Shown here in pieces: positions 1 through 64,000 of a stretch of DNA of 64,000 bases (positions within the stretch are counted from its first letter, which is position 1; each line of letters starts with the position of its first letter). The notes beneath the pieces are model-generated. The model saw nothing but the letters and a program-made list of their open reading frames with translations, was not told the origin of the DNA and searched no databases. The stretch covers positions 38,086-102,085 of the forward strand of contig JAFWRO010000014.1 of the NCBI GenBank assembly GCA_017519885.1, written 5' to 3'. The translations under genes and the position numbers were made by a program. This DNA comes from Bacteroidales bacterium (GTDB taxonomy: Bacteria; Bacteroidota; Bacteroidia; Bacteroidales; UBA3663).

Positions 1-356
1 GCACTCTCTTCCGATTCGAATTGTCCTTCTGGCACTTCGGGATCGAACATGGCATTTTCCAATTCCTCTACCCCATTCATACGAGCTTCAACAGGCGGTT
101 GATACAAACAGCCTTTGAAAATGTAGAAGAGCACATTGGCGACGATGACAAACAGCACAAACAAGATGAGCAACTTGCGTATGCTCCATCCGTCTTTGGG
201 TTTATTGTATCGTCCCTCTTCCCTATCGAAACTCTTTTTCTCGGGCACGGAATCATCTTTTGAACCCTCTGCCGACGGATTAACTGGCACAGTGTTCTTG
301 TCGAAGGTTTCGTCCTTACCGATGATACGAATTTCAGAATCTTTTATGTCTTCCAT
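1..356 (-). CDS. Hypothetical single-TM membrane protein, partial (runs off the left edge)
   Basis: Read by hand from ATG at 356: MEDIKDSEIRIIGKDETF...WSIRKLLILFVLFVIVANVLFYIFKG..., open to position 1; starts 18 bp after the LytTR stop. Confidence 0.75.
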   Translation of the reverse strand, partial: MEDIKDSEIRIIGKDETFDKNTVPVNPSAEGSKDDSVPEKKSFDREEGRYNKPKDGWSIRKLLILFVLFVIVANVLFYIFKGCLYQPPVEARMNGVEELENAMFDPEVPEGQFESEES

Positions 357-374
357 TGTTCCGACAAAAAAACA

Positions 375-740
375 TTATTTGATAACACCATTGTCGTATG
401 CATTTTTCAACGCCGTGAGGGCATCCTTCGAAGCAGTGATTGGGTATCTCACACCACAACCATTGCTCAGAATGAGCTGGCCCTTGGACGGATTGATGAC
501 ATAGACATAGTCGAGATTGATAATCAAGCTGCGGCCCACACGCAGGAACCGGTTGTCTTCCTTATCAAGTTGTTCGCGCATGATTTCTTCAAGTTGTCCC
601 AACTGGCATACCAGCACCTGTTCGTCATCATCGGCCATCTTGAAACGGGAATAGTTCCCCTCGGCAGCAATATAGACGATGCTGTCGATCGGGAACCTGT
701 AGAGGCCAATGGTGTTGGAGATTGTCAGATGCGAGGTCAT
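375..740 (-). CDS. Stand-alone LytTR DNA-binding domain protein
   Basis: IVYIAAEGNYS and FLRVGRSLIINL motifs; 121 aa, no receiver domain. Confidence 0.9.
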   Translation of the reverse strand: MTSHLTISNTIGLYRFPIDSIVYIAAEGNYSRFKMADDDEQVLVCQLGQLEEIMREQLDKEDNRFLRVGRSLIINLDYVYVINPSKGQLILSNGCGVRYPITASKDALTALKNAYDNGVIK

Positions 741-781
741 CCTTGAATTGTTTACAATAAAACGCTTTTAATTATTTGCTG

Positions 782-885
782 CAAAGATAAGGGTATTTTT
801 TGTATTCTCCAAACCAAAAATCATCAACCAAGTCCGCCGGCACCCCTATTTTGTTTAATTTAACACTTTCGATGGTGCAAAGATA
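782..885 (-). promoter_or_regulatory. Two tandem Bacteroidetes -7 elements (TATCTTTG on minus) upstream of lytTR
   Basis: CAAAGATA at 782-789 and 878-885 match the TAnnTTTG consensus. Confidence 0.65.
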
Positions 886-922
886 GGGTTTATCAAACAT
901 ATTTCCAAAAAAAATGGGACAA

Positions 923-954
923 ATTGTACGAAACCCATATCCTATTGTACGAAA
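923..954. promoter_or_regulatory. Direct repeat ATTGTACGAAA x2 at 21-bp period; candidate LytTR/AraC-type operator
   Basis: Copies at 923-933 and 944-954, just upstream of the minus-strand promoter. Confidence 0.5.
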
Positions 955-962
955 TGTCTCGT

Positions 963-973
963 GTCACTTTTAC
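963..973. promoter_or_regulatory. Candidate NrtR box (GT-N7-AC)
   Basis: gtGTcacttttACgcataa. Confidence 0.55.
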
Positions 974-1070
974 GCATAAATAACAATCACCAATTAATTC
1001 GAACAAATGGGATACAATACCAAATAACACATAAATTTTTGATAGTGTATTGAAATTTGACTATGTTTAT

Positions 1071-1081
1071 GTAAAAATGAC
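1071..1081. promoter_or_regulatory. Candidate NrtR box (GT-N7-AC)
   Basis: ttatGTaaaaatgACgcaataa. Confidence 0.55.
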
Positions 1082-1162
1082 GCAATAAGTCGGGGTGTCA
1101 GATAGCAAAATTGAAGATTTGTAGAGGAAAAGACACATTTTTTGAAAAAAGTTACGAAATAG

Positions 1163-1194
1163 TTTGGTGGATGAAGAAATTTTTCCTATCTTTG
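1163..1194 (+). promoter_or_regulatory. Bacteroidetes promoter (-33 TTTG, -7 TATCTTTG) for the ECF sigma gene
   Basis: TTTG 1163-1166, TATCTTTG 1187-1194, ATG at 1222. Confidence 0.7.
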
Positions 1195-1221
1195 CAGTGC
1201 AATTCGACAAACTTTAGCGAT

Positions 1222-2025
1222 ATGAAGAGAGAGTATTTTGAAATCATGAACACGGAAGAGGAGAAAATTACTCGTTCGAAAATGTTGGAACTTTTGACGA
1301 AGCGTTACGGAATTCCGGAATTCGACGCCAAAGACATTCTGCAAGACGCCTGGCTGGTCCTTCTGGAAAAGCTGATGGTTGGAACACTTACCGAGAAGCC
1401 GAAAAACCTGATGGCTTACATGACGAGCATTTGCATCAACAAAGCTCACGAGTACCTCCGCAAGCGGACGTACGAGAACCTGGAGACTTCGCTCGACGAC
1501 GAAAGCATCCTGCCCGAAAGGCTTGACTTGATTCAGAAAGAGATTCAATCGTGGATTGACTTCATCGAAGAGAGCGAGAAGGCACAGCAACGCAAGATGG
1601 AGGCCATCGAACAGGCCATCCGAACGCTCAACCCTCGTCAACGAGCTTTGCTCGAAGGTTACTACTACGACAAACGAACGATGAGGGAACTTGCACAGCA
1701 ACTGGGCTACAGCAACGAGGACGTAGCCAAGAGCACCAAGAACCGAATCATCAAAACGATTCGCGAAACAATCAAACAGCAGGAGAGAGCCAAACAAAGC
1801 AGGCTCTCCCCTGCTGCCTTTTTAAAGGTTATAGTTCGTGATGCCCAAGATCTGCCAGAAGTCGGCTGGAAGGGTAACATTCTCGAGCATAATGCAGTCG
1901 CGGAACAGCGGAGCAATCGTCGAGGGTGTGTAGCCTGCAATGCCACAACCGATACGAGTCACGAGGAAGCGCATATCGGGATGTTCGGCAGCGAACTTCG
2001 CAAACCGTTCCACAGCGCCAGTTAA
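1222..2025 (+). CDS. ECF-type sigma-70 factor; reading frame extends through a terminator into the convergent gene
   Basis: Region 2 DAKDILQDAWLVL...YMTSICINKAHEYLRK; region 4 LNPRQRALLEGYYYDKRTMRELAQQLGYSNEDVAKSTK; sigma-like sequence ends near 1820. Confidence 0.85.
   Translation: MKREYFEIMNTEEEKITRSKMLELLTKRYGIPEFDAKDILQDAWLVLLEKLMVGTLTEKPKNLMAYMTSICINKAHEYLRKRTYENLETSLDDESILPERLDLIQKEIQSWIDFIEESEKAQQRKMEAIEQAIRTLNPRQRALLEGYYYDKRTMRELAQQLGYSNEDVAKSTKNRIIKTIRETIKQQERAKQSRLSPAAFLKVIVRDAQDLPEVGWKGNILEHNAVAEQRSNRRGCVACNATTDTSHEEAHIGMFGSELRKPFHSAS
1777..1823. terminator. Intrinsic terminator-like hairpin between convergent genes
   Basis: CAGCAGGAGAGAGCC-loop-GGCTCTCCCCTGCTG (1 mismatch) followed by a T5 run. 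Confidence 0.7.
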
Positions 2026-2895
2026 GCTTGCGATGCCTTCCATCGTCGGGATGGCATAGCTCTGACCCTGCAAGCCTTCACCCTGTCCCCAGATGGCGCC
2101 GAAATGATGCATAGCTGCTGCAGCCGCACCACCTGCATGATAGCCCCTGATGTTGCTACCGAAGACGAAGATCTCACCGGCATTAAGCGAGCTGATGTTG
2201 TCGGGGGTTACTCTTGGACCATAGTATTCGCGTGCGAACTGACGCTTTTGCTCCATCATCTCCATTGCAGAAAGCGATGCCTCGTGGCCGTACATATCGT
2301 TCATCTTACGATAATAGGCTCTCTTCGAAGAACGCTCACGAAGCCAAGTGTTATGGGTTCCACGTTCATCGTGGGCAAATTCCACCACATTGTCGATTGC
2401 CAGAAGGTCGGTCACTTCCTTCACGTTGTGTGCCGAGCCCATATAGGAGAATGTCCAGCCTTCGGTCTTCAGCTTTTCAATCAGACTGCGAAGGGCAGAG
2501 GCTGTCCATTCGCGGGAAGAATTCTCCAATCCATCGGTCAAGACCGTGACCACGGCAGCCGCATCGGGGTCATCCTTGATGCGGTCGTGCAGGCGTGTCA
2601 GCGACTGGCCCATCGCATCGTAGAGAGGCGTGCCTCCACAAGGCATATAGTCAGTGAACTCCTTGACCTCCGCGATAGGCTTGTTGTCGATCATCGTCCG
2701 CACATAAGGAGTGTTACCCGTGTCGAAAGTGACAAGCGTCAGCGTATGATCCTGCGTCTCTTTAAACTCCTCCTGGGCACTGCGGATGGTTCCAATCGTC
2801 TCGTTGATTCCCGAAAGGGTTGCTTCCCTCAGGTGTCCCATTGATCCACTCTCATCAACGATAATCAAGTTGTAAATACGTGCTTTTTTCTCCAT
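1822..2895 (-). CDS. vWA domain fused to an A1S_2505-like (putative macro-like) C-terminal domain
   Basis: MIDAS-type IIVDESGSM, GGTPLYDA, VLTDGLEN; C-terminal EIFVFGSNIRGYHAGGAA...SYAIPT...FLVTRIGCGIAGY. Confidence 0.8.
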   Translation of the reverse strand: MEKKARIYNLIIVDESGSMGHLREATLSGINETIGTIRSAQEEFKETQDHTLTLVTFDTGNTPYVRTMIDNKPIAEVKEFTDYMPCGGTPLYDAMGQSLTRLHDRIKDDPDAAAVVTVLTDGLENSSREWTASALRSLIEKLKTEGWTFSYMGSAHNVKEVTDLLAIDNVVEFAHDERGTHNTWLRERSSKRAYYRKMNDMYGHEASLSAMEMMEQKRQFAREYYGPRVTPDNISSLNAGEIFVFGSNIRGYHAGGAAAAAMHHFGAIWGQGEGLQGQSYAIPTMEGIASLTGAVERFAKFAAEHPDMRFLVTRIGCGIAGYTPSTIAPLFRDCIMLENVTLPADFWQILGITNYNL

Positions 2896-2970
2896 AACAA
2901 TTGTTTTTTAAGTTTGACTGTTAATAATATATTTAAAAGGTGTATTATTCAAATAAGACAGCTTCACCAA

Positions 2971-3813
2971 TCAGAATGTCTTGATGTAATGTCCTTTCTC
3001 CTGCAGCCGTCCGATGACCTCGATGAAGCGTGAAGGCAGTTTGTCGAGTGCATCACCGGCAAGATCAGAGGGGATTTCCTTATAGAAGGCTTCGGCTATG
3101 CCGCCCGTAATGCAGGCAATGGTGTCGCTGTCGCCACCCAGAGTGACAGCCAGTCGAATAGCATCCTCGTAGTCTCGACTATCGAGGAAGGCGACGATGG
3201 CTTCGGGTACCGTGCCCTGGCAACTGCCATTGAAATAGTAGGTCGGACGAATGTCATCGCAGGTGCGATGCAGGTCGTATCCATATTTCTCCTCGATGTA
3301 TTTGCGGATTTCCTCCTTCGTGCTGCCTGTCCGTGCCATGAAGATGGCTGCCGCCGTGGCTTGTGCTCCCTTGATGCCCTCGGGGTGATTGTGAGTGATG
3401 GATGCCGAGATTTCGGCAGCATTCTCGGTCTGCCAAAGTGTATCGAACATCCAGCCTACTGCCGAAACGCGCATGGCCGAACCATTGCCCCAGGAATTGT
3501 AGGGGACTCGTTCGCCGCCCGTATAGAAACCGCGATAGTCCTTGAGTTGCTCGGGATAGAAGAGCCAGGTGCGGAAGCCACCACCATATCCTCCCATCGG
3601 GCAGGGAAATTCGTTGGCAAACTCCACCAGTTTCTGTTCCAGAACCGCGTGCGAGAGGTTGGGGTCATCGAGAAGCCACTCGGCAACTGCCACAGTGCAG
3701 ATGCTGTCGTCAGTGAAATTGCTAAACAGGTCGAAGAGCGGGAAGTTGTAGTCATGCGTGTTGCAGAACTCGAATGTTGATCCAGCGATATCGCCTATGA
3801 TTGCTCCTAACAT
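2971..3813 (-). CDS. ADP-ribosylglycohydrolase (DraG/ARH family)
   Basis: GAIIGDIAGS, FTDDS, GNGSAMR, THNHPEG, GGDSDTIACITGGIAEA motifs. Confidence 0.93.
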   Translation of the reverse strand: MLGAIIGDIAGSTFEFCNTHDYNFPLFDLFSNFTDDSICTVAVAEWLLDDPNLSHAVLEQKLVEFANEFPCPMGGYGGGFRTWLFYPEQLKDYRGFYTGGERVPYNSWGNGSAMRVSAVGWMFDTLWQTENAAEISASITHNHPEGIKGAQATAAAIFMARTGSTKEEIRKYIEEKYGYDLHRTCDDIRPTYYFNGSCQGTVPEAIVAFLDSRDYEDAIRLAVTLGGDSDTIACITGGIAEAFYKEIPSDLAGDALDKLPSRFIEVIGRLQEKGHYIKTF

Positions 3814-3892
3814 ACGTGTATATTTTTAATTGGGTTTACTTGTTTTTGGAATGTTTCCGGCGGCACAAGCCACCGGAAAATTGTGAGTGGGT

Positions 3893-4516
3893 TTATTCTT
3901 CGACAGCCTTGACGTAGAAGTATTTCGGATAACGACCTACGACGAAGAGCGTCACCGGGCAAAGCCAAAGGGTGCGAGGCATTGATTCTCCCGTCAGTGG
4001 GTGTTTGCGTATAAACTGTTCAGTCTTGTTTCCTCGAACCGTATAAGTGGCACCTCCTGTCAGCGAAGACTGAGTCTGAGACAATTCGTGCCAACCGTCC
4101 TGCATAAGCTGCTGGAATTCCGCCTCGTCAAGCTTTTCGGAAGTAGCCTTCGCGATAATCGAGACTCGATCCTTTCCTTCACTCAAGAGGTCCAGGAACT
4201 TGTCCGCGCCACAAACCATCTCAAGGTTACCCTTCTTCCAAGGCCAATTCGGGAAATCAACGAACCAGCGATCCTCCTCTTCGCGATTGAAGGAGAGCTT
4301 GTATTCCTCCTTACGACCGGTAATGGCACTGCCCAAAAGCCTTACCAACTTCATTACGCTCATTCCGTCCACATCGCCATAACCGGACAACTGTTCGGTC
4401 ACGACCTTGCGAATCTCGGAAATCGAGAGGCTATCGGCTGTCATCTGATCATTGTCACGAACTGTCTTCTTCGAATTTTCTGTGTTACTCATTGTTCTTA
4501 CTGTTTGGTTAAACAT
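3893..4516 (-). CDS. Hypothetical protein, DUF6717-like C-terminal domain (start may be 4492)
   Basis: MVCGADKFLDLL and WLCPVTLFVVGRYP motifs recalled from DUF6717; family call is tentative. Confidence 0.65.
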   Translation of the reverse strand: MFNQTVRTMSNTENSKKTVRDNDQMTADSLSISEIRKVVTEQLSGYGDVDGMSVMKLVRLLGSAITGRKEEYKLSFNREEEDRWFVDFPNWPWKKGNLEMVCGADKFLDLLSEGKDRVSIIAKATSEKLDEAEFQQLMQDGWHELSQTQSSLTGGATYTVRGNKTEQFIRKHPLTGESMPRTLWLCPVTLFVVGRYPKYFYVKAVEE

Positions 4517-4546
4517 TCAGAGATTTGTCATCCCTCATTATTATGT

Positions 4547-4557
4547 GTCAAAAAGAC
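4547..4557. promoter_or_regulatory. Candidate NrtR box (GT-N7-AC) just upstream of the DUF6717-ARH-vWA genes
   Basis: ttatgtGTcaaaaagACcaaaa. Confidence 0.6.
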
Positions 4558-4676
4558 CAAAAGGTAAACATATTTCCCAAAATAGAAAGAATTTTGTACA
4601 AAAAAAATAAATCTTCAGCCATATAAAGGGAATAAGACCTTTTGCCAACTAATAATGCAAAGCATATGCCAAAAAG

Positions 4677-4701
4677 AAAGTGCGTCAGATTGACACACTT
4701 T
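4677..4701. promoter_or_regulatory. Candidate NrtR box, 25-bp imperfect palindrome
   Basis: AAAGTGCGTCAGATTGACACACTTT with a GT-N7-AC core at 4684-4694. Confidence 0.65.
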
Positions 4702-4774
4702 AATATGAAAACAAAAGAAAGGTTTGTTCCTAAAAAAGAAGAATACTGACAATCTGTCACAGATTAGCGACATA

Positions 4775-5545
4775 TCAGAAGATCAGGTTCGAGAGCCTGC
4801 CGGTGCGCTTGAATTCCTCGTACTTTTCAAGATTAAGCTGATAGTTGATGTTCCTCGATTCGGTGGGGAATACATCAAGAATGCCACTGTCGAGCATCTT
4901 ACGAGCAAAATTGCGACGGTCGAAATTCTTTTCGAGAATGGCCTCATAGAGTTTCTGGAGCGTCGACATCGAGAATCGCTTGGGCAAAAGTTTGAAGGCC
5001 AAAGGTTCGAAGCACAACTGCTGTTGCAGACGGATATGGGCTGCGGTAATGATTTCGTCGTGGTCGAAAGCCAGAAACCGCATACCGTCAGGCAGATTCT
5101 TGATGGTATTGAGCACCTGATAAAGTGGAACCCATTTGGCATCGGCAGCATCATCTCCACCCCGTACAGGTTGGATGGTCACCAAAGCATAATAGGCGTC
5201 CGTGATCGTGATGCATCGAGGATCTCGCCCTGGAGTACTCCATGTACCAAGTTCATAGATGTTCTGAACGTCGAAGCCGGTCTCCTCCTTCAGCTCTCGT
5301 TTGGCACATTCAAGGAGACTCTCGTTCTTCTCCTCGACCACCAAGCCGTATTCGTTGGTCTTGGCCTCGATTTTGATGAAACCACCCGGCAGAGCATAAC
5401 GTCCCTTGAAAGGTTCAATGCCTCGTTCGATGAGCAACACCTTCAGGAGTTCATCGGTCATATCGAAACCGAAAATGACACAATCGGTGGTGACTGCGGG
5501 TCGTGGATAGATATATCCAAAGTGGGGTTTTTCGTGATTTTCCAT
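4775..5545 (-). CDS. nrtR: NrtR-family regulator (Nudix + winged HTH)
   Basis: YPRPAVTTDCVIF, ALPGGF...RELKEETG, PGRDPR, LAFDH, then LLPKRFSMSTLQKLYEAIL...DRRNFARK wHTH. Confidence 0.88.
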   Translation of the reverse strand: MENHEKPHFGYIYPRPAVTTDCVIFGFDMTDELLKVLLIERGIEPFKGRYALPGGFIKIEAKTNEYGLVVEEKNESLLECAKRELKEETGFDVQNIYELGTWSTPGRDPRCITITDAYYALVTIQPVRGGDDAADAKWVPLYQVLNTIKNLPDGMRFLAFDHDEIITAAHIRLQQQLCFEPLAFKLLPKRFSMSTLQKLYEAILEKNFDRRNFARKMLDSGILDVFPTESRNINYQLNLEKYEEFKRTGRLSNLIF

Positions 5546-5626
5546 ATCTTTTGACTTTGTTTCGGCAAAGATACACGATTTCAGGGACAAAAACAAGTCT
5601 TAGAGGATATTTCTTTCAGAAAACGC

Positions 5627-5637
5627 GTAATTTTAAC
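5627..5637. promoter_or_regulatory. Candidate NrtR box upstream of nrtR (autoregulation)
   Basis: aaacgcGTaattttaACacaaaa; nrtR -7 element CAAAGATA lies near 5566-5573. Confidence 0.55.
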
Positions 5638-5650
5638 ACAAAACAACAAT

Positions 5651-6862
5651 TTATGCAGTCTCTTTCTTCATCTTTGGCAGATAGACGGCTATGATGCCAA
5701 GCAAGGGAAGCAAGGCACTGACCTTAAAGATGAATAGGATGCTGGTCTGATCGGCCAGCCATCCAAAGAAACTGCTGCCAAGTCCTCCCAGTCCGAACGA
5801 AAGGCCATAGAAGATGCCTGCCACCGTGCCTGTATGATGCGGCATGAGATCGGTGGCATAAACGAGGATGGCCGAGAATGCGGACGCCATAACCATACCA
5901 ATCACGATGGACAGACCAACGGTAGCGGCAAAGCCATCGAGATAAGGAAGTAGCAACGTGAAGGGTGCAGCCCCGAATATCGAGAACCATATCACATACT
6001 TTCGACCATACTTGTCACCAATCCATCCTCCCACGATGGTTCCAACGACCTGAGAGGCAAGGAAGGCGAAGAGACAGACTTGTGCATTGGCCACCGAAAT
6101 GTGGAATTTGTCGATGAGGAAGAATGTAAAATAATTAGTCATACTCGAAGTATAGAAGTTCTTCGAGAACATCAGCATAAATAGGATGAAGATGAAGAAA
6201 TAGATTCTTCGCCGGCTATATTGCTTCGCTGTAGCCCAATGCTCGACGGCTTTCTTTCGTGCTTCTTTCATCTCCTGCACAAGCCATCGACCGATGTAGC
6301 CTAAGATGATGGCAAGAAAGATGGCTACGAAGGCGAGCAGGCGAACACCAGCAAGCCCTCTTGGCAGTACGATGAGTGCAGCAAGTAATGGGCCAATGGA
6401 ATAACCTCCATTGCCGCCTACCTGAAAGATGCTTTGCGCCAATCCCTTCCGTCCTCCTGATGCTACCTGTGCCACTTGCGAAGCCTGAGGATGGAAAATG
6501 GACGAACCGCATCCCATCAGGACAACGGCCATCAGAATCATCTCGTAGCTCGTAGCATATGACAGCAGCAGGATGCCTGACAGTGTAAAGAGCATGCTCA
6601 CAGACAACTGCCAGGAATGGTGGTGTTTGTCGGCATAAAACCCAACAAACGGTTGCAGGATGGACGATGTGACCTGAAGCACCAACGTGATGGCTCCAAT
6701 CTGAGCAAAACTCAGACTGAAGTCCTCCTTCAGAACAGGAAAGAGTGCAGGGATCATCGACTGCATCGTGTCGTTGAGCAAATGACAGAAGCTGACGATG
6801 AAGAGTATGGTAAAGGCGGTTTGGCCTGTCCTTCTGGACTTGGACAATTCCTTTTCGTTCAT
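5651..6862 (-). CDS. MFS transporter, fosmidomycin-resistance (Fsr)-like
   Basis: SFCHLLNDTMQS, SSIFHPQ, GLAQSIFQVGGNGG; about 12 TM segments. Confidence 0.88.
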   Translation of the reverse strand: MNEKELSKSRRTGQTAFTILFIVSFCHLLNDTMQSMIPALFPVLKEDFSLSFAQIGAITLVLQVTSSILQPFVGFYADKHHHSWQLSVSMLFTLSGILLLSYATSYEMILMAVVLMGCGSSIFHPQASQVAQVASGGRKGLAQSIFQVGGNGGYSIGPLLAALIVLPRGLAGVRLLAFVAIFLAIILGYIGRWLVQEMKEARKKAVEHWATAKQYSRRRIYFFIFILFMLMFSKNFYTSSMTNYFTFFLIDKFHISVANAQVCLFAFLASQVVGTIVGGWIGDKYGRKYVIWFSIFGAAPFTLLLPYLDGFAATVGLSIVIGMVMASAFSAILVYATDLMPHHTGTVAGIFYGLSFGLGGLGSSFFGWLADQTSILFIFKVSALLPLLGIIAVYLPKMKKETA

Positions 6863-6976
6863 TTATATTATATAATGTGTAGATTTGGCTACAAAGACGA
6901 GCGATGGCAACAATCGAAACTGGCCAGCAGAAGAGGTTCTGCCGGCCAGCGTAAACGGAGAGCTCATCCAGCGATG

Positions 6977-9900
6977 CTATCGAAGGATCTTCTGTCCATT
7001 CAGGATATAGAAGCCCGGCTTGGGTACCATTACCCTGCGGCCCTGCAGGTCATAGAGGACAGTCTCGGAAGCGTCCACACGAATGGTGCTGATGCCACCA
7101 GGTTCATTTTCGAAATTAACAGGAATCGAAAGGTCCGCAGCGCCTTCGAGCACAAGATAGGCATCACCTGCCGAAACGATATCAGAAGAGTTGGCCACAA
7201 AAGTACCATCCTGATAGATGTAGGCATCCTTGATTTCGGAAAGGTCGGTCTCGACAAGGGCTGCAACAAGCAGGTTGCCGGTAACGTCGGTCGCAGCTTC
7301 TGCATCGGTGGTCGGGAATATCAGGATCGACTGTCCTCCAACTAGCAATCCATTGCCTGCAGACAGCACACCTTGAACAGCCGAAGCAAGAATCTTGCCG
7401 GATTCGCTGTCATAACCCACCTTGTAGGCCGTAGTAGAAACCTCATCGGCCAATGCCTCGAAGTCATTATCAACAACGATGATTCCATCGAGGTCGATAT
7501 TCTTCGACGAAGAAAAGCCCTGGACACCAGCTTTGCCGAAAGCCTTGAAGAGACTAACGTTCGAGAACAATTTCCATCCATCAGCCACGCAATAGGAAGC
7601 CTCAGTGCCAACTGGGATGATGACCTGAACCTTGTCGCAATCCAAACCAGCAAAGGTACCCGAACTATTACCCGTGAGACAAGAAGGAGCCTTCCGGCGT
7701 TGCGGCACGATCATCGTAAGCTCTTCGCATCCATTGAAGCAGGCCGAGCCGAACCTCATTACGCTTTGAGGAAGGATAAGGCGAGTGATGGCTGTACCGG
7801 CGAAACTACCATCTCCGATGATGGTCAAGGAATCGGGCAGATTGTTCACCACTCCCTTCGCAGATGGATAGCAGTTCAAGGTCTTGCCTTCGCTCGAGAA
7901 CAACATACCATCGTGTGCCGAATATTTTTCATTTTTCTCGTCCACTTGAATATCGGCAAGACTTCTGCACCCTGCAAAGGCTCCAGGACCAATGCTCTTG
8001 ACTGGTGCAGGAATCGTGAGACTCGTCAGGCTCGAGCAATCCTCGAAGCAATATTCGCCTATTGCAGTGAGCTGAGCGGGCAATACGACGCTCAACAACT
8101 CTGTACAACCATAGAACGCATTCTTATCGAGAGCATTTACTACATATTTTCTGTTATTCGAAACAATGGTGTCGGGAATAACAATGTTGCCGACATATGC
8201 ATCGCGACCAGCCACGACCTTGGCTTCCTGCGTATCGGGAGTCAATTGGTAGCGAATGCCATCGACAGTCAAGTCACCGGCATCGATGCTGACGGTACAA
8301 CTGCCGAGGATGCACTTTCCATTGAGGTCGGAAGCAAAGCTGACAGTCCATGCTCCGCTGGCTGAGGGTCTGAAAGAGAACGACACTCGCAGACTGTCAT
8401 GTGCTGGAACAGAGTAGCCTTCGTATGAAGAATACCGCCCATTCGGCGACTTGCCCTCACCACGGTTGGAGAAGAGATAGATTGGCCCATAGTAATCCTG
8501 GTCGGTATCATTGCGGAAAGTGACCTTAAAGTCCTGCGACTGACCGACGAATAGACTACCCTCAAATGTATAGTTCTCGGTCTTCATCTTGTTCCAAACA
8601 GTGTTGAACTCCAGCGAACCATCCTCCCCTACCATCACATCGGCATAAGGATAGACATCATACATCCAGACGCTATCGCCATAAATGCGGTAAACAGGCA
8701 CCAGGCGATGAGCGCCTGCTTCGAGACCCGACACACGGAACTCCATATCTTCCTCGCCCCAATAACTTTGAATGGATTCCTTGCGTATGGTACTGGCAAC
8801 AGGAGAGGCTACACCATCGACCAGGTCGCCCAGTCCAAACTCGAAGGACTTGGTAGTTTCAAGGAGGTTATAGTATTCCAGAAGGACACCCCGATCGGTC
8901 ACGCCCACGATGGTAACCGAGAAGGATGGAACCTCAGTCTTGGTCTGAAATCCTGGCTTGAGGAAGATTACATCCTGGTCGAAACTGAAACCGTCGCTCG
9001 AACTGCTCGAGCCATAGCTGGTGTTGTTATAGGGATTGAGCACCGAGAGGAGGAAAAAGTTGTCGCTCTCTCCTCCCCATCCCCAGTTGATATGGAAATA
9101 GTGGTTGCTATCGTAGCCATCGACCACGAAACTATGTCCACCACCTGTTGACATACCATTGAAGATGACAGGATAGCCTGTGGCAAGTTGCTGGTAGATG
9201 GAGTCCTCGAAAGCCACTAGCGGATAGTTCTTGCGGTAGAGCTGGGTAGCCTGATAGTCGAAACAAGTGCTGATTCCAGGGGCCATATCCTGGCTAAACA
9301 CTCCCGAACCCATGAAGTCGTAATCCATCTTCATGCTTCGACCCACATAGCTCATCAGTTCAGCAACAGCCTGTCGCGACTCGCTGCTCGACGAGTAATT
9401 ATAGGAGTCTATCATGGCGTCCCAGTTGAGGGTAGTGCCTGCCGGAACGGCCTCCATATGGTAATGACGCGATGATGTGTAATAAGAAGGTATCTCGGCT
9501 ATGGTGGCAGCAGGCCATTTATGATAATACATGACCTGAGCTGTCGATGTGGCAGCACAACCTGTAGGACTTCCACCAGGGCAGAGGGCGTTGTAAGGCG
9601 TACCTTGGTCCCAATGGCTGCTCAGCAATGGCTCGATGGGATCGTAATCCTGTTCTTCAGCACGACGTGGTGCACGTTGAACCTCGGAGATTTTAGCATC
9701 GTCGAGGTATTGGATTTCGTCGGCGTAAGTTTGAAGAAACGACTTGAAATGCATCGGCAATTGCGACTCATCGAATGTTCCCTTATAGGCATAACCAAGA
9801 ATTTCGGCAGTGCGGTCATCACCCGACACAATCACATATCCCCGGTTCTGCGGAGCATTGAATACATAATAGTAAGCATTTTCATCGGCAACCTGTCCAC

Positions 9901-10066
9901 GGCGGGGTGCCTTGAAAGCCATCTCGGCATTTTCGGTTGTCATGCCCTTTTCAATCATGAACTGACGGGCAATCTCCTGAGCCTGTTGACGGGCAACAGG
10001 GGCAGCGCTGGCCAACACAGGAATCGCAACCAACAAAGTGGATAAAACAAGAGTCCTATTATACAT
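6977..10066 (-). CDS. C10 (streptopain-like) cysteine peptidase with propeptide, BspA-type LRRs and T9SS-like tail
   Basis: YVIVSGDDR propeptide, PTGCAATSTAQVMYYH, GGHSFVVDGY, HINWGWGG; AFYGCTELLSVVLP repeats; LYDLQGRRV...YILNGQKILR. Confidence 0.9.
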   Translation of the reverse strand: MYNRTLVLSTLLVAIPVLASAAPVARQQAQEIARQFMIEKGMTTENAEMAFKAPRRGQVADENAYYYVFNAPQNRGYVIVSGDDRTAEILGYAYKGTFDESQLPMHFKSFLQTYADEIQYLDDAKISEVQRAPRRAEEQDYDPIEPLLSSHWDQGTPYNALCPGGSPTGCAATSTAQVMYYHKWPAATIAEIPSYYTSSRHYHMEAVPAGTTLNWDAMIDSYNYSSSSESRQAVAELMSYVGRSMKMDYDFMGSGVFSQDMAPGISTCFDYQATQLYRKNYPLVAFEDSIYQQLATGYPVIFNGMSTGGGHSFVVDGYDSNHYFHINWGWGGESDNFFLLSVLNPYNNTSYGSSSSSDGFSFDQDVIFLKPGFQTKTEVPSFSVTIVGVTDRGVLLEYYNLLETTKSFEFGLGDLVDGVASPVASTIRKESIQSYWGEEDMEFRVSGLEAGAHRLVPVYRIYGDSVWMYDVYPYADVMVGEDGSLEFNTVWNKMKTENYTFEGSLFVGQSQDFKVTFRNDTDQDYYGPIYLFSNRGEGKSPNGRYSSYEGYSVPAHDSLRVSFSFRPSASGAWTVSFASDLNGKCILGSCTVSIDAGDLTVDGIRYQLTPDTQEAKVVAGRDAYVGNIVIPDTIVSNNRKYVVNALDKNAFYGCTELLSVVLPAQLTAIGEYCFEDCSSLTSLTIPAPVKSIGPGAFAGCRSLADIQVDEKNEKYSAHDGMLFSSEGKTLNCYPSAKGVVNNLPDSLTIIGDGSFAGTAITRLILPQSVMRFGSACFNGCEELTMIVPQRRKAPSCLTGNSSGTFAGLDCDKVQVIIPVGTEASYCVADGWKLFSNVSLFKAFGKAGVQGFSSSKNIDLDGIIVVDNDFEALADEVSTTAYKVGYDSESGKILASAVQGVLSAGNGLLVGGQSILIFPTTDAEAATDVTGNLLVAALVETDLSEIKDAYIYQDGTFVANSSDIVSAGDAYLVLEGAADLSIPVNFENEPGGISTIRVDASETVLYDLQGRRVMVPKPGFYILNGQKILR

Positions 10067-10214
10067 TTAAATATATATATTAAATAAAAACGGGCGCAAA
10101 AATACTGATAATTTCAACAAAATGCAAGTTTCGAGGGAAAAAATGATATAAAATAGCTGTATTTTTGTAATTATTATCCTCAAATGCTTTCATTTGTCCA
10201 CGAAAAAAGAGTTG

Positions 10215-11150
10215 TCATTCTTCATTTACTTCGAACAGTGGACCTACAAGTATATCTTCCAAAGGGACCTTGTTCCACGAAAATTCCGATACAAGTTCCT
10301 GTGCTGATACGGGTTCCGCATGGTCAATGATTCCTGCATAGAAGGCTAGTTTCCCAATCACCGCCTCAGGCAAATGTCCGGCCTTGCGTATCTCTCCCAA
10401 GTCAAGGCTCTTGTCGCGCTTGCAGAGACGTTGTCCGGCGAGGTTGCAAAGCAGTGGCAAATGACAGAAAGTGGGAGCCGCGAAGCCGAGCAGACGATAC
10501 AGGTAGATTTGTTGGGGTGCCGAGAGCAGCAGGTCTCGCCCTCGCACCACCTCAGTGATACCCATCAAGGCATCATCGACCACCACCGCCAACTGATAAG
10601 CCCACGCTCCATCAGCACGCCGCAAGACGAAATCACCGCAGTGACGGGCCAGATTGACCGATTGCTCGCCATAATGTGCATCGACGAAACTTATCTCTTC
10701 GTCAGGAACGATAATACGCGTAGCAGGTTTTCGGCCTGAAGGATGTGAATCGACGTTGAGCCATGCCTCTTCCTGCTGCTTCGGACGGCATGTACCTGCA
10801 TACACTATCCGACCATCCGACTCATGGGGTGCCTGCGTAGCCATGATGTCGGCGCGTGTGCAATAGCATGGATAGGTCAGGCCCTTTTGTCCTAATATAT
10901 TTAAATAATGTGTATAGAACTCCCCTCGTTCACTTTGAACATAGTATTCGTCCCATTCCAAACCCAACCACCGGAGATCGTCTTCGATCTGTCGGGCAAA
11001 TTCACGACGCGAACGTTGGGGATCCAAGTCTTCAATGCGCAGTACCCACGCACCGCCCTGACTCCTGACTGAAAGCCAGGAGAGCAGTGCCGAATAAACG
11101 TTGCCAAGATGCATTCTTCCCGTCGGAGAGGGGGCAAATCTTCCTTTCAT
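10215..11150 (-). CDS. gluQ: tRNA glutamyl-Q(34) synthetase
   Basis: GRFAPSPTGRMHLGN, LRIEDLDPQR, YPCYCTR, YQLAVVVDD, VVRGRDLL; about 311 aa with no anticodon domain. Confidence 0.9.
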   Translation of the reverse strand: MKGRFAPSPTGRMHLGNVYSALLSWLSVRSQGGAWVLRIEDLDPQRSRREFARQIEDDLRWLGLEWDEYYVQSERGEFYTHYLNILGQKGLTYPCYCTRADIMATQAPHESDGRIVYAGTCRPKQQEEAWLNVDSHPSGRKPATRIIVPDEEISFVDAHYGEQSVNLARHCGDFVLRRADGAWAYQLAVVVDDALMGITEVVRGRDLLLSAPQQIYLYRLLGFAAPTFCHLPLLCNLAGQRLCKRDKSLDLGEIRKAGHLPEAVIGKLAFYAGIIDHAEPVSAQELVSEFSWNKVPLEDILVGPLFEVNEE

Positions 11151-11257
11151 GGGCACAAAGATACTACTTTTTTTGTTCCATCGCACAATTTTATGCAATA
11201 AAATGCGGAAAACTACGTTTATTGGTTAGCGTTCATTTCGAAAAACGACAAAAGGAT

Positions 11258-12238
11258 ATGCAGAAAACATCACAAAGCACATATATTTGGCAAAAGACAA
11301 TGGGCAACTTGTGTGCCATCGTCATGCTCTTTTCTGCATCTGTCCTCTTTGCCCAACAAGACACCAACGAGAGTATGTATTGGGCTACTCCCACGCTTTA
11401 CAACCCTGCCACTGCGGGCAGCGACTCGGCGCTCCACATCACAGCGTTCGATCGTATGCAGTGGGTGGGCGTAAAGGATGCTCCACAAACGTTCTTCGTC
11501 TCAGCCGACCTTCCCATTATGCTTGGTCGAAAACGCACTGGCCTTGGGGCCACCATCCTAAACGATAAGGCTGGCCTCTTCACCACGACCTTTGTCAGTT
11601 TGCAGGCTAACTACAGTTTCAAACTATGGGGTGGACGATTTGCAGTGGGTCTTCAACCCGGTTTTGTCAACCAGACCTTTGCAGGTGGCGATGTCTATAT
11701 TCCCTCGGGCGAAGCCTGGGATGCTGCCGACGATGCCATCCCCACAGGCGACGTCTCGGGAATGACGTTCGACCCTTCGGCTGGTGTTTATTACGAACGA
11801 GGATGGTTTTACGGCGGTTTCAGCGGCCTGCACCTGATGGGGAGCGAGATAGAATTGGCCGATTACGCCTATTTTGAACTATCTCCAACGTTTTATTTTC
11901 ATGCGGGAGGCAATATTCCTTTAAAACATACGTTATTTATATTGCAACCTTCGCTACTGGTGAAATCCACTTTCCAATTCACGCAGTACGATTTCTCGCT
12001 CAGAACCACCTACAACGAGAAATTCTGGGGAGGTCTCTCCTACCGTCCGGGCGATGCCGTCGTGGTTATGGTAGGTGCCGACATCAACCACGTGCGTTTG
12101 GGATATGCCTACGACATCCCTATCTCGCAGATAGGCATTGCAGGTGGCGGTTCGCACGAGATACTGGCGACCTATACGATGCACATCGACCTCGACAAGG
12201 TAAAGTCAAGGGGAACGAAGTCAATCAGAATACTATAA
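11258..12238 (+). CDS. porP: PorP/SprF family T9SS outer-membrane protein
   Basis: YNPATAG, RMQWVG...APQT, LGYAYD, GSHEI; first gene of the porK-N run. Confidence 0.9.
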   Translation: MQKTSQSTYIWQKTMGNLCAIVMLFSASVLFAQQDTNESMYWATPTLYNPATAGSDSALHITAFDRMQWVGVKDAPQTFFVSADLPIMLGRKRTGLGATILNDKAGLFTTTFVSLQANYSFKLWGGRFAVGLQPGFVNQTFAGGDVYIPSGEAWDAADDAIPTGDVSGMTFDPSAGVYYERGWFYGGFSGLHLMGSEIELADYAYFELSPTFYFHAGGNIPLKHTLFILQPSLLVKSTFQFTQYDFSLRTTYNEKFWGGLSYRPGDAVVVMVGADINHVRLGYAYDIPISQIGIAGGGSHEILATYTMHIDLDKVKSRGTKSIRIL

Positions 12239-12292
12239 ATATATCGGCCTCTCAGGTCGGGCAACGTAACGCAAAACAATAAATACAAAGAT

Positions 12293-13813
12293 ATGAAAAG
12301 AATCTTTCTGGCAATCATCGTGGCCGTCATAGGCTGCACAATGCTGACCAGCTGCATGAAGTCGATGGGCGGACAGGGCGGCGAAGTCACGGGTGTGCGC
12401 GGACGTTCATGGAATGAACCACAGCCCTACGGCATGGTGCTCGTCAAGCGTGGTTCGATGGAAGTGGGCGCACAAAGTCAGGACTCGCTGTGGGGCGATC
12501 TTCTGGATGCCAAGGGCATTTCGGTCGATGCCTTCTGGATGGACGAGAAGGAAGTCTCGAATGCCATGTACCGCCAGTTTGTCCACTACGTGCGTGACTC
12601 CATCATCCGCGAACGCCTGGCAGACCCTGCCTACGGTGGAAATGAAGATTTCAAGATCGAGGAAGACAAGTACGGCGAGCCCGTCACTCCGCACCTCAAC
12701 TGGTCGAAGCCCATTCCCTGGCGCAAGCCCAATGAGGACGAACAACGCGCCATCGAGAGCGTCTACCGCACCGACCCCATCACAGGCAAGAAGATGCTCG
12801 ATGCGCATCAGATGAATTATCGCTACGAGGTTTTCGACTACAATTCCTTCGCTCAGCGCCGCTATCGTCTCAACCCCGAACTGCGTGACCTCAACACCGA
12901 TCATGCAGTTGACTACGATGCCGAGGTCATCATCTCGAAGGATACTGCCTTCATCGATGATGATGGCAACATCGTGCGTTCCACCATCGTCCGTCCGCTG
13001 TCGTCAGAATGGGACTTCCTCAACACCTACATCGTCAACATCTACCCCGACACTACCGTCTGGGTCAACGATTTTGCCAATGCATTCACCGACCAGTATG
13101 CACGCTACTATTTCTCGTCACCCATCTACGACGACTATCCCGTGGTGGGTGTAAGTTGGGAACAAGCCAATGCCTTCTGCCGCTGGCGCACCGATTTTCT
13201 AGTGGCAAGCCATGGTATGCGCGGCATTCAAGTTGAGCCCTATCGTTTGCCCACCGAGGCCGAATGGGAATATGCAGCACGTGCCGGCAACAACGACCAG
13301 ACCTTCTCGTGGAAGACCGACATTCCGCACACCGACAAGGGCTGCTACAACGGCAACTTCAAGCCAGGTAATGGCGACTACAGTCGCGACGGATACATCA
13401 TCACCTCGCCCGTCGGTGCCTATCCGAGCAATGATTTCGGTCTCTACGACATGTCGGGCAACGTGGCCGAATGGACTTCGACAGCCTGGACTGAGTCGGG
13501 CGTCCACAGTGCCAGCGACATCAACCCCGACTACCAGTACAACGCGGCAAAAGAAGACCCCTACCGCATGAAGCGTAAGGTGATTCGCGGAGGTTCGTGG
13601 AAAGATGCCGAGCATTACGTCCGTGGTGACGTCCGCTCGTGGGAATACCAGAACGAGCATCGTTCATTCATCGGATTCCGCTGCGTCCGCACCTATCTAG
13701 GCAACAACAAGGCCAACGTCAAGACCAGCAAGGCTAAAGCAGCGAAGCAACCCAAACAGAAGAAAGAACGTGGTGGCGGTGGCGGCGGAAGCCGCTCCGT
13801 TAGAAGAAGATAA
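12293..13813 (+). CDS. porK: T9SS lipoprotein PorK/GldK
   Basis: Lipobox LTSC, FGE-sulfatase motifs YPVVGVSWEQA, RLPTEAEWEYAAR, GLYDMSGNVAEW, IGFRCV. Confidence 0.93.
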   Translation: MKRIFLAIIVAVIGCTMLTSCMKSMGGQGGEVTGVRGRSWNEPQPYGMVLVKRGSMEVGAQSQDSLWGDLLDAKGISVDAFWMDEKEVSNAMYRQFVHYVRDSIIRERLADPAYGGNEDFKIEEDKYGEPVTPHLNWSKPIPWRKPNEDEQRAIESVYRTDPITGKKMLDAHQMNYRYEVFDYNSFAQRRYRLNPELRDLNTDHAVDYDAEVIISKDTAFIDDDGNIVRSTIVRPLSSEWDFLNTYIVNIYPDTTVWVNDFANAFTDQYARYYFSSPIYDDYPVVGVSWEQANAFCRWRTDFLVASHGMRGIQVEPYRLPTEAEWEYAARAGNNDQTFSWKTDIPHTDKGCYNGNFKPGNGDYSRDGYIITSPVGAYPSNDFGLYDMSGNVAEWTSTAWTESGVHSASDINPDYQYNAAKEDPYRMKRKVIRGGSWKDAEHYVRGDVRSWEYQNEHRSFIGFRCVRTYLGNNKANVKTSKAKAAKQPKQKKERGGGGGGSRSVRRR

Positions 13814-13826
13814 ACAATCAGCCAAC

Positions 13827-13880
13827 TATCTAGATTATCTAGAACATCTCAAGAATCTAGAATATCTGGAAAGTCTAGAA
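13827..13880. repeat. Degenerate 9-bp tandem repeat (tatctagaa-like x6)
   Basis: tatctagat tatctagaa catctcaag aatctagaa tatctggaa agtctagaa. Confidence 0.75.
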
Positions 13881-13903
13881 AAACCAAATAACATCAAAAC
13901 AAT

Positions 13904-14887
13904 ATGAACTTCCGTAATATCCTTCATATTCTTCAGGTCTTCAAAGGCGAGAAGGGACAGAAACGATTCAACTACCTCTACTCCATCGGTGCCTCCATCG
14001 TCATCCTTGGCGCACTCTTCAAGTTGACCCATGTTCCCGGCGCCGACCTTATGCTCATCATCGGTATGGGCACCGAAGCTGTCATCTTCTTCCTCTCTGC
14101 TTTCGACACGCCAGCACGCGACTATAAGTGGGAGAAGGTTTATCCCGAACTCGACATCCCCAACAAGGAGGAGGCGGCACGCAATCGCCTCGACCGCATG
14201 AAGGATGGTGGTCCCGAGCCACGTCGTCGTGGCACTGAAACCGGCACAGGCAATGTCGCCGGCAACGTTACCATCATCGGCGGTGGTATGCCGGCAGGCG
14301 GAACCATCGTCGTAGGAGGAGGTTCTCCTGCGACAGGCACTGCCGCAGCCGTAGGTGGGTCAGCACCTCTCGTTGCTTCGGGCAATGTGGGTGTAACTCC
14401 AGAACAGGCCGACCAGGTTACCGAAGCCACCGAGAAGTATGTGAAGCAGCTCAACGAAATCAGCACTGCTCTCAGCAAGCTGCAAGAGACCATGGCTGCC
14501 CTCGAGACCACGACAACCTACGCCGAGCAGATGGCTACGCTCAACCGCAACGTGCAAGGTCTCAACACCATCTACGAAATACAACTCAAGAGCGTCAGCG
14601 CACAACTCGGCACCATCGAGCAAGTCAACCAAGGCCTCAATAACATCCGAGCCCTCTACGAAAGCGGTCAGAATGATTCGTTCCGCATCCGTCAGGAGAC
14701 CGATCAGATGACCCGCAACCTGCAGCAGCTCAACGAGGTTTATGCACGTATGCTCCAGGCCATGACTGCTGGCTATGGTATGCAGATGCCTCAGCAGCCC
14801 ATCGGTCAGCCCAATATGGCCTTCAATCCCCAGCAAACCCTCTACGGCCAGCAGCCCCAGCAACCAGGGTTCAATCAACAGCGCTAG
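13904..14887 (+). CDS. porL: T9SS motor subunit PorL/GldL
   Basis: YSIGASIVILGALFKLTH...GMGTEAVIFFLSAFD...YKWEKVYPEL; LNTIYEIQL. Confidence 0.93.
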   Translation: MNFRNILHILQVFKGEKGQKRFNYLYSIGASIVILGALFKLTHVPGADLMLIIGMGTEAVIFFLSAFDTPARDYKWEKVYPELDIPNKEEAARNRLDRMKDGGPEPRRRGTETGTGNVAGNVTIIGGGMPAGGTIVVGGGSPATGTAAAVGGSAPLVASGNVGVTPEQADQVTEATEKYVKQLNEISTALSKLQETMAALETTTTYAEQMATLNRNVQGLNTIYEIQLKSVSAQLGTIEQVNQGLNNIRALYESGQNDSFRIRQETDQMTRNLQQLNEVYARMLQAMTAGYGMQMPQQPIGQPNMAFNPQQTLYGQQPQQPGFNQQR

Positions 14888-14900
14888 CCTCTCTGTCTCC

Positions 14901-14922
14901 GTGGCAGCTATCTTTGGCTGCC
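14901..14922 (+). repeat. REP-like palindrome copy
   Basis: gtGGCAGCtatctttGGCTGCC after porL. Confidence 0.7.
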
Positions 14923-14925
14923 CTC

Positions 14926-14961
14926 AAACCCTTCAAACCTTTCGAACCCTTCGAACCTCTC
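14926..14961. repeat. 9-bp tandem repeat (raacccttc-like x4)
   Basis: aaacccttc aaacctttc gaacccttc gaacctctc. Confidence 0.75.
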
Positions 14962-14975
14962 TTAACCCAAAATAA

Positions 14976-16529
14976 ATGAGTGCCAATAACAGCAGACTGT
15001 CGCCCCGTCAGAAGATGATCAACCTGATGTACATCGTCTTCCTGGCTATGGTGGCCATGAACGTATCAGGCGATGTCCTCGAAGGCTTCAAGCACGTCGA
15101 GGATGCCCTCGATGCCAGTAATGCCGGTGCGCAGTCACGCAATCAGAAACTATACCAGGAGTTTGACCTCGCTCGCGAGAAGAACCCCGAGAAGGTGTCA
15201 CGCTGGTACAACCACGCACAGGAAGTGCGTACGAGCGCCGAACAGTTGGTAGCCTTCATCGATTCGCTCAAACTCGAGATCGTGCGCTATGCCGATGGCA
15301 AGGACGGTGATCCCAATGACATCGAGAACCGAGAGAATCTCGAGGCTGTCAACCAGGTTATGCTCTCTCCCATCAAAGGCGAGGGCGCAATCCTGCGCAA
15401 GCGTCTTGAAGCCTACAAGGAACAACTCGTGGCATTTCTTCCCGAAGCTGATGCACGTGTGGTAGCCAACTACCTCAATACGTCAAAGACCGGCTCGACG
15501 TTCGCCACCTGGGAAGACCAGATGTTCGAAAATATCCCCGTCGCTGCTGCCGTCACCATTCTTGCCAAATTGCAGGGCGATGTCCGTAATGCCGAAGGAC
15601 AGGCAGTCGAAAGCCTTATGCAGAGCGTCGATCGTGGCGATGTGCGCGTCAATCAGGTGAGCGCCTTCGTGATCCCCAATTCGCGTAACGTGATGCGCGG
15701 TTCGGTCTATGAGGCACAAATTGTCATGGCTGCCGTCGATACTACCCAGACACCCACCATTTACATCGGCGACAAGGTCTACAATCCCGCCAAGCAGGGC
15801 TACTACAGCGTGACAGCCGGTCGCGAAGGCATCCAGACCCTTCAAGGCTACCTCGAAGTCGATAAGCCCGACGGCACTGTAGAGAAACTACCTTTCGAGT
15901 CAACCTATTTCGTCAGCGAACCCGTGGCCACCGTTTCGAACACGATGATGAACGTGATGTACGCCGGCATCGACAACCCGCTGTCAATTTCCGTGCCTGG
16001 CGTGGCTGCTGGTCAAGTCAGCGCATCAATGACCAACGGCACGCTCACCCGCACAGCTTCGGGTTGGGTGGCAAAGCCAAAGACCGTTGACCAGGATGCC
16101 GTCATCACCGTCACTGCCAACCAAAACGGCCGCACCATGACCGTGAGCCAGACATCCTTCCGCGTGCGTCGTCTCCCCGACCCCACACCTTATCTATTAT
16201 GTAAGGATGCAGCCGGCAACTCGGTTCGCTACAAGGGAGGCTCACCGATCTCCAAGCAGGCACTGCTGGCTGCCGGAGGCATACGTGCCGCTATCGACGA
16301 TGGTCTGCTCAACGTTGAATTCACCGTCAAATCGTTCCGCATTGACATCTTCGACTCGATGGGCAACGACATTCCCGAAGACAGCCAGACATCGGCCTAC
16401 TCCGATCGTCAGCGCACAGCCATTAGCCGTCTACAGCGTGGCAAGAAGTTCTTCATCACCCGCGTCAAGGCTGTTGGTCCCGATGGCATCGAACGTACCC
16501 TTTCACCTATCGAAGTCATCGTCAATTGA
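14976..16529 (+). CDS. porM: T9SS motor subunit PorM/GldM
   Basis: SPRQKMINLMYIVFLAMVAMNVS, MNVMYAGIDNPLSISVPG, FRVRRLPDP. Confidence 0.94.
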   Translation: MSANNSRLSPRQKMINLMYIVFLAMVAMNVSGDVLEGFKHVEDALDASNAGAQSRNQKLYQEFDLAREKNPEKVSRWYNHAQEVRTSAEQLVAFIDSLKLEIVRYADGKDGDPNDIENRENLEAVNQVMLSPIKGEGAILRKRLEAYKEQLVAFLPEADARVVANYLNTSKTGSTFATWEDQMFENIPVAAAVTILAKLQGDVRNAEGQAVESLMQSVDRGDVRVNQVSAFVIPNSRNVMRGSVYEAQIVMAAVDTTQTPTIYIGDKVYNPAKQGYYSVTAGREGIQTLQGYLEVDKPDGTVEKLPFESTYFVSEPVATVSNTMMNVMYAGIDNPLSISVPGVAAGQVSASMTNGTLTRTASGWVAKPKTVDQDAVITVTANQNGRTMTVSQTSFRVRRLPDPTPYLLCKDAAGNSVRYKGGSPISKQALLAAGGIRAAIDDGLLNVEFTVKSFRIDIFDSMGNDIPEDSQTSAYSDRQRTAISRLQRGKKFFITRVKAVGPDGIERTLSPIEVIVN

Positions 16530-16551
16530 TGGTCATTTCTCGACTAACACG

Positions 16552-16583
16552 AATTGTTAATTGTTAATTATTAATTGTTAATT
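16552..16583. repeat. 7-bp tandem repeat (AATTGTT/AATTATT)
   Basis: aattgtt aattgtt aattatt aattgtt aatt. Confidence 0.75.
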
Positions 16584-16588
16584 AATCA

Positions 16589-17947
16589 ATGAAACATATC
16601 CTCCGTCTGATTATGCTCACGCTTATGCTGGGCATCGTTATGCCTGAAGCCACTGCACAGGTTAGCGTACGTCGCTCCAGCAGTTCCCGCAGCTCCTCTT
16701 CCTCTTCATCAAAGAAGAAGAGCGATGACAAGAAGAAAAGCGATGACAAAAAGAAGAGCAAGGAAGCGACTTCCAAACCCGTCGAAGTCAAGGCGACTCC
16801 AGTTTCGTCCACCCCAGCATCAGCTGGCGATGGTCAGGTAGCAAGGCCGACACGCCGTCCCGAAGGCAATATTCAAGATGGTGCATCACCTGCTGCCCGC
16901 GTGACGCCTACCCGCAGGGTGCAGAAGAAGGAAAATCAGCCCATTGTCGATGGCAATAGCCAGCGTCAGCAGTCGTTTGCCGAATACCAGCGCAAGGAAG
17001 ACGGATTCATGCCCTGGCAGCATATCGTCTATCGCGAACTTGACATGGAGAACCCCATCAATGCTTCGCTCTACTATCCCGAGGAACCTATGGACGGACT
17101 GACCAACCTCTTCCGTGTCATCCTCGACGGCATCTGCACGGGCAGGCTAAAAGGCTACGAATACCTTGATGGTCGCGAGATCTTCGATGAGAAATATGTA
17201 GTCAATCCCCGTGACATCCTCGACAAGTTCCAGATTCTCTATCAGGAGAAACCCGCCGTCGGACAAAACGGCAAGCCCACCTTTGTAGTAGAAGAGATGG
17301 ACGTACCTTGCAACGAAGTGCTGAGCTACTTCATCAAGGAACGCTGGGAGTTCAACCAGAAGAACTCGAAATATGGTCCCCGCATTCTTGCCATCTGCCC
17401 CGTGCTTCATCGTTCAGGCGACTTTGGAGGCGACCTGGTCAAGTACCCCATGTTCTGGCTCAATTATGAAGACCTTCGTCCCCTGCTGCGCGAACACCTC
17501 ATTATGAGTGACGGCATGAACAACACCCCACGTTTCACGATGGAGGAGTTCTTTACCCTCGAACAGTACAAGGGCGACATCTACAAGGTGCAGAATACAC
17601 GCGGCCTCTCTCTGATGCAGCAGTATCCCGATCCCGATACCCTCAAGATGATGCGTGCCAAGATTGAAGCCGAACTGCGTGGTTTCGGCGACAGCATCTG
17701 GGTCTATGAAGAGACCGAAGCCGACCTCGCCGTACAGGATAGCATCCGCGCTGCCCGCCGTGCCGAACGTCGTGCCCGTCGCGGCGAACCCGCAACTGCC
17801 TCAACAGGCGATGGCAAGAAGAACCGTCGTACCAAGGCCGAAGTCGATATGAATGCCGTCGAGGAAGCCAGGGAGGCCAAGGAAGATGCCATCGACAGCC
17901 GCATCGAATCAACCGGCAAAGCCCATTCCGCACGCCGAAGAAGGTGA
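16589..17947 (+). CDS. porN: T9SS component PorN/GldN
   Basis: WQHIVYRELD...NASLYYP, YFIKERWEF, ILAICPVL, YPMFW, YKGDIYKVQN; operon position. Confidence 0.9.
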   Translation: MKHILRLIMLTLMLGIVMPEATAQVSVRRSSSSRSSSSSSSKKKSDDKKKSDDKKKSKEATSKPVEVKATPVSSTPASAGDGQVARPTRRPEGNIQDGASPAARVTPTRRVQKKENQPIVDGNSQRQQSFAEYQRKEDGFMPWQHIVYRELDMENPINASLYYPEEPMDGLTNLFRVILDGICTGRLKGYEYLDGREIFDEKYVVNPRDILDKFQILYQEKPAVGQNGKPTFVVEEMDVPCNEVLSYFIKERWEFNQKNSKYGPRILAICPVLHRSGDFGGDLVKYPMFWLNYEDLRPLLREHLIMSDGMNNTPRFTMEEFFTLEQYKGDIYKVQNTRGLSLMQQYPDPDTLKMMRAKIEAELRGFGDSIWVYEETEADLAVQDSIRAARRAERRARRGEPATASTGDGKKNRRTKAEVDMNAVEEAREAKEDAIDSRIESTGKAHSARRRR

Positions 17948-17962
17948 GCCCCATTCGTTTTC

Positions 17963-17984
17963 GTGGCAGCCAAGCTTGGCTGCC
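17963..17984 (+). repeat. REP-like palindrome copy
   Basis: gtGGCAGCCAAGCTTGGCTGCC after porN. Confidence 0.75.
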
Positions 17985-18025
17985 CCCATTTTACTCATTA
18001 GCCACATAATTCCCATAAATAATCT

Positions 18026-19642
18026 ATGACTCAACTCAAGACCCTTCGCGACTCAGCCGCCCTGCGTTGGACGGCGCTACTCCTGTTGGCACTTGCCATG
18101 TTCTGTGCCTACATCTTCATGGACATCCTTTCGCCCATCAAGGACCTCATGCTCTCCGAGCGTGGTTGGGACTCCACGGCGTTCGGCACCATGCAAGGTT
18201 CCGAAACCTTCCTCAACGTCTTTGTCTTCTTCCTCATTTTCGCAGGCATCATCCTCGATAAGATGGGCGTTCGCTTCACGGCCGTACTATCTGGTGCCGT
18301 AATGCTGGCAGGTGCTCTTATCAAGTACTATGCCATCAGCGAAAGTTTCATGGGCAGTGGACTTGAGACATGGTTCACCAACAATCTCAACCACATCCCC
18401 ATCTTCGAACAACTCGGCGTATCACCTTTCTATGAGGGAATGCCCGCTTCGGCCAAGGTTGCTGCCTGTGGCTTCATGATCTTCGGCTGCGGTGCCGAAA
18501 TGGGTGGCATCACCGTTTCGCGTGGTATCGTCAAGTGGTTCAAAGGTCGCGAAATGGCGCTTGCTATGGGTTCTGAGATGGCACTTGCCCGTCTGGGTGT
18601 TGCCACCTGTATGATCTTCTCGCCCTTCTTCGCCAAGTTGGGTGGACACATCGACGTGTCACGTTCTGTAGCCTTTGGCGTAGTGCTCCTCTGCATCGCC
18701 CTCATTATGTTCGTCGTCTATTTCTTCATGGACAAGAAGCTCGACGCACAGACTGGCGAAGCTGAAGAGAAGGACGACCCGTTCAAGGTGAGCGACATCG
18801 GCAAGATTCTCAGCAGCATGGGCTTCTGGCTTGTCTCGCTGCTCTGCGTGCTCTACTATTCGGCCATCTTCCCCTTCCAGAAGTATGCGGTCAATATGCT
18901 GCAGTGCAATCTTACTTTCTCCGAGGTTCCCGCCGATTCGTTCTGGGCTTCCACCTCAGTCACCATCGTGCAGTACGTCGTGATGCTCATCGTGGCAGCC
19001 ACCGCCTTTATGTTCAACTTCATGAAGAACAAGAATATCAAGTACGGTGTGCTCTGCATCTCCATTATCGCCCTCATCAGTTATTGCTATATGGGCTATA
19101 TGCGACAGTCGGCCGAATCCATCTTTGCCGTATTCCCGCTCCTTGCTGTGGGCATCACCCCCATCCTGGGCAAATACGTTGATTACAAGGGCAAGGCAGC
19201 CTCGATGCTCGTGCTGGGCTCACTGCTCCTCATCGCCTGCCACCTCACTTTCGCCTTTATCTTGCCGATGTTCAAGGGCAACCAGGTGGGCGGCGTCATA
19301 GTGGCCTACCTCACCATCCTCGTGCTTGGCTCTTCATTCTCGCTGGTTCCCGCATCGCTCTGGCCCTCCGTACCAAAGCTTGTTGAACCTAAGATCATCG
19401 GTTCGGCCTACGCCCTGATCTTCTGGATCCAGAACATCGGCCTTTGGCTCTTCCCACTCCTTATCGGCAAGGTGCTCGATATGACCAACGAAGGCGTCAC
19501 CGACCCGACCAAGTACGACTACACCTGGCCGCTCATTATGCTCGCCTGCCTCGGTGTTGCTGCACTCGTCATCGGACTCATCCTCAAGGCTGTGGACAAG
19601 AAGAAGGGCCTTGGTCTCGAATTGCCCAATGTGAAGGCATGA
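18026..19642 (+). CDS. MFS transporter
   Basis: GIILDKMGVR motif A, many TM helices, 538 aa. Confidence 0.87.
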   Translation: MTQLKTLRDSAALRWTALLLLALAMFCAYIFMDILSPIKDLMLSERGWDSTAFGTMQGSETFLNVFVFFLIFAGIILDKMGVRFTAVLSGAVMLAGALIKYYAISESFMGSGLETWFTNNLNHIPIFEQLGVSPFYEGMPASAKVAACGFMIFGCGAEMGGITVSRGIVKWFKGREMALAMGSEMALARLGVATCMIFSPFFAKLGGHIDVSRSVAFGVVLLCIALIMFVVYFFMDKKLDAQTGEAEEKDDPFKVSDIGKILSSMGFWLVSLLCVLYYSAIFPFQKYAVNMLQCNLTFSEVPADSFWASTSVTIVQYVVMLIVAATAFMFNFMKNKNIKYGVLCISIIALISYCYMGYMRQSAESIFAVFPLLAVGITPILGKYVDYKGKAASMLVLGSLLLIACHLTFAFILPMFKGNQVGGVIVAYLTILVLGSSFSLVPASLWPSVPKLVEPKIIGSAYALIFWIQNIGLWLFPLLIGKVLDMTNEGVTDPTKYDYTWPLIMLACLGVAALVIGLILKAVDKKKGLGLELPNVKA

Positions 19643-21342
19643 CGCAACCCCGTTCCGTTCATAATACCATCGCAACGCTACTATGGCTACTGGCCATAGT
19701 AGCGCTGTCTGCGTCTTCAGCAGTGGCTTCTGACAGTTTGCAGACGTCCTGTCCTCTCCTACCGTTGCATGCCCAGCGACTGCCGGACCTGAACCTGCCG
19801 CGTGCGGGTTATAGTGTCTTCTGTATTAACGGAGAAATCACTGTTGTAGGAGGTCACACCGATGGTTTTGTTCCAACAGCCACGGCCGAATATTACAAGG
19901 ATGGAGCCTGGCACCTCCTGTCGACTGCCTACGAACACGACAATGGCTTTGCCGTCGTTCTCTCGTCGGGCAAAGCGCTCATCGCTGGTGGCCACGAGAA
20001 GCATCTGGGCATTGGTCAGACCTTTGTGGCCGAAATGTACGATCCCACAACGCATAGCTTCGAAGGCTTCGGATGCCTAGACACCAAACGCAGTCTCGCC
20101 AGTGCCATCGAGATGGACAGTGGATACGTGGTGATAGCAGGTAATCATTATACCGACGATGCCATCGAATGCTTCGATGGGCAAAAGAGCTTTACTTATT
20201 TAAAGGATGTTTCAGCAGGGCGATGCCGTCCCTACATTCTCCGAATTGCAAATAACGATGCCCTCGTCTTCGGAGCCTTCGATACAAAGGACAAGCCTCT
20301 TCCTGAACCCTCTTTGATTGACCGTATTAAGGGCGAACCTTTCCGTGAGCCTTTGCTCGACACCTGGCATCCGCTCGGCTTTGAAGGGTTGGACCCCAGC
20401 GCCATTAGTTTCATTGGTGACGAACAGGCTGGCGATTATCGCCATCTGCTGGCTGCATGCAACGACGAAGGGCAAATGGCCATCATTCAGGTTTGCGACA
20501 CAATCTTCTCCATCCTCCCCACCGATGTCCCCATTCCTATGGAAAGCTCATGGGGCAAGATTCTTTATTTCAGCCCACTCATTGTCGACAGGATGGAGCA
20601 AAAGGGTTACATCCTGGGCGTTGACAACGACAAGCGTTTCTACGCACTCTGCATCAATTACAACGCAGTTTCCGACAGTACTCCAGCCTCTCTTACACTC
20701 TATTACACCGACCCATTGACCGATGCCGGAACTGCTTCCCCTATCCTGACTCCCGAGGGCAACATCTTGCTAGCGGGTGGCATCACTGATTCCAACTTCT
20801 ATCCCTATCGAACAGTGTACCTGCTGCCCTTAAGGCGACAAGTGGAGGGGGCATCCTCTCCTGTTGGACTCAAGCCCTACGACGTGGCAGGATACGTCTG
20901 CCTGGTGATTTTCGTACTGCTTTTTCTCAATTGGTTGCGAGTGCGACGCAAACAAGGCCACACTTCACCCGATACTCCTCAGGGTGGCAACGCTGCACCA
21001 GCTCCAAACACCTCACGACTGATGGAACAGATTCATCAGGCGATGGTCGAACAAAAGCTCTATTTGAACTATGACCTGAAGCTAACCGACGTCGCCGCCC
21101 TCCTCGACACCACGCCCCGCAACATCGCCGAATACATCAGGGAATGCGAGAATTGCTCGTTCACGCAGCTGGTCAACAATTACCGCATCGAGCACGCTAA
21201 ATGCCTGCTCGTCGAGCAGCCCGACAAGAAACTGATGAACGTCGCCATCGAATCAGGGTTTGCCAACGAGACCTCCTTTTTCCGTACCTTCAAGTCGGTC
21301 ACTGGTATGACACCGCGCGAATGGACGGCCCAAAAGAAGTAA
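19639..21342 (+). CDS. Membrane-anchored AraC regulator with N-terminal Kelch-like periplasmic domain
   Basis: Signal peptide; VVGGH...AEYY, LIAGGH...AEMYDP Kelch-like repeats; one TM; C-terminal SFTQLVNNYRIEHAK...SGFANETSFFRTFKSVTGMTP; ATGA overlap with the MFS stop. Confidence 0.85.
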   Translation: MTQPRSVHNTIATLLWLLAIVALSASSAVASDSLQTSCPLLPLHAQRLPDLNLPRAGYSVFCINGEITVVGGHTDGFVPTATAEYYKDGAWHLLSTAYEHDNGFAVVLSSGKALIAGGHEKHLGIGQTFVAEMYDPTTHSFEGFGCLDTKRSLASAIEMDSGYVVIAGNHYTDDAIECFDGQKSFTYLKDVSAGRCRPYILRIANNDALVFGAFDTKDKPLPEPSLIDRIKGEPFREPLLDTWHPLGFEGLDPSAISFIGDEQAGDYRHLLAACNDEGQMAIIQVCDTIFSILPTDVPIPMESSWGKILYFSPLIVDRMEQKGYILGVDNDKRFYALCINYNAVSDSTPASLTLYYTDPLTDAGTASPILTPEGNILLAGGITDSNFYPYRTVYLLPLRRQVEGASSPVGLKPYDVAGYVCLVIFVLLFLNWLRVRRKQGHTSPDTPQGGNAAPAPNTSRLMEQIHQAMVEQKLYLNYDLKLTDVAALLDTTPRNIAEYIRECENCSFTQLVNNYRIEHAKCLLVEQPDKKLMNVAIESGFANETSFFRTFKSVTGMTPREWTAQKK

Positions 21343-21376
21343 CTACGTCCCTCCTTTTTTGTACGAATATACCACC

Positions 21377-21412
21377 AAAAGACTAACAATTTCTGCATTG
21401 TTAGTCTTTTTT
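21377..21412 (+). terminator. Hairpin after the AraC gene
   Basis: AAAAGACTAACAAT-ttctgc-ATTGTTAGTCTTTT tt. Confidence 0.6.
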
Positions 21413-21446
21413 CAATTTTTGTAAGTCCATTTTGTCCGTTATTGGC

Positions 21447-21454
21447 TATATTTG
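21447..21454 (+). promoter_or_regulatory. Bacteroidetes -7 element
   Basis: TATATTTG about 55 bp upstream of ATG 21509. Confidence 0.6.
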
Positions 21455-21508
21455 CACCATATTTCACATCAATTAGCTCACTTACTTCACCCCCCAAAAC
21501 ACTATTGT

Positions 21509-24500
21509 ATGAAAAACATCTACCTCTATTTGCTTGCGCTTCTGTCGCTCGCAGGTCCCGGCATCGCCACGGCACAGACCCTGGAGAACGGCGATGTGAA
21601 GACGGGACGCTTCACCGAAACACAACACGAAGTATGGTACACCCTCACTCTCCAGACCGAAGGTGATGCCTCCATCGCCGTCAATTCGGTCAGCAACGTC
21701 CGTATCGATGGACTCGACCTCTATGCAGAGTACAATGGCGAAAATCATTGGCGCACCGGCTCTGTGTGGATCGAAGGTGGACGCATTCTCACCTGCGCCG
21801 ATATGGGCATTGGCACCTACAAGGTGAAGGTGACCGGCCGACCCACCAACAACGCCACAAGCGGTACCTTCCAAATCACATGCTTGCTGAGCCAGCCTTC
21901 CTACAAGAGCGACCCAGAACCCAACGGCACCTGGCAACAGGCAGCCTTCCTGACTCAAGGCGAAACAATGCCGGGTCGAATGGGCTATCAATTCTATAAC
22001 GACCGCGACAACACCGATTGGTTCCGTCTCGAGGTGCCCGAGGACGGCAAACTCACTTTCGAGACCAAGAGCGACCAATCCCTGCGTTTGGGCAGCCTCA
22101 ATCTCTACACACTCAATGCCGATGGGGCCGACGTTTCGTGGCGCACTTCGAAGGATATGGATGGCTATGGCCGCGACACCACCATCGTATTCGAAATCCC
22201 CAATGTATCGGCAGGCACCTACTACGTCCGGCAGGATCGCTACACGGGCGTCGGCAGCTACCAGTTGATCTATTACTTTACCTCGCACAGCCTCAACGCC
22301 GATCCCGAACCAAATGGCACTTGGAAAGAGGCCATCGAACTGAATGCCGGACCTTCGGTCAGCGGACAGTTAGGCTACGACTACCAGAACTCGACCGATG
22401 GTGTCGATTGGTACAAGATCGAAGTTCCCGACGAAGGAACTGTCATTCTCAACACCTCTTCCGAGACTACCTTGCGTCTGGGCAGCCTGAATCTCTATAC
22501 CTACAATGCTGACCAGAGCGACGTTTCGTGGCGCACTTCGAAGGATATGGACGGCTATGCCAAGGACACCACCGTCTTCTTCACCATCGTCGATTGTGCT
22601 GCCGGCACCTATTTCCTGCGTCTCGACCGCTACACGGGCTATGGCACCTACACGCTCAAATACACCTTCAATGCCAACAGCCATCAAAAGGACCCCGAGC
22701 CCAACAACGAATGGACAAAGGCTTCCGAAATCAAACTTGGAACCACCCAACAGGGGCGTTTGGGATACTTCTACTACAACGACCGCGACGGCGTGGATTG
22801 GTACAAAGTCGAAATTCCCGACGAGGGAACTCTGGCACTTACCACCACCTCCGAAACTACCCTGCGTCTCGGCAGTCTCAACCTTTACACCTACAATGCT
22901 GAACGAACCGACGTCTCGTGGCGTACCTCGAAAGATATGGATGGATATTCCAAGGACACCACCGTCGTCTTCACCATTTCCGATCTTGCTCCAGGCACCT
23001 ACTTCCTCCGTCAGGACCGTTACACCGGACAAGGAGGCTACAAGCTGAAGGTTGAGTTCACGCCGAATCCCTATGGCCCCGATTCGTTCGACAACAACGC
23101 ATGGGACAAGGCCACAGAAATAACTTCGGGCATCACTCAGCAAGGTCGTTTGGGATACTTCTACTACAATGACCGCGACGGTGTGGATTGGTACCGATTC
23201 GAGATATCAGCCGATGGCGAGGCTGTTTTTACCACCACTTCCGAGACCACGTTGCGTCTGGGCAGCCTCAATCTCTATACCTACAACGGCGAACGCACCG
23301 ACGTATCGTGGCGCACCTCCAAGGATATGGACGGATACTCCAAGGACACCACCGTAATCTTCATCATCTCCGACCTCGCTCCAGGCACCTACTTCCTCCG
23401 TCAGGACCGTTACACTGGTCAAGGTGGCTATGCCCTCACCTATCGCTTCAACCCGAACCCCTATTGGCGCGAAAGAATCGACAACAACAAGTTCGATGGC
23501 CGTCTGGAGCTGAAGAAGGGGAAGACCGTCTATACGACGCTGGGCTTCTTCTATTACAACGACCGCAATACCGAAGACTGGTATGATCTGGGCACCTTTA
23601 ACCGTGACGTCATCGACATCACCATCTGTCCCGACACTACCCATTCGCTCAATATGAGCAATGTCGATTGGTATCGTTGGGATGGAACCTACAACGACAA
23701 CGGCTCGCCACGCCTCTCGTGGATCAAGGGCGACCGTATCGAACGCAGCCGCATCACCTCTTCCTATTATAACAATACCGACGAGGAAACCCACCTCATC
23801 CTGAAAGTGAGTCGCTACACCGGTCAGGGTGGTTACTCCATTGTGATGGGCGAAGACGAGGAGGAAGTGGCAGCACGCGGTCCTGTCTATGCCAACTATC
23901 TGGGTCTGCATATCATTGTCGGTGGACGCAATACAGTGCGCAAGGGCGTGGCCTGCTACAACCCCATCACCATCTGCAACACGAGCAATGTGCGCACAAT
24001 GCCAGCTGCACTGGTCATCTCCGCTTCGAGCGACATCAACATCCTCGGCTTCGAGATGCCAGGCGATCTGGGCACCACCTATCTGCCTGCCGACAGCGTC
24101 CTCGTCGAGGGCGAAGACTGCGAGGGAACAGCCGTCTTCATCGTGCCTGGTCTTGATCCATGGCAGTTCTACACCTTCAACCTCATCAGCGAAGGTGTGG
24201 GCGACATCAACTTCATTCCCGTTCGTCCTGGCGAAGATGTTGCTGAGAGGATTCGTGCCTTCGAACCCTTCTCCACCGCCATCGTCTTGGGCTTCGTAGT
24301 CGATTGCGCATGGGACATTGTCCAGGACCAGCTCGGCATCGACCATTTCGTCTCCCGTACCGCTGGAGAAGTCCTTGCCCTCAACGAGCAGGAGGAACGC
24401 CAGTACCGCCAGTTCCTCAACCTCACCTACGAGCAGTATCACGGCGAACAGCCTGGCGTGGCAGCCTACACCGCCAAGTCGGTCATCAAGACCGCCTGTG

Positions 24501-25549
24501 TCAAGGGCATTGAAAAGATACCCGTCATCGGCACAACCATAAAGGCTGTAGGAAGCGCAATCGAAATCATGCAGAACATCGTGCCCAACCTCCGTCGCCG
24601 TCTGTGGTACTGGATCTACAAGGACCTTGGCTACATCAAGGACGACCTCGAAGTGAGGGATGGCAAGCAGCCCATCAACGGCGTCGTAACCTCGTGGGAT
24701 CCCAACGAGATGTGTGGTCCGCAGGGTGTGGGCGAACAGCACTACATCGCTGGCGAACAGACCATCGGCTACACCATCATGTTCGAAAACAAGGCCGAAG
24801 CCGGCGATGCTGCCTATCGTGTGCGCATCAGCGACGTCCTCGACGAGGAAGTCTTCGATGTAAGCACAGTGAGATTCGGAGGCACCAGTCACGATGGCGT
24901 GGGCTACAATTGGAAGATGACACGCGAAGGCAATCGCCTGTCGTGGGATATCGAGGGCATTGAGTTGCCACCTAATGTCAATGCTCCCGAGGGTGAGGGC
25001 TTCGTCACTTTCACCGTGGGCCTCAAGCCAGGTCTGCCCGATGGCACTGTCATCCGCAACAAGGCCGAAATCATCTTCGACAAGAACTTCCCGATTGAGA
25101 CCAACGGGTACACCAACACGCTCGACCTCACGGCTCCTGTCACCACTATGTCAGAAGCCAACTACGACACGGCCAACGAGCTCATCGCCATCAATTGCAG
25201 TTCCTACGATGCTGCTTCGGGTGTCGATAGTTACCAGCTCTTCGTCTCGAAGGATGGCGGCGACTACACCTGCGCTGGTCAGTTCCCCGACCAGGTATTC
25301 TACAGCGTACCTGCAGGCGATGGCGCAACCTATAGCTTCTATGTGCTTGCCATCGACCGTGTGGGCAATGCCGAGGTCATCATCCCCGATGTCATCCCGT
25401 TCACCAACGGCATCCGCATCATTCGCGCCGACGATCCCTCACTCATCCATCGCATCTACACCCTCGACGGCAAGTATCTGGGTGACGACGTCAGCACCCT
25501 CCCCGCCGGCATCTACATTCAAGGTGGCAAGAAACTGATTGTGAAATAA
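21509..25549 (+). CDS. Large T9SS-secreted surface protein with tandem PPC-like beta-sandwich repeats
   Basis: Signal peptide; DPEPN..W..A / D..DWY repeats every 130 aa; SWDPNE motif; IYTLDGK...IYIQGGKKLIVK tail. Confidence 0.85.
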   Translation: MKNIYLYLLALLSLAGPGIATAQTLENGDVKTGRFTETQHEVWYTLTLQTEGDASIAVNSVSNVRIDGLDLYAEYNGENHWRTGSVWIEGGRILTCADMGIGTYKVKVTGRPTNNATSGTFQITCLLSQPSYKSDPEPNGTWQQAAFLTQGETMPGRMGYQFYNDRDNTDWFRLEVPEDGKLTFETKSDQSLRLGSLNLYTLNADGADVSWRTSKDMDGYGRDTTIVFEIPNVSAGTYYVRQDRYTGVGSYQLIYYFTSHSLNADPEPNGTWKEAIELNAGPSVSGQLGYDYQNSTDGVDWYKIEVPDEGTVILNTSSETTLRLGSLNLYTYNADQSDVSWRTSKDMDGYAKDTTVFFTIVDCAAGTYFLRLDRYTGYGTYTLKYTFNANSHQKDPEPNNEWTKASEIKLGTTQQGRLGYFYYNDRDGVDWYKVEIPDEGTLALTTTSETTLRLGSLNLYTYNAERTDVSWRTSKDMDGYSKDTTVVFTISDLAPGTYFLRQDRYTGQGGYKLKVEFTPNPYGPDSFDNNAWDKATEITSGITQQGRLGYFYYNDRDGVDWYRFEISADGEAVFTTTSETTLRLGSLNLYTYNGERTDVSWRTSKDMDGYSKDTTVIFIISDLAPGTYFLRQDRYTGQGGYALTYRFNPNPYWRERIDNNKFDGRLELKKGKTVYTTLGFFYYNDRNTEDWYDLGTFNRDVIDITICPDTTHSLNMSNVDWYRWDGTYNDNGSPRLSWIKGDRIERSRITSSYYNNTDEETHLILKVSRYTGQGGYSIVMGEDEEEVAARGPVYANYLGLHIIVGGRNTVRKGVACYNPITICNTSNVRTMPAALVISASSDINILGFEMPGDLGTTYLPADSVLVEGEDCEGTAVFIVPGLDPWQFYTFNLISEGVGDINFIPVRPGEDVAERIRAFEPFSTAIVLGFVVDCAWDIVQDQLGIDHFVSRTAGEVLALNEQEERQYRQFLNLTYEQYHGEQPGVAAYTAKSVIKTACVKGIEKIPVIGTTIKAVGSAIEIMQNIVPNLRRRLWYWIYKDLGYIKDDLEVRDGKQPINGVVTSWDPNEMCGPQGVGEQHYIAGEQTIGYTIMFENKAEAGDAAYRVRISDVLDEEVFDVSTVRFGGTSHDGVGYNWKMTREGNRLSWDIEGIELPPNVNAPEGEGFVTFTVGLKPGLPDGTVIRNKAEIIFDKNFPIETNGYTNTLDLTAPVTTMSEANYDTANELIAINCSSYDAASGVDSYQLFVSKDGGDYTCAGQFPDQVFYSVPAGDGATYSFYVLAIDRVGNAEVIIPDVIPFTNGIRIIRADDPSLIHRIYTLDGKYLGDDVSTLPAGIYIQGGKKLIVK
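21911..23470 (+). repeat. Four intragenic 390-bp tandem repeats (a diverged fifth follows)
   Basis: Unit starts at 21911, 22301, 22691, 23081; each encodes LRLGSLNLYT...DVSWRTSKDMDGY..DTT. Confidence 0.9.
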
Positions 25550-25574
25550 ACCTATCATCATACCATAAAAACAT

Positions 25575-25609
25575 GGGGGATGTGCCTTGCGAGGCATATC
25601 CCCCTTTTT
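25575..25609 (+). terminator. Intrinsic terminator
   Basis: GGGGGATGTGCCT-tgcg-AGGCATATCCCCC TTTTT. Confidence 0.8.
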
Positions 25610-25743
25610 ATCTTCCTTATCTATCATCATTTTTTATCACCTCCATCTGCCATCTCAACCCTTTTCTTCCCTCTTTCCAAGGAAACGTTGTCAAAATATA
25701 CTCCTTTTCGCAAATTTTGCGTATATTTGCACCGAACCAATAA

Positions 25744-25790
25744 AATTGTTATTTGTCAATTATTAATTGTTAATTGTAAATTATTAATTG
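25744..25790. repeat. 7-bp tandem repeat (AATTGTT-like x6-7) in the djlA 5' leader
   Basis: aattgtt atttgtc aattatt aattgtt aattgta aattatt aattg. Confidence 0.7.
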
Positions 25791-25795
25791 AACCC

Positions 25796-26617
25796 ATGGC
25801 ATTCGCAAAATGGATAGGAGCCTTCCTCGGCCTGCTCTCAGGAGGCGCCTTTGGAGCAATCGCAGGCTACGCCCTCGGCTACATCGTCGACGACTTCATC
25901 AGCAACGGAAACCAACTCACCTCTGGCGAACAGGAACCCTTTTCGCAGCAGAGGCGCACCACCTACACCCGTCGCACCACCCAGTCTCAGCGTGGCACCC
26001 AGCAGGAAGGCGAGCGCAACAGTTACCTCTTCTCCCTGCTTCTCCTCTCGTCTCACATCATCATAGCCGACCAGAAGATCATGCATTCCGAGATGGAATA
26101 CGTGCGCCGCACCCTGCGCAACAACTTCGGTACTGCTGCAGAAAGCCAAGGAAACGAGATCCTGCTTCGTCTCTTCGAACGTCATAAGCAACTCGGCACA
26201 GCATTATGGACCGAGCAGATACGTCAGTGCTGCTACCAGATGGTAGGCGCCATGAGCGTCGAAGAGCGCCTCCAGCTCCTTGCCTTCCTCTGCGAAATTG
26301 CCAAGGCCGACGGCTCGGTGGTACAGGTCGAGGTCGATCGAATCCGTTCGATAGCCAATTGGCTCAGCATCAATGTCGACGAAGTTGACAAGCTTCTCCA
26401 TCTCGGCTCCAACAAGATTGAAGACGCCTATAAGGTACTCGGTGTCTCTCCCGATGCCACCGACGACGAAGTGAAGAAGGCCTATCGCAAGATGGCCCTC
26501 CAGTATCATCCCGACAAGGTTTCCACCCTCGGTGATGACGTCAAGGCTGCCGCTGAAAAGAAGTTCAAGGAAATCAACGCCGCCAAGGAACTCATCTGGG
26601 CTGCCCGAGGTCTATAA
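25796..26617 (+). CDS. djlA: DjlA-like co-chaperone (TM, TerB-like, C-terminal J domain)
   Basis: KWIGAFLG...[21 protein letters not shown]...[14 protein letters not shown]. Confidence 0.87.
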
Positions 26618-26640
26618 CCCGCCCCTTCCCTTTTGTTTCC

Positions 26641-26661
26641 GTCGCGGCCATGTTTGGCCGC
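26641..26661 (+). repeat. REP-like palindrome copy
   Basis: gtcGCGGCCAtgttTGGCCGC between djlA and cutC. Confidence 0.7.
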
Positions 26662-26671
26662 AAATCACGCC

Positions 26672-27367
26672 ATGCGAACCCTCGAAATATGCGCCGGCGA
26701 CCTCGCCAGCGCCCAGGCAGCCGCTCAAGGCGGTGCTCAACGTATCGAACTCTGCTCTGCCCTCCAACTTGACGGGCTTACTCCCTCGGCCGAAACGATC
26801 GAGGGTGCTCGTCGTATCGAGGGACTAAAACTCCACGTCCTCATCCGTCCACGTGAAGGCGATTTTGTCTATGACGAAGCTGAGGCCAAAACGATGCTCC
26901 GCGACATCCACCTTGCCCACCGACTCGGTGCCGATGGCGTAGTTATCGGTGCATTAACCCCCGATGGCGACATCGACATCCCTCTTTGCCGCCGTCTCAT
27001 CGATGCCGCCCAAGATATGCAGGTCACCTTCCACCGCGCTTTCGACCATGCCCGCGACCCTTATCAAGCCCTCGAAAACATCATCGCCCTGGGCTGCACG
27101 CGTATCCTCACCTCTGGACAAGCCCCCACGGCCGAAGCCGGCATCCCCCTGCTTCGCCAACTCGTCCTTCAGGCCAATGGCCGCATCATCATCATGCCCG
27201 GCGCTGGCGTCACACCCACTAATGCTCGCTGCATCCTCGACGCCACTGGTGCCACCGAGATCCACGGCTCCCTCCGTTCCCTACACAACGGACTCCTCAT
27301 CACCGACCCCAGCCTCGTCCACCAAACAGTCCTCGCTATTTCAGACCCCCTCGGTCCCCCTGCTTAG
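26672..27367 (+). CDS. cutC: Copper homeostasis protein CutC family
   Basis: LEICA, GAQRIELC, GLTPS, LIRPREGDF, TFHRAFD, RILTSGQ. Confidence 0.92.
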   Translation: MRTLEICAGDLASAQAAAQGGAQRIELCSALQLDGLTPSAETIEGARRIEGLKLHVLIRPREGDFVYDEAEAKTMLRDIHLAHRLGADGVVIGALTPDGDIDIPLCRRLIDAAQDMQVTFHRAFDHARDPYQALENIIALGCTRILTSGQAPTAEAGIPLLRQLVLQANGRIIIMPGAGVTPTNARCILDATGATEIHGSLRSLHNGLLITDPSLVHQTVLAISDPLGPPA

Positions 27368-27451
27368 GGGGAGGACCCGCTTGTCCGGATTTGCCATCTC
27401 CCCTCTTCCCCCTTTTCAGCAAGCAGCGGTTGAACCGCTGCCCCCATTAAC

Positions 27452-30034
27452 ATGAAGCCCCTCCTTCCTCTCCTCGCCCTCCTCTCCCTCGCCTCCTGCA
27501 CAACCACGCCCGAGACCACCCGTGACGAAGCCCTCGCCTTCCTCTACGCCTCCATGCCCCTCCCCGACAGCGTGGACTATAGTCGTGACTTCTGGCTCCA
27601 GAATATCGACTGCGCCCTTCAGGCACGCCGCGAGATGCCGTGGGGACGCACCATTCCTGAACGCGAATGGCGCCACTTCGTCCTCCCCGTGCGTGTCAAC
27701 AACGAGAACCTCGACACGTGTCGCATGGTTTTCTATCCACAGCTCAAGGACCGCGTCAAGGACCTCTCGATGGCCGAAGCCATCCTCGAGGTGAACCATT
27801 GGTGCCACGAACGCGTCACCTATCAGCCCAGCGACGAACGCACCTCATCTCCCCTCGCCACCATCCGTACGGCCTACGGACGTTGCGGCGAGGAATCCAC
27901 CTTCCTCGTAGCAGCCTTGCGCAGCGTCGGCATACCTGCCCGCCAGGTCTATACCCCACGCTGGGCCCACACCGACGACAATCACGCCTGGGTCGAAGCA
28001 TGGGCTGACGGCGAGTGGCATTTCCTCGGTGCCTGCGAACCTGAACCCGTCCTCGACCTCGGCTGGTTCAATCAGCCTGCTTCGCGCGCTATGCTTATGC
28101 ATACCAAGGTCTTCGGCCAATACGATGGACCCGAAGAAGTGATGCAGCGCAACGCCTGCTTCACCGAAATCGACGTCACCAGCCGCTATGCTCCTGTAGC
28201 TCGCAGTTATGTCCAGGTGCTCGATGTCGAGGGTCATCCCGTGCCTGATGCCACAGTGGAATTCAAGATCTACAACTACGCCGAGTTCTACACCGTCCTG
28301 CGTCGTCAGACCGATGCCGAGGGCATCACCTCCATGCAGGCTGGACTGGGCGACCTCATCTGCTGGGCACACAAAGGCGATGCCTACGGTTTCTGCAAGA
28401 TTCACATCGGCGATACCGACACGCTACGCCTCACGCTCAATCATCATCCGGGCGAACGTTACAGCATCGATCTCGACATCGTGCCTCCTGACGAACGAAA
28501 CACGTTGCCCGAAGTCTCCCCCGAACAACGTGCGCTCAACACCCGGCGCTTGGCCTATGAGGATTCGCTCCGCAATGCCTACGTCGCCACCTTCCCCACG
28601 TCTGACGACCCGCTCTTCCTTGCCTCACGTGGCAATCATAAGGTAATCAATCAGTTCCTGAACCAGAATACCATCGTCGGTGAGACCATCAGCTCCAATC
28701 TTCGTCGTTCGTTGCTCAAGGCGCTTTCCGCCAAGGACCTCCGCGATGTCACACCTGACGTACTGAGTGATGCCTTCTTTGGCTTCGAGCCTGCCGAACT
28801 TGATGCGATGGATGACTTCAAGATGCAGTACGTCGTCAATCCGCGCGTTGCCAACGAAGGACTCCGTCCCTACAAGGCCTTCTTTGCCCAGCACATCAGC
28901 AACGAGCAGGCCAAGGCTTGGCGTGCCGATCCGCTGCAGCTTGCCGCTTGGATTGGCCAGAACATCGCGCTCGACACCACGCGCAATCCCCAGAACCTGC
29001 GTATGACACCCGTCGGAGCCTGGACCCACCGATGCTGTGATGCCACCTCGCGCGACATCCTCTTCGTCGCCATCGCCCGCAGTTGCCACATCCCCGCCCG
29101 GATCGATCCCGTGACCCGCAAACTACAGTTCGCCCAAATGGGAACCACGCCCCTCTGGACCGATGTTAACATCGAGGGCCCAAGCGTCGCCACCTCCGTC
29201 ATTCCCGCCCCGTCTGTTTCCGTGGCGACCAAGCTTGGTCGCCCATTTCGCCCCTCCACCCAGGGCGCCCTCTCCCTCACCTACCTCCCCTCGCGCTTCA
29301 ATCCCGATCCGAAATACTACACCCACTTCACCCTCTCGCAAATCAAGGATGGCTCGCCCGTCCTTCTCAACTACGGCGAAGGCGACACCCATCAAAGCCT
29401 TTTCGGCAACAATGCCACGTCGTTCGATTGTGGCGACTACATGCTCGTCACGGGCACACGTTTGGCCACAGGTTCCGTGCTCACCCATATCGAGGTCTTT
29501 CCCATAGTGAAGGACCAGAAGGTCAAGGTGCCGCTGATGCTACGTCAAGCCGACACGGGATTGCAGGTCATCGGCAACTTCAACAGCGAGAACCTCTACA
29601 ACGACCTCTCGCAGGGCACGAAATCCCTGCTCTCCACCACAGGTCGCGGCTATTACATCCTCGGCATCATCGCTCCCAATAACGAACCCTCCAACCATAC
29701 ACTGCGCGACATCGCCCAGTGCAAACAGGCTTTTGATCAATGGGGCATTCCCTTCGTCCTCCTCTTCCGCAACCAGCAGGACGCTGCCCGTTTCTCTGAC
29801 ACCCCCGCCCTCCCCGACAAAACCTTCTTCGGCACCGACATCGACGGCAAAATCCTCGGCGAACTATGCACTGAGATGCACATCAATAACCCCACTCTCC
29901 CCATCTTCATCATCGCCGACACCTTCAACCGCGTCGTCTTCCTCTCCGAAGGCTACACCATCGGCATCGGCGAACAGATAATCAAGGCAGAAAGCACTCT
30001 GACTGGCGACAGAATGCTTGCTCTTACAGAATAG
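27452..30034 (+). CDS. Transglutaminase-like domain lipoprotein
   Basis: Lipobox LASC; GRCGEES, YTPRWAHTDDNHAWVE catalytic-type motifs. Confidence 0.87.
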   Translation: MKPLLPLLALLSLASCTTTPETTRDEALAFLYASMPLPDSVDYSRDFWLQNIDCALQARREMPWGRTIPEREWRHFVLPVRVNNENLDTCRMVFYPQLKDRVKDLSMAEAILEVNHWCHERVTYQPSDERTSSPLATIRTAYGRCGEESTFLVAALRSVGIPARQVYTPRWAHTDDNHAWVEAWADGEWHFLGACEPEPVLDLGWFNQPASRAMLMHTKVFGQYDGPEEVMQRNACFTEIDVTSRYAPVARSYVQVLDVEGHPVPDATVEFKIYNYAEFYTVLRRQTDAEGITSMQAGLGDLICWAHKGDAYGFCKIHIGDTDTLRLTLNHHPGERYSIDLDIVPPDERNTLPEVSPEQRALNTRRLAYEDSLRNAYVATFPTSDDPLFLASRGNHKVINQFLNQNTIVGETISSNLRRSLLKALSAKDLRDVTPDVLSDAFFGFEPAELDAMDDFKMQYVVNPRVANEGLRPYKAFFAQHISNEQAKAWRADPLQLAAWIGQNIALDTTRNPQNLRMTPVGAWTHRCCDATSRDILFVAIARSCHIPARIDPVTRKLQFAQMGTTPLWTDVNIEGPSVATSVIPAPSVSVATKLGRPFRPSTQGALSLTYLPSRFNPDPKYYTHFTLSQIKDGSPVLLNYGEGDTHQSLFGNNATSFDCGDYMLVTGTRLATGSVLTHIEVFPIVKDQKVKVPLMLRQADTGLQVIGNFNSENLYNDLSQGTKSLLSTTGRGYYILGIIAPNNEPSNHTLRDIAQCKQAFDQWGIPFVLLFRNQQDAARFSDTPALPDKTFFGTDIDGKILGELCTEMHINNPTLPIFIIADTFNRVVFLSEGYTIGIGEQIIKAESTLTGDRMLALTE
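29222..29243 (+). repeat. REP-like palindrome copy inside a CDS
   Basis: tctgtttcc gtGGCGACCAAGCTTGGTCGCC, perfect 20-bp palindrome, in frame. Confidence 0.65.
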
Positions 30035-30393
30035 AGCATCGTGACGGCCGTCAGAATGTTTGCGCAAATGGATGAAACACTCTGACGGCCGTCAGAGTAC
30101 TCGCTCCTATCGAATAGAGCATTATGACGCGCGACAGAGTGTTTCCGCAAATGGATAAAGCATTCTGACGCGCGACAGAGTACTTGCTTCTACATAAAGA
30201 AGCATAATGACGGCCGACAAAGTGTTTGCGCAAATGGATAGAGTACTCTGTCGGCCGACAGAGTACTTGCTGCTACAGGAGAAAGCATCATAACGGCCGT
30301 CAGAATGCTTGCTCCTACGAGATAAAGCATCGTGACGGCCGTCAGAATGTTTGCGCAAATGGATAAAGTACTCTGACGCGCGTCAGAGTGCTT
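29992..30393. repeat. Tandem array of ten 28-bp palindromes with 13-14-bp linkers
   Basis: Consensus AAGCACTCTGACG(GC/CG)CGTCAGAGTGCTT; units start at 29992, 30034, 30075, 30117, 30158, 30200, 30241, 30283, 30325, 30366. Confidence 0.92.
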
Positions 30394-30422
30394 GCTCCCC
30401 TATTCAAGAAAAAAGAAATTTA

Positions 30423-31175
30423 TCAAATCAGCATCAGGATGACAGAGATCCAGGTGACTATGGTGATGAAGCGACGGAAAATCTTTTCGGGCAGCCAACG
30501 CACCAGACGCAAGCCGAGCAGACCGCCCAGGGCGATGAAGGGCAGACAGCAGAGATCGGCCGCGAACGTGTGAAGCGTAATGTTGTGCCACGCGAAGATC
30601 TGGAGTGGCACTTTCAGCAGGTTCACCACCATGAAGAACCACGCATTGGTGCCTACGAAGTTCATCTTCGGCATCTTGGTCGATAGCAGATAGATGGCCA
30701 TCACGGGACCTGCCGCATTGCCTATCATCGTGGTGAAACCGCCCAGCAAGCCGAACAACGGCCCATACCACCACTTGTCGATGAGCATGTTCTGTTTGCC
30801 ACGAAACTCGGTCACCATCATCAGGATAAGCACGAAGAGCAGACAGGCGCCCATGAGTTTCTTGAACTCGGAGGCGGGCACGAAGTGATCGACGGCAAGT
30901 GCCACAAAGAAGCCGGCAATGGCCGAGGGCAGCAGCCGAACGATGTAGGTCCAGTTGGCTACGCGACGATAATGCATCACCGCGAAGATGTCGGCCATGC
31001 AGAGCAGAGGCAGCATGAGGCCTGTGGAAGGCTTTGCCCCGAAACTCAGTGCCATAAGGGGAATCACGAGCAGCGTCACTCCTTGTATTCCCGACTTCGA
31101 CATACCCACAAGCAACGCGGTGAGTGCCAGTAGCACCCACTGCGATGTTTGATATGTCAAAAAGAATTCGCTCAT
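30423..31175 (-). CDS. TauE/SafE (TSUP) family membrane protein
   Basis: LVGMSKSG, STGLMLPLLCMAD, GFTTMIGNAAGP. Confidence 0.87.
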   Translation of the reverse strand: MSEFFLTYQTSQWVLLALTALLVGMSKSGIQGVTLLVIPLMALSFGAKPSTGLMLPLLCMADIFAVMHYRRVANWTYIVRLLPSAIAGFFVALAVDHFVPASEFKKLMGACLLFVLILMMVTEFRGKQNMLIDKWWYGPLFGLLGGFTTMIGNAAGPVMAIYLLSTKMPKMNFVGTNAWFFMVVNLLKVPLQIFAWHNITLHTFAADLCCLPFIALGGLLGLRLVRWLPEKIFRRFITIVTWISVILMLI

Positions 31176-32303
31176 TTACTCTATCTTTCCTGCCATGCGG
31201 AGACGGACGGGAGCAGGAGTAGAGGGAGCCGTGATTGCAGCTGTGTTGACAGGCTGCTGGTTGCCCACTATGTCGAACTGGAGGGTTGCACCATCACCGC
31301 GTACGTCGATGGTGACAGGAGCGCCCATCACGAGGGGCAGATTCACGTCGCCATGTCCAGCGGGGAAGCCGCAGAGCACGGGGATGCGATAGTCCTTCAG
31401 CATCTCGTGGAGCATGGCCTCGACACTGATAGTCGTGCCATCGGGCTGCTTGAACTCGGTGCCGCAATCGGTGAACTCTCCAAGGATGATGCCATTGCAG
31501 CGGTCAAGTACACCATTCATCTGCAGGATACGCATCTGACGATCGATGTTGTGCATTGACTCCTCAACCTCCTCGATGAAGAGTATCAGGTTCTTTCCCT
31601 TGGTGGCATCGGCCTGTGAGCCGAGGTTGGGCACGAAAGTGCAGATGTTTCCTCCAACGAGCACACCACTGGCCTTGCCCTCGATGTTCTGTTCATGAGC
31701 AGGCAGTTCGTAGCGCGGAACGTTGCCGAGCAACAGGTCACGCAAGAGGATGCTGGAGGCATCGGTGCCACCCTTGGCGAGGAATGAACTCATGGTGCCG
31801 TGGATGCTCATCACCCCTGCACAGCTCCACAAGCCATGGAGTGTGGAGATGTCGCTGAAGCCGATGATCCACTTGGGCGAAGCCTTGATTACGGAGAGCG
31901 ACAGGCGGTCGATGAGCTGGATGGATCCATAGCCGCCACGGTTACAGAGGATAGCCTTGATGGAAGGGTCGCTGAGCGCCCAACGGAGGTCGCTGACGCG
32001 TTCGGCTACGGTTCCGGCATATTTTCCATCGACAATCTTACCTACGTTGGGACCGATGACGGGTTCGAATCCCCAGGCACGCAGGAGGTTGGCCGTCTTC
32101 TCGACATTCTCCATCGGAGTGAAGTAAGAGGGCGAGACAAGTGCCACCTTGTCGCCTGCCTTGAGGTAGTCGGGCTTGACGCATCTTTGCACATTTTGGT
32201 CAGGATTGACGAAATCGGGGTCATCGCCTTCGCACGAAGACAACATAAACATACTTATGGCAGCCATCAGGGTAGCTACTGCCATCAAAATAATCTTTTT
32301 CAT
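31176..32303 (-). CDS. LD-carboxypeptidase (S66) lipoprotein
   Basis: Lipobox LSSC; LKAGDKVALVSPS, RGGYG, GFSDIS, GGN, LFIEE, PAGH. Confidence 0.9.
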   Translation of the reverse strand: MKKIILMAVATLMAAISMFMLSSCEGDDPDFVNPDQNVQRCVKPDYLKAGDKVALVSPSYFTPMENVEKTANLLRAWGFEPVIGPNVGKIVDGKYAGTVAERVSDLRWALSDPSIKAILCNRGGYGSIQLIDRLSLSVIKASPKWIIGFSDISTLHGLWSCAGVMSIHGTMSSFLAKGGTDASSILLRDLLLGNVPRYELPAHEQNIEGKASGVLVGGNICTFVPNLGSQADATKGKNLILFIEEVEESMHNIDRQMRILQMNGVLDRCNGIILGEFTDCGTEFKQPDGTTISVEAMLHEMLKDYRIPVLCGFPAGHGDVNLPLVMGAPVTIDVRGDGATLQFDIVGNQQPVNTAAITAPSTPAPVRLRMAGKIE

Positions 32304-32375
32304 TTGTTTTTAAATATCTAAATCGGACGCAAAGATACTGCTTTTTTGCGATATGTCCAAACTTTTTTTAAAGAA

Positions 32376-32412
32376 TCGCAAGCGAAGGGCAATTGGAGCC
32401 TTTCACTTGCGA
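32376..32412 (-). terminator. Hairpin after the SIMPL gene
   Basis: TCGCAAGCGAAGGGC...GCCTTTCACTTGCGA. Confidence 0.55.
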
Positions 32413-32440
32413 CTGAATTGTTTCTGAAGGAATGGAAGAG

Positions 32441-33127
32441 TTACTTCAGATAGTACTCGATAGTGGTAACGACGCGGACCTTACGCTTGTGGGGCATAAC
32501 CTCGTCGCTCTCGATCTCGAACTGACCCTGGCGTGCAGTGCAGATGCTACCGAGCTTTGCTCCGGCATCTTCGGCAAACTTCTGTGCCACGATGCGTGCG
32601 TTCTTGGTGGCTTCCTCCACCATCTCGGGCTTCAGGTCGTTCAAGCCAGTGTATTCGTAACTGCAGTAACTGTTGTCGAGGAGAACACCCTGCTTGAGCA
32701 GGTCGAGTTGCTTCATACGCAGCGTCATGATTTTCTCAACGTCGGACGAAACGATGGTGAGACGACCGGTCACAACGAAACGTGCCATAACATCCTTCTT
32801 CTCGTTCCAGTTGTACCATGAGGAACGGTCCTCAGCCGAAGGAACATCGAGGAAGATCTCGTCCTCCTTCACGCCATTTGACTTGAGGAACTTGATGAGT
32901 TTGTCCTGCTTTGGCTCGAGGCTCTCGTAGAGGAACTCAAGTGCATTGCCGGCCACGTTGTACGACAGCGACCAGGTCACCTTGTCTGCCATAACTTCGC
33001 GCTCAGAAAGGCCCTTGACGGTAACATGACGATCCTTGTTGGCAATCTTTTCGATGCCACAATAGATGAAGTAACCCGACAGGGCTACTCCGATACCCAG
33101 GATCAATGCCCAAACATAATTTTTCAT
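32441..33127 (-). CDS. SIMPL (DUF541) domain protein
   Basis: VTVKGLSEREVMAD, LKPEMVEEATKNAR..AQKFAED, ARQGQFEI, KVRVVTTIEYYL. Confidence 0.88.
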   Translation of the reverse strand: MKNYVWALILGIGVALSGYFIYCGIEKIANKDRHVTVKGLSEREVMADKVTWSLSYNVAGNALEFLYESLEPKQDKLIKFLKSNGVKEDEIFLDVPSAEDRSSWYNWNEKKDVMARFVVTGRLTIVSSDVEKIMTLRMKQLDLLKQGVLLDNSYCSYEYTGLNDLKPEMVEEATKNARIVAQKFAEDAGAKLGSICTARQGQFEIESDEVMPHKRKVRVVTTIEYYLK

Positions 33128-33169
33128 TGCTGTAAATGTAAAGAGTAAAAAAATGGTTTTATTACGATG

Positions 33170-33301
33170 CAAAGATAGCGGTTTCTGCCGAAATATGCAA
33201 GAAAAAGGATGGAAAAAAGTACGAAACATATTCACCTTTGTACGAAAACCGTTTTTGAACGGCAAATTATATGGCAAAATAAAAAGAAAAACGTATCTTT
33301 G
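33170..33301. promoter_or_regulatory. Divergent promoter pair with a GTACGAAA direct repeat (21-bp period) between them
   Basis: CAAAGATA 33170-33177 (minus), TATCTTTG 33294-33301 (plus), GTACGAAA at 33219 and 33240. Confidence 0.6.
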
Positions 33302-33320
33302 CAGCACAATTTTGATCCAT

Positions 33321-36300
33321 ATGAAACGCTTGCTCATCACACTCATCGCGCTATGCACGCTGGCTACAGCCGGGGCGCAGCGCCAACGCTACAACTTCAA
33401 CTCCGATTGGAACATCACGTTTGCCGACCCCGACACGAATCCGTCGGCCGAGGCAAAGAAGGTCACCTTGCCCCACGCATGGAACGAGGACTATGCCTTC
33501 ATGGTCGAGATACGGCAACATCCCGATGCCGAGGTTTGGTACCGGAAGACATTCTCACTGCCTGCTTCGGACGCAGGGAAGCATGTCATAGTAGAATTCG
33601 AAGGCGCACGCCAGGCGGCTGAGGTTTGGATCAACGGACATCGTCTGGGCCTGCACGAGAACGGCGTCATGGCATTCGGCTTCGACCTGACACCTTATAT
33701 AAATTATGCGGGCGTGAACGTCCTAAAAGTGCGCACTGACAACAACTGGAGTTATCAGGAGCAGGCCACAGGTACGCGTTTCCAATGGAACAATTCGAAC
33801 TTCAACGCCAACTTCGGAGGTCTGCCCAAGAACGTCTGGTTGCACGTTGCAGGCGATATCTATCAGACACTACCCCTCTATTCTGGCCTTGGCACAACGG
33901 GAACCTACATCTACGGCACGGACTACGACATCAAGGGCCGCAAGGTGACGGTGAATGCCGAATCGCAGGTCATCAACGCTTCGGACAAGCCGCAGCGCGT
34001 GGCCTTACAGGTAGAGGTGCTCGACATCGACGGCAAACTTGTCGGCAAGTACAAGGGTCGTTCGCAAGTGATTGCTGCTGGCGATACGGCAGTAATCGGA
34101 GCTTCGCGCAGACTCAGCGGCATAAACTTCTGGTCGTGGGGCTACGGATACCTTTATAACGTCAAGACCAGCCTCATCGTGGGCGGCAAGACCTTCGACA
34201 CGGTAGAGACCCGCACAGGTTTCCGCAAGACACGTTTCGCCGAAGGTAAGATCTGGCTCAACGACCGCGTTCTGATGATGCACGGCTACGCCCAACGCAC
34301 TTCGAACGAATGGCCTGGCGTAGGTATGAGTGTGCCTGCTTGGCTAAGCGACTACTCCAACGACCTGATGGTGCGTTCGGGAGGCAATCTGGTGCGATGG
34401 ATGCACGTCACTCCCTGGAAGCAGGATGTAGAATCGTGCGACCGCGTGGGCCTTATCCAGGCAATGCCTGCGGGTGATGCCGAGAAGGACTGCAAGGGAC
34501 GACAGTGGGAGCAACGCTGCGAACTGATGCGAGATGCCATCATCTACAACCGCAACAACCCGTCCATCCTCTTCTACGAGGGCGGCAACGAGAGCATCAG
34601 CCGTGAGCATATGGTGGAACTGAAGGAGATTCGCGACCGCTTTGACCCCTATGGCGGACGTGCCACCGGTAGCCGAGAGATGCTCGACATCAACGAGGCA
34701 GAATACGGTGGCGAAATGCTCTACATCAACAAGAGCGGCAAGCACCCTATGTGGGCTATGGAATATTGCCGCGACGAGGGCTATCGCCAGTATTGGGACA
34801 ACTATTCGTACCCCTTCCACCAAGAGGGTGCAGGCCCCTGGTACCGCAAGGCTCCTGCCGACATCTACAACCACAATTCCGACGAACTTGCCATCGAGCA
34901 CATCCGTCGTTGGTACGACTACTACGAACAACGTCCCGGACAAGGCCGACGTGTGAGCGCAGGCGGCGTGAAGATTATCTTTTCGGACACCAATACCCAC
35001 GGACGTTCGGAGTTCAGTTATCGTGTGTCGGGCGTGGTCGATCCCATGCGCATCGAGAAGGAAGGATTCTATGCGGCTCAGGTGATGTGGAACAGTTGGG
35101 TCGATATCGATTATAGCCGCACCCACATCATGGGCCACTGGAACTATCCGGAAGGAGTCAAGAAGAACATCTACGTGGTTTCGACCGACCCTGTGGTTGA
35201 CCTGCTAATCAACGATAGCCTCGTGGCACGTAGCACACAGGCCGAATACCGTTTCCTGCATACGTTCAAGAACGTCACATACGTACCAGGCACAATTCGT
35301 GCCGTGGGCTACAGCGACGCTTCTGGAAGCACTGCGAGCAGTTGTGACAGCATCGAGACTGCCGGTCCTGCCGACCACCTCAAACTCACACTTATCCAAA
35401 GTCCCAATGGAATGGTGGCCGATGGTGCCGACATGGCGCTCGTGCAAGTGGAGGTAGTGGATAGCGAAGGTCGTCGCTGCCCCACCGACAATCATCTCAT
35501 CACCTGGAAGGTGGAAGGCCCAGCCGAATACCGAGGAGGCATTGCCAAGAGCCCCGATTTCGACAATTACATCCTTGCGGAGACGCTGCCCGTGGAATGT
35601 GGCGTGAACCGCGTACTGGTACGTTCGACCACAACACCGGGCGCTATCCGCGTCACCGCCTCGGCGCGTGGACTGGGTAATGCAGGCGCCAGCAGTGGCG
35701 AAGCTGCCGCTTCGACCATCGTCGGTCCTAATCCTTCGGGATGGAGCGGTAATGGCGCATCGACCAACCGTGAATGGACCACGGCCGAGGTAAGCTGGCA
35801 GACACGCCCCGTGCCCGGCGAGGTGAATGCGGGACTCAGCACCTATATCGCGGGTGCTGCCCTCCCTTGCATCCTTGACCGAGGCGAGACTCCTTTGACT
35901 CCCTCCTACGTAGATCGCTTCGAGACCATCGGCATCACTTCGGCCGAAGCAGGGGCCAACACAAATGAGGCAAAGAGCAGTTTCGATGACAACGAACTCA
36001 GCGAATGGCGCAACGACGGACGCCTCTCGACAGCGTGGATCACCTACACGCTGGATCGTCCTGCTGCCATTGACCATATCAGCCTCAAGCTGACGGGATG
36101 GCGCCAGCGCAGTTATCCGATTGAGATCTATGCAGATGAGACGCTCGTCTGGAAGGGCGACACTCCCAAGTCGCTTGGCTACGTGGAACTCGACATCGAG
36201 CAGCCTGTCGAGGCTAAGACCTACACCATCCGACAGGTGGGTTCGGCCACCGACAAGGAAGCCTTCGGACAAATCGTCGAACTGGCAGCCCCCAACGCTG

Positions 36301-36389
36301 GCGAACTCGACCTCTACAAGAGCGCCGATGGCGACAAAGTGAAAGGCGAGCTCCGCATCGTGGAGATTGATTTCCTGAAACGTTATTAA
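33321..36389 (+). CDS. Glycoside hydrolase family 2 (beta-galactosidase-like), secreted
   Basis: Signal peptide; VTLPHAWN, WYRKTF, VEFEGARQAAEVWING, RNNPSILFYEGGNE. Confidence 0.87.
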   Translation: MKRLLITLIALCTLATAGAQRQRYNFNSDWNITFADPDTNPSAEAKKVTLPHAWNEDYAFMVEIRQHPDAEVWYRKTFSLPASDAGKHVIVEFEGARQAAEVWINGHRLGLHENGVMAFGFDLTPYINYAGVNVLKVRTDNNWSYQEQATGTRFQWNNSNFNANFGGLPKNVWLHVAGDIYQTLPLYSGLGTTGTYIYGTDYDIKGRKVTVNAESQVINASDKPQRVALQVEVLDIDGKLVGKYKGRSQVIAAGDTAVIGASRRLSGINFWSWGYGYLYNVKTSLIVGGKTFDTVETRTGFRKTRFAEGKIWLNDRVLMMHGYAQRTSNEWPGVGMSVPAWLSDYSNDLMVRSGGNLVRWMHVTPWKQDVESCDRVGLIQAMPAGDAEKDCKGRQWEQRCELMRDAIIYNRNNPSILFYEGGNESISREHMVELKEIRDRFDPYGGRATGSREMLDINEAEYGGEMLYINKSGKHPMWAMEYCRDEGYRQYWDNYSYPFHQEGAGPWYRKAPADIYNHNSDELAIEHIRRWYDYYEQRPGQGRRVSAGGVKIIFSDTNTHGRSEFSYRVSGVVDPMRIEKEGFYAAQVMWNSWVDIDYSRTHIMGHWNYPEGVKKNIYVVSTDPVVDLLINDSLVARSTQAEYRFLHTFKNVTYVPGTIRAVGYSDASGSTASSCDSIETAGPADHLKLTLIQSPNGMVADGADMALVQVEVVDSEGRRCPTDNHLITWKVEGPAEYRGGIAKSPDFDNYILAETLPVECGVNRVLVRSTTTPGAIRVTASARGLGNAGASSGEAAASTIVGPNPSGWSGNGASTNREWTTAEVSWQTRPVPGEVNAGLSTYIAGAALPCILDRGETPLTPSYVDRFETIGITSAEAGANTNEAKSSFDDNELSEWRNDGRLSTAWITYTLDRPAAIDHISLKLTGWRQRSYPIEIYADETLVWKGDTPKSLGYVELDIEQPVEAKTYTIRQVGSATDKEAFGQIVELAAPNAGELDLYKSADGDKVKGELRIVEIDFLKRY

Positions 36390-36688
36390 AGGATTTCGCA
36401 AACAAAAGCGACAATGCAGCAGACTGCTGCCACGGGGAAAAGTCCCCATCCAAACCAGGCGGCAACGATGCCAAAAAGCAAGGCAATGAATCCGCCCCAA
36501 GGCGAGGAGGTCGCCTGAATAATGGCGGGAAAGGTCATCACGGCAAGCGTGACGTAAGGCACGTAATAGAGGAAACTACGCAAGAAAGGATGAGTAATCT
36601 TCTTGCGAATCAACGTCATCGGCAGGACACGTATCAGATTGGTCACGAGGACCATGATGAAGAGGTAGATCAACAGGCTATGCTTCAT
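36386..36688 (-). CDS. azlD: AzlD family branched-chain amino acid transport protein
   Basis: VTNLIRVLP, FLYYVPYVTLAVM; directly downstream of azlC. Confidence 0.85.
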   Translation of the reverse strand: MKHSLLIYLFIMVLVTNLIRVLPMTLIRKKITHPFLRSFLYYVPYVTLAVMTFPAIIQATSSPWGGFIALLFGIVAAWFGWGLFPVAAVCCIVAFVCEIL

Positions 36689-37400
36689 CGTGGTCCTCTA
36701 TTTTAACGGGTTTTACATATGCTGCTATTGCTGCAATTACGATGGTGAGCACAATGGTACGGGTGCCGGCACTCATTTCACGGACTGTCGGCAACACGGA
36801 GCAAAGCCAGCTCAAGAGGAAACTGGCGATGACGGAAATACCTACCGCATGGTCACGCTTAGAAGGTGGTATGATGATGGCAATGAACATTCCATAGAGT
36901 GCCACGCTGAGCGCAGCGACGACGTGCGGAGGAAGGATCTCACCTGCCACGATGCCCACGGCCGTTCCCGATGCCCACATTGTAGTCGAAACGAGCATCG
37001 CACCAAAGGGATAGGCAGGAGGCAGATTGCCGGGATAGGCGATGGAGATGCCGAAGATCTCGTCGGTAACGCAACAGGCCACAAGTATGCGCTTCAAGAG
37101 CGAAACATTCGACGCGAACTTCTGTGTCAAAGCCGTGCTCATCAGCAGATAGCGAAGATTGGTGACCAAGCACATGGCCACGACTTCGACGTATGATGCG
37201 CCGATGGCAATGAGCGAATAGACGCCATATTCTCCCGCCGAAGCACGCGTCAGGAAACTGCCCACGAAGCCCATCCATGCAGTCAACCCCGCCTTGGCGG
37301 CTATGATACCCAACGAAAAGGACACAGCGAAATACCCCATACCAATGGGGAATCCATCGCGCATACCATGCAAAAAGATACTTCGGGTCGCGATACGCAT
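36678..37400 (-). CDS. azlC: AzlC family permease
   Basis: GFPIGMGYFAVSFSLG, NLRYLLMS, VTDEIF. Confidence 0.88.
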   Translation of the reverse strand: MRIATRSIFLHGMRDGFPIGMGYFAVSFSLGIIAAKAGLTAWMGFVGSFLTRASAGEYGVYSLIAIGASYVEVVAMCLVTNLRYLLMSTALTQKFASNVSLLKRILVACCVTDEIFGISIAYPGNLPPAYPFGAMLVSTTMWASGTAVGIVAGEILPPHVVAALSVALYGMFIAIIIPPSKRDHAVGISVIASFLLSWLCSVLPTVREMSAGTRTIVLTIVIAAIAAYVKPVKIEDHDEA

Positions 37401-37407
37401 TGGTTTT

Positions 37408-38121
37408 TCAGAATATCGACTTGACACGAGTGCCGTCGAGCACGCGGTTGAAGAAGTCGTTAACAGGCTTGCCGATGCGGAAGCCTTCGACCACACGCTC
37501 CACGAGATTGGGGGCCAGCGCCTCTTCTTCGCTCAAATCGCGGAAGAGGTCCCAGTCCTTCATACGAATCAGGTCGTCGAAGGGACTGTCCCTCCATTGC
37601 TTGGGCAGGACCTTGAGTTTTTCCTCCGACCAGAAAACATAACCATAGCGGCGCACCTCGTCATTGTCCACGGCATCGCGCAGTTCCTGGCCTTCGTCGA
37701 AGATGGCCTGACGAATCACTTTGGCTGCTGCCGAGGGTGGACAATGCACACCAACATCGATCATTGAATTGGCCGAATATTCGCCATCCTCGTTCTTCGG
37801 CTGCAAGTGGAAATAATAGCCTCCACCTACGCACTTCTTGCCTCCGGGCACGAGATAGAGTCCGAAATGCGTTTTGTAGGGGCTCTTGTCCCAAGAGAAA
37901 CGCGTGTCGCGGGCAAAACGGAAGATGCACTGCTTGGGATCGAGCCCACGCAGCAAAGGGTCGATCTGCGCCATCTGTCCCATGATATCGACGCTGAGGG
38001 CATAGAACGTGTCGCGCGCCTGCTCGTATTTCTTTCGATTGGCGTGCATCCACTCTACCGTGTTGTTATACTTGATTTCGCGAAGGAAATCGAAAATCTG
38101 CTGAATGTTGTATTGGGTCAT
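37408..38121 (-). CDS. DUF2461 family protein
   Basis: FLREIKYNNTVEWMHAN, IFRFARDTRFSWDKSPYKTHFG, GYYFHLQP. Confidence 0.87.
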   Translation of the reverse strand: MTQYNIQQIFDFLREIKYNNTVEWMHANRKKYEQARDTFYALSVDIMGQMAQIDPLLRGLDPKQCIFRFARDTRFSWDKSPYKTHFGLYLVPGGKKCVGGGYYFHLQPKNEDGEYSANSMIDVGVHCPPSAAAKVIRQAIFDEGQELRDAVDNDEVRRYGYVFWSEEKLKVLPKQWRDSPFDDLIRMKDWDLFRDLSEEEALAPNLVERVVEGFRIGKPVNDFFNRVLDGTRVKSIF

Positions 38122-38125
38122 AGGG

Positions 38126-38842
38126 TTACAATATTTTCATAATCTGACGCAACGAGTGCACCTCGTAGTTGACGGGCTCAGTGGGATGGAAAGTGCGGGG
38201 ATTGCGGTTGAAGAACATCACATCGAGCCCATAGGCTTTGGCACCGAGGATGTCGGTATCGAACGTGTCTCCAATCATTAACGTGGTTTCCACCTTGGCA
38301 CCCGTCTTTGCCATCGCATAGTCGAAGTAGGCACGAAGGGGCTTATTGGCTCCAGCGTCTTCGCTTAGGATGATGTTGTCGAAAAACTCCTCCATCCCCG
38401 AGGCTCGAAGTTTGCGATACTGCACCTCATGGAAACCGTTGCTACAAAGATGCAGGCCATATCCCTGTGCGCGAAGATAACGCATCAAGTCGTGCGCCCC
38501 TTCGACCACTCCGGGTTTATTGGCACAAAGGTCGAGGAAGTGGTCGCTCACTTCCAGACAATATTCCTTCGTAGGTTCAAAATGCACCCCAGGACTTACG
38601 AAGCCACATGTCAACGGGCGACGAAAACGCTCGACGATGAGATAAGGACGATCAATCTCGCCTCGTGCATACTGGCCCCACAATTCGACATTGGTCTGCC
38701 AATAGGGGACGGTAAAGTCTTCAAGGCGCTGGAAATAGCGGCCCAACTGCAAATCGTCGAACAATTCGGCCAGCGCTAGTTTGGCGTTACCGTGGGTGTC
38801 GTAGAGCGTGTCGTCAAAATCAATGAACAGATCGTGGTACAT
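38126..38842 (-). CDS. YjjG-like HAD nucleotidase
   Basis: [33 protein letters not shown]. Confidence 0.9.
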
Positions 38843-39073
38843 GAGGGAGGGGGTCGAAGCGTTATGAGAAGTTCAAAAGGGTTTGCTTTATCGCCGCAAA
38901 GATACGAACAAACTGCCACATCTCCAAATAATTTGCCCATTTATTGTAACAAAATCCAACCCATAATGTTCTTTTTCGAATGATTTTTTTGTTTCTTTCG
39001 AAAAATACCTTATCTTTGTCGGCAAATTACAGATATTTCGAACCTAGTTATTTCTTAATTTCATTACCTCATC

Positions 39074-41587
39074 ATGAAAAGAACCACCCTTCTACTCTCC
39101 TCACTCCTCCTGCTCACCGCTTGTGGCAGCAAACAACTGCAGCAAGCGAAGCAGGACCTCGCTCTCAACGACCTTGAGTATTTCGAATGCCAAGGTGTCA
39201 ATGTTTTGGTCTATAGCAACAACTTCAACGGAGGTTTCAACGATGAGAAGAACTCCGGCATCGAAATTATTCACCACGGCGTGCGCACCGTGCAGGGTGG
39301 CGCCGTGCGTCTAAACAAAACACCTGAACTATGGGACCTTGTGCCCAAGACCACAAGTCGCACCGTGAACCACGATGCAGGTCAGATCGAAGTGGGTCTG
39401 CGCTATGACGACTACGACTTCGACAGCCGCATTGTCGTAACGGGTCAGGGTGATGCCGTCGAGATCGCCGTATGGCTCGACAAACCCGTGCCCGAGTCTT
39501 TAGCAGGTGAAGCGGGACTGAATATCGAATTCCTGCCTTCGCAATACTGGAACAAGACCTACCTTATGGATGGTCGCTTGAACCGTTTCCCTCGTTATGC
39601 TGCCAGTCAAACCGTGACACGCCCCAACAGTGAGAAACCCCGTCAGTTCAAGGGATTCAAGACCTACGATGACCGCGGCACCGACCGCTTTGTCGATCCC
39701 ACTCCACTTGAAACTGGACACGAAATCATCCTGGCGCCCGATGCACCAGAGAGGATGATCAAGGTAACAAGCAAGGATGCCGAACTCAACCTTTACGACG
39801 GACGTATGCTGGCACAAAATGGTTGGTATGTGCTCCAAAGTGTGCTCCCTGCCGGCAAGACAGGCAAGGTGGTGAGTTGGCGCGTCGAACCTCATGCCAT
39901 CCCGGGATGGATACGCGAACCGAATATCGGTTTCAGCCAAGTGGGCTATCTGCCCGATCAACCGAAAGTGGCCGTGATAGAGCTCGACAAGCGTGACAAG
40001 ATTCATGACGAGGCCTCGATTTGCCGCATCAAGTCCGATGGCACCATCGAGACAGCATTCTGCGGAAAAACATCGCTTTGGGGCGACTACTTTAAATATA
40101 AATATGTGAAGTTCGACTTCACGGAAGTTAGCGAACCAGGCATCTATTTCATCAAATACGGCGATACCCAGACGGGCAACTTCCTCATCGACCAGAGCGT
40201 CTATGACAAGATCACCGATGCCACTACCGACGTGTGGATTCCCATTCATATGAACCACATCACCGTGAACGAAGGCTATCGCGTCTGGCATGGCGAGCCT
40301 TTCAAGGAAGGCTATCTGCAGGCTCCACCAAGCGACCATTTCGACCTACATTCGCAAGGACCGACCACCGATACCAAGTACAAGCCACTGCAACTCATTC
40401 CAGGACTCAACGTGGGCGGATACTTTGATGCAGGTGACTTCGACATCGAGACTGGTTCGAACATCAACGTTGTGCAAAACCTCGTGCGCATCTGGGAACA
40501 ATTCCCCAGCGACCGCGACGAGACCTTCGTAAGCGAAGAGCAGCGCTACGTGGATCTGCATCGACCCGATGGTGTGCCCGACATCTTGCAGTATATTGAG
40601 CATGGCACGCTGAACCTCGTGGCACAAGCCGAAAAGATTGGACATATGTCGCAATGCCTCTCCAATTCGGTGCTCGACAATTATCATCACCTCGGCGACG
40701 CCGCTTCGCTCACCGATGGCCTGCACTACGACCCGAAACTCAAACCCTACCAGATTTCGATGGACGGAAAGCGTAGTGGCACGCCTGACGATATGTGGGC
40801 GTTCACGACACGCGACCCACGCCTTGACTTCCGTGCTGCCGCGATGTTTGCTGCTGCCAGCCGTGTCCTCCAGGGCTATAACGATGCCCTGGCAAAACGC
40901 GCCCTTATCCAATCGAAGCGACTGATGACCGAAGCCACCGAATTGCTCCACGAAGCCGACCTCAGCACCAACCTTCAACTCTACGGAGCAACTGGCGACA
41001 AGCAGTATCTCGAAAAGTTCAATTCGGGCATCTGGAACGCACTCGACAAGCAGTACAATGCAGCCCTCCAAATAGCTCTCGACGCCATGCCTTTCATGGA
41101 CGATACCTATCGTGAGCAATTACGTCCCTATGTCGAAAAGTATCGTGCCTACGTCGATAGCCTCGATACCCAGAATCCCTATGGTGTGCCCATCGGCCTT
41201 GGCAACTGGGCAGCAGGTGGAGGCGTCGTGCAGGTTGGCGCCACCCTTTGCACAGCAAACAAGTATTTTCCCGACATCATCGAAAAGAACCTGCTCTATC
41301 GCACCGCCAATTTCATCTACGGCTGCCATCCATACCACAACTACTCATTGGTGGCTGCCGTGGGCGCCGCTCGTCCGAAAGCTGTGTTCTATGGAAACAA
41401 CCGTGCTGACTTCTCGTTCATTCCTGGTAATATGGCCCCAGGTGTGCTCTTCCGCAAGCCCGATCATTTCGAAAACTTTGACGACTGGCCGTTCCTGTGG
41501 GGACAGAACGAGGGCACCATTGCCGGAAATACGCAATACGTGATTTTCGGCCTGGCGTTCAAGGATAGAATGAAGGAAGGGAAATAA
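39074..41587 (+). CDS. Glycoside hydrolase family 9 lipoprotein
   Basis: Lipobox LTAC; SQVGYLPDQPKVAV, GGYFDAGD, YGCHP, QNEGTI; promoter TATCTTTG at 39011. Confidence 0.85.
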   Translation: MKRTTLLLSSLLLLTACGSKQLQQAKQDLALNDLEYFECQGVNVLVYSNNFNGGFNDEKNSGIEIIHHGVRTVQGGAVRLNKTPELWDLVPKTTSRTVNHDAGQIEVGLRYDDYDFDSRIVVTGQGDAVEIAVWLDKPVPESLAGEAGLNIEFLPSQYWNKTYLMDGRLNRFPRYAASQTVTRPNSEKPRQFKGFKTYDDRGTDRFVDPTPLETGHEIILAPDAPERMIKVTSKDAELNLYDGRMLAQNGWYVLQSVLPAGKTGKVVSWRVEPHAIPGWIREPNIGFSQVGYLPDQPKVAVIELDKRDKIHDEASICRIKSDGTIETAFCGKTSLWGDYFKYKYVKFDFTEVSEPGIYFIKYGDTQTGNFLIDQSVYDKITDATTDVWIPIHMNHITVNEGYRVWHGEPFKEGYLQAPPSDHFDLHSQGPTTDTKYKPLQLIPGLNVGGYFDAGDFDIETGSNINVVQNLVRIWEQFPSDRDETFVSEEQRYVDLHRPDGVPDILQYIEHGTLNLVAQAEKIGHMSQCLSNSVLDNYHHLGDAASLTDGLHYDPKLKPYQISMDGKRSGTPDDMWAFTTRDPRLDFRAAAMFAAASRVLQGYNDALAKRALIQSKRLMTEATELLHEADLSTNLQLYGATGDKQYLEKFNSGIWNALDKQYNAALQIALDAMPFMDDTYREQLRPYVEKYRAYVDSLDTQNPYGVPIGLGNWAAGGGVVQVGATLCTANKYFPDIIEKNLLYRTANFIYGCHPYHNYSLVAAVGAARPKAVFYGNNRADFSFIPGNMAPGVLFRKPDHFENFDDWPFLWGQNEGTIAGNTQYVIFGLAFKDRMKEGK

Positions 41588-41597
41588 AGATTTTCTC

Positions 41598-42371
41598 TTA
41601 AAAGGATACGAATCTATTACCTAAGAAATCCTGGTGTTCTCCATGATGGATATAGCCCAACTGGTCGCAGACGAGTTGGGTTTTTCCTATCTGGGTGCCA
41701 ATGTTATAATGAGAGTGTCCAAAGATCCAATAATCAATGGGGCTTTGCTCGATATATGATTCCAATTCGACGGCAAATGCCCCGCTGTAGGACTTGTTGG
41801 CAAATTCAGGATAAATGAGTTTGAAGGTGGGCACATGATGTGAAACTACCACGATATGACGTGCCTTGCTATGATTGACAGCTTCTAAGAGGAAGGCCAG
41901 GCAACGCTCATGTTCTTCGTTAAAGCGTGGCCAGGTGAGACTCTCTTCGCCCGAACGGATGCGATGGAAATCGGTCACGCCGAACTGCGTATATCGTCCG
42001 TTTTCGGGCGCGATTCTTGACCAAAGGGTTGTAGCAATCACATCGATATCGTCATCCAAATGGATTACGCAGTTATAATAGCAATGCACATTGTGGCGAA
42101 TGGGCAGCACCCACCCATCGTGTAACGTCTCGATGTCGAAGAACTGATAGAACTCATGATTGCCGGGCACAACAATTACCTGCCGATAGTGTTCCGATGC
42201 CCAGTCCCAGAAAGGATGCGACGTGTAGGTCTTGTCGTCGCCCAAATAGCCGATATCACCAGCCAGTACAAGCACCTCGCCCATCACTTCGATGGGGTGC
42301 TCGAGGAGGTAATCCCAATTCCTCTTGTATTCCAGATGCAGGTCTGAAGCGTACTGTATTCTCATGGACAT
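41598..42371 (-). CDS. Calcineurin-like metallophosphoesterase
   Basis: SDLHLE, LAGDIG, PGNHEFY, SHHVP, WIFGHSH. Confidence 0.9.
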   Translation of the reverse strand: MSMRIQYASDLHLEYKRNWDYLLEHPIEVMGEVLVLAGDIGYLGDDKTYTSHPFWDWASEHYRQVIVVPGNHEFYQFFDIETLHDGWVLPIRHNVHCYYNCVIHLDDDIDVIATTLWSRIAPENGRYTQFGVTDFHRIRSGEESLTWPRFNEEHERCLAFLLEAVNHSKARHIVVVSHHVPTFKLIYPEFANKSYSGAFAVELESYIEQSPIDYWIFGHSHYNIGTQIGKTQLVCDQLGYIHHGEHQDFLGNRFVSF

Positions 42372-42483
42372 TTCTGTTCCTTAGCGGTGCAAAGATATGT
42401 CTTTTTCGCGAAAAAAACAAATAATGCATTGTTATTTATTAATTGAGAATGGTTAATTGAGAAAAAAACATTATCTTTGCACC

Positions 42484-43302
42484 GTGAAGGCAAGCAATCT
42501 GTTCAAAAGGTTGATATACCCAAAAGCGAATCTCATCAAAAAAAAGATGTACGATGCATTCGCCAACCATTGGGTAGTGGTCACCGGTGCATCACGAGGC
42601 ATCGGTGAAGCGTTGGTGCGCCGGCTCATCGCTTCGCATGCCAATCTTTTCCTCATCGCACGAAGCGAAGAGCAACTGCATTCACTTTGCAAAAAGGCAC
42701 GTGAAGCAGGATGCAAAGCCGAGTATTGCGCAATCGATCTACGTGACAGGGAACGTCTCGACCAACTTTGCCAACACCTGAAGGGAACTTTGCCTTGTGT
42801 CGATTATCTTTTCTGCAACGCTGGTAAATCCATTCATCGCGAAATCAACGATGCTCAAGACCGTATGCACGATTACGACAGGACTATGGACTTGAACTAC
42901 CGCGCCCATGTCGCCCTTACTCTCGCACTTCTCCCCAAACTTTGCGAGAGCCAAGGGCATATCATCTACACGTCGTCGGTCAGCACCCTTTACCCTCCCG
43001 CTCCAGGTTGGTCGGCTTACCATACGTCGAAGTGTGCAGCCAACACCTGGTACGAGACGGCACGTACGGAATTGCGACGACAAGGCATTTCCGTACAAAT
43101 TGCTTATCTGCCACTCGTTCACACCGAGATGGCAGATGTGAATCCAGCATATCACAATCTTCCGGGCTATACAGCCGATGAGTCAGCGTGCCAACTACTT
43201 AAACTGAGCCTTTCACGACGCTTCGCTTACGAACCATGGTGGGCACGTCTGTCAGCACCTATAGCCAACCTCTTTTCGCCCATAGTAAAGTTATTCTATT
43301 AA
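42484..43302 (+). CDS. SDR oxidoreductase, Acr1 fatty acyl-CoA reductase-like (start uncertain: GTG 42484 or ATG 42547)
   Basis: TGASRGIG, NAGKSIHR...DRMHDYDRTMDLNY, SAYHTSK (YxxxK). Confidence 0.85.
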   Translation: MKASNLFKRLIYPKANLIKKKMYDAFANHWVVVTGASRGIGEALVRRLIASHANLFLIARSEEQLHSLCKKAREAGCKAEYCAIDLRDRERLDQLCQHLKGTLPCVDYLFCNAGKSIHREINDAQDRMHDYDRTMDLNYRAHVALTLALLPKLCESQGHIIYTSSVSTLYPPAPGWSAYHTSKCAANTWYETARTELRRQGISVQIAYLPLVHTEMADVNPAYHNLPGYTADESACQLLKLSLSRRFAYEPWWARLSAPIANLFSPIVKLFY

Positions 43303-43303
43303 T

Positions 43304-44809
43304 ATGCACCGATCTCTTTTTCGTGCGCTATTCAATCTGCACTTCATTACACCCCTTGGCCTCATCCGCTGGGCATACTGTCTGGTGAGCGAAGGCGTGA
43401 CACTGATGGCGGCATTGAAGTTCTCTGCCCGATACTTTCCGACAAAGTGTGCCGTGGTGTCGGAGAGATTGGTGATGAACTACAGCGAACTTTATCAATA
43501 TGCCTGCCGTCTGGCATACCTGATGTACTCCGACTATAATCTGCGTCAAGGCGATACGGTGGCAATGTTTTGTCGCAATCATACGGTGTCACTGTTGCTT
43601 CTGCCTGCCCTTTCGAGGCTCGGTGTAAATGTGCTTTTGCTCAACACTGATTTAGGTACCGAAAAAATCGAAGAACTACTCAATCGCAACTCTTGCAAAC
43701 TGCTTGTCTATGATAAGGAAAGGAAAGACGGTAGGAGCACTATAACTTCTCCCTACCCTGCTATCGATACTGATATTCTGTACGAAAAACTCTTTGCGAA
43801 AAACGAGGACAACGTCTTCTACCTTCCCCCAATTTTCCATGGTCCTGCCATCACAGTGATGACAGGCGGTACAAGCGGGCACTATACCGAAGCCACGCGT
43901 CATCCTTCGGTGACGCAATTCCTACCTCCATTCTTTGCCTTGCTACGTGATGTTGGCATCGGGGACTACAACAGTGTATTCCTCGCTCTACCCTTTTATC
44001 ATGGTTTTGGATTGGCAACGCTGATCGTATCGCTCCTGATGGGAAAGAAAATATGCCTGATGCGGCATTTTGACGCCAGTCAGGCATTGAAGATAATTCG
44101 AAATGAAGAAATAGAGGTGTTGCCCCTCGTCCCTGTGATGCTAGCAAGGATGTGGCAGCAAGAAGGGGCGAAGGAAAAGATGAAAAGCCTTCGCTGTATT
44201 CTTTGCGGAGGTGATCACCTGGACCGCAAACTCGTCGAGACAACGCATAGCCAACTTGGCAACGTGCTCTACAATCTGTATGGCACCTCGGAGGCGGGTT
44301 TCTTCCTATTGGCTACACCCGATGATCTGTCACGGCATTCCGAGACGACATTGGGGAAACCGATTCGAGGCGTAAAGTGCAAGGTCGTGGAAAAAGATGC
44401 CGAAGGTGTGGGTACGCTGTGGGTTCGTTCTGGTTGGGCCATGACGGGAAGAAATGACCAATGGCAGAGCACAGGTGACCTGGTTATGCAAGATACCGAG
44501 GGCTATTACTTCCATCGTGGCAGACGTGACGGGTTGGTCGTCTGCGGTGGCGAGAATGTCTGGCCCGACAATGTGATGCGGGCACTCAGCTTACATCCCG
44601 CTGTCGTGGCTTCACACGTCTATGCCGTGCCTCACCCCGAATTTGGAAATGTGCTGAATGCCCGCATCGAATTGCGCAAGGACAGTACACTTTCGTCCGA
44701 AGACGTCAAGCAATGGCTTGCACCACGCATCTCCCGTGCCGAAATGCCTCACGAAATCTTCTTCGGTCCCATCGAGACGCTCTCGACAGGAAAAATCAAA
44801 TCACAATAG
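43304..44809 (+). CDS. AMP-binding enzyme (acyl-CoA synthetase-like)
   Basis: MTGGTSG, LPFYHGFG, NLYGTSEAG, STGD, GRRDGLVVCGGENV, STGK. Confidence 0.87.
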   Translation: MHRSLFRALFNLHFITPLGLIRWAYCLVSEGVTLMAALKFSARYFPTKCAVVSERLVMNYSELYQYACRLAYLMYSDYNLRQGDTVAMFCRNHTVSLLLLPALSRLGVNVLLLNTDLGTEKIEELLNRNSCKLLVYDKERKDGRSTITSPYPAIDTDILYEKLFAKNEDNVFYLPPIFHGPAITVMTGGTSGHYTEATRHPSVTQFLPPFFALLRDVGIGDYNSVFLALPFYHGFGLATLIVSLLMGKKICLMRHFDASQALKIIRNEEIEVLPLVPVMLARMWQQEGAKEKMKSLRCILCGGDHLDRKLVETTHSQLGNVLYNLYGTSEAGFFLLATPDDLSRHSETTLGKPIRGVKCKVVEKDAEGVGTLWVRSGWAMTGRNDQWQSTGDLVMQDTEGYYFHRGRRDGLVVCGGENVWPDNVMRALSLHPAVVASHVYAVPHPEFGNVLNARIELRKDSTLSSEDVKQWLAPRISRAEMPHEIFFGPIETLSTGKIKSQ

Positions 44810-45560
44810 GTATTTCAGGATCGAACCGATCCATGTACTTCACCTTGAACAGATTGATTCGATGCAGACGGTCAATCTTTGCCTTGGTGGCTGGTTCAGG
44901 CTCGATACCCTCGCGGATATATTTGTCGAGGGTAGCGTAGGTGAAGCCAAGTTTCACTTCATCGGGTGAACTGTGCGGCAGACCATCGTCAGGCACCTTA
45001 TCAACCCATTCAAGAGGTAGGCCCAGCACTCGACCAATTTGCAGAATCTCGGTTACAGTAAGGAACGACAGTGGGCTGAAATCGCCTGCATTGTCACCAT
45101 AGCGTGTGGCATAGCCAATCCAGTCCTCAGAGAGATTGCAGGTATTGACCACGCGTCCATTATTGGTTTGTGCAATGGCATAAAGCGTCACCATGCGCAC
45201 ACGAGGCGGCACGTTCTGCTTGGTCTGCACGGTCCATTCATCGACCACCGAATCATTCTCCTCCAACTTGAGGTTGTTCATCGCGTTGGTAATTGCTCCA
45301 ATGGGAGCCACACAATAGCGAATGCCGATATAGCGCGATATGCGGTCGGCATCGTTGATGGCCTGCCCATTGTCGGGCATTGCCACGCCAATGACGCGAT
45401 CCTTGCCAAGAGCCTTGGCACAAAGGGCAGCAGCCACTGTCGAGTCCTTGCCACCTGACATGCCCAGCACAGCATTGCAGCCCGGGCCATTCTGTTCGAA
45501 CCAGTCTCGAATCCATTGGATGACCTCTTCGGTCACTCTTTTTGCATCAAAAGTTTTCAT
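44796..45560 (-). CDS. nadE: NH3-dependent NAD+ synthetase
   Basis: GMSGGKDS, RVRMVTLY, NLSEDWIGYATRYGD, DEVKLGFTY; no glutaminase domain. Confidence 0.92.
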   Translation of the reverse strand: MKTFDAKRVTEEVIQWIRDWFEQNGPGCNAVLGMSGGKDSTVAAALCAKALGKDRVIGVAMPDNGQAINDADRISRYIGIRYCVAPIGAITNAMNNLKLEENDSVVDEWTVQTKQNVPPRVRMVTLYAIAQTNNGRVVNTCNLSEDWIGYATRYGDNAGDFSPLSFLTVTEILQIGRVLGLPLEWVDKVPDDGLPHSSPDEVKLGFTYATLDKYIREGIEPEPATKAKIDRLHRINLFKVKYMDRFDPEIPIVI

Positions 45561-45580
45561 AGATTATTGTTTTTTTTTTC

Positions 45581-45616
45581 GGAATACTCGGAGTATTCGG
45601 AGTATTCAGATTACTC
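45581..45616. repeat. 9-bp tandem repeat x4 next to a T10 run
   Basis: ggaatactc ggagtattc ggagtattc agattactc. Confidence 0.65.
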
Positions 45617-45619
45617 TAA

Positions 45620-47341
45620 TTAAAAAGTGTAAGAGCAGCCCACGATCAAGCAACGCGAATTAGGCTTGGTCACGGTTGTCATGTCGTAGTCCTTGTTGGT
45701 CAGAATCTGCTTGCGGTCGGGCTGCAGGATGTCCTGTACGAAAGCATACATTGCCCATTGGCCTATCTGCTTCACGGCACGGAATGACCAGTAGAACGTT
45801 GGACGATTGTAGTAGTAACGATGCGTCTCTCGACCCGTGTAGAGCAGCACCGTGGCCAATGTCCAGCCCTTAGGCAACTCAAACTGTGGACGTGCCTTGA
45901 AACTGTAGGACCATGCCCGGTCGGACGACACGCTCTCACCATCGTAGTCAAGATACTGGCCATGGAAGCCCATCGTCATAGAAAAGAGTCCATACCTTAC
46001 CTCACCCTCGGCGGCATAACGCAGGTAACTGTAGCGTGCATCGTTGATCCACGTCTTCACCGAACGCTGGGATGCCTCGTCATACGACGAAATCTGAGAG
46101 ATATCGTCATCGATGCGCTTGTAGGCCAAACTGTGTGTCAGCGTCCAATGCTCGCCTGAATAGGTATAACTTCCCTTAATCTGGCTGTTCTTCGAAGGAC
46201 CCAGATTGCTGTTACCCACAACGATTACGCCAATGCTGCTACCGATGTGGACGAAGGGATAGAGTTGCGTGTAAGTGGGACGTGCTATGTCGCGATCGTA
46301 ACTCAGTACGAACTTGTTTTTCGCATTGAGTTTAGCAGTCGCCTTGGCAGAGAGCATCCAGTCGTTGTAGGTCTTGTCGTGGCTGGCGGTCCGATGGTCG
46401 TCGATGTCGTTGATGAAATTCTCGTAGCGGAAGGTCGCATCGAGGGTAAGCCAATTATGGGAATAGTTGGCCGAAAGTGAAGTCAGCGACGAATAGGTGT
46501 TGAAGTTGAAATCTGTTTCGGTGTCGCTGATGCTCATATCCTCGATGGTGTATTTCTCCTCGATGCCAAACTTGAATCCATTCCAAGTCTTCGACTGGAA
46601 CCGTACCATAGCGTATGGGTCGAAGTTATGGAGTGTCTGGTTCTGCTCGCGCAGCGACGATTCGGAATGTGCCCCCCAAGTGTCCGACTCCACATCGGTG
46701 GGCTTATAATTGTATTTAAGATTGAGGCGTGTCGTCAGACGGCCCCACTCCTCGAAGTCCTGGATATACTGCAAGAGGCCACCCAACTTGAGGTCGCGGT
46801 TCGAACGACGCTGTTCCTCGTAGTTCGACTCCTGCTCAGTACCATCAGCCTCATGGCCATTCTTTATAGTACTCTCGCTCACACGATTGTGGTCGAAACT
46901 TTCGAGCAAGCCAATGGTAAATATGCTTCCCTTGACAGGTTGGTAGTCGAGACGCGTCGAGAAGTCCTGTTTCTCGTATTTTGTCAGGATGTTCGAACTG
47001 GTAAGTCGGTCGGCACCGCTCTTGAAGTCAGTCGAAACATCCTTCTCTGTATTCAGTTCACTGAAATCGACCGACAGTTGACTCGTCAGCAGCAGGTTGT
47101 CCTTCAAATAGGTGACATAGCCCGAAGGCATGGCACGACCATTGCTGCTGGCGCCCAGATAGGCTCCACCATAGACGTGCGACGAGTCGGGCTTGTGTTC
47201 CAGTTCATCACCCACGTCGTAGGCATCCATGATGCGTTTGGCAATACGTTGAAATTCGTTGGTATCCTGTGCATGCAAGCCTACAGAGCCAACTAGGCTC
47301 AGTGCTCCTGCGAAGAAGACAATTTTTCCAATTCTTCTCAT
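45620..47341 (-). CDS. Outer-membrane beta-barrel protein
   Basis: Signal peptide; RPTYTQLYPF...VGNSNLGP; C-terminal GCSYTF. Confidence 0.8.
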   Translation of the reverse strand: MRRIGKIVFFAGALSLVGSVGLHAQDTNEFQRIAKRIMDAYDVGDELEHKPDSSHVYGGAYLGASSNGRAMPSGYVTYLKDNLLLTSQLSVDFSELNTEKDVSTDFKSGADRLTSSNILTKYEKQDFSTRLDYQPVKGSIFTIGLLESFDHNRVSESTIKNGHEADGTEQESNYEEQRRSNRDLKLGGLLQYIQDFEEWGRLTTRLNLKYNYKPTDVESDTWGAHSESSLREQNQTLHNFDPYAMVRFQSKTWNGFKFGIEEKYTIEDMSISDTETDFNFNTYSSLTSLSANYSHNWLTLDATFRYENFINDIDDHRTASHDKTYNDWMLSAKATAKLNAKNKFVLSYDRDIARPTYTQLYPFVHIGSSIGVIVVGNSNLGPSKNSQIKGSYTYSGEHWTLTHSLAYKRIDDDISQISSYDEASQRSVKTWINDARYSYLRYAAEGEVRYGLFSMTMGFHGQYLDYDGESVSSDRAWSYSFKARPQFELPKGWTLATVLLYTGRETHRYYYNRPTFYWSFRAVKQIGQWAMYAFVQDILQPDRKQILTNKDYDMTTVTKPNSRCLIVGCSYTF

Positions 47342-47538
47342 ATGATAATAGTATGATGAAAGTGTTCGATGCGGCAAAGATAAGGTTTTTTGTCGGCATC
47401 TCCAAATTTTCGACCGATAGTTTGGTCTTTTGTTACCAATTTATGATAAAACGGACGAATAATTTTCCGTCATATCGTTTTTTTTATTACCTTTGCCGTG
47501 CAAAACCGAATATTGACAAACAAAATAATCCACGACCT

Positions 47539-50500
47539 ATGAAACTCAAAAACCTTATTCTAACCTTTCTGTTGGCTGCAAGTTCCTCACTCTTTGCACA
47601 GGACTTGCTCCAAGGCTTCCAAACCCCACCCCAAGAGGCTCGTCCTCGCGTGTGGTGGCACTGGATGGATGGTAACATCTCCAAAGACGGCATCCGCAAG
47701 GATATCGAATGGATGCACCGTGTCGGCATAGGCGGCTATCACAACTTCGATGCCGGCATGACCACACCGCAAGTGGTGGAGAAGCGCCTCACCTACATGT
47801 CGCCTGAATGGAAGGATGCCTTTCGTTATGCCGTCACCCTTGCCGATTCTCTCGGTATGGAGGTAGCCACTGCCAGTTGTCCCGGATGGAGCAACACCGG
47901 CGGCCCTTGGGTAAAACCCGAGCAGGGCATGAAGAAACTCGTCTGGCGCGAAATGAGAGTGAAAGGCGGCAAGCAACTCAACGTCGCCCTCCCTGCCCCC
48001 TTCCACACCACCGGCTTCTTCCAGAACGTGGCGGCCTCCAGCAGCGCTACTACCTTCATCCCCTCAGAAGGTGGCCCCGAATGGTACAAGGACCTCTATG
48101 TGCTGGCAGTTCGCTTGAACAAGGCAGACAAGACTTTGCAGCAACTCGGTGCCAAGGTCACATCGAGCGGTGGCACATTCACCGTCGAACAACTCACCGA
48201 CGGAGACCTGGCCAATGCCGGTGAACTGCCGCGCGACGACGAACGGGGATACTCCTGGATACAGTATTCGTTCAAGCGTCCTCAGACCTTCCAGGCCCTA
48301 AGCGTGGTCGATAGTTATACTCGTAGCGAATGGGGAGCAACCCCTGCACCCGTCAGCAAGCGACTTGAGGTGAGCGACGACGGACTCTCCTATCGCAAGG
48401 TTTGCGACATCCCTCATGGAGGTGCCGCTCGCCAAACCATCGAGTTCGAACCCGTCACGGCACGATACTTCCGCGTCACGTTCGACAATCCTGTCCTCAA
48501 TAACCCCTATGCTGCCTTGTCGCCTGTTCCTATTCCAGAACCGACATTTACTCCCGTGGCCGAACTGGTGCTCTATCCAGTTCCACGTATCAACCACGCC
48601 GAAGAGAAGGCTGGCTATGCCACGCCTTCCGACCTTATGGAACATCCCACTTTCGCTCGTGCTGACGAAGTGGTCGGCACTCAGGATGTATTCGATGTGA
48701 CCGACAAGGTCGATGCCGAAGGCAACCTTCATTGGAATGCACCCCAAGGCGACTGGACCATCTATCGATTCGGCTATTCGCTGACAGGCAAGACCAATCA
48801 TCCTGCTGCGACAGAAGCCACTGGCCTCGAAGTGTCGAAGATCGACAAGGATGCCTTCACCGACTTCCTGACCTACTATCTCGACACCTACCGCGATGCC
48901 ACAGGAGGACTGATGGGCCGTCATGGTCTGCAATATCTGCTGATCGACAGTTATGAAGCCGGTTGGGAGACCTGGGCACCAAGGATGCCACAGGAGTTCG
49001 AACAGCGTCGAGGCTACAATCTGTTGCCATGGCTGCCTGTGCTAACAGGACAAGTCATCGAAAGCGCCGAGCGCAGCGAGCAGTTCCTCTTCGATTGGCG
49101 CACCACCATCGGCGAACTCATCGAGGAATGCATGTATGCCAATGCCGACCGCATCGCCAAGCAGTACGGACTGGGCACTTACTTCGAATCGCATGAGAAT
49201 GGACGCCTCTACCTCGTCGATGGCATGTCGGCCAAAAGCAAAGCCGACATCCCGATGGCTGCCATGTGGACCTTCATTCCTGGTCAAAAGTCTGCCAATT
49301 CGACAATCGAGATGGCCGAAAGCGACATTCACGAATCAGCATCTGTTGCCCATCTCTACGGTAAGAAATTCGTAGCAGCCGAGTCACTTACTGCCAATGG
49401 TTTGGATGGTGGAGCCTACAGTTTCTTCCCTGGAAAACTAAAGCCCACAGCCGACCTCGAGATGGCCAATGGTGTCAATCGCTTTGTGATACACGAGAGC
49501 GCTCACCAGCCCGTCGATGACCTCAAGCCCGGACTTGGCCTGATGATCTTCGGACAATGGTTCAACCGCAACGAGACGTGGGCCGAACAGGCTAAGGCCT
49601 GGACCGACTATCTGGCACGTTCCTGCTACCTTCTGCAGCAAGGTCGCAACGTGGCTGACATCCTCTATTATTATGGCGAGGATGACGTAGTGACCAGCCT
49701 TTTTGCCTTCCAGCATCCCGACATCCCTTACTCCTACAATTTCGACTACCTCAACAAGGAGGCATTGCTCGACCTCATCTCCTACGACGGCAAGCATTTC
49801 GTAACGCCTTCAGGCAACCAATACAATGTGCTCATCATCGACCCACGCTGCGAGCATGTCTCTGCACCCGTGAAGGCAAAACTGGAGGAGTTGCGTCGTC
49901 AGGGAGCACCCATCTTCGATCTTCGCACACAGACGATGGCCGAAGCACTCAAGGGTATTCGTCCCGACTTCATAGCCGACGATATGACCGACCTGCGCTA
50001 CGTTCACCGAAAGACTGCCGATGCCGACATCTATTGGGTCAACAACCGCCGCAACACAGCCCGTCAAATCAATGCCACCTTCCGCGTCAGCGGCCTCAAG
50101 CCCATGCTTTGGCACCCCGAAACAGGAAAGGCAGAAGAAGTCTCGTACGAGATGCATGACGACGTGACCATCGTTCGTCTGAATCTTGCCATCGACGACG
50201 CCATCTTTGTCGTATTCGACGAAAAGACCGACGTCCGCAAAGTGGAATTGCCCACCCAGCAGGAAGTTCTGTTCCGCCACGTCGATACCCCGTGGACGGT
50301 GCAATTCGACGAAGCGTGGGGTGGCCCGAAGGAAACAACCTTCGACCCGCTCATCTCCTACACCGAATCGTCTGACGAAGGCATCCGTTACTATTCCGGC
50401 ACTGCCATCTACCGCAATACGCTCCGCATCAGCGCTCCCGAACTCAAGCAAGGCCGTTTCGTACTCAACCTGGGCGAAGTGGGCTGTATGGCCGAAGTTA

Positions 50501-50778
50501 TTGTCAATGGTAAAAACCTCGGAATACTTTGGAAGAGACCATATACCGTCGATGTGACCGATGCCCTAACTGCAGGTGAGAACGCCTTGGAGATACACGT
50601 CATCAACCAATGGACGAACCGCATCATCGGCGACTTGCAGCCCAACTGCTCGAAACGATATACGTTCCCTGCCTTCAACTACTTCTATCGTCCCGATTCC
50701 CCACTCCTGCCCGCAGGTCTGATGGGGCCCGTCGATATCATGCTCATTCCCGACCAATCGCAAACTCACACATTATAA
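47539..50778 (+). CDS. Glycoside hydrolase family 106 (alpha-L-rhamnosidase-like)
   Basis: ARPRVWWHWMDGNISKDGI, GWSNTGGPWV, LIDSYEAG, SASVAHLYGK..VAAESLT. Confidence 0.87.
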   Translation: MKLKNLILTFLLAASSSLFAQDLLQGFQTPPQEARPRVWWHWMDGNISKDGIRKDIEWMHRVGIGGYHNFDAGMTTPQVVEKRLTYMSPEWKDAFRYAVTLADSLGMEVATASCPGWSNTGGPWVKPEQGMKKLVWREMRVKGGKQLNVALPAPFHTTGFFQNVAASSSATTFIPSEGGPEWYKDLYVLAVRLNKADKTLQQLGAKVTSSGGTFTVEQLTDGDLANAGELPRDDERGYSWIQYSFKRPQTFQALSVVDSYTRSEWGATPAPVSKRLEVSDDGLSYRKVCDIPHGGAARQTIEFEPVTARYFRVTFDNPVLNNPYAALSPVPIPEPTFTPVAELVLYPVPRINHAEEKAGYATPSDLMEHPTFARADEVVGTQDVFDVTDKVDAEGNLHWNAPQGDWTIYRFGYSLTGKTNHPAATEATGLEVSKIDKDAFTDFLTYYLDTYRDATGGLMGRHGLQYLLIDSYEAGWETWAPRMPQEFEQRRGYNLLPWLPVLTGQVIESAERSEQFLFDWRTTIGELIEECMYANADRIAKQYGLGTYFESHENGRLYLVDGMSAKSKADIPMAAMWTFIPGQKSANSTIEMAESDIHESASVAHLYGKKFVAAESLTANGLDGGAYSFFPGKLKPTADLEMANGVNRFVIHESAHQPVDDLKPGLGLMIFGQWFNRNETWAEQAKAWTDYLARSCYLLQQGRNVADILYYYGEDDVVTSLFAFQHPDIPYSYNFDYLNKEALLDLISYDGKHFVTPSGNQYNVLIIDPRCEHVSAPVKAKLEELRRQGAPIFDLRTQTMAEALKGIRPDFIADDMTDLRYVHRKTADADIYWVNNRRNTARQINATFRVSGLKPMLWHPETGKAEEVSYEMHDDVTIVRLNLAIDDAIFVVFDEKTDVRKVELPTQQEVLFRHVDTPWTVQFDEAWGGPKETTFDPLISYTESSDEGIRYYSGTAIYRNTLRISAPELKQGRFVLNLGEVGCMAEVIVNGKNLGILWKRPYTVDVTDALTAGENALEIHVINQWTNRIIGDLQPNCSKRYTFPAFNYFYRPDSPLLPAGLMGPVDIMLIPDQSQTHTL

Positions 50779-50789
50779 TAATATAGAAT

Positions 50790-52862
50790 ATGAAACACCC
50801 CATCACACTTCTTCTGACTGCTCTTCTAGCAGTCTCGGCATCCGCAACTGCCCAAACCAAGACGTTCGAAAAGCCCCTCTATGGAGCTGCCTATTACAGC
50901 GAGTACACCCCCACTGACCGTCTTGACGAAGACATACGTCTGATGAAAGAGGCGGGACTTACCGTAGTGCGTGTCGGCGAATCCACATGGTCGCTCTTCG
51001 AACCACAGGACGGCCAGTTCGAATTCGCATGGATGGACCGCATCCTCGACAAGTTACACGCTGCCGGCATCAAGGTCATCCTCGGCACGCCCACCTACTC
51101 CATCCCCTCGTGGATGGCTGCCGAGCATCCCGAAGTGTTGTCTCACACCATCGACGACAAGCAGAGTTACTACGGCATCCGTCAGAACATGGACCTCAAG
51201 AACCCCACCTATCTGCGTTACTGCGAACGCATCATCCGCAAGATGATGGAACACTTTGCCCAGCATCCCGCCATCATCGGCTATCAGGTGGACAACGAAG
51301 TAGAGGCACGCAACATCGACAACCCCGACTATTTTGAGGGTTTCCGCGAATACATCAAGGAGGAGTTCAAGGGTGACCTCAAGGAACTCAACCGTCGCTG
51401 GGGCCTCAACTACTGGGGCATGAACATCAACAAATGGGAGGACTTCTACGACCGCAAAGGTGTGACCAACCCCTCGTACAAGGTGTGGTGGGAACGCTGG
51501 AACCGCAAGGTGACCGCCGACTTCCTCAACTGGCAAGTCGATATCGTCAACGAATATCGTCGTCCCGATCAGTTTGTCTTCCATTGCTTCATGCCTTATT
51601 TCTGCAATATCGACCAGGTGGAGGCCTTCCGCCAGATGGAATATCCTGCCATCAACGTCTATTACAATATGCAGGATCAGCAGGATGGTGCCTGGATAGG
51701 CTATTCGTGCGACTTCATGCGTCCCGTTTCGAAGCACCACAACTTCCTCATCACCGAAACCAATGCACAAGGTACAGGATGGTCCAGCCGTGACCAATGG
51801 CCTCCCTACGATGGTCAATTGCGCCAGAACATGTACGCGTTCCTCTCGGGTGGTGCCAACATGGTGGAATACTGGCACTGGTCCACACTCCACTACGGTC
51901 AGGAGACATATTGGCGCGGCATTCTTGGCCATGAAGGCTTGCCCAACCGCGTCTATGCCGAATTCCAGCGAGGTGCTTCCGAACTCGACAAGGTAGGCGA
52001 CCGCCTCGTGAACATCCAGAAACAGAACCGCGTGGCCCTTCTCTTCAGTCACGACTCGAAGCATGCCCTCGACTTCATGCCCTACACCGACCGCGACCAA
52101 TACAAGGACTTCCTACTCTACGATGCCCTTTATCGCCAGAACATCGAGTGCGACATCCTGCCTGTCGACAAACCCGAGATGCAGGACTTCTCAAAATACG
52201 ACATGCTCGTCGTCCCATCGCTTTACGTGGCCACCGACGAACTTTTGCAGAAGATCAGCGACTTTGTCAAGAATGGCGGCGAAGTGGTGATGCTCTTCAA
52301 GAGCGGCTACACCGACTTCGACAATGCCGTGCGTCCTGTGCTGGCTCCCGGTCCCCTTGCCGAAGCCTGCGGTTTCACCTATCAGGAGTATTCGTCCATC
52401 CAGCAACTGCCGCTTCGTCCCAACGACCTTGGAGCCAACGACAACACCGTCAGCACATGGATGGAATTCCTCCAACTCACCACCGCCCAGCCCCTCGCTA
52501 CCATCGAGCATCCCTTCTTCGGCAAATGGCCATGCATCACCGAGAACGCCTACGGAAACGGCCATCTCATCTACATCGGAACGCTGCCTAGCACCGAACT
52601 CATCCAGAAACTATTGGCACGTGCTGCCGACCGTAAGCAGATTCTCACTGCCGAACGTCAAAACACGTTCCCCATCATCCTTCGTTCGGGTGTCAACGAT
52701 TATGGCAAGAAGATCCATTACATCTTCAACTATTCCTACGAACCGAAAACCATCACCTACCCCTTCGGCAACTGCCGCTCTTTGCTCGACGGCCAGTCGC
52801 TCAAGGCCAACGCCTCCATCACCATCGAACCATGGGGCGTAGTAATCGGAGAAGAAAAATAG
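50790..52862 (+). CDS. GH42-like beta-galactosidase, secreted
   Basis: YGAAYYSE, VRVGESTWSLFEP, ILGTPTYSIPSW, YQVDNE, ITETNAQ. Confidence 0.87.
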   Translation: MKHPITLLLTALLAVSASATAQTKTFEKPLYGAAYYSEYTPTDRLDEDIRLMKEAGLTVVRVGESTWSLFEPQDGQFEFAWMDRILDKLHAAGIKVILGTPTYSIPSWMAAEHPEVLSHTIDDKQSYYGIRQNMDLKNPTYLRYCERIIRKMMEHFAQHPAIIGYQVDNEVEARNIDNPDYFEGFREYIKEEFKGDLKELNRRWGLNYWGMNINKWEDFYDRKGVTNPSYKVWWERWNRKVTADFLNWQVDIVNEYRRPDQFVFHCFMPYFCNIDQVEAFRQMEYPAINVYYNMQDQQDGAWIGYSCDFMRPVSKHHNFLITETNAQGTGWSSRDQWPPYDGQLRQNMYAFLSGGANMVEYWHWSTLHYGQETYWRGILGHEGLPNRVYAEFQRGASELDKVGDRLVNIQKQNRVALLFSHDSKHALDFMPYTDRDQYKDFLLYDALYRQNIECDILPVDKPEMQDFSKYDMLVVPSLYVATDELLQKISDFVKNGGEVVMLFKSGYTDFDNAVRPVLAPGPLAEACGFTYQEYSSIQQLPLRPNDLGANDNTVSTWMEFLQLTTAQPLATIEHPFFGKWPCITENAYGNGHLIYIGTLPSTELIQKLLARAADRKQILTAERQNTFPIILRSGVNDYGKKIHYIFNYSYEPKTITYPFGNCRSLLDGQSLKANASITIEPWGVVIGEEK

Positions 52863-52880
52863 CCAAAAGCTTCCTGCAAT

Positions 52881-52917
52881 AAAAAACAGACGCGGCCAAA
52901 TGACCGCGTCTGTTTTT
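52881..52917. terminator. Bidirectional intrinsic terminator
   Basis: AAAAAACAGACGCGG-ccaaatga-CCGCGTCTGTTTTT. Confidence 0.8.
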
Positions 52918-52924
52918 ACTTGTC

Positions 52925-53164
52925 TTAATCCAAAAAGACGAATCTGATGATGAATGCCACATTGATAAAAGTGTAAAGCACAAGGCTCGTCTTTTCGATT
53001 GTTCGTTTGCTTTTCTTTTTGAACAATAGGAAGATGTTCAATAAGACACACAAGATGATCAGAAACTGAAAGATTTCACTGACCCAACGATAGTCTGTAG
53101 AGTAAGAGAGCGTACAGACAAACCATGTAAAGGCGTTCAATAGAGAAACAATGTAGAAGCTCAT
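52925..53164 (-). CDS. Small AT-rich hypothetical membrane protein
   Basis: About 79 aa, three hydrophobic stretches, candidate -7 element near 53230, terminator downstream. Confidence 0.5.
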   Translation of the reverse strand: MSFYIVSLLNAFTWFVCTLSYSTDYRWVSEIFQFLIILCVLLNIFLLFKKKSKRTIEKTSLVLYTFINVAFIIRFVFLD

Positions 53165-53355
53165 AATCTTATCCAATTAACGGAAAAACTTATTGAACGA
53201 ATAAAAGGAAATTAATAGGAATAGCACTGCAAAGTAAATGAAAAAAAATGAATCCTCCAAATAATTTCTGTAATTTTTATAGTATTGGATGAAAAAATAT
53301 GGTTTTCTGCTTATTTTTACCCCATTATCGAAGTTATTTTGTATAAATGTAAAAT

Positions 53356-53393
53356 ATCAGCGGGACAAACAGGCTATAATTGTTTGTCTCGCT
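53356..53393 (-). terminator. Hairpin after the DUF2795 gene
   Basis: TCAGCGGGACAAACA...TGTTTGTCTCGCTGA. Confidence 0.65.
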
Positions 53394-53424
53394 GACATTA
53401 AATGTTTATACTTAAATACGACTC

Positions 53425-53646
53425 TTAATACTCCTCTTCGTTGAAGAAAAAGTCGTCCTTCTGGGGGTAATCGGGCCAAAGGTCTTCGATGGATTCATAG
53501 ATGTCGCCTTCGTCCTCCATCTCCTGAAGGTTTTCAATCACTTCGAGGGGAGCGCCGGAACGATTGGCATAGTCAAGCAATTCCTCACGGGTAGCGGGCC
53601 ACGGTGCATCTTCGAGCTTTGAGGCCAATTCGAGTGTCCAATACAT
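53425..53646 (-). CDS. DUF2795 family protein
   Basis: MYWTLELASKLEDAPWPAT...RSGAPLEVIENLQE...DFFFNEEEY, conserved Bacteroidetes protein. Confidence 0.92.
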   Translation of the reverse strand: MYWTLELASKLEDAPWPATREELLDYANRSGAPLEVIENLQEMEDEGDIYESIEDLWPDYPQKDDFFFNEEEY

Positions 53647-53789
53647 AGGTTTTTCTAGTTATTAATTATATGTTAGTTTTAGTCGTATTTTTCGGTCGGA
53701 AATATACTCTTTCCGTCGAATTTGCGCGCGAAGATAGTGGTTTTCTCAATAGGTTGTACAAAACGGCGTAAATATTTAGGGAATTTTAA

Positions 53790-54515
53790 CTAAAACGATA
53801 CCACATAATGCTGTTTGAAGAAGCGAGGCTTAAGGATTGCCAGCCCATAATCGAAAAGATCCATGGTAATCGAGACGTCGTCGCGGTCGCACAACTGATC
53901 CCAGAAAATCTCATTCGGACGACCATCCTGGATGCCGCGAACGAAGATCACCGTATCGTCCTTGGTATGTGCCATCAACCACTCGACAAACTGCTGGGCA
54001 TAGACAGCCGAGGGCTTGAACGACTTCTGCTTCATAGCCTCCGGATCCTCGTAAGGATTCGCATTGATGGCGATGAAGTCGAATGGCGATGCCTCGTCAA
54101 ACTGTTCGAGACTGTTGGCAAACGTCACCCGGTTGGCCGACTGCGTGAATGCCGACAGATTGAACTCAGCTCGTGTCTGTGTCACAGGGTCGGCAAGCGA
54201 AACCACCTTCATCCTGCTGTCGGTGAGTAACAAAGGAAGAAGTGTATAACCGCCATCGCAGCCTATCTCTGCCGCATTGCGGCAATGGAAACGGTTGGCC
54301 AATCGAAACAAGAGGCATGCTACCTTGTACGAAACTGGCACATGCTTAACATAGATACCCCGCATCGACCGATAGGCATAATAGGGAAGTTTCTCTTCGA
54401 TGACTTCGGTAATGATAGCGTAGGCGAACGGCGAATGCACACCGAAACCCTTGCGGTGTTTCAGTTTGCGTACGCCCTTCGATAGGTATTCCTTGATTTT
54501 CTTTTTTGCACCCAT
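53790..54515 (-). CDS. Putative SAM-dependent methyltransferase-like protein
   Basis: KGFGVHSPFAY, LLFRLAN, EIG, TMDLFDYG...KQHYVVSF. Confidence 0.7.
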   Translation of the reverse strand: MGAKKKIKEYLSKGVRKLKHRKGFGVHSPFAYAIITEVIEEKLPYYAYRSMRGIYVKHVPVSYKVACLLFRLANRFHCRNAAEIGCDGGYTLLPLLLTDSRMKVVSLADPVTQTRAEFNLSAFTQSANRVTFANSLEQFDEASPFDFIAINANPYEDPEAMKQKSFKPSAVYAQQFVEWLMAHTKDDTVIFVRGIQDGRPNEIFWDQLCDRDDVSITMDLFDYGLAILKPRFFKQHYVVSF

Positions 54516-54584
54516 AGGGGTGGAACTAATTAACGATTAATAATAAAAAAAGTAACAATTACCCTCATCGGCCCCTCTGTTCTC

Positions 54585-54639
54585 GTCAGCAGCCATGTTT
54601 GGCTGCTAAGCGTTCAGTCAGCAGCCGTCTTTGGCTGCC
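54585..54639 (+). repeat. Two REP-like palindrome copies, the second overlapping the M20 gene 3' end
   Basis: gtcAGCAGCCAtgttTGGCTGCT and gtcaGCAGCCgtcttTGGCTGCc. Confidence 0.7.
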
Positions 54640-55763
54640 TCCCTCAGCACCCGATAGTACATCTCGATCGCCTCCCTTATCTCCGAAGGTCGGATATACT
54701 CATCAGCGGTATGACTGCGTGCCGAGTCGCCAGGTCCCATCTTCAAGCTTGGGAACCGCATCAGTGCCTGGTCGCTCAGCGTGGGCGAACCAAAAGGCTT
54801 ACGCCCCAAAGCAACGATGCGTTGCAACAGCGGATGATCGACCGGTATGCTCGAAGGCTGCAGTCGCGTGCTGCGTGGTGTGAGTTCAATCACAGGTCCT
54901 TCTGCGCCCAATGGCGAAGCGACCTTGCCAACCTCTTTTCGCAACATCGCCACTACCTCTTCATTGCTGTAGGCATCGGTAGTGCGACAATCGACCATAA
55001 ACGTACAGGTATCGGGTACTACGTTGTGCACCGTACCAGCTTGAACACCGGTCACCGTCACCTTCACAGGCCCCAATAGCGCCGACACGTGTTCGAAACG
55101 GAAACTGCGCAAACGTTCAATGGCCTCCATAGCCAAATAAATCGCGTTCACGCCCTCGTTACGTGCTGCATGGCCCGACTTACCATGTGCAATACCATCG
55201 AGCACCACAAGCCCTTTCTCAGCAATGGCAGGCTGCATACCCGTGGGCTCGCCAACCAGTGCTACATCGATAGGTGGCAATTGTGGAAGGACGCTTTCGA
55301 TACCATGCTTCCCGCTCACCTCCTCTTCGGCCGAAGCCAGGAAGACAAGGTTGTAACGCCTATCACTACTTTGCCCCTCGCCCACCAGCATAAGGAAGAC
55401 ATGAAGCAGGGAGACAAGCGAAGCACCGTCGTCGTTCGATCCTAACCCATAGATACGCTCCTCCTGGCTTCCGTCTGCCAAAGTTACCACCTCGCGGCTG
55501 GCTCGAAACGGATCGTGCTGCCACGTCGAGACGGGCTTCACCGTATCGATATGGGCATTGAGCAGAAGCGTCGGTCGCTCAGCATCGTAGTATGGGTCAA
55601 CGAGCCAAAGGTTATTGTCCGAACGATGCACAGTCAATCCCGTGCTGTTCAGATATTCTTGAAGCATATCGGAAACGTGCGTCTCTTCACGACTCACCGA
55701 GGGAATCGCTATCATCTTCTCAAGCAGAATGACCGACTGAAGATAGGCTGTTTGGAGATCCAT
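54618..55763 (-). CDS. M20 metallopeptidase / acetylornithine deacetylase-like
   Basis: LLNAHIDTV, YGLGSNDDG, SAEEE, VGEPT, GKSGHAAR, GPGDSARSHTADE. Confidence 0.88.
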   Translation of the reverse strand: MDLQTAYLQSVILLEKMIAIPSVSREETHVSDMLQEYLNSTGLTVHRSDNNLWLVDPYYDAERPTLLLNAHIDTVKPVSTWQHDPFRASREVVTLADGSQEERIYGLGSNDDGASLVSLLHVFLMLVGEGQSSDRRYNLVFLASAEEEVSGKHGIESVLPQLPPIDVALVGEPTGMQPAIAEKGLVVLDGIAHGKSGHAARNEGVNAIYLAMEAIERLRSFRFEHVSALLGPVKVTVTGVQAGTVHNVVPDTCTFMVDCRTTDAYSNEEVVAMLRKEVGKVASPLGAEGPVIELTPRSTRLQPSSIPVDHPLLQRIVALGRKPFGSPTLSDQALMRFPSLKMGPGDSARSHTADEYIRPSEIREAIEMYYRVLREAAKDGC

Positions 55764-55928
55764 AAGAATTCAGTTTTGTCGCGTAGGGATAAGAAATGCG
55801 ACGCAAAGATAATGAAAAATATTGAACATTGGCAATCTTTCGTCCAAAAATTTTGAAAATAGCGGAAAATTATCTATCTTTGCGCCACATTTTTCGAATA
55901 TTTAAACCGGCAGATGCCGTTTTTTGCT

Positions 55929-57038
55929 ATGATTACGATAGAACAACTCAAGGCTGTACAGGATCGTTTGACCGACCTGCACCGCTATCTCAACATCGAA
56001 GACAAGAAGATTCAGCTCGAAGAAGAGGAACTTCGCACACAGGTGCCCGGATTCTGGGACAACCAGAAGGAGGCCGAGAAGCAGATGAAGGTGGTCAAAG
56101 GTATCCGCTCGTGGATTGATGCCTATAACAACGTGAAGGCCAACGTCGATGAACTCGCCACCGCCTTCGAATTCTACAAGGAGGAACTGGTAAGCGAAGA
56201 GGAAGTCGATGCCCAATACAAGAAGACTATCGACCTCTTCGAGGACGTCGAACTGAAGAATATGCTGCAAGGCGAGGAGGACCATATGAACTGCATCCTC
56301 AAGATCAATGCAGGTGCAGGTGGTACCGAGGCACAGGACTGGGCCGAACAACTCCAGCGCCTCTATATGCGCTATGCCGAGGACCATGGCTACAAGGCCA
56401 CTGTCCAGGATCTTGTCGAAGGTGACGATGCCGGCATCAAGTCGGTCACCATCGAAATCGATGGCGACTATGCCTTCGGTTACCTCAAGTCGGAGAATGG
56501 TGTGCATCGCCTCGTTCGCGTAAGCCCCTATAATGCACAAGGCAAGCGTATGACGTCGTTCGCTTCGGTCTTCGCCTTCCCCCTCATCGACGACACCATC
56601 GAGATCAAGATCGACCCAGGCAAACTCACTTGGGACACCTTCCGTTCGGGTGGCGCTGGTGGCCAGAACGTCAACAAGGTGGAGTCGGGTGTTCGTGCCC
56701 GCTATATGTACACCGACCCCTATACCGGCGAAGAGAAGGAACTCCTCCAGGCTTGCACCGTGACGCGCGACCAGCCCAAGAACCGCGAGATGGCACTCGA
56801 ACTCCTCAAGTCGCAGATCTACAACATCGAACTCGAGCACAAGCGCGAGAAGCAGGCTTCAATCGAAGCTGGCAAGAAGAAGATCGAATGGGGTTCTCAG
56901 ATTCGCTCCTATGTCTTCGACGACCGTCGCGTGAAGGACCATCGCACAGGCTACCAGACCTCCGACGTCAACGCCGTGATGGATGGCAAGATCGATGGTT
57001 TCATCAAGGCCTACCTGATGGAATTCGGCGACAAGTAA
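55929..57038 (+). CDS. prfB: Peptide chain release factor 2, no programmed frameshift
   Basis: GAGGTEAQDW, GVHRLVRVSPY (SPF-type motif), GGQ; continuous ORF. Confidence 0.95.
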   Translation: MITIEQLKAVQDRLTDLHRYLNIEDKKIQLEEEELRTQVPGFWDNQKEAEKQMKVVKGIRSWIDAYNNVKANVDELATAFEFYKEELVSEEEVDAQYKKTIDLFEDVELKNMLQGEEDHMNCILKINAGAGGTEAQDWAEQLQRLYMRYAEDHGYKATVQDLVEGDDAGIKSVTIEIDGDYAFGYLKSENGVHRLVRVSPYNAQGKRMTSFASVFAFPLIDDTIEIKIDPGKLTWDTFRSGGAGGQNVNKVESGVRARYMYTDPYTGEEKELLQACTVTRDQPKNREMALELLKSQIYNIELEHKREKQASIEAGKKKIEWGSQIRSYVFDDRRVKDHRTGYQTSDVNAVMDGKIDGFIKAYLMEFGDK

Positions 57039-57119
57039 AAGAGCGTCTGACGACAAACAAATGAGAGCCCGACGGCCAATCAACGAGAGAGCCCGACGGC
57101 CATAAAGCAAGACAAAGAA

Positions 57120-57157
57120 ACGTGCCAAGAACTTCAGTTAGTTCTCGGCACGTCTTA
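57120..57157 (+). terminator. Terminator after prfB
   Basis: ACGTGCCAAGAACT-loop-AGTTCTCGGCACGT ctta. Confidence 0.65.
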
Positions 57158-57198
57158 TTATAAATCTTCAAATTATATTTTCGAAGGCGAAGGTAACG

Positions 57199-57248
57199 TC
57201 CCTTAAAATCCCTTAGATTCCCTTAGAATCCCTTAATATCCCTTAGAC
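57199..57248. repeat. 10-bp tandem repeat TCCCTTAnnn x5
   Basis: tcccttaaaa tcccttagat tcccttagaa tcccttaata tcccttagac. Confidence 0.8.
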
Positions 57249-57253
57249 ATTAA

Positions 57254-58411
57254 TTATCCCAGGAAAGCCAGCAGCACACCGGCAGCCACTGCCGATCCGA
57301 TCACACCGGCCACATTCGGGCCCATGGCATGCATGAGCAGATAGTTGGTAGGATCGTATTGCAGGCCAATCTCCTGGCTGATGCGAGCCGAGTCGGGCAC
57401 AGCCGACACACCGGCATTGCCGATGAGCGGATTGATCTTCTTGCCTTCGGGAAGGAACAGGTTGAAGAACTTGACGAAAAGCACTCCCGATGCCGTAGCC
57501 ACGATGAACGACAGCGCACCCAGTGCGAAGATCTCGAGCGACTCAGCCTTCAGGAACGTCGATGCCTGGGTAGAGCAGCCCACCGTGAAGCCCAGCAGGA
57601 TGGTGACGATGTCGATGAGCGGACCCTTGGCTGTGTCGGCCAGTCGGCGGGTCACCCCCGACTCCTTCAACAGATTGCCGAAGAAGAGCATACCCAGCAG
57701 TGGAAGGCCCGAAGGAATGATCCAAGTGGTAAGGAGCAGGCCCAAGATCGGGAAAACTATCTTCTGGCGCTGGCTCACCGATCCCGGTGCCTTCATGCGG
57801 ATGCGTCGTTCCTTATCGGTGGTGAGCAGTTTCATCACAGGTGGCTGGAACACGGGTATCAGTGCCATGTACGAATAGGCAGCCACAGCAATTGCACCCA
57901 TCATGTCTGGGGCCAGTTTGCTCGAAAGGAAGATGGCCGTAGGACCGTCAGCGCCACCGATGATGCCGATGGCACCTGCCTCCTGGGGTGAGAATCCGAG
58001 TGCCAGCGAAAGCATGTAGGCACCGAAGATGCCGAACTGTGCAGCAGCGCCCACCAGCACCATCTTCGGGTTGGCTATCAGCGCCGAGAAGTCGGTCATC
58101 GCGCCAATGCCCAGGAAGATAAGGGGCGGATACCAGCCTTGCTTCACACCGCTATAGAGGATATTCAGCACCGATCCCTCCTCGTAAATGCCGATTTTCA
58201 GTCCGGCTTCAAGTGGGAAAGGAATGTTGCCTACCAGAATGCCAAAACCGATGGGCACAAGGAGCATTGGCTCGAAGTGCTTGGCAATGGCAAGGTAAAT
58301 GAAAATGCAGCCGACAATCGTCATCACCACATTGCCGATTTCCACATTGCCAAAGCCCGTGTATTCCCAAAGGACTTGCAGATTCTCAATAAAAAAGTCT
58401 AACTTGTTCAT
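57254..58411 (-). CDS. Na+-translocating decarboxylase beta subunit (OadB/MmdB family)
   Basis: EPMLLVPIGFG, IGIIGGADGPTAIF, GVSAVPDSAR, HAMGPNVAGVIGSA. Confidence 0.92.
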   Translation of the reverse strand: MNKLDFFIENLQVLWEYTGFGNVEIGNVVMTIVGCIFIYLAIAKHFEPMLLVPIGFGILVGNIPFPLEAGLKIGIYEEGSVLNILYSGVKQGWYPPLIFLGIGAMTDFSALIANPKMVLVGAAAQFGIFGAYMLSLALGFSPQEAGAIGIIGGADGPTAIFLSSKLAPDMMGAIAVAAYSYMALIPVFQPPVMKLLTTDKERRIRMKAPGSVSQRQKIVFPILGLLLTTWIIPSGLPLLGMLFFGNLLKESGVTRRLADTAKGPLIDIVTILLGFTVGCSTQASTFLKAESLEIFALGALSFIVATASGVLFVKFFNLFLPEGKKINPLIGNAGVSAVPDSARISQEIGLQYDPTNYLLMHAMGPNVAGVIGSAVAAGVLLAFLG

Positions 58412-58420
58412 TCGATATGT

Positions 58421-60946
58421 TTACTTTTTCTTCCTGAAGAAGCCTACGATGCGGCTGATGAGCCCTGGATGCTTCCCTTCGTCATTGTTATAGCCGTAGC
58501 CATATCCATAGCGATAGCCGTAACCATAGCCATATCCGTAACTGTAGCCATAACTGTATCCGTACTTTTTGTGGTTCGACATCTGAACATCGTTCAGGAT
58601 AATCGACACATTGTTCAGTTTCTGGGACTTCACTGCCGCCTCAATTTCGTTGATGAAGCGAAGGTCCGACTTGCCCGAACGCACCACATAGATGTTCCTG
58701 TCGACGTGCTTGTTGAGTGTCATCGGGTCGGCAATGACCAGATAGGGTGGCGAGTCGAGGATGACATAATCGTAAACCTTGCGCAGTTCGGCAATAAGGA
58801 TGCCGAATCGGTCGGTCGACAACAACTCATTCGGATTGGGCGGCACGCCTCCCTTAAGCAGAAGGTCCAAGCCGGGGAACTCCTTGATGGGAACCACTGT
58901 CTGATGCCAGTCGTCTATTTCTCCGCTCAGGTAGTTCGACAATCCTTCCGATTGGGTACGCGGCAGGTCGAACAATCGGCGCTGACGGCCTTTGCGCAGG
59001 TCTGTCTCCACCAGGATCACCTTCTTGCCTATCGAGCAAAGGCTGATGGCTACATTGGCCGAAACGAACGATTTGCCTTCACCTGGGATGCTCGAAGTAA
59101 ACTGCAGCACCTTGCCCGACATGAAGCCGATGTTGGTGCGAATGGTTCGCATGGCTTCCGAAAGCACCGATGACGAGCCCGAAGAGCCCTCTTCGGCCAT
59201 ATCCGTAGCCTTGAAGGCACGACCCTCTCTACGAGGCACGACACCCAGCAGGGGCACTCTTGTGCGCGAAACGATATCGTCCGGATTCTGCACCTTGGTC
59301 TTCATCAGCATCAGCAGATAGACGATGAGCAAAGGCAGGAGGAAGCCAATGACGAAGGCTATGAGGAGCACCTGTCGCTTGTTGGGGCCGACAAGCACGG
59401 TATTGTTCTCGGGATATTCCACCACGCGGGCAATGTCGGGCTCGGCCACGATGGTGAGCATCGTCTCTTCACGCTTCTTCTGCAGCAGCACATAGAGTGG
59501 CTCGATCACCGAACGTTCGCGTTCAATCTGGGCAAGGTTGATCTTCTGTCCGGGCACACTCGACAGGTAACCCTTCGAACGTCCCTGCTGACGTGCCAGT
59601 TCCGTACGCTGAAGCGTCAGACTGGTCTTCTGGTTGGCCACCGACTTCTCGATCACGGCCCTCAGGTCGGCAATCTGCTTGCTCAGGCGCTGCACCACAG
59701 GGCTGTTCTCCGACGAACCTGCCAGCAGTCGCGCACGCTCGATGCACGCAGTATTATAATTGGTGATAAAGCCTACAATCGAAGGATCGCTCAGTCCCAC
59801 ATTGCTGGGCAGCACCGTATAGGGTTGGTTCGTCTTGAGTTCGTTGGCAATCATCTCAAGCAAGGTCAACTGCACGTCCACCTCCTGAATCTGCTGTTGT
59901 GCAGTCGCATCTGTATTGAGCGACAGTTTGGCCTGCGATTCCAGGTCAACCATTTGGTTCTTCGAACTGAACTGCTGTATGTTGCCCTCCACGGCCGAAA
60001 GCTGTCCGCTCAGGTCCTCCAGACGATTGTCGATAAACTCCATCGTCTTGGCGTTCGACGTCATGTAGTAGGTCTTGGTCAGTTCGTTGTACTTCTCGAT
60101 GGCCTTGGCCAGAACCTTCTCTGCACGCTCCGGATGGATGTCACGCATCACAAGTTGAAGTATCGAACTGGTGCTCATGCGCGAACTCTGGTCTTCCATC
60201 ACCTCCACGCCAATCTGCCGGGCCAACTCGCGGGCTCGGGCTTGCGGCGAATAGAGCATGATGTAATGCGAACCCGACATGAAGTAGTCGTACGATCCGC
60301 CCTTGAAGCGCGACATGGCCTCCTCCCAGAATCTGAAACGCACCTTTCCCCAATCGCCAAGGGGCAGTTCGTCACCATAGCGCAACACCTTGTCGGCATA
60401 AAGGGTCTCGCCGCCACTGCCGAACAGTCGGCGCACCGAAACTTTCAGCGACGCGCTATCGATCACATCGTAGTCGATGCGGAACGTCGGGAGGTTGTTC
60501 AGGTTGATGCTGTCGCCAGGCGTGAACGTCATGCGAACCTCCTGGGGCAAAGTCTCGCGATTCACCCAATGGTTTCGCACAAAGTACCGCACGTTAAGGC
60601 CCAACTCATCAACGACGGCCTGCAATACAGGCGTCGACTTGATGATGATTTTCTCGTTGGTCAGACTGTTGTACGACTGCATGCCCGTCATGTCGGCAAT
60701 GAACGACATCTGGGCACTCGAACTCATGCCGGCATTCTTGTCAGTGGTGACCATGACAAGTGCAGAGCTGTGATAAGTCTTCGGTTTAACATAAAGATAA
60801 ACCGTCGCACAGCACAGACAAACAAAGATGGAGAGGATGATCCAATAGCGTAGCGCCCAAGTCAATTCAAGGATGGCACGAAGACTCAGACCACTGCCCG
60901 ATTGCAGTTCGTCCTCCTCCTGCTCATTGATGATATATTCACTCAT
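58421..60946 (-). CDS. wzc: Polysaccharide co-polymerase / tyrosine autokinase (Wzc-like)
   Basis: Two TM with periplasmic coiled coil; Walker A GEGKS, ETDLRK, ILDSPP; C-terminal YGY cluster. Confidence 0.9.
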   Translation of the reverse strand: MSEYIINEQEEDELQSGSGLSLRAILELTWALRYWIILSIFVCLCCATVYLYVKPKTYHSSALVMVTTDKNAGMSSSAQMSFIADMTGMQSYNSLTNEKIIIKSTPVLQAVVDELGLNVRYFVRNHWVNRETLPQEVRMTFTPGDSINLNNLPTFRIDYDVIDSASLKVSVRRLFGSGGETLYADKVLRYGDELPLGDWGKVRFRFWEEAMSRFKGGSYDYFMSGSHYIMLYSPQARARELARQIGVEVMEDQSSRMSTSSILQLVMRDIHPERAEKVLAKAIEKYNELTKTYYMTSNAKTMEFIDNRLEDLSGQLSAVEGNIQQFSSKNQMVDLESQAKLSLNTDATAQQQIQEVDVQLTLLEMIANELKTNQPYTVLPSNVGLSDPSIVGFITNYNTACIERARLLAGSSENSPVVQRLSKQIADLRAVIEKSVANQKTSLTLQRTELARQQGRSKGYLSSVPGQKINLAQIERERSVIEPLYVLLQKKREETMLTIVAEPDIARVVEYPENNTVLVGPNKRQVLLIAFVIGFLLPLLIVYLLMLMKTKVQNPDDIVSRTRVPLLGVVPRREGRAFKATDMAEEGSSGSSSVLSEAMRTIRTNIGFMSGKVLQFTSSIPGEGKSFVSANVAISLCSIGKKVILVETDLRKGRQRRLFDLPRTQSEGLSNYLSGEIDDWHQTVVPIKEFPGLDLLLKGGVPPNPNELLSTDRFGILIAELRKVYDYVILDSPPYLVIADPMTLNKHVDRNIYVVRSGKSDLRFINEIEAAVKSQKLNNVSIILNDVQMSNHKKYGYSYGYSYGYGYGYGYRYGYGYGYNNDEGKHPGLISRIVGFFRKKK

Positions 60947-60975
60947 GTAGTGTGCTATTGAATGAAAGAATATTG

Positions 60976-61047
60976 TACCCAGACTGGGAATCGAACCCAG
61001 ATCAAAGGTTTAGGAAACCTCCGTTCTATCCGTTGAACTATCCGGGC
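60976..61047 (-). tRNA. tRNA-Arg(CCT)
   Basis: Reverse complement GCCCGGATAGTTCAACGGATAGAACGGAGGTTTCCTAAACCTTTGATCTGGGTTCGATTCCCAGTCTGGGTA folds as a cloverleaf, anticodon CCT. Confidence 0.93.
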
Positions 61048-61251
61048 AATCCAATGGGCCTTTTGCCGTTTTTCACACGCATATTACCCAATTTTGCGCG
61101 GCAAAGTTACAAAATAAATCAGAAAAACAAAAATATTTCGAAATAATTCTGCCTATTATTTGCATATACCGACAATAATTGCTATTTTTGCAACCTAAAT
61201 TTAACCTTTGGACTGCGTGATCGAGGGTATTTAAGCGACACAAGATAACCA

Positions 61252-61707
61252 ATGGACGAGATACTGACCTGGGGATATCCGGGCTTGATGTTGTGCGGCT
61301 TCATTGCCGGAAGTTGCATTCCTATGAGCAGCGAGGTGGCACTCAGCACAGCCATCGCACTGGGTTGGCCGCAGTGGACTTCCCTCTTTTGGGTCTTCCT
61401 CGGCAACTGGCTCGGCGCTTCGACCAACTACATGATCGGGCGCTTCGCCTCGCTCGACTGGATTGAGCATTGGGTCAAGATCAAGAAGACCAAGCTCAGT
61501 TACATGCAGCACTTCCTGCAAGGCAAGGGCGTTTGGCTGGCACTCGTCAGTTTCTTCCCCACCCTGGGCAATGCCCTGGTCATCAGTTTCGGCATTTCCC
61601 GCACCCCCTTCTGGAAGGTCGGCATCCTGATGGCCATCGGCCGCTTCCTCCGCTACCTCGTCTGGATGTGGATCACCCAAGGCGTCATCCAAGCCTGGTT
61701 CTCCTAG
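61252..61707 (+). CDS. YqaA/DedA (VTT) family membrane protein
   Basis: FIAGSCIPMSSE, LGNWLGASTNYMIGR, MAIGRFLRY. Confidence 0.87.
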   Translation: MDEILTWGYPGLMLCGFIAGSCIPMSSEVALSTAIALGWPQWTSLFWVFLGNWLGASTNYMIGRFASLDWIEHWVKIKKTKLSYMQHFLQGKGVWLALVSFFPTLGNALVISFGISRTPFWKVGILMAIGRFLRYLVWMWITQGVIQAWFS

Positions 61708-61736
61708 CCCCAGGGCCCCGTCCCCTCCTGTCCCCC

Positions 61737-61921
61737 GTCGCGGCCGTCCTTGGCCGCCCCCTCTTGTCCCCGTCAGCAGCCGTGTATGGCTGCCCTCGTG
61801 CCCCTCCCCGCGTCCCGCGTGTTTCTGTCGCGGCCATGCTTGGCTGCCCTCATGCCCTCGCGTCCCCGTCGCGGCCGTCCTTGGCCGCTAAGCGTCCCCG
61901 TCGCAGCCATCTATGGCTGCC
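61737..61921 (+). repeat. Cluster of five REP-like palindromes
   Basis: Copies at 61737, 61772, 61827, 61868, 61900 (gtcGCRGCCrtnnTGGCYGC). Confidence 0.8.
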
Positions 61922-61944
61922 CATCATCACATCACCCATCAACA

Positions 61945-62982
61945 ATGACCAACGATTTCGACATAAGAGAAGCCTCCGAACCCTCGAAGTCCTCCAACGA
62001 AAAGGAGTTCGAGAAAGCCCTTCGCCCCCTCACCTTCGACGACTTCCAGGGCCAGGACAAGGTCAAGGAGAACCTGCGCATCTTCGTGGCTGCCGCCAAG
62101 ATGCGCGGCGAATCTCTCGACCACACCCTCTTCCATGGCCCTCCAGGCCTCGGCAAGACCACCCTTTCCAACATCATCGCCAACGAACTCGGCGTGGGCT
62201 TCAAGGTGACATCGGGTCCTGTCCTTGACAAACCCGGCGACCTCGCCGGTCTGCTCACCTCGCTCGACAAGAACGACGTGCTCTTCATCGACGAGATACA
62301 CCGTCTGTCGCCCATCGTCGAAGAGTACCTCTATTCTGCGATGGAAGACTACCGCATCGACATCCTCATCGACAAGGGCCCCGCTGCCCGCAGCATCCAG
62401 ATCGACCTCAACCCGTTCACCCTCATCGGTGCAACCACGCGTTCTGGCCTGCTCACCGCTCCCCTCCGAGCACGTTTCGGCATCAACATGCACCTCGAAT
62501 ACTACGACACCGAGGTGCTTGCCGGCATCGTCGCACGTTCGGCCCGCATCCTGGGCATGGCATGTATGGAGGAAGCCGCCATCGAGATCGCCTTCCGCAG
62601 TCGTGGCACACCGCGTATCGCCAACTCCCTGTTGCGCCGCGTGCGTGACTTCGCCATGGTGATGGGCAAAAACACCATCGACATCAAGATTGCCAAATAC
62701 GCCCTCGAAGCCCTCGGCGTCGATAAGTACGGCCTCGACCAGATCGACAACAAGCTCCTCACCACCATCATCGACAAGTTCAATGGTGGTCCCGTCGGCC
62801 TCACCAACATCGCCACCGCCCTCGGCGAAGACCCCGGCACCATCGAGGATGTTTACGAGCCCTACCTCATCAAGGAAGGCTTCATCAAGCGCACCCCCCG
62901 CGGTCGCGAAGCCACCCCCCTCGCCTACAAGCACCTCGGCAAATCCCCCACCGGCGACACCCTCCAAGGCACCCTCTTTTAG
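61945..62982 (+). CDS. ruvB: Holliday junction branch migration ATPase RuvB
   Basis: [52 protein letters not shown]. Confidence 0.96.
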
Positions 62983-62993
62983 TAAGTGTTCCC

Positions 62994-63052
62994 GTCGGCA
63001 GCCGTCCTTGGCTGCCATCCCCCTGTTCCCGTCGCAGCCATCTATGGCTGCC
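62994..63052 (+). repeat. Two REP-like palindromes
   Basis: gtcGGCAGCCgtcctTGGCTGCC and gtcGCAGCCAtctaTGGCTGCc. Confidence 0.75.
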
Positions 63053-63069
63053 CTCACCCCGTCCCCACC

Positions 63070-64000
63070 ATGTCCTTCCTGAAATCCCTCCTCAAAGATA
63101 CCGCCCTCTACGGCCTCACCTCCATCGTAGGCCGCTTTCTCAACTACCTGCTCGTCCCGGTTTACACCAAGGTGATGCCGGCCGTGTCGGGCGAATATGG
63201 CGTCGTGACCAACATGTACGCCTACACCGCTCTCATCCTCGCCGTCCTCACCTTCGGCATGGAGACCACCTTCTTCCGTTTTGCCAACAAGGCCGAAGAG
63301 AATCCTCGCGACGTCTATTCCACCGCATTGCTTACCGTAGGAGGCCTCTCCCTCCTCTTCCTCACCCTGGTACTGACGTTCCTCACCCCCATCTCGCAGT
63401 CGCTCGGCTACGGCGCCCATCCCGAGTACATCGCCATCATGGCCATCATCGTAGCCATCGATGCCTTCGCCTGCATTCCCTTCAGTTACCTGCGTTACCA
63501 GCAGAAGGCCAAGAAGTTCTGTACCCTCAAGATGGTCAATATCCTGGTCAACATCGGTCTCAACATCTTTGTCTTCCTCGATTGCCCAAGGATCTACCAG
63601 TCGCATCCCGAGCTCATCTCCTGGTTCTACAATCCCGAGTACCTCGCCGGCTATGTCTTCGCCATCAACCTCATCACTTCGGTCATCACCCTGTTCCTGC
63701 TTATGAAGGAATGGATGCCGTTCGGCCAGTTCCACACCTCCAGCGGACAGAGCCTACCCTTCCGCTACGTATGGGACCGCCAGCTCTTCCGCCGCATGTT
63801 CAAATATAGTTATCCCGTGCTCATCCTCAGCATAGCCGGCATCCTCAACCAGACCATGGACAAGATCATCTACCCCTTCCTCGTCCCTGGCGCCGAAGGT
63901 GTACGCCAACTTGGCATCTACGGAGCTGCAGCCAAGATTGCCATGATTATGGCAATGTTCACGCAGGCGTTCCGTTATGCCTACGAGCCCATCATCTTCA
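63070..64000 (+). CDS. Polysaccharide biosynthesis / flippase-like (Wzx/MOP) membrane protein, partial
   Basis: MSFLKSLLKDTALYGLTSIVGRFLNYLLVP...LTFGMETTFFRF; open to the window end. Confidence 0.85.
   Translation, partial: MSFLKSLLKDTALYGLTSIVGRFLNYLLVPVYTKVMPAVSGEYGVVTNMYAYTALILAVLTFGMETTFFRFANKAEENPRDVYSTALLTVGGLSLLFLTLVLTFLTPISQSLGYGAHPEYIAIMAIIVAIDAFACIPFSYLRYQQKAKKFCTLKMVNILVNIGLNIFVFLDCPRIYQSHPELISWFYNPEYLAGYVFAINLITSVITLFLLMKEWMPFGQFHTSSGQSLPFRYVWDRQLFRRMFKYSYPVLILSIAGILNQTMDKIIYPFLVPGAEGVRQLGIYGAAAKIAMIMAMFTQAFRYAYEPIIF

Follow-up and report, generated by a model that had tools for sequence, protein, structure and literature searches.

The closest described relatives of the locus are the ARG-centric systems, which are predicted to counter viral ADP-ribosylation (section 3.8 of Iyer et al. 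2022, Viruses 14:1977; PMC9503650). In that section, the ADP-ribosylglycohydrolase (ARG, here ARH) is predicted to act together with a regulator of the Nudix or WYL type, with vWA as a chaperone, and with Macro or NADAR as extra ADP-ribose domains. The systems described there come from actinobacteria, planctomycetes, and proteobacteria, and a phosphatase (rhodanese-phosphatase, calcineurin-like, HD or HAD) accompanies about 55% of them and is not obligatory. A second point of comparison is the NrtR family of regulators. The part of Rodionov et al. (2008, NAR 36:2047; PMC2330246) that bears on this locus gives NAD synthesis or salvage, pentose use, or PRPP as the targets of classical NrtR regulons and places nrtR next to draG in Streptomyces.

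The window is the whole 64,000-nucleotide stretch of Bacteroidales DNA analysed here. An earlier note had listed seven genes at its start, and their positions, order, and orientation were all correct according to the ORF listing and the Pfam and NCBIfam scans (Table 1). The same note read nrtR and the genes for DUF6717, ARH, and a vWA fusion protein as one ADP-ribose module under an NrtR regulator. This idea is supported: the operator has the family form and is unique in the genome, the adjacency recurs, and the domains are fused elsewhere, so the four co-oriented genes can be regarded as one functional module under an NrtR-type regulator. The best explanation, to which we give a probability of roughly 0.55, is that this would be a cytoplasmic, locally regulated module for handling ADP-ribose, a Bacteroidales variant of the predicted ARG-centric systems.

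Table 1. Features at the start of the window
Feature	Coordinates	Strand	Remarks
Membrane protein, N-terminal 118 aa	3..356	-	immediately follows the LytTR gene
LytTR-only DNA-binding protein, 121 aa	375..740	-	PF04397, 40.8 bits; divergent from sigma
-7 box	1187-1194		TATCTTTG; upstream of sigma
ECF-type sigma-70 family factor	1111/1222-2025	+	TIGR02937
GC-rich hairpin	1798..1815	.	between the convergent vWA-A1S and sigma genes; terminator-like on both strands
A1S_2505 domain of the fusion protein	1825..2214	-	residues 228-357; NF049995, 138 bits
vWA domain of the fusion protein	2230..2895	-	residues 1-222; intact MIDAS
ADP-ribosylglycohydrolase (ARH/ARG)	2971..3813	-	PF03747
DUF6717 protein, long form	3893..4516	-	PF20475, 73.8 bits
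Possible weaker NrtR site O2	4543..4557	-	GTCTTTTTGACACAT; core GT-N7-AC; abuts the promoter-like box; read by eye
Promoter-like box	4557..4568	-	TTTACCTTTTGG; upstream of the DUF6717 gene; conserved
Putative sigma-54-like -24/-12 element	4656..4671	-	TGGCATATGCTTTGCA; 7 nt downstream of O1
Candidate NrtR operator O1	4679..4699	.	AGTGTGTCAATCTGACGCACT on the gene strand; 21-bp palindrome, core GT-N7-AC
nrtR, Nudix + winged-helix regulator	4775..5596	-	Pfam NUDIX, NrtR_WHD
MFS transporter	5651-6862	co-oriented with nrtR	54 nt upstream of the longest nrtR ORF

The NrtR-type regulator and its candidate operators

The longest ORF of nrtR encodes 273 aa, and the ATG at 5545 (MENHEK...) is the likely start. 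The protein has the hallmark of the NrtR family, an N-terminal Nudix-like domain (PF00293 NUDIX, 53.6 bits) and a C-terminal winged-helix DNA-binding domain (PF21906 NrtR_WHD, 54.3 bits), both over the Pfam cut-offs, and scores 111 bits against the NCBIfam equivalog NF050029, well short of the cut-off of 400. Its Nudix box, RELKEETG, is intact and is preceded by a 13-aa insertion in the NrtRs of this clade; the RE-x2-EE box is retained in 14 of the 15 NrtRs of the gene cluster. The closest solved relatives are AraR of Bacteroides thetaiotaomicron (5bs6, 6.7e-25), 2fml, and the Shewanella NrtR (3gz5, 1.2e-16). AraR, a structure reportedly described by Chang et al. in 2015 under PDB 5bs6 (cited in PMC9503650), comes from the same phylum. 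Since AraR, a sensor of L-arabinose, is the best solved relative, the ligand of NrtR could be other than ADP-ribose. However, the Nudix box of AraR is degenerate in the alignment (RVLAELTG) and that of the window is retained, and the window nrtR does not lie beside arabinose genes. The intact RE-x2-EE box favours a nucleotide-type ligand, and because the Nudix box is intact here, unlike that of AraR, an ADP-ribose-type ligand is likely.

O1 sits in the spacer between nrtR and the DUF6717 gene and has the form given for the NrtR family in Rodionov et al. (PMC2330246). It is the only exact match in the 4.1-Mb genome, and matches with two mismatches are as numerous as in the control. Of the 16 NrtR loci examined, 9 have a counterpart in this spacer that has diverged in sequence but keeps the symmetry, and two more, L050 and L082, carry the palindrome just upstream of nrtR, which gives 11/16; by chance, 0.13 such palindromes are expected per 8 kb. 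The operator, together with a dedicated repressor, is conserved across two clades. It is very improbable, and already disfavoured, that the genes are mere neighbours and that the palindrome is nothing but the terminator of nrtR. O1 does score as a terminator-like hairpin with a T-run in the window's clade, and most DUF6717 loci lack ARH, as this explanation would have it. In the second clade, however, the T-run is missing after the palindrome, and in L050 and L082 a terminator role is impossible because the palindrome lies upstream of nrtR. The recurrence of the adjacency in different gene orders and the fusions of A1S_2505 with vWA, ARH, DUF6717, and NrtR parts also speak against unrelated neighbours.

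A point against the best explanation is that some 110 nt separate O1 from the conserved promoter-like box, which is on its downstream side. The putative sigma-54-like element has two matches in the window, with 0.19 expected, and is kept in L004-L008; rpoN is present in the genome, and no gene for a sigma-54 activator was seen. The consensus of the Bacteroidetes -7 element is TAnnTTTG. The promoter-like box resembles it with one extra T, has a single match in the window, and is common to the long-form DUF6717 loci L006-L008 and L010-L012; it has one change in L009 and is absent from L013. In O2, the right arm resembles that of O1, but symmetry extends to only 5 of the 10 positions in the arms, so that the site is weak. 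The clade with NrtR (L006-L008) has O2, whereas L010-L012, which lack NrtR, do not have it at this place.

The earlier note had stated that no NAD salvage gene lies in the block, which the Pfam and NCBIfam scans bear out for the block and its flanks alike. Pentose and PRPP genes are likewise absent from the block, and with the operator confined to one place in the genome, the NAD biosynthesis or salvage control that defines a classical NrtR is not seen here. These observations weigh against an alternative in which the genes have a housekeeping role, the turnover of free ADP-ribose-type metabolites (for example O-acetyl-ADP-ribose, or ADP-ribose from NAD consumers), within a metabolic NrtR regulon rather than in a conflict system. 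The classical regulons of PMC2330246 are metabolic, housekeeping genes form the genomic flanks of the block, and the intact Nudix box suggests that NrtR may itself hydrolyse ADP-ribose. Against such a role stand, besides the missing metabolic genes and the unique operator, the patchy distribution of the genes, the gain and loss of parts, the phage homologues, and a vWA domain with a MIDAS, which argues for a macromolecular partner. We regard it as unlikely.

The ARH, DUF6717, and vWA-A1S_2505 proteins

The ARH is a cytoplasmic protein of 280 aa that scores 120 bits against PF03747 (cut-off 26.2). Its motifs FTDDS and GGDSDTIA align with the metal-binding YTDDT and GGDTDTIA of ARH3; the assignment to the family thus rests on the HMM score and both acidic metal-binding motifs, as read from the sequence. 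Among related hydrolases, Tri1 provides immunity to Tre1, and DraG is a nitrogenase switch. The window ARH shares with these ADP-ribosylarginine hydrolases the superfamily and the metal-site motifs, and the underlying idea, that an enzyme undoes the action of an ART toxin, is also common to them. Unlike them, it falls far under both equivalog cut-offs (39 bits against the Tri1 model, cut-off 490; 34 against the DraG model, cut-off 337) and has no adjacent cognate ART gene. No ART or sirtuin Pfam family was found among the 20 neighbouring proteins, a search that a divergent ART could escape.

The DUF6717 protein has 207 aa, or 199 aa if it starts at the ATG at 4492. A helical extension of some 65 aa at its N-terminus precedes a beta-rich core in which D87, D105, R181, C186, and K198 are invariant, and fold searches gave no match. 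DUF6717 is also carried by 38 viral contigs, some over 300 kb, almost always without the module partners; what it does may therefore extend beyond ADP-ribose.

The fusion protein begins with a vWA domain of the Rossmann-like vWA fold, whose MIDAS is complete (D14-x-S16-x-S18, T89, D121). vWA domains generally bind proteins. The A1S_2505 domain that follows has an alpha/beta make-up and two Gly-rich loops; its invariant residues are S, N, H, Q, Y, T, C, and N. It belongs to a family of 5463 representative clusters at E<=1e-3, has no Pfam family, and has no solved relative by profile search; the fold searches were filled by the vWA domain. All the domain calls of the earlier note held except 'macro-like' for A1S_2505, which could not be confirmed. 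No Pfam Macro match was obtained, and hhalign gave P 0.09-0.2 against a 23-sequence Macro alignment and 0.08-0.35 against LOG. The Gly-rich loops look like those of Macro domains, a likeness judged only by eye, and 'putative Macro' comes solely from the automatic naming of a cluster in the ESM Atlas.

Elsewhere, A1S_2505 is joined in fusion proteins to ARH, PARG, Nudix, DSP phosphatases, HIRAN, vWA, DUF6717, and NrtR fragments. Among the best 150 A1S_2505 representatives, 15 are vWA-A1S fusions and 14 combine ARH with A1S; NrtR-part-A1S (3), DUF6717-A1S (1), and DUF6717-vWA-A1S (1) are rarer. Pfam searches on 128 of these 150 found ARH in 16, microbial PARG in 6, Nudix in 2, HIRAN in 2, DSP phosphatase families in 2 each, and PIN in 1.

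The HIRAN and PIN fusions are in line with a module that, under the same regulation, removes or processes ADP-ribose, or 2'-phosphate or ADP-ribose-1''-phosphate products, on RNA or DNA ends. Phage loci provide further hints of such nucleic-acid repair. In L145 and L153, an RNA ligase (PF09414) is encoded two genes upstream of the phage DUF6717 gene, and ORFs of the same sizes recur in other loci; one phage locus pairs DUF6717 with DUF2828/DUF7788 and another with vWA and a calcineurin-like phosphoesterase. These phage neighbours are few and mostly unannotated, however, and Pfam detects neither a ligase nor a kinase nor a phosphoesterase in the block. In addition, the general preference of vWA domains for proteins and the usual ARH-family substrate, protein or small-molecule ADP-ribose, argue against nucleic-acid ends, which makes this an improbable account.

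The viral homologues raise a further alternative, namely that the block is a domesticated phage cassette, whose parts ordinarily help phages to counter NAD- or ADP-ribose-based host immunity, and which is now chromosomal and has no host-protective role. All five proteins match PHROG families, the A1S_2505 family is named 'phage non-structural' in NCBIfam, and crAss-like phage proteins contain A1S-like domains (ranks 7, 10, and 12), in addition to the viral DUF6717 genes, including those on contigs over 300 kb. On the other hand, phage structural, integrase, and replication genes are absent from the 14 kb to the left and from the window's first 10 kb, and synteny with the chromosomal flanks is retained in L004-L007. 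The partners do not occur together in viral contigs, and the repressor and operator are conserved in two clades. A cassette of this kind is quite unlikely.

Gene linkage and the neighbouring regulators

Linkage was followed in 80 DUF6717 loci, many of which come from related rumen MAGs and are therefore non-independent. Co-occurrence of the genes, the check proposed with the original claim, was seen for part of the set. A vWA gene lies beside DUF6717 (<=1.2 kb, same strand) in 37 of the 80 loci and is fused to A1S in 26, and NrtR is directly upstream in 15, but ARH occurs in only 6; sigma occurs in 18. The conserved core is DUF6717 plus vWA-A1S_2505. ARH is a lineage-specific add-on, and the absence of the sole enzyme of known chemistry from 74 of the 80 loci counts against the ADP-ribose reading. 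In an order-wide vWA/A1S sample of 29 non-self loci, ARH was adjacent in 5 cases and NrtR in 3, without DUF6717. A Prevotella cluster (L060), with proteins of 29-47% identity, carries sigma, ARH, NrtR, A1S, two copies of DUF6717, and vWA, all on a single strand and in another order. The distribution is patchy, with parts gained or lost between close relatives and homologues in phages, which is the typical pattern of accessory or conflict genes. The MFS transporter gene is kept in the closest relatives only.

The ECF-type sigma factor scores 65.7 bits against TIGR02937 (cut-off 42.9) and has regions 2 and 4 only. The position of the -7 box sets the start at 1222. The ORF reaches 204 nt into the vWA gene, which converges on it, at that gene's 3' end; the part common to homologues ends near 1833 (..LSPAAFLK), and the tail of about 64 aa found in the window's clade is encoded antisense to the vWA-A1S gene. 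Pfam recognised no anti-sigma gene nearby. Of the DUF6717 loci, all 10 of the long form and 8 of the 70 of the short form have a sigma gene within 6 kb. Together with the independently arranged L060, this gives comparative support to the proposed link of the sigma factor, which may belong to the module.

The earlier note also grouped a LytTR regulator with the module, which the comparison does not bear out. The LytTR gene and the membrane-protein gene next to it are kept beside the module only in the three closest relatives (L004-L006), with distant LytTR matches in L016 and L072. The membrane protein, 342 aa in full length (L003:13414-14442), has a hydrophobic segment and matches no Pfam or NCBIfam family. 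HdrRM/BrsRM-type systems consist of a LytTR regulator and a membrane inhibitor. The likeness to them is one of gene arrangement only, a LytTR-only gene followed by a membrane-protein gene. The two genes probably form a separate regulatory pair, whose tie to the module is local synteny only.

Relation to ARG-centric systems and proposed role

The earlier note knew of no description of this combination, a statement that is wrong in kind. Systems of the same logic are predicted in section 3.8 of Iyer et al. (PMC9503650), and nrtR adjoins draG in Streptomyces (PMC2330246). As in section 3.8, the ARG is not coupled to an ART or sirtuin, and their absence from the block and flanks fits that template. 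A one-component Nudix-HTH negative regulator, proposed there to sense ADP-ribose, is also shared, as are further ADP-ribose-type domains and a variable, accreting gene content. The vWA domain corresponds to the peptide-binding chaperone of those systems, of which vWA is one example, and WYL regulators serve as alternatives in some DUF6717 loci, where a WYL-WCX protein adjoins DUF6717 (cluster c17, represented by L073). In contrast to those systems, the set here belongs to a rumen Bacteroidales lineage, its core is DUF6717 plus vWA-A1S_2505 with ARG optional, and Pfam finds no phosphatase in the block, DSP-type phosphatases being fused to A1S_2505 elsewhere. The text of section 3.8 names neither DUF6717 nor A1S_2505, which may appear under another name (for example ARPP or TY-Chap). 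Compared with the NrtR regulons of PMC2330246, the locus shares the Nudix plus winged-helix regulator, the palindrome with its GT-N7-AC core, and, as in Streptomyces, a regulator adjoining an ADP-ribosylglycohydrolase gene; it differs in having none of the classical target genes and a site unique in the genome. In PADLOC-DB v2, 0 of 8 proteins match, the sole exception being a chance-level Nudix match (E 0.0025).

Judging from sequence and comparison, a module for handling ADP-ribose would operate as follows. The NrtR-type repressor would bind O1, and probably the weaker O2 at the promoter as well, and would keep the DUF6717-ARH-vWA/A1S_2505 operon off. A ligand in the Nudix site, likely ADP-ribose or a close derivative, would free the repressor, as the family suggests. 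ARH would then remove ADP-ribose from modified macromolecules, and the vWA domain with its intact MIDAS would hold on to the modified protein or to a partner. The A1S_2505 domain fused to vWA would recognise or further process the ADP-ribose moiety, and DUF6717, with its conserved Cys, may be a further ligand-binding or catalytic subunit. The neighbouring ECF-type sigma factor may feed into this circuit or be driven by it. The target of such a module would be ADP-ribosylation imposed from outside by a phage or toxin. What is new is the Bacteroidales variant and, within it, two domains that have not been characterised, DUF6717 and A1S_2505, the latter from a very large family, and the most likely role of this rumen set would be to sense ADP-ribose and to remove or handle ADP-ribose tags on cell components.

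Gene content of the block and its surroundings

Six-frame open reading frames (ORFs) and Pfam/NCBIfam scans of the window confirmed every gene that the earlier note had named in this block. Four minus-strand genes form the operon and encode an NrtR-type regulator, a DUF6717 protein, an ADP-ribosylglycohydrolase (ARH) and a fusion of a vWA domain to the A1S_2505 family. A sigma factor gene converges on the operon and is divergent from the genes of a LytTR-only protein and a membrane protein. Signal-peptide-like starts, read from the ORF sequences, are absent from all four operon proteins.

Features of the block and adjoining genes, in window coordinates (L003 is the window start plus its left flank)
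Feature	Position	Strand	Match or remark
342-aa protein with hydrophobic segment, N-terminal part	3-356	-	No family matched; whole gene L003:13414-14442
LytTR-only protein	375-740	-	
-7 box of sigma gene	1187-1194		TATCTTTG
ECF-type sigma factor	1222-2025	+	Regions 2 and 4; TIGR02937, 65.7 bits (cut-off 42.9)
GC-rich hairpin	1798-1815		
Overlap of sigma ORF and vWA-A1S_2505 gene	1822-2025		204 nt
vWA-A1S_2505 fusion	1822-2895	-	NF049995, 138 bits over residues 242-346
ADP-ribosylglycohydrolase (ARH)	2971-3813	-	PF03747, 120 bits
DUF6717 protein	3893-4516	-	PF20475, 73.8 bits
O2, possible weaker NrtR site	4543-4557		GTCTTTTTGACACAT
Promoter-like box	4557-4568		TTTACCTTTTGG
Sigma-54-type -24/-12 match	4656-4671	-	TGGCATATGCTTTGCA
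O1, candidate NrtR operator	4679-4699		AGTGTGTCAATCTGACGCACT (gene strand)
NrtR-type Nudix and winged-helix regulator	4775-5596	-	
MFS transporter	5651-6862	-	Upstream of nrtR, co-oriented
C10 peptidase-LRR protein, 1029 aa	6977-10066	-	Spi-type inhibitor prodomain, C10 (streptopain-like) peptidase, BspA-type leucine-rich repeats
Second sigma-54-type match	47131-47146	+	

Pfam/NCBIfam scans of the block and its 14-kb left flank found no phage, integrase, ADP-ribosyltransferase (ART), sirtuin or NAD-salvage genes, so the earlier statement that the block lacks an NAD-salvage gene extends to this flank. A PADLOC search of the block matched no defence system. The left flank carries housekeeping-type genes (queC, an ADP-forming acyl-CoA synthetase, a thioesterase, a SPOR protein and two CotH-like proteins). 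The adjoining CotH-kinase-like proteins, of 799 and 638 aa and one with a lamin-tail domain, lie with a Cthe_2159-like carbohydrate-binding protein 6-10 kb left of the window (L003:3687-8062). On the other side, the C10 peptidase-LRR protein is probably a secreted or surface protease. Its gene and the MFS gene were ruled out as operon members because their conservation is limited to the nearest relatives. RNA-library contigs of 165-600 nt, from four runs in four studies, overlap every gene of the block; their strand, level and ends are not readable, and DNA carry-over is possible.

The FTDDS and GGDSDTIA motifs of the ARH align with the metal-binding motifs of ARH3, and the protein scores far under the Tri1 and DraG equivalog cut-offs. 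The DUF6717 protein is of the long form, in which a helical N-terminal extension of about 65 aa precedes the core. Its beta-rich core was modelled with block-mean pLDDT values of about 76-94, and the extension was poorly modelled. D87, D105, R181, C186 and K198 are invariant together with many aromatic residues, which suggests a pocket or active site. The searches made of PDB sequences, folds and the ESM Atlas returned no match to DUF6717. A second, stand-alone vWA paralogue with 41% identity is encoded elsewhere in the genome (G000:C55:26715-27299, equal to L207:6719-7300), and HMMs detected no other module gene within 6 kb of it.

The regulator and its predicted operator

The spacer between nrtR and the DUF6717 gene is 258 nt long and contains the 21-bp palindrome O1. 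O1 has exactly the NrtR-family operator form given by Rodionov et al. 2008 (PMC2330246), a 21-bp palindrome with a GT-N7-AC core. Its 19-bp core pattern has one exact match in the 4.1-Mb genome, and its three two-mismatch matches equal the count of the reversed control. Of the 17 NrtR-bearing loci related to the block, 16 were scanned for 21-mers that share this core and whose arms are symmetric at 8 or more of 10 positions, L005 being omitted as near-identical to L004. Such palindromes lie within the nrtR-DUF6717 spacer at nine loci (L004, L006-L008, L027, L036, L038, L048 and L057) and just upstream of nrtR at two (L050 and L082), and none was found at the remaining five (L030, L039, L040, L043 and L060). 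The chance rate in mononucleotide shuffles is 0.13 per 8 kb. The palindrome arms differ between two regulator clades (GTGTGTCA... versus TGTGTAAA...), with the symmetry retained.

In the clade of the window, where a T-run follows it, O1 also has the score of a terminator-like hairpin. However, the palindrome of the second clade has no following T-run, and at L050 and L082 the palindrome precedes the regulator gene; a predicted NrtR operator is therefore the better reading. About 110 nt downstream of O1 lies the box TTTACCTTTTGG, which is common to the upstream regions of long-form DUF6717 genes at L006-L008 and L010-L012, with one change at L009. It is similar to the -7 promoter element of Bacteroidetes. 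Two more copies of the box TGTTTACCTTTTGG, each with one mismatch, lie at G000:C8:31627-31640 and G000:C26:48586-48599, giving three matches in the genome against one for the control. Directly after the box TTTACCTTTTGG comes O2, a weak site read by eye, which has a GT-N7-AC core of its own and resembles O1 in the right arm. O2 was found only where NrtR is present, and in the second clade a second site overlaps a similar box (TACATTTTGG). The spacer is thus read as a putative two-operator arrangement.

The sigma-54-type match adjoins O1 and is kept at L004-L008, and the genome carries rpoN (contig C37). The match was set aside as a regulated promoter, since its conservation is confined to the closest clade and no gene for an enhancer-binding activator was seen nearby.

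The best solved relatives of the regulator are B. thetaiotaomicron AraR (6.7e-25), E. faecalis 2fml and Shewanella NrtR. Its Nudix box reads RELKEETG, whereas that of AraR reads RVLAELTG, and the RE-x2-EE pattern is kept in 14 of the 15 regulators of its gene cluster. Retention of this pattern, unlike in AraR, favours a nucleotide diphosphate such as ADP-ribose (ADPr) as the ligand. Metabolite turnover, a rival role for the module, is considered unlikely.

Recurrence of the gene linkage

DUF6717 was used as the anchor for comparison. A word-based homologue search yielded 318 relatives from Bacteroidales/Prevotella-type sources, and a pattern scan with one genome per GTDB species yielded 224, the best 80 loci of which form the comparison set. 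Rumen or gut Bacteroidales metagenome-assembled genomes (MAGs) supply almost all of these 80, and at 58 of them the flanking sequence reaches 2.5 kb or more in both directions. Partners were counted on six-frame translations with HMMs built from alignments made in this analysis. Among these best 80 of 224 loci, a vWA gene lies on the same strand within 1.2 kb of DUF6717 at 37, and the vWA-A1S_2505 fusion is nearby at 26. A1S_2505 occurs in another architecture, with DUF1810, at three (L060, L064 and L078). NrtR is directly upstream at 15 loci and within 6 kb at 17, and a related sigma factor is within 6 kb at 18. The linkage proposed from the window alone thus recurs for vWA and NrtR, but ARH is near DUF6717 at just 6 of the 80, namely the five closest relatives (L004-L008) and L060.

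In the reverse test, the vWA-A1S_2505 protein was searched against 301 genomes evenly sampled from the order, and 45 matched. The full-length fusion was found in G000, the genome of the window, and G150 only. In the 1.5-kb flanks of 29 non-self vWA/A1S_2505 loci, ARH was adjacent or fused at five, NrtR was present at three and DUF6717 at none. The most telling single locus is L060, on a Prevotella MAG contig. It carries on one strand genes for a sigma factor, ARH, NrtR, DUF1810, a DUF1810-containing protein, A1S_2505-DUF1810, DUF6717, an unannotated protein, a second DUF6717 and vWA. Its genes are ordered differently, and their products are 29-47% identical to those of the window.

The sigma factor accompanies long-form DUF6717 at 10 of 10 loci and the short form, which lacks the extension, at 8 of 70 (best 80 of 224). 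Because of this constant association, its presence at L060 and the fusion of A1S_2505 to sigma region 4, a functional link between sigma factor and module is plausible. The gene has a canonical-looking -7 box, with equivalent boxes ahead of its homologues. The homologues at L009-L013 stop at ..LSP(A/V)AF.., a point marked in the window by the GC-rich hairpin, whereas the window clade has no stop there and continues for about 64 codons antisense to the vWA-A1S_2505 gene. The sigma genes at L009-L013 are preceded, at a distance of about 60 nt (for example, L010 at about 12060-12130, minus strand), by a near-identical leader of some 50 nt (..CATCCCAAAGTCC..GGGTGCTGGGATAACCAACAGTC..) that may form a hairpin and could be a conserved 5' UTR element. 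The window gene does not have this leader.

The LytTR and membrane-protein genes accompany the module at L004-L006 only. The LytTR-only gene is followed directly by that of the 342-aa protein (window 3-740; L003:13414-14826), a layout resembling that of regulatory systems in which a LytTR protein is paired with an inhibitor in the membrane. These genes look like a separate two-gene regulatory pair.

Other neighbours of DUF6717 also recur. DUF1810 (PF08837) lies beside it at L011, L013, L015, L060, L064, L078 and L083 and is also fused to A1S_2505. DUF1810 has been solved as M. tuberculosis Rv1873 (PDB 2jek), a protein without assigned function, and may belong to this network as well. A 360-430-aa protein without a Pfam/NCBIfam family lies about 1.1-1.3 kb directly upstream of short-form DUF6717 at L017, L047, L061, L068, L070, L071, L074-L076, L080 and L081. 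These proteins group by BLAST with multi-domain A1S_2505/DUF1810/DUF6804 proteins, which suggests a shared unnamed domain. A second recurring neighbourhood (L021, L023, L025, L031, L044 and L059) has an ECF-like sigma factor and a 265-320-aa protein upstream, and an M54-like metallopeptidase, a C92 (YiiX-like) amidase and two unannotated proteins downstream. No sigma match was obtained at L023, and the sequence of L025 ends on the upstream side. DUF6717 is fused to Sel1 repeats at L049:7929-9191.

DUF6717 also occurs on 38 viral contigs, some longer than 300 kb. Its usual partners are almost never present there (ARH on one, vWA on one and an NrtR-like match 5 kb away on one), and descent of the module from a domesticated phage cassette is regarded as even less likely than metabolite turnover. 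Phage neighbours among those scanned are RNA ligase (L145 and L153), vWA with a calcineurin-like phosphoesterase (L141) and DUF2828/DUF7788 (L161), the rest being mostly without annotation. Nucleic-acid repair, the role to which an RNA ligase neighbour might point, is also an improbable one for the module. The cassette of L145 and L153 comprises a 218-231-aa RNA ligase (PF09414), a protein of about 152 aa, DUF6717 and a protein of about 132 aa, the second and fourth unannotated; L142, L148-L152 and L154 have same-sized ORFs, judged by ORF size only. At L139:6031-7029, also viral, DUF6717 continues at its C terminus into about 190 aa without annotation and lies beside ARH and a CpXC protein.

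A1S_2505 and the proposed ADP-ribose pathway

The A1S_2505 profile was searched against 1.84 billion representative proteins and matched 5463 clusters (50% identity) at E<=1e-3 and 798 at E<=1e-30. The domain is abundant among gut and rumen Bacteroidales and their phages. The best 150 of the 5463 representatives, scored with the same HMMs, comprised A1S_2505 only (113), vWA-A1S (15), ARH-A1S (11), A1S-ARH (2), ARH-ARH-A1S (1), A1S-A1S (3), NrtR-part-A1S (3), DUF6717-A1S (1) and DUF6717-vWA-A1S (1). The triple fusion appears again at L083 as an open frame. Pfam was run on the 128 of these 150 with at least 190 aa, leaving out 22 shorter ones. ADP_ribosyl_GH accompanied the domain in 16, microbial PARG and DUF1810 in six each, and Sigma70_r4_2 and VWA in three each. 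NUDIX, HIRAN, DUF6717 and the DSP-PTPase families PTP-SAK, Tc-R-P and PTP-NADK were found in two each. As read from these architectures, A1S_2505 is a hub linking the four products of the operon, and the great majority of its partners are ADPr-processing domains. No other observation argues as strongly that the block is a single pathway and that ADPr is what it deals with.

The vWA-A1S_2505 fusion was modelled with pLDDT 90.3 and pTM 0.87, with A1S_2505 as a C-terminal alpha/beta domain. Its invariant motifs are F-V-F-G-S-N, G-x-H-x-G-G, Q-G-x-x-Y-x-I and T-x-x-G-C-G, and the invariant set includes His, Cys, Asn and Ser. A1S_2505 has no Pfam family, and a profile search of PDB sequences gave no solved relative. 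Fold searches with the two-domain model, in which A1S_2505 was not queried alone, returned vWA matches only (VIA-wide and Foldseek PDB) or mostly (BFVD). Comparison by hhalign with Macro and LOG alignments from Bacteroidales genomes gave no signal, which counts against neither fold. Two Gly-rich loops resemble by eye the two ADPr-binding loops of Macro domains, and the ESM Atlas auto-name of a neighbouring cluster is 'putative Macro'; neither is evidence of Macro membership.

The combination had been thought to lack any description, but the same idea was published by Iyer et al. 2022 for other phyla (PMC9503650), and nrtR beside draG in Streptomyces was reported by Rodionov et al. 2008 (PMC2330246). 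The ARG-centric systems of Iyer et al. (ARG being ARH) contain ARG without a coupled ART, ADPr-sensing Nudix-HTH or WYL repressors, phosphatases, chaperones including vWA, extra Macro/NADAR domains and the enigmatic 'ARPP', and were proposed to reverse virus-imposed ADP-ribosylation (PMC9503650). Section 3.8 of that paper predicts host reversal systems and describes no tested example. The 135-aa DUF6717 core seems too small for the ARPP architecture as described there. The name DUF6717 is absent from the roughly 8.4 million full texts searched, A1S_2505 appears in the matching texts solely as an Acinetobacter locus tag, and DUF1810 appears in unrelated papers only.

It can be concluded that the module is real and coherent, and that it is a new Bacteroidales version of systems already predicted, holding two abundant domains that are annotated without function and are worth characterizing. 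The gene content, the conserved operator-type palindrome, the network of adjacencies and fusions and the catalytic or binding motifs kept intact in ARH, vWA and Nudix, all observed at the sequence level, are compatible with the following scheme. NrtR would repress the operon and be released by ADPr, the operon products would remove and handle ADPr on macromolecules, and the trigger may be a foreign ADP-ribosyltransferase. A further reading, given roughly one chance in five, is that A1S_2505 is an unrecognized, very widespread ADPr-recognizing or ADPr-cleaving domain that forms with DUF6717 and vWA a new ADPr-triggered sensor-effector, wired in rumen Bacteroidales to the NrtR repressor and a dedicated ECF-type sigma factor. 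If so, ADP-ribosylation damage by crAss-like phage or toxin ARTs would turn on a transcriptional programme, beyond a mere repair enzyme.

The locus is compact and testable, with a regulator, a defined predicted operator, an enzyme whose chemistry is known and a pair of conserved proteins of unassigned function. A1S_2505 and DUF6717 are the main prize, and assignment of their ligands would annotate thousands of proteins and would open the bacterial sensing and reversal of foreign ADP-ribosylation to direct test.
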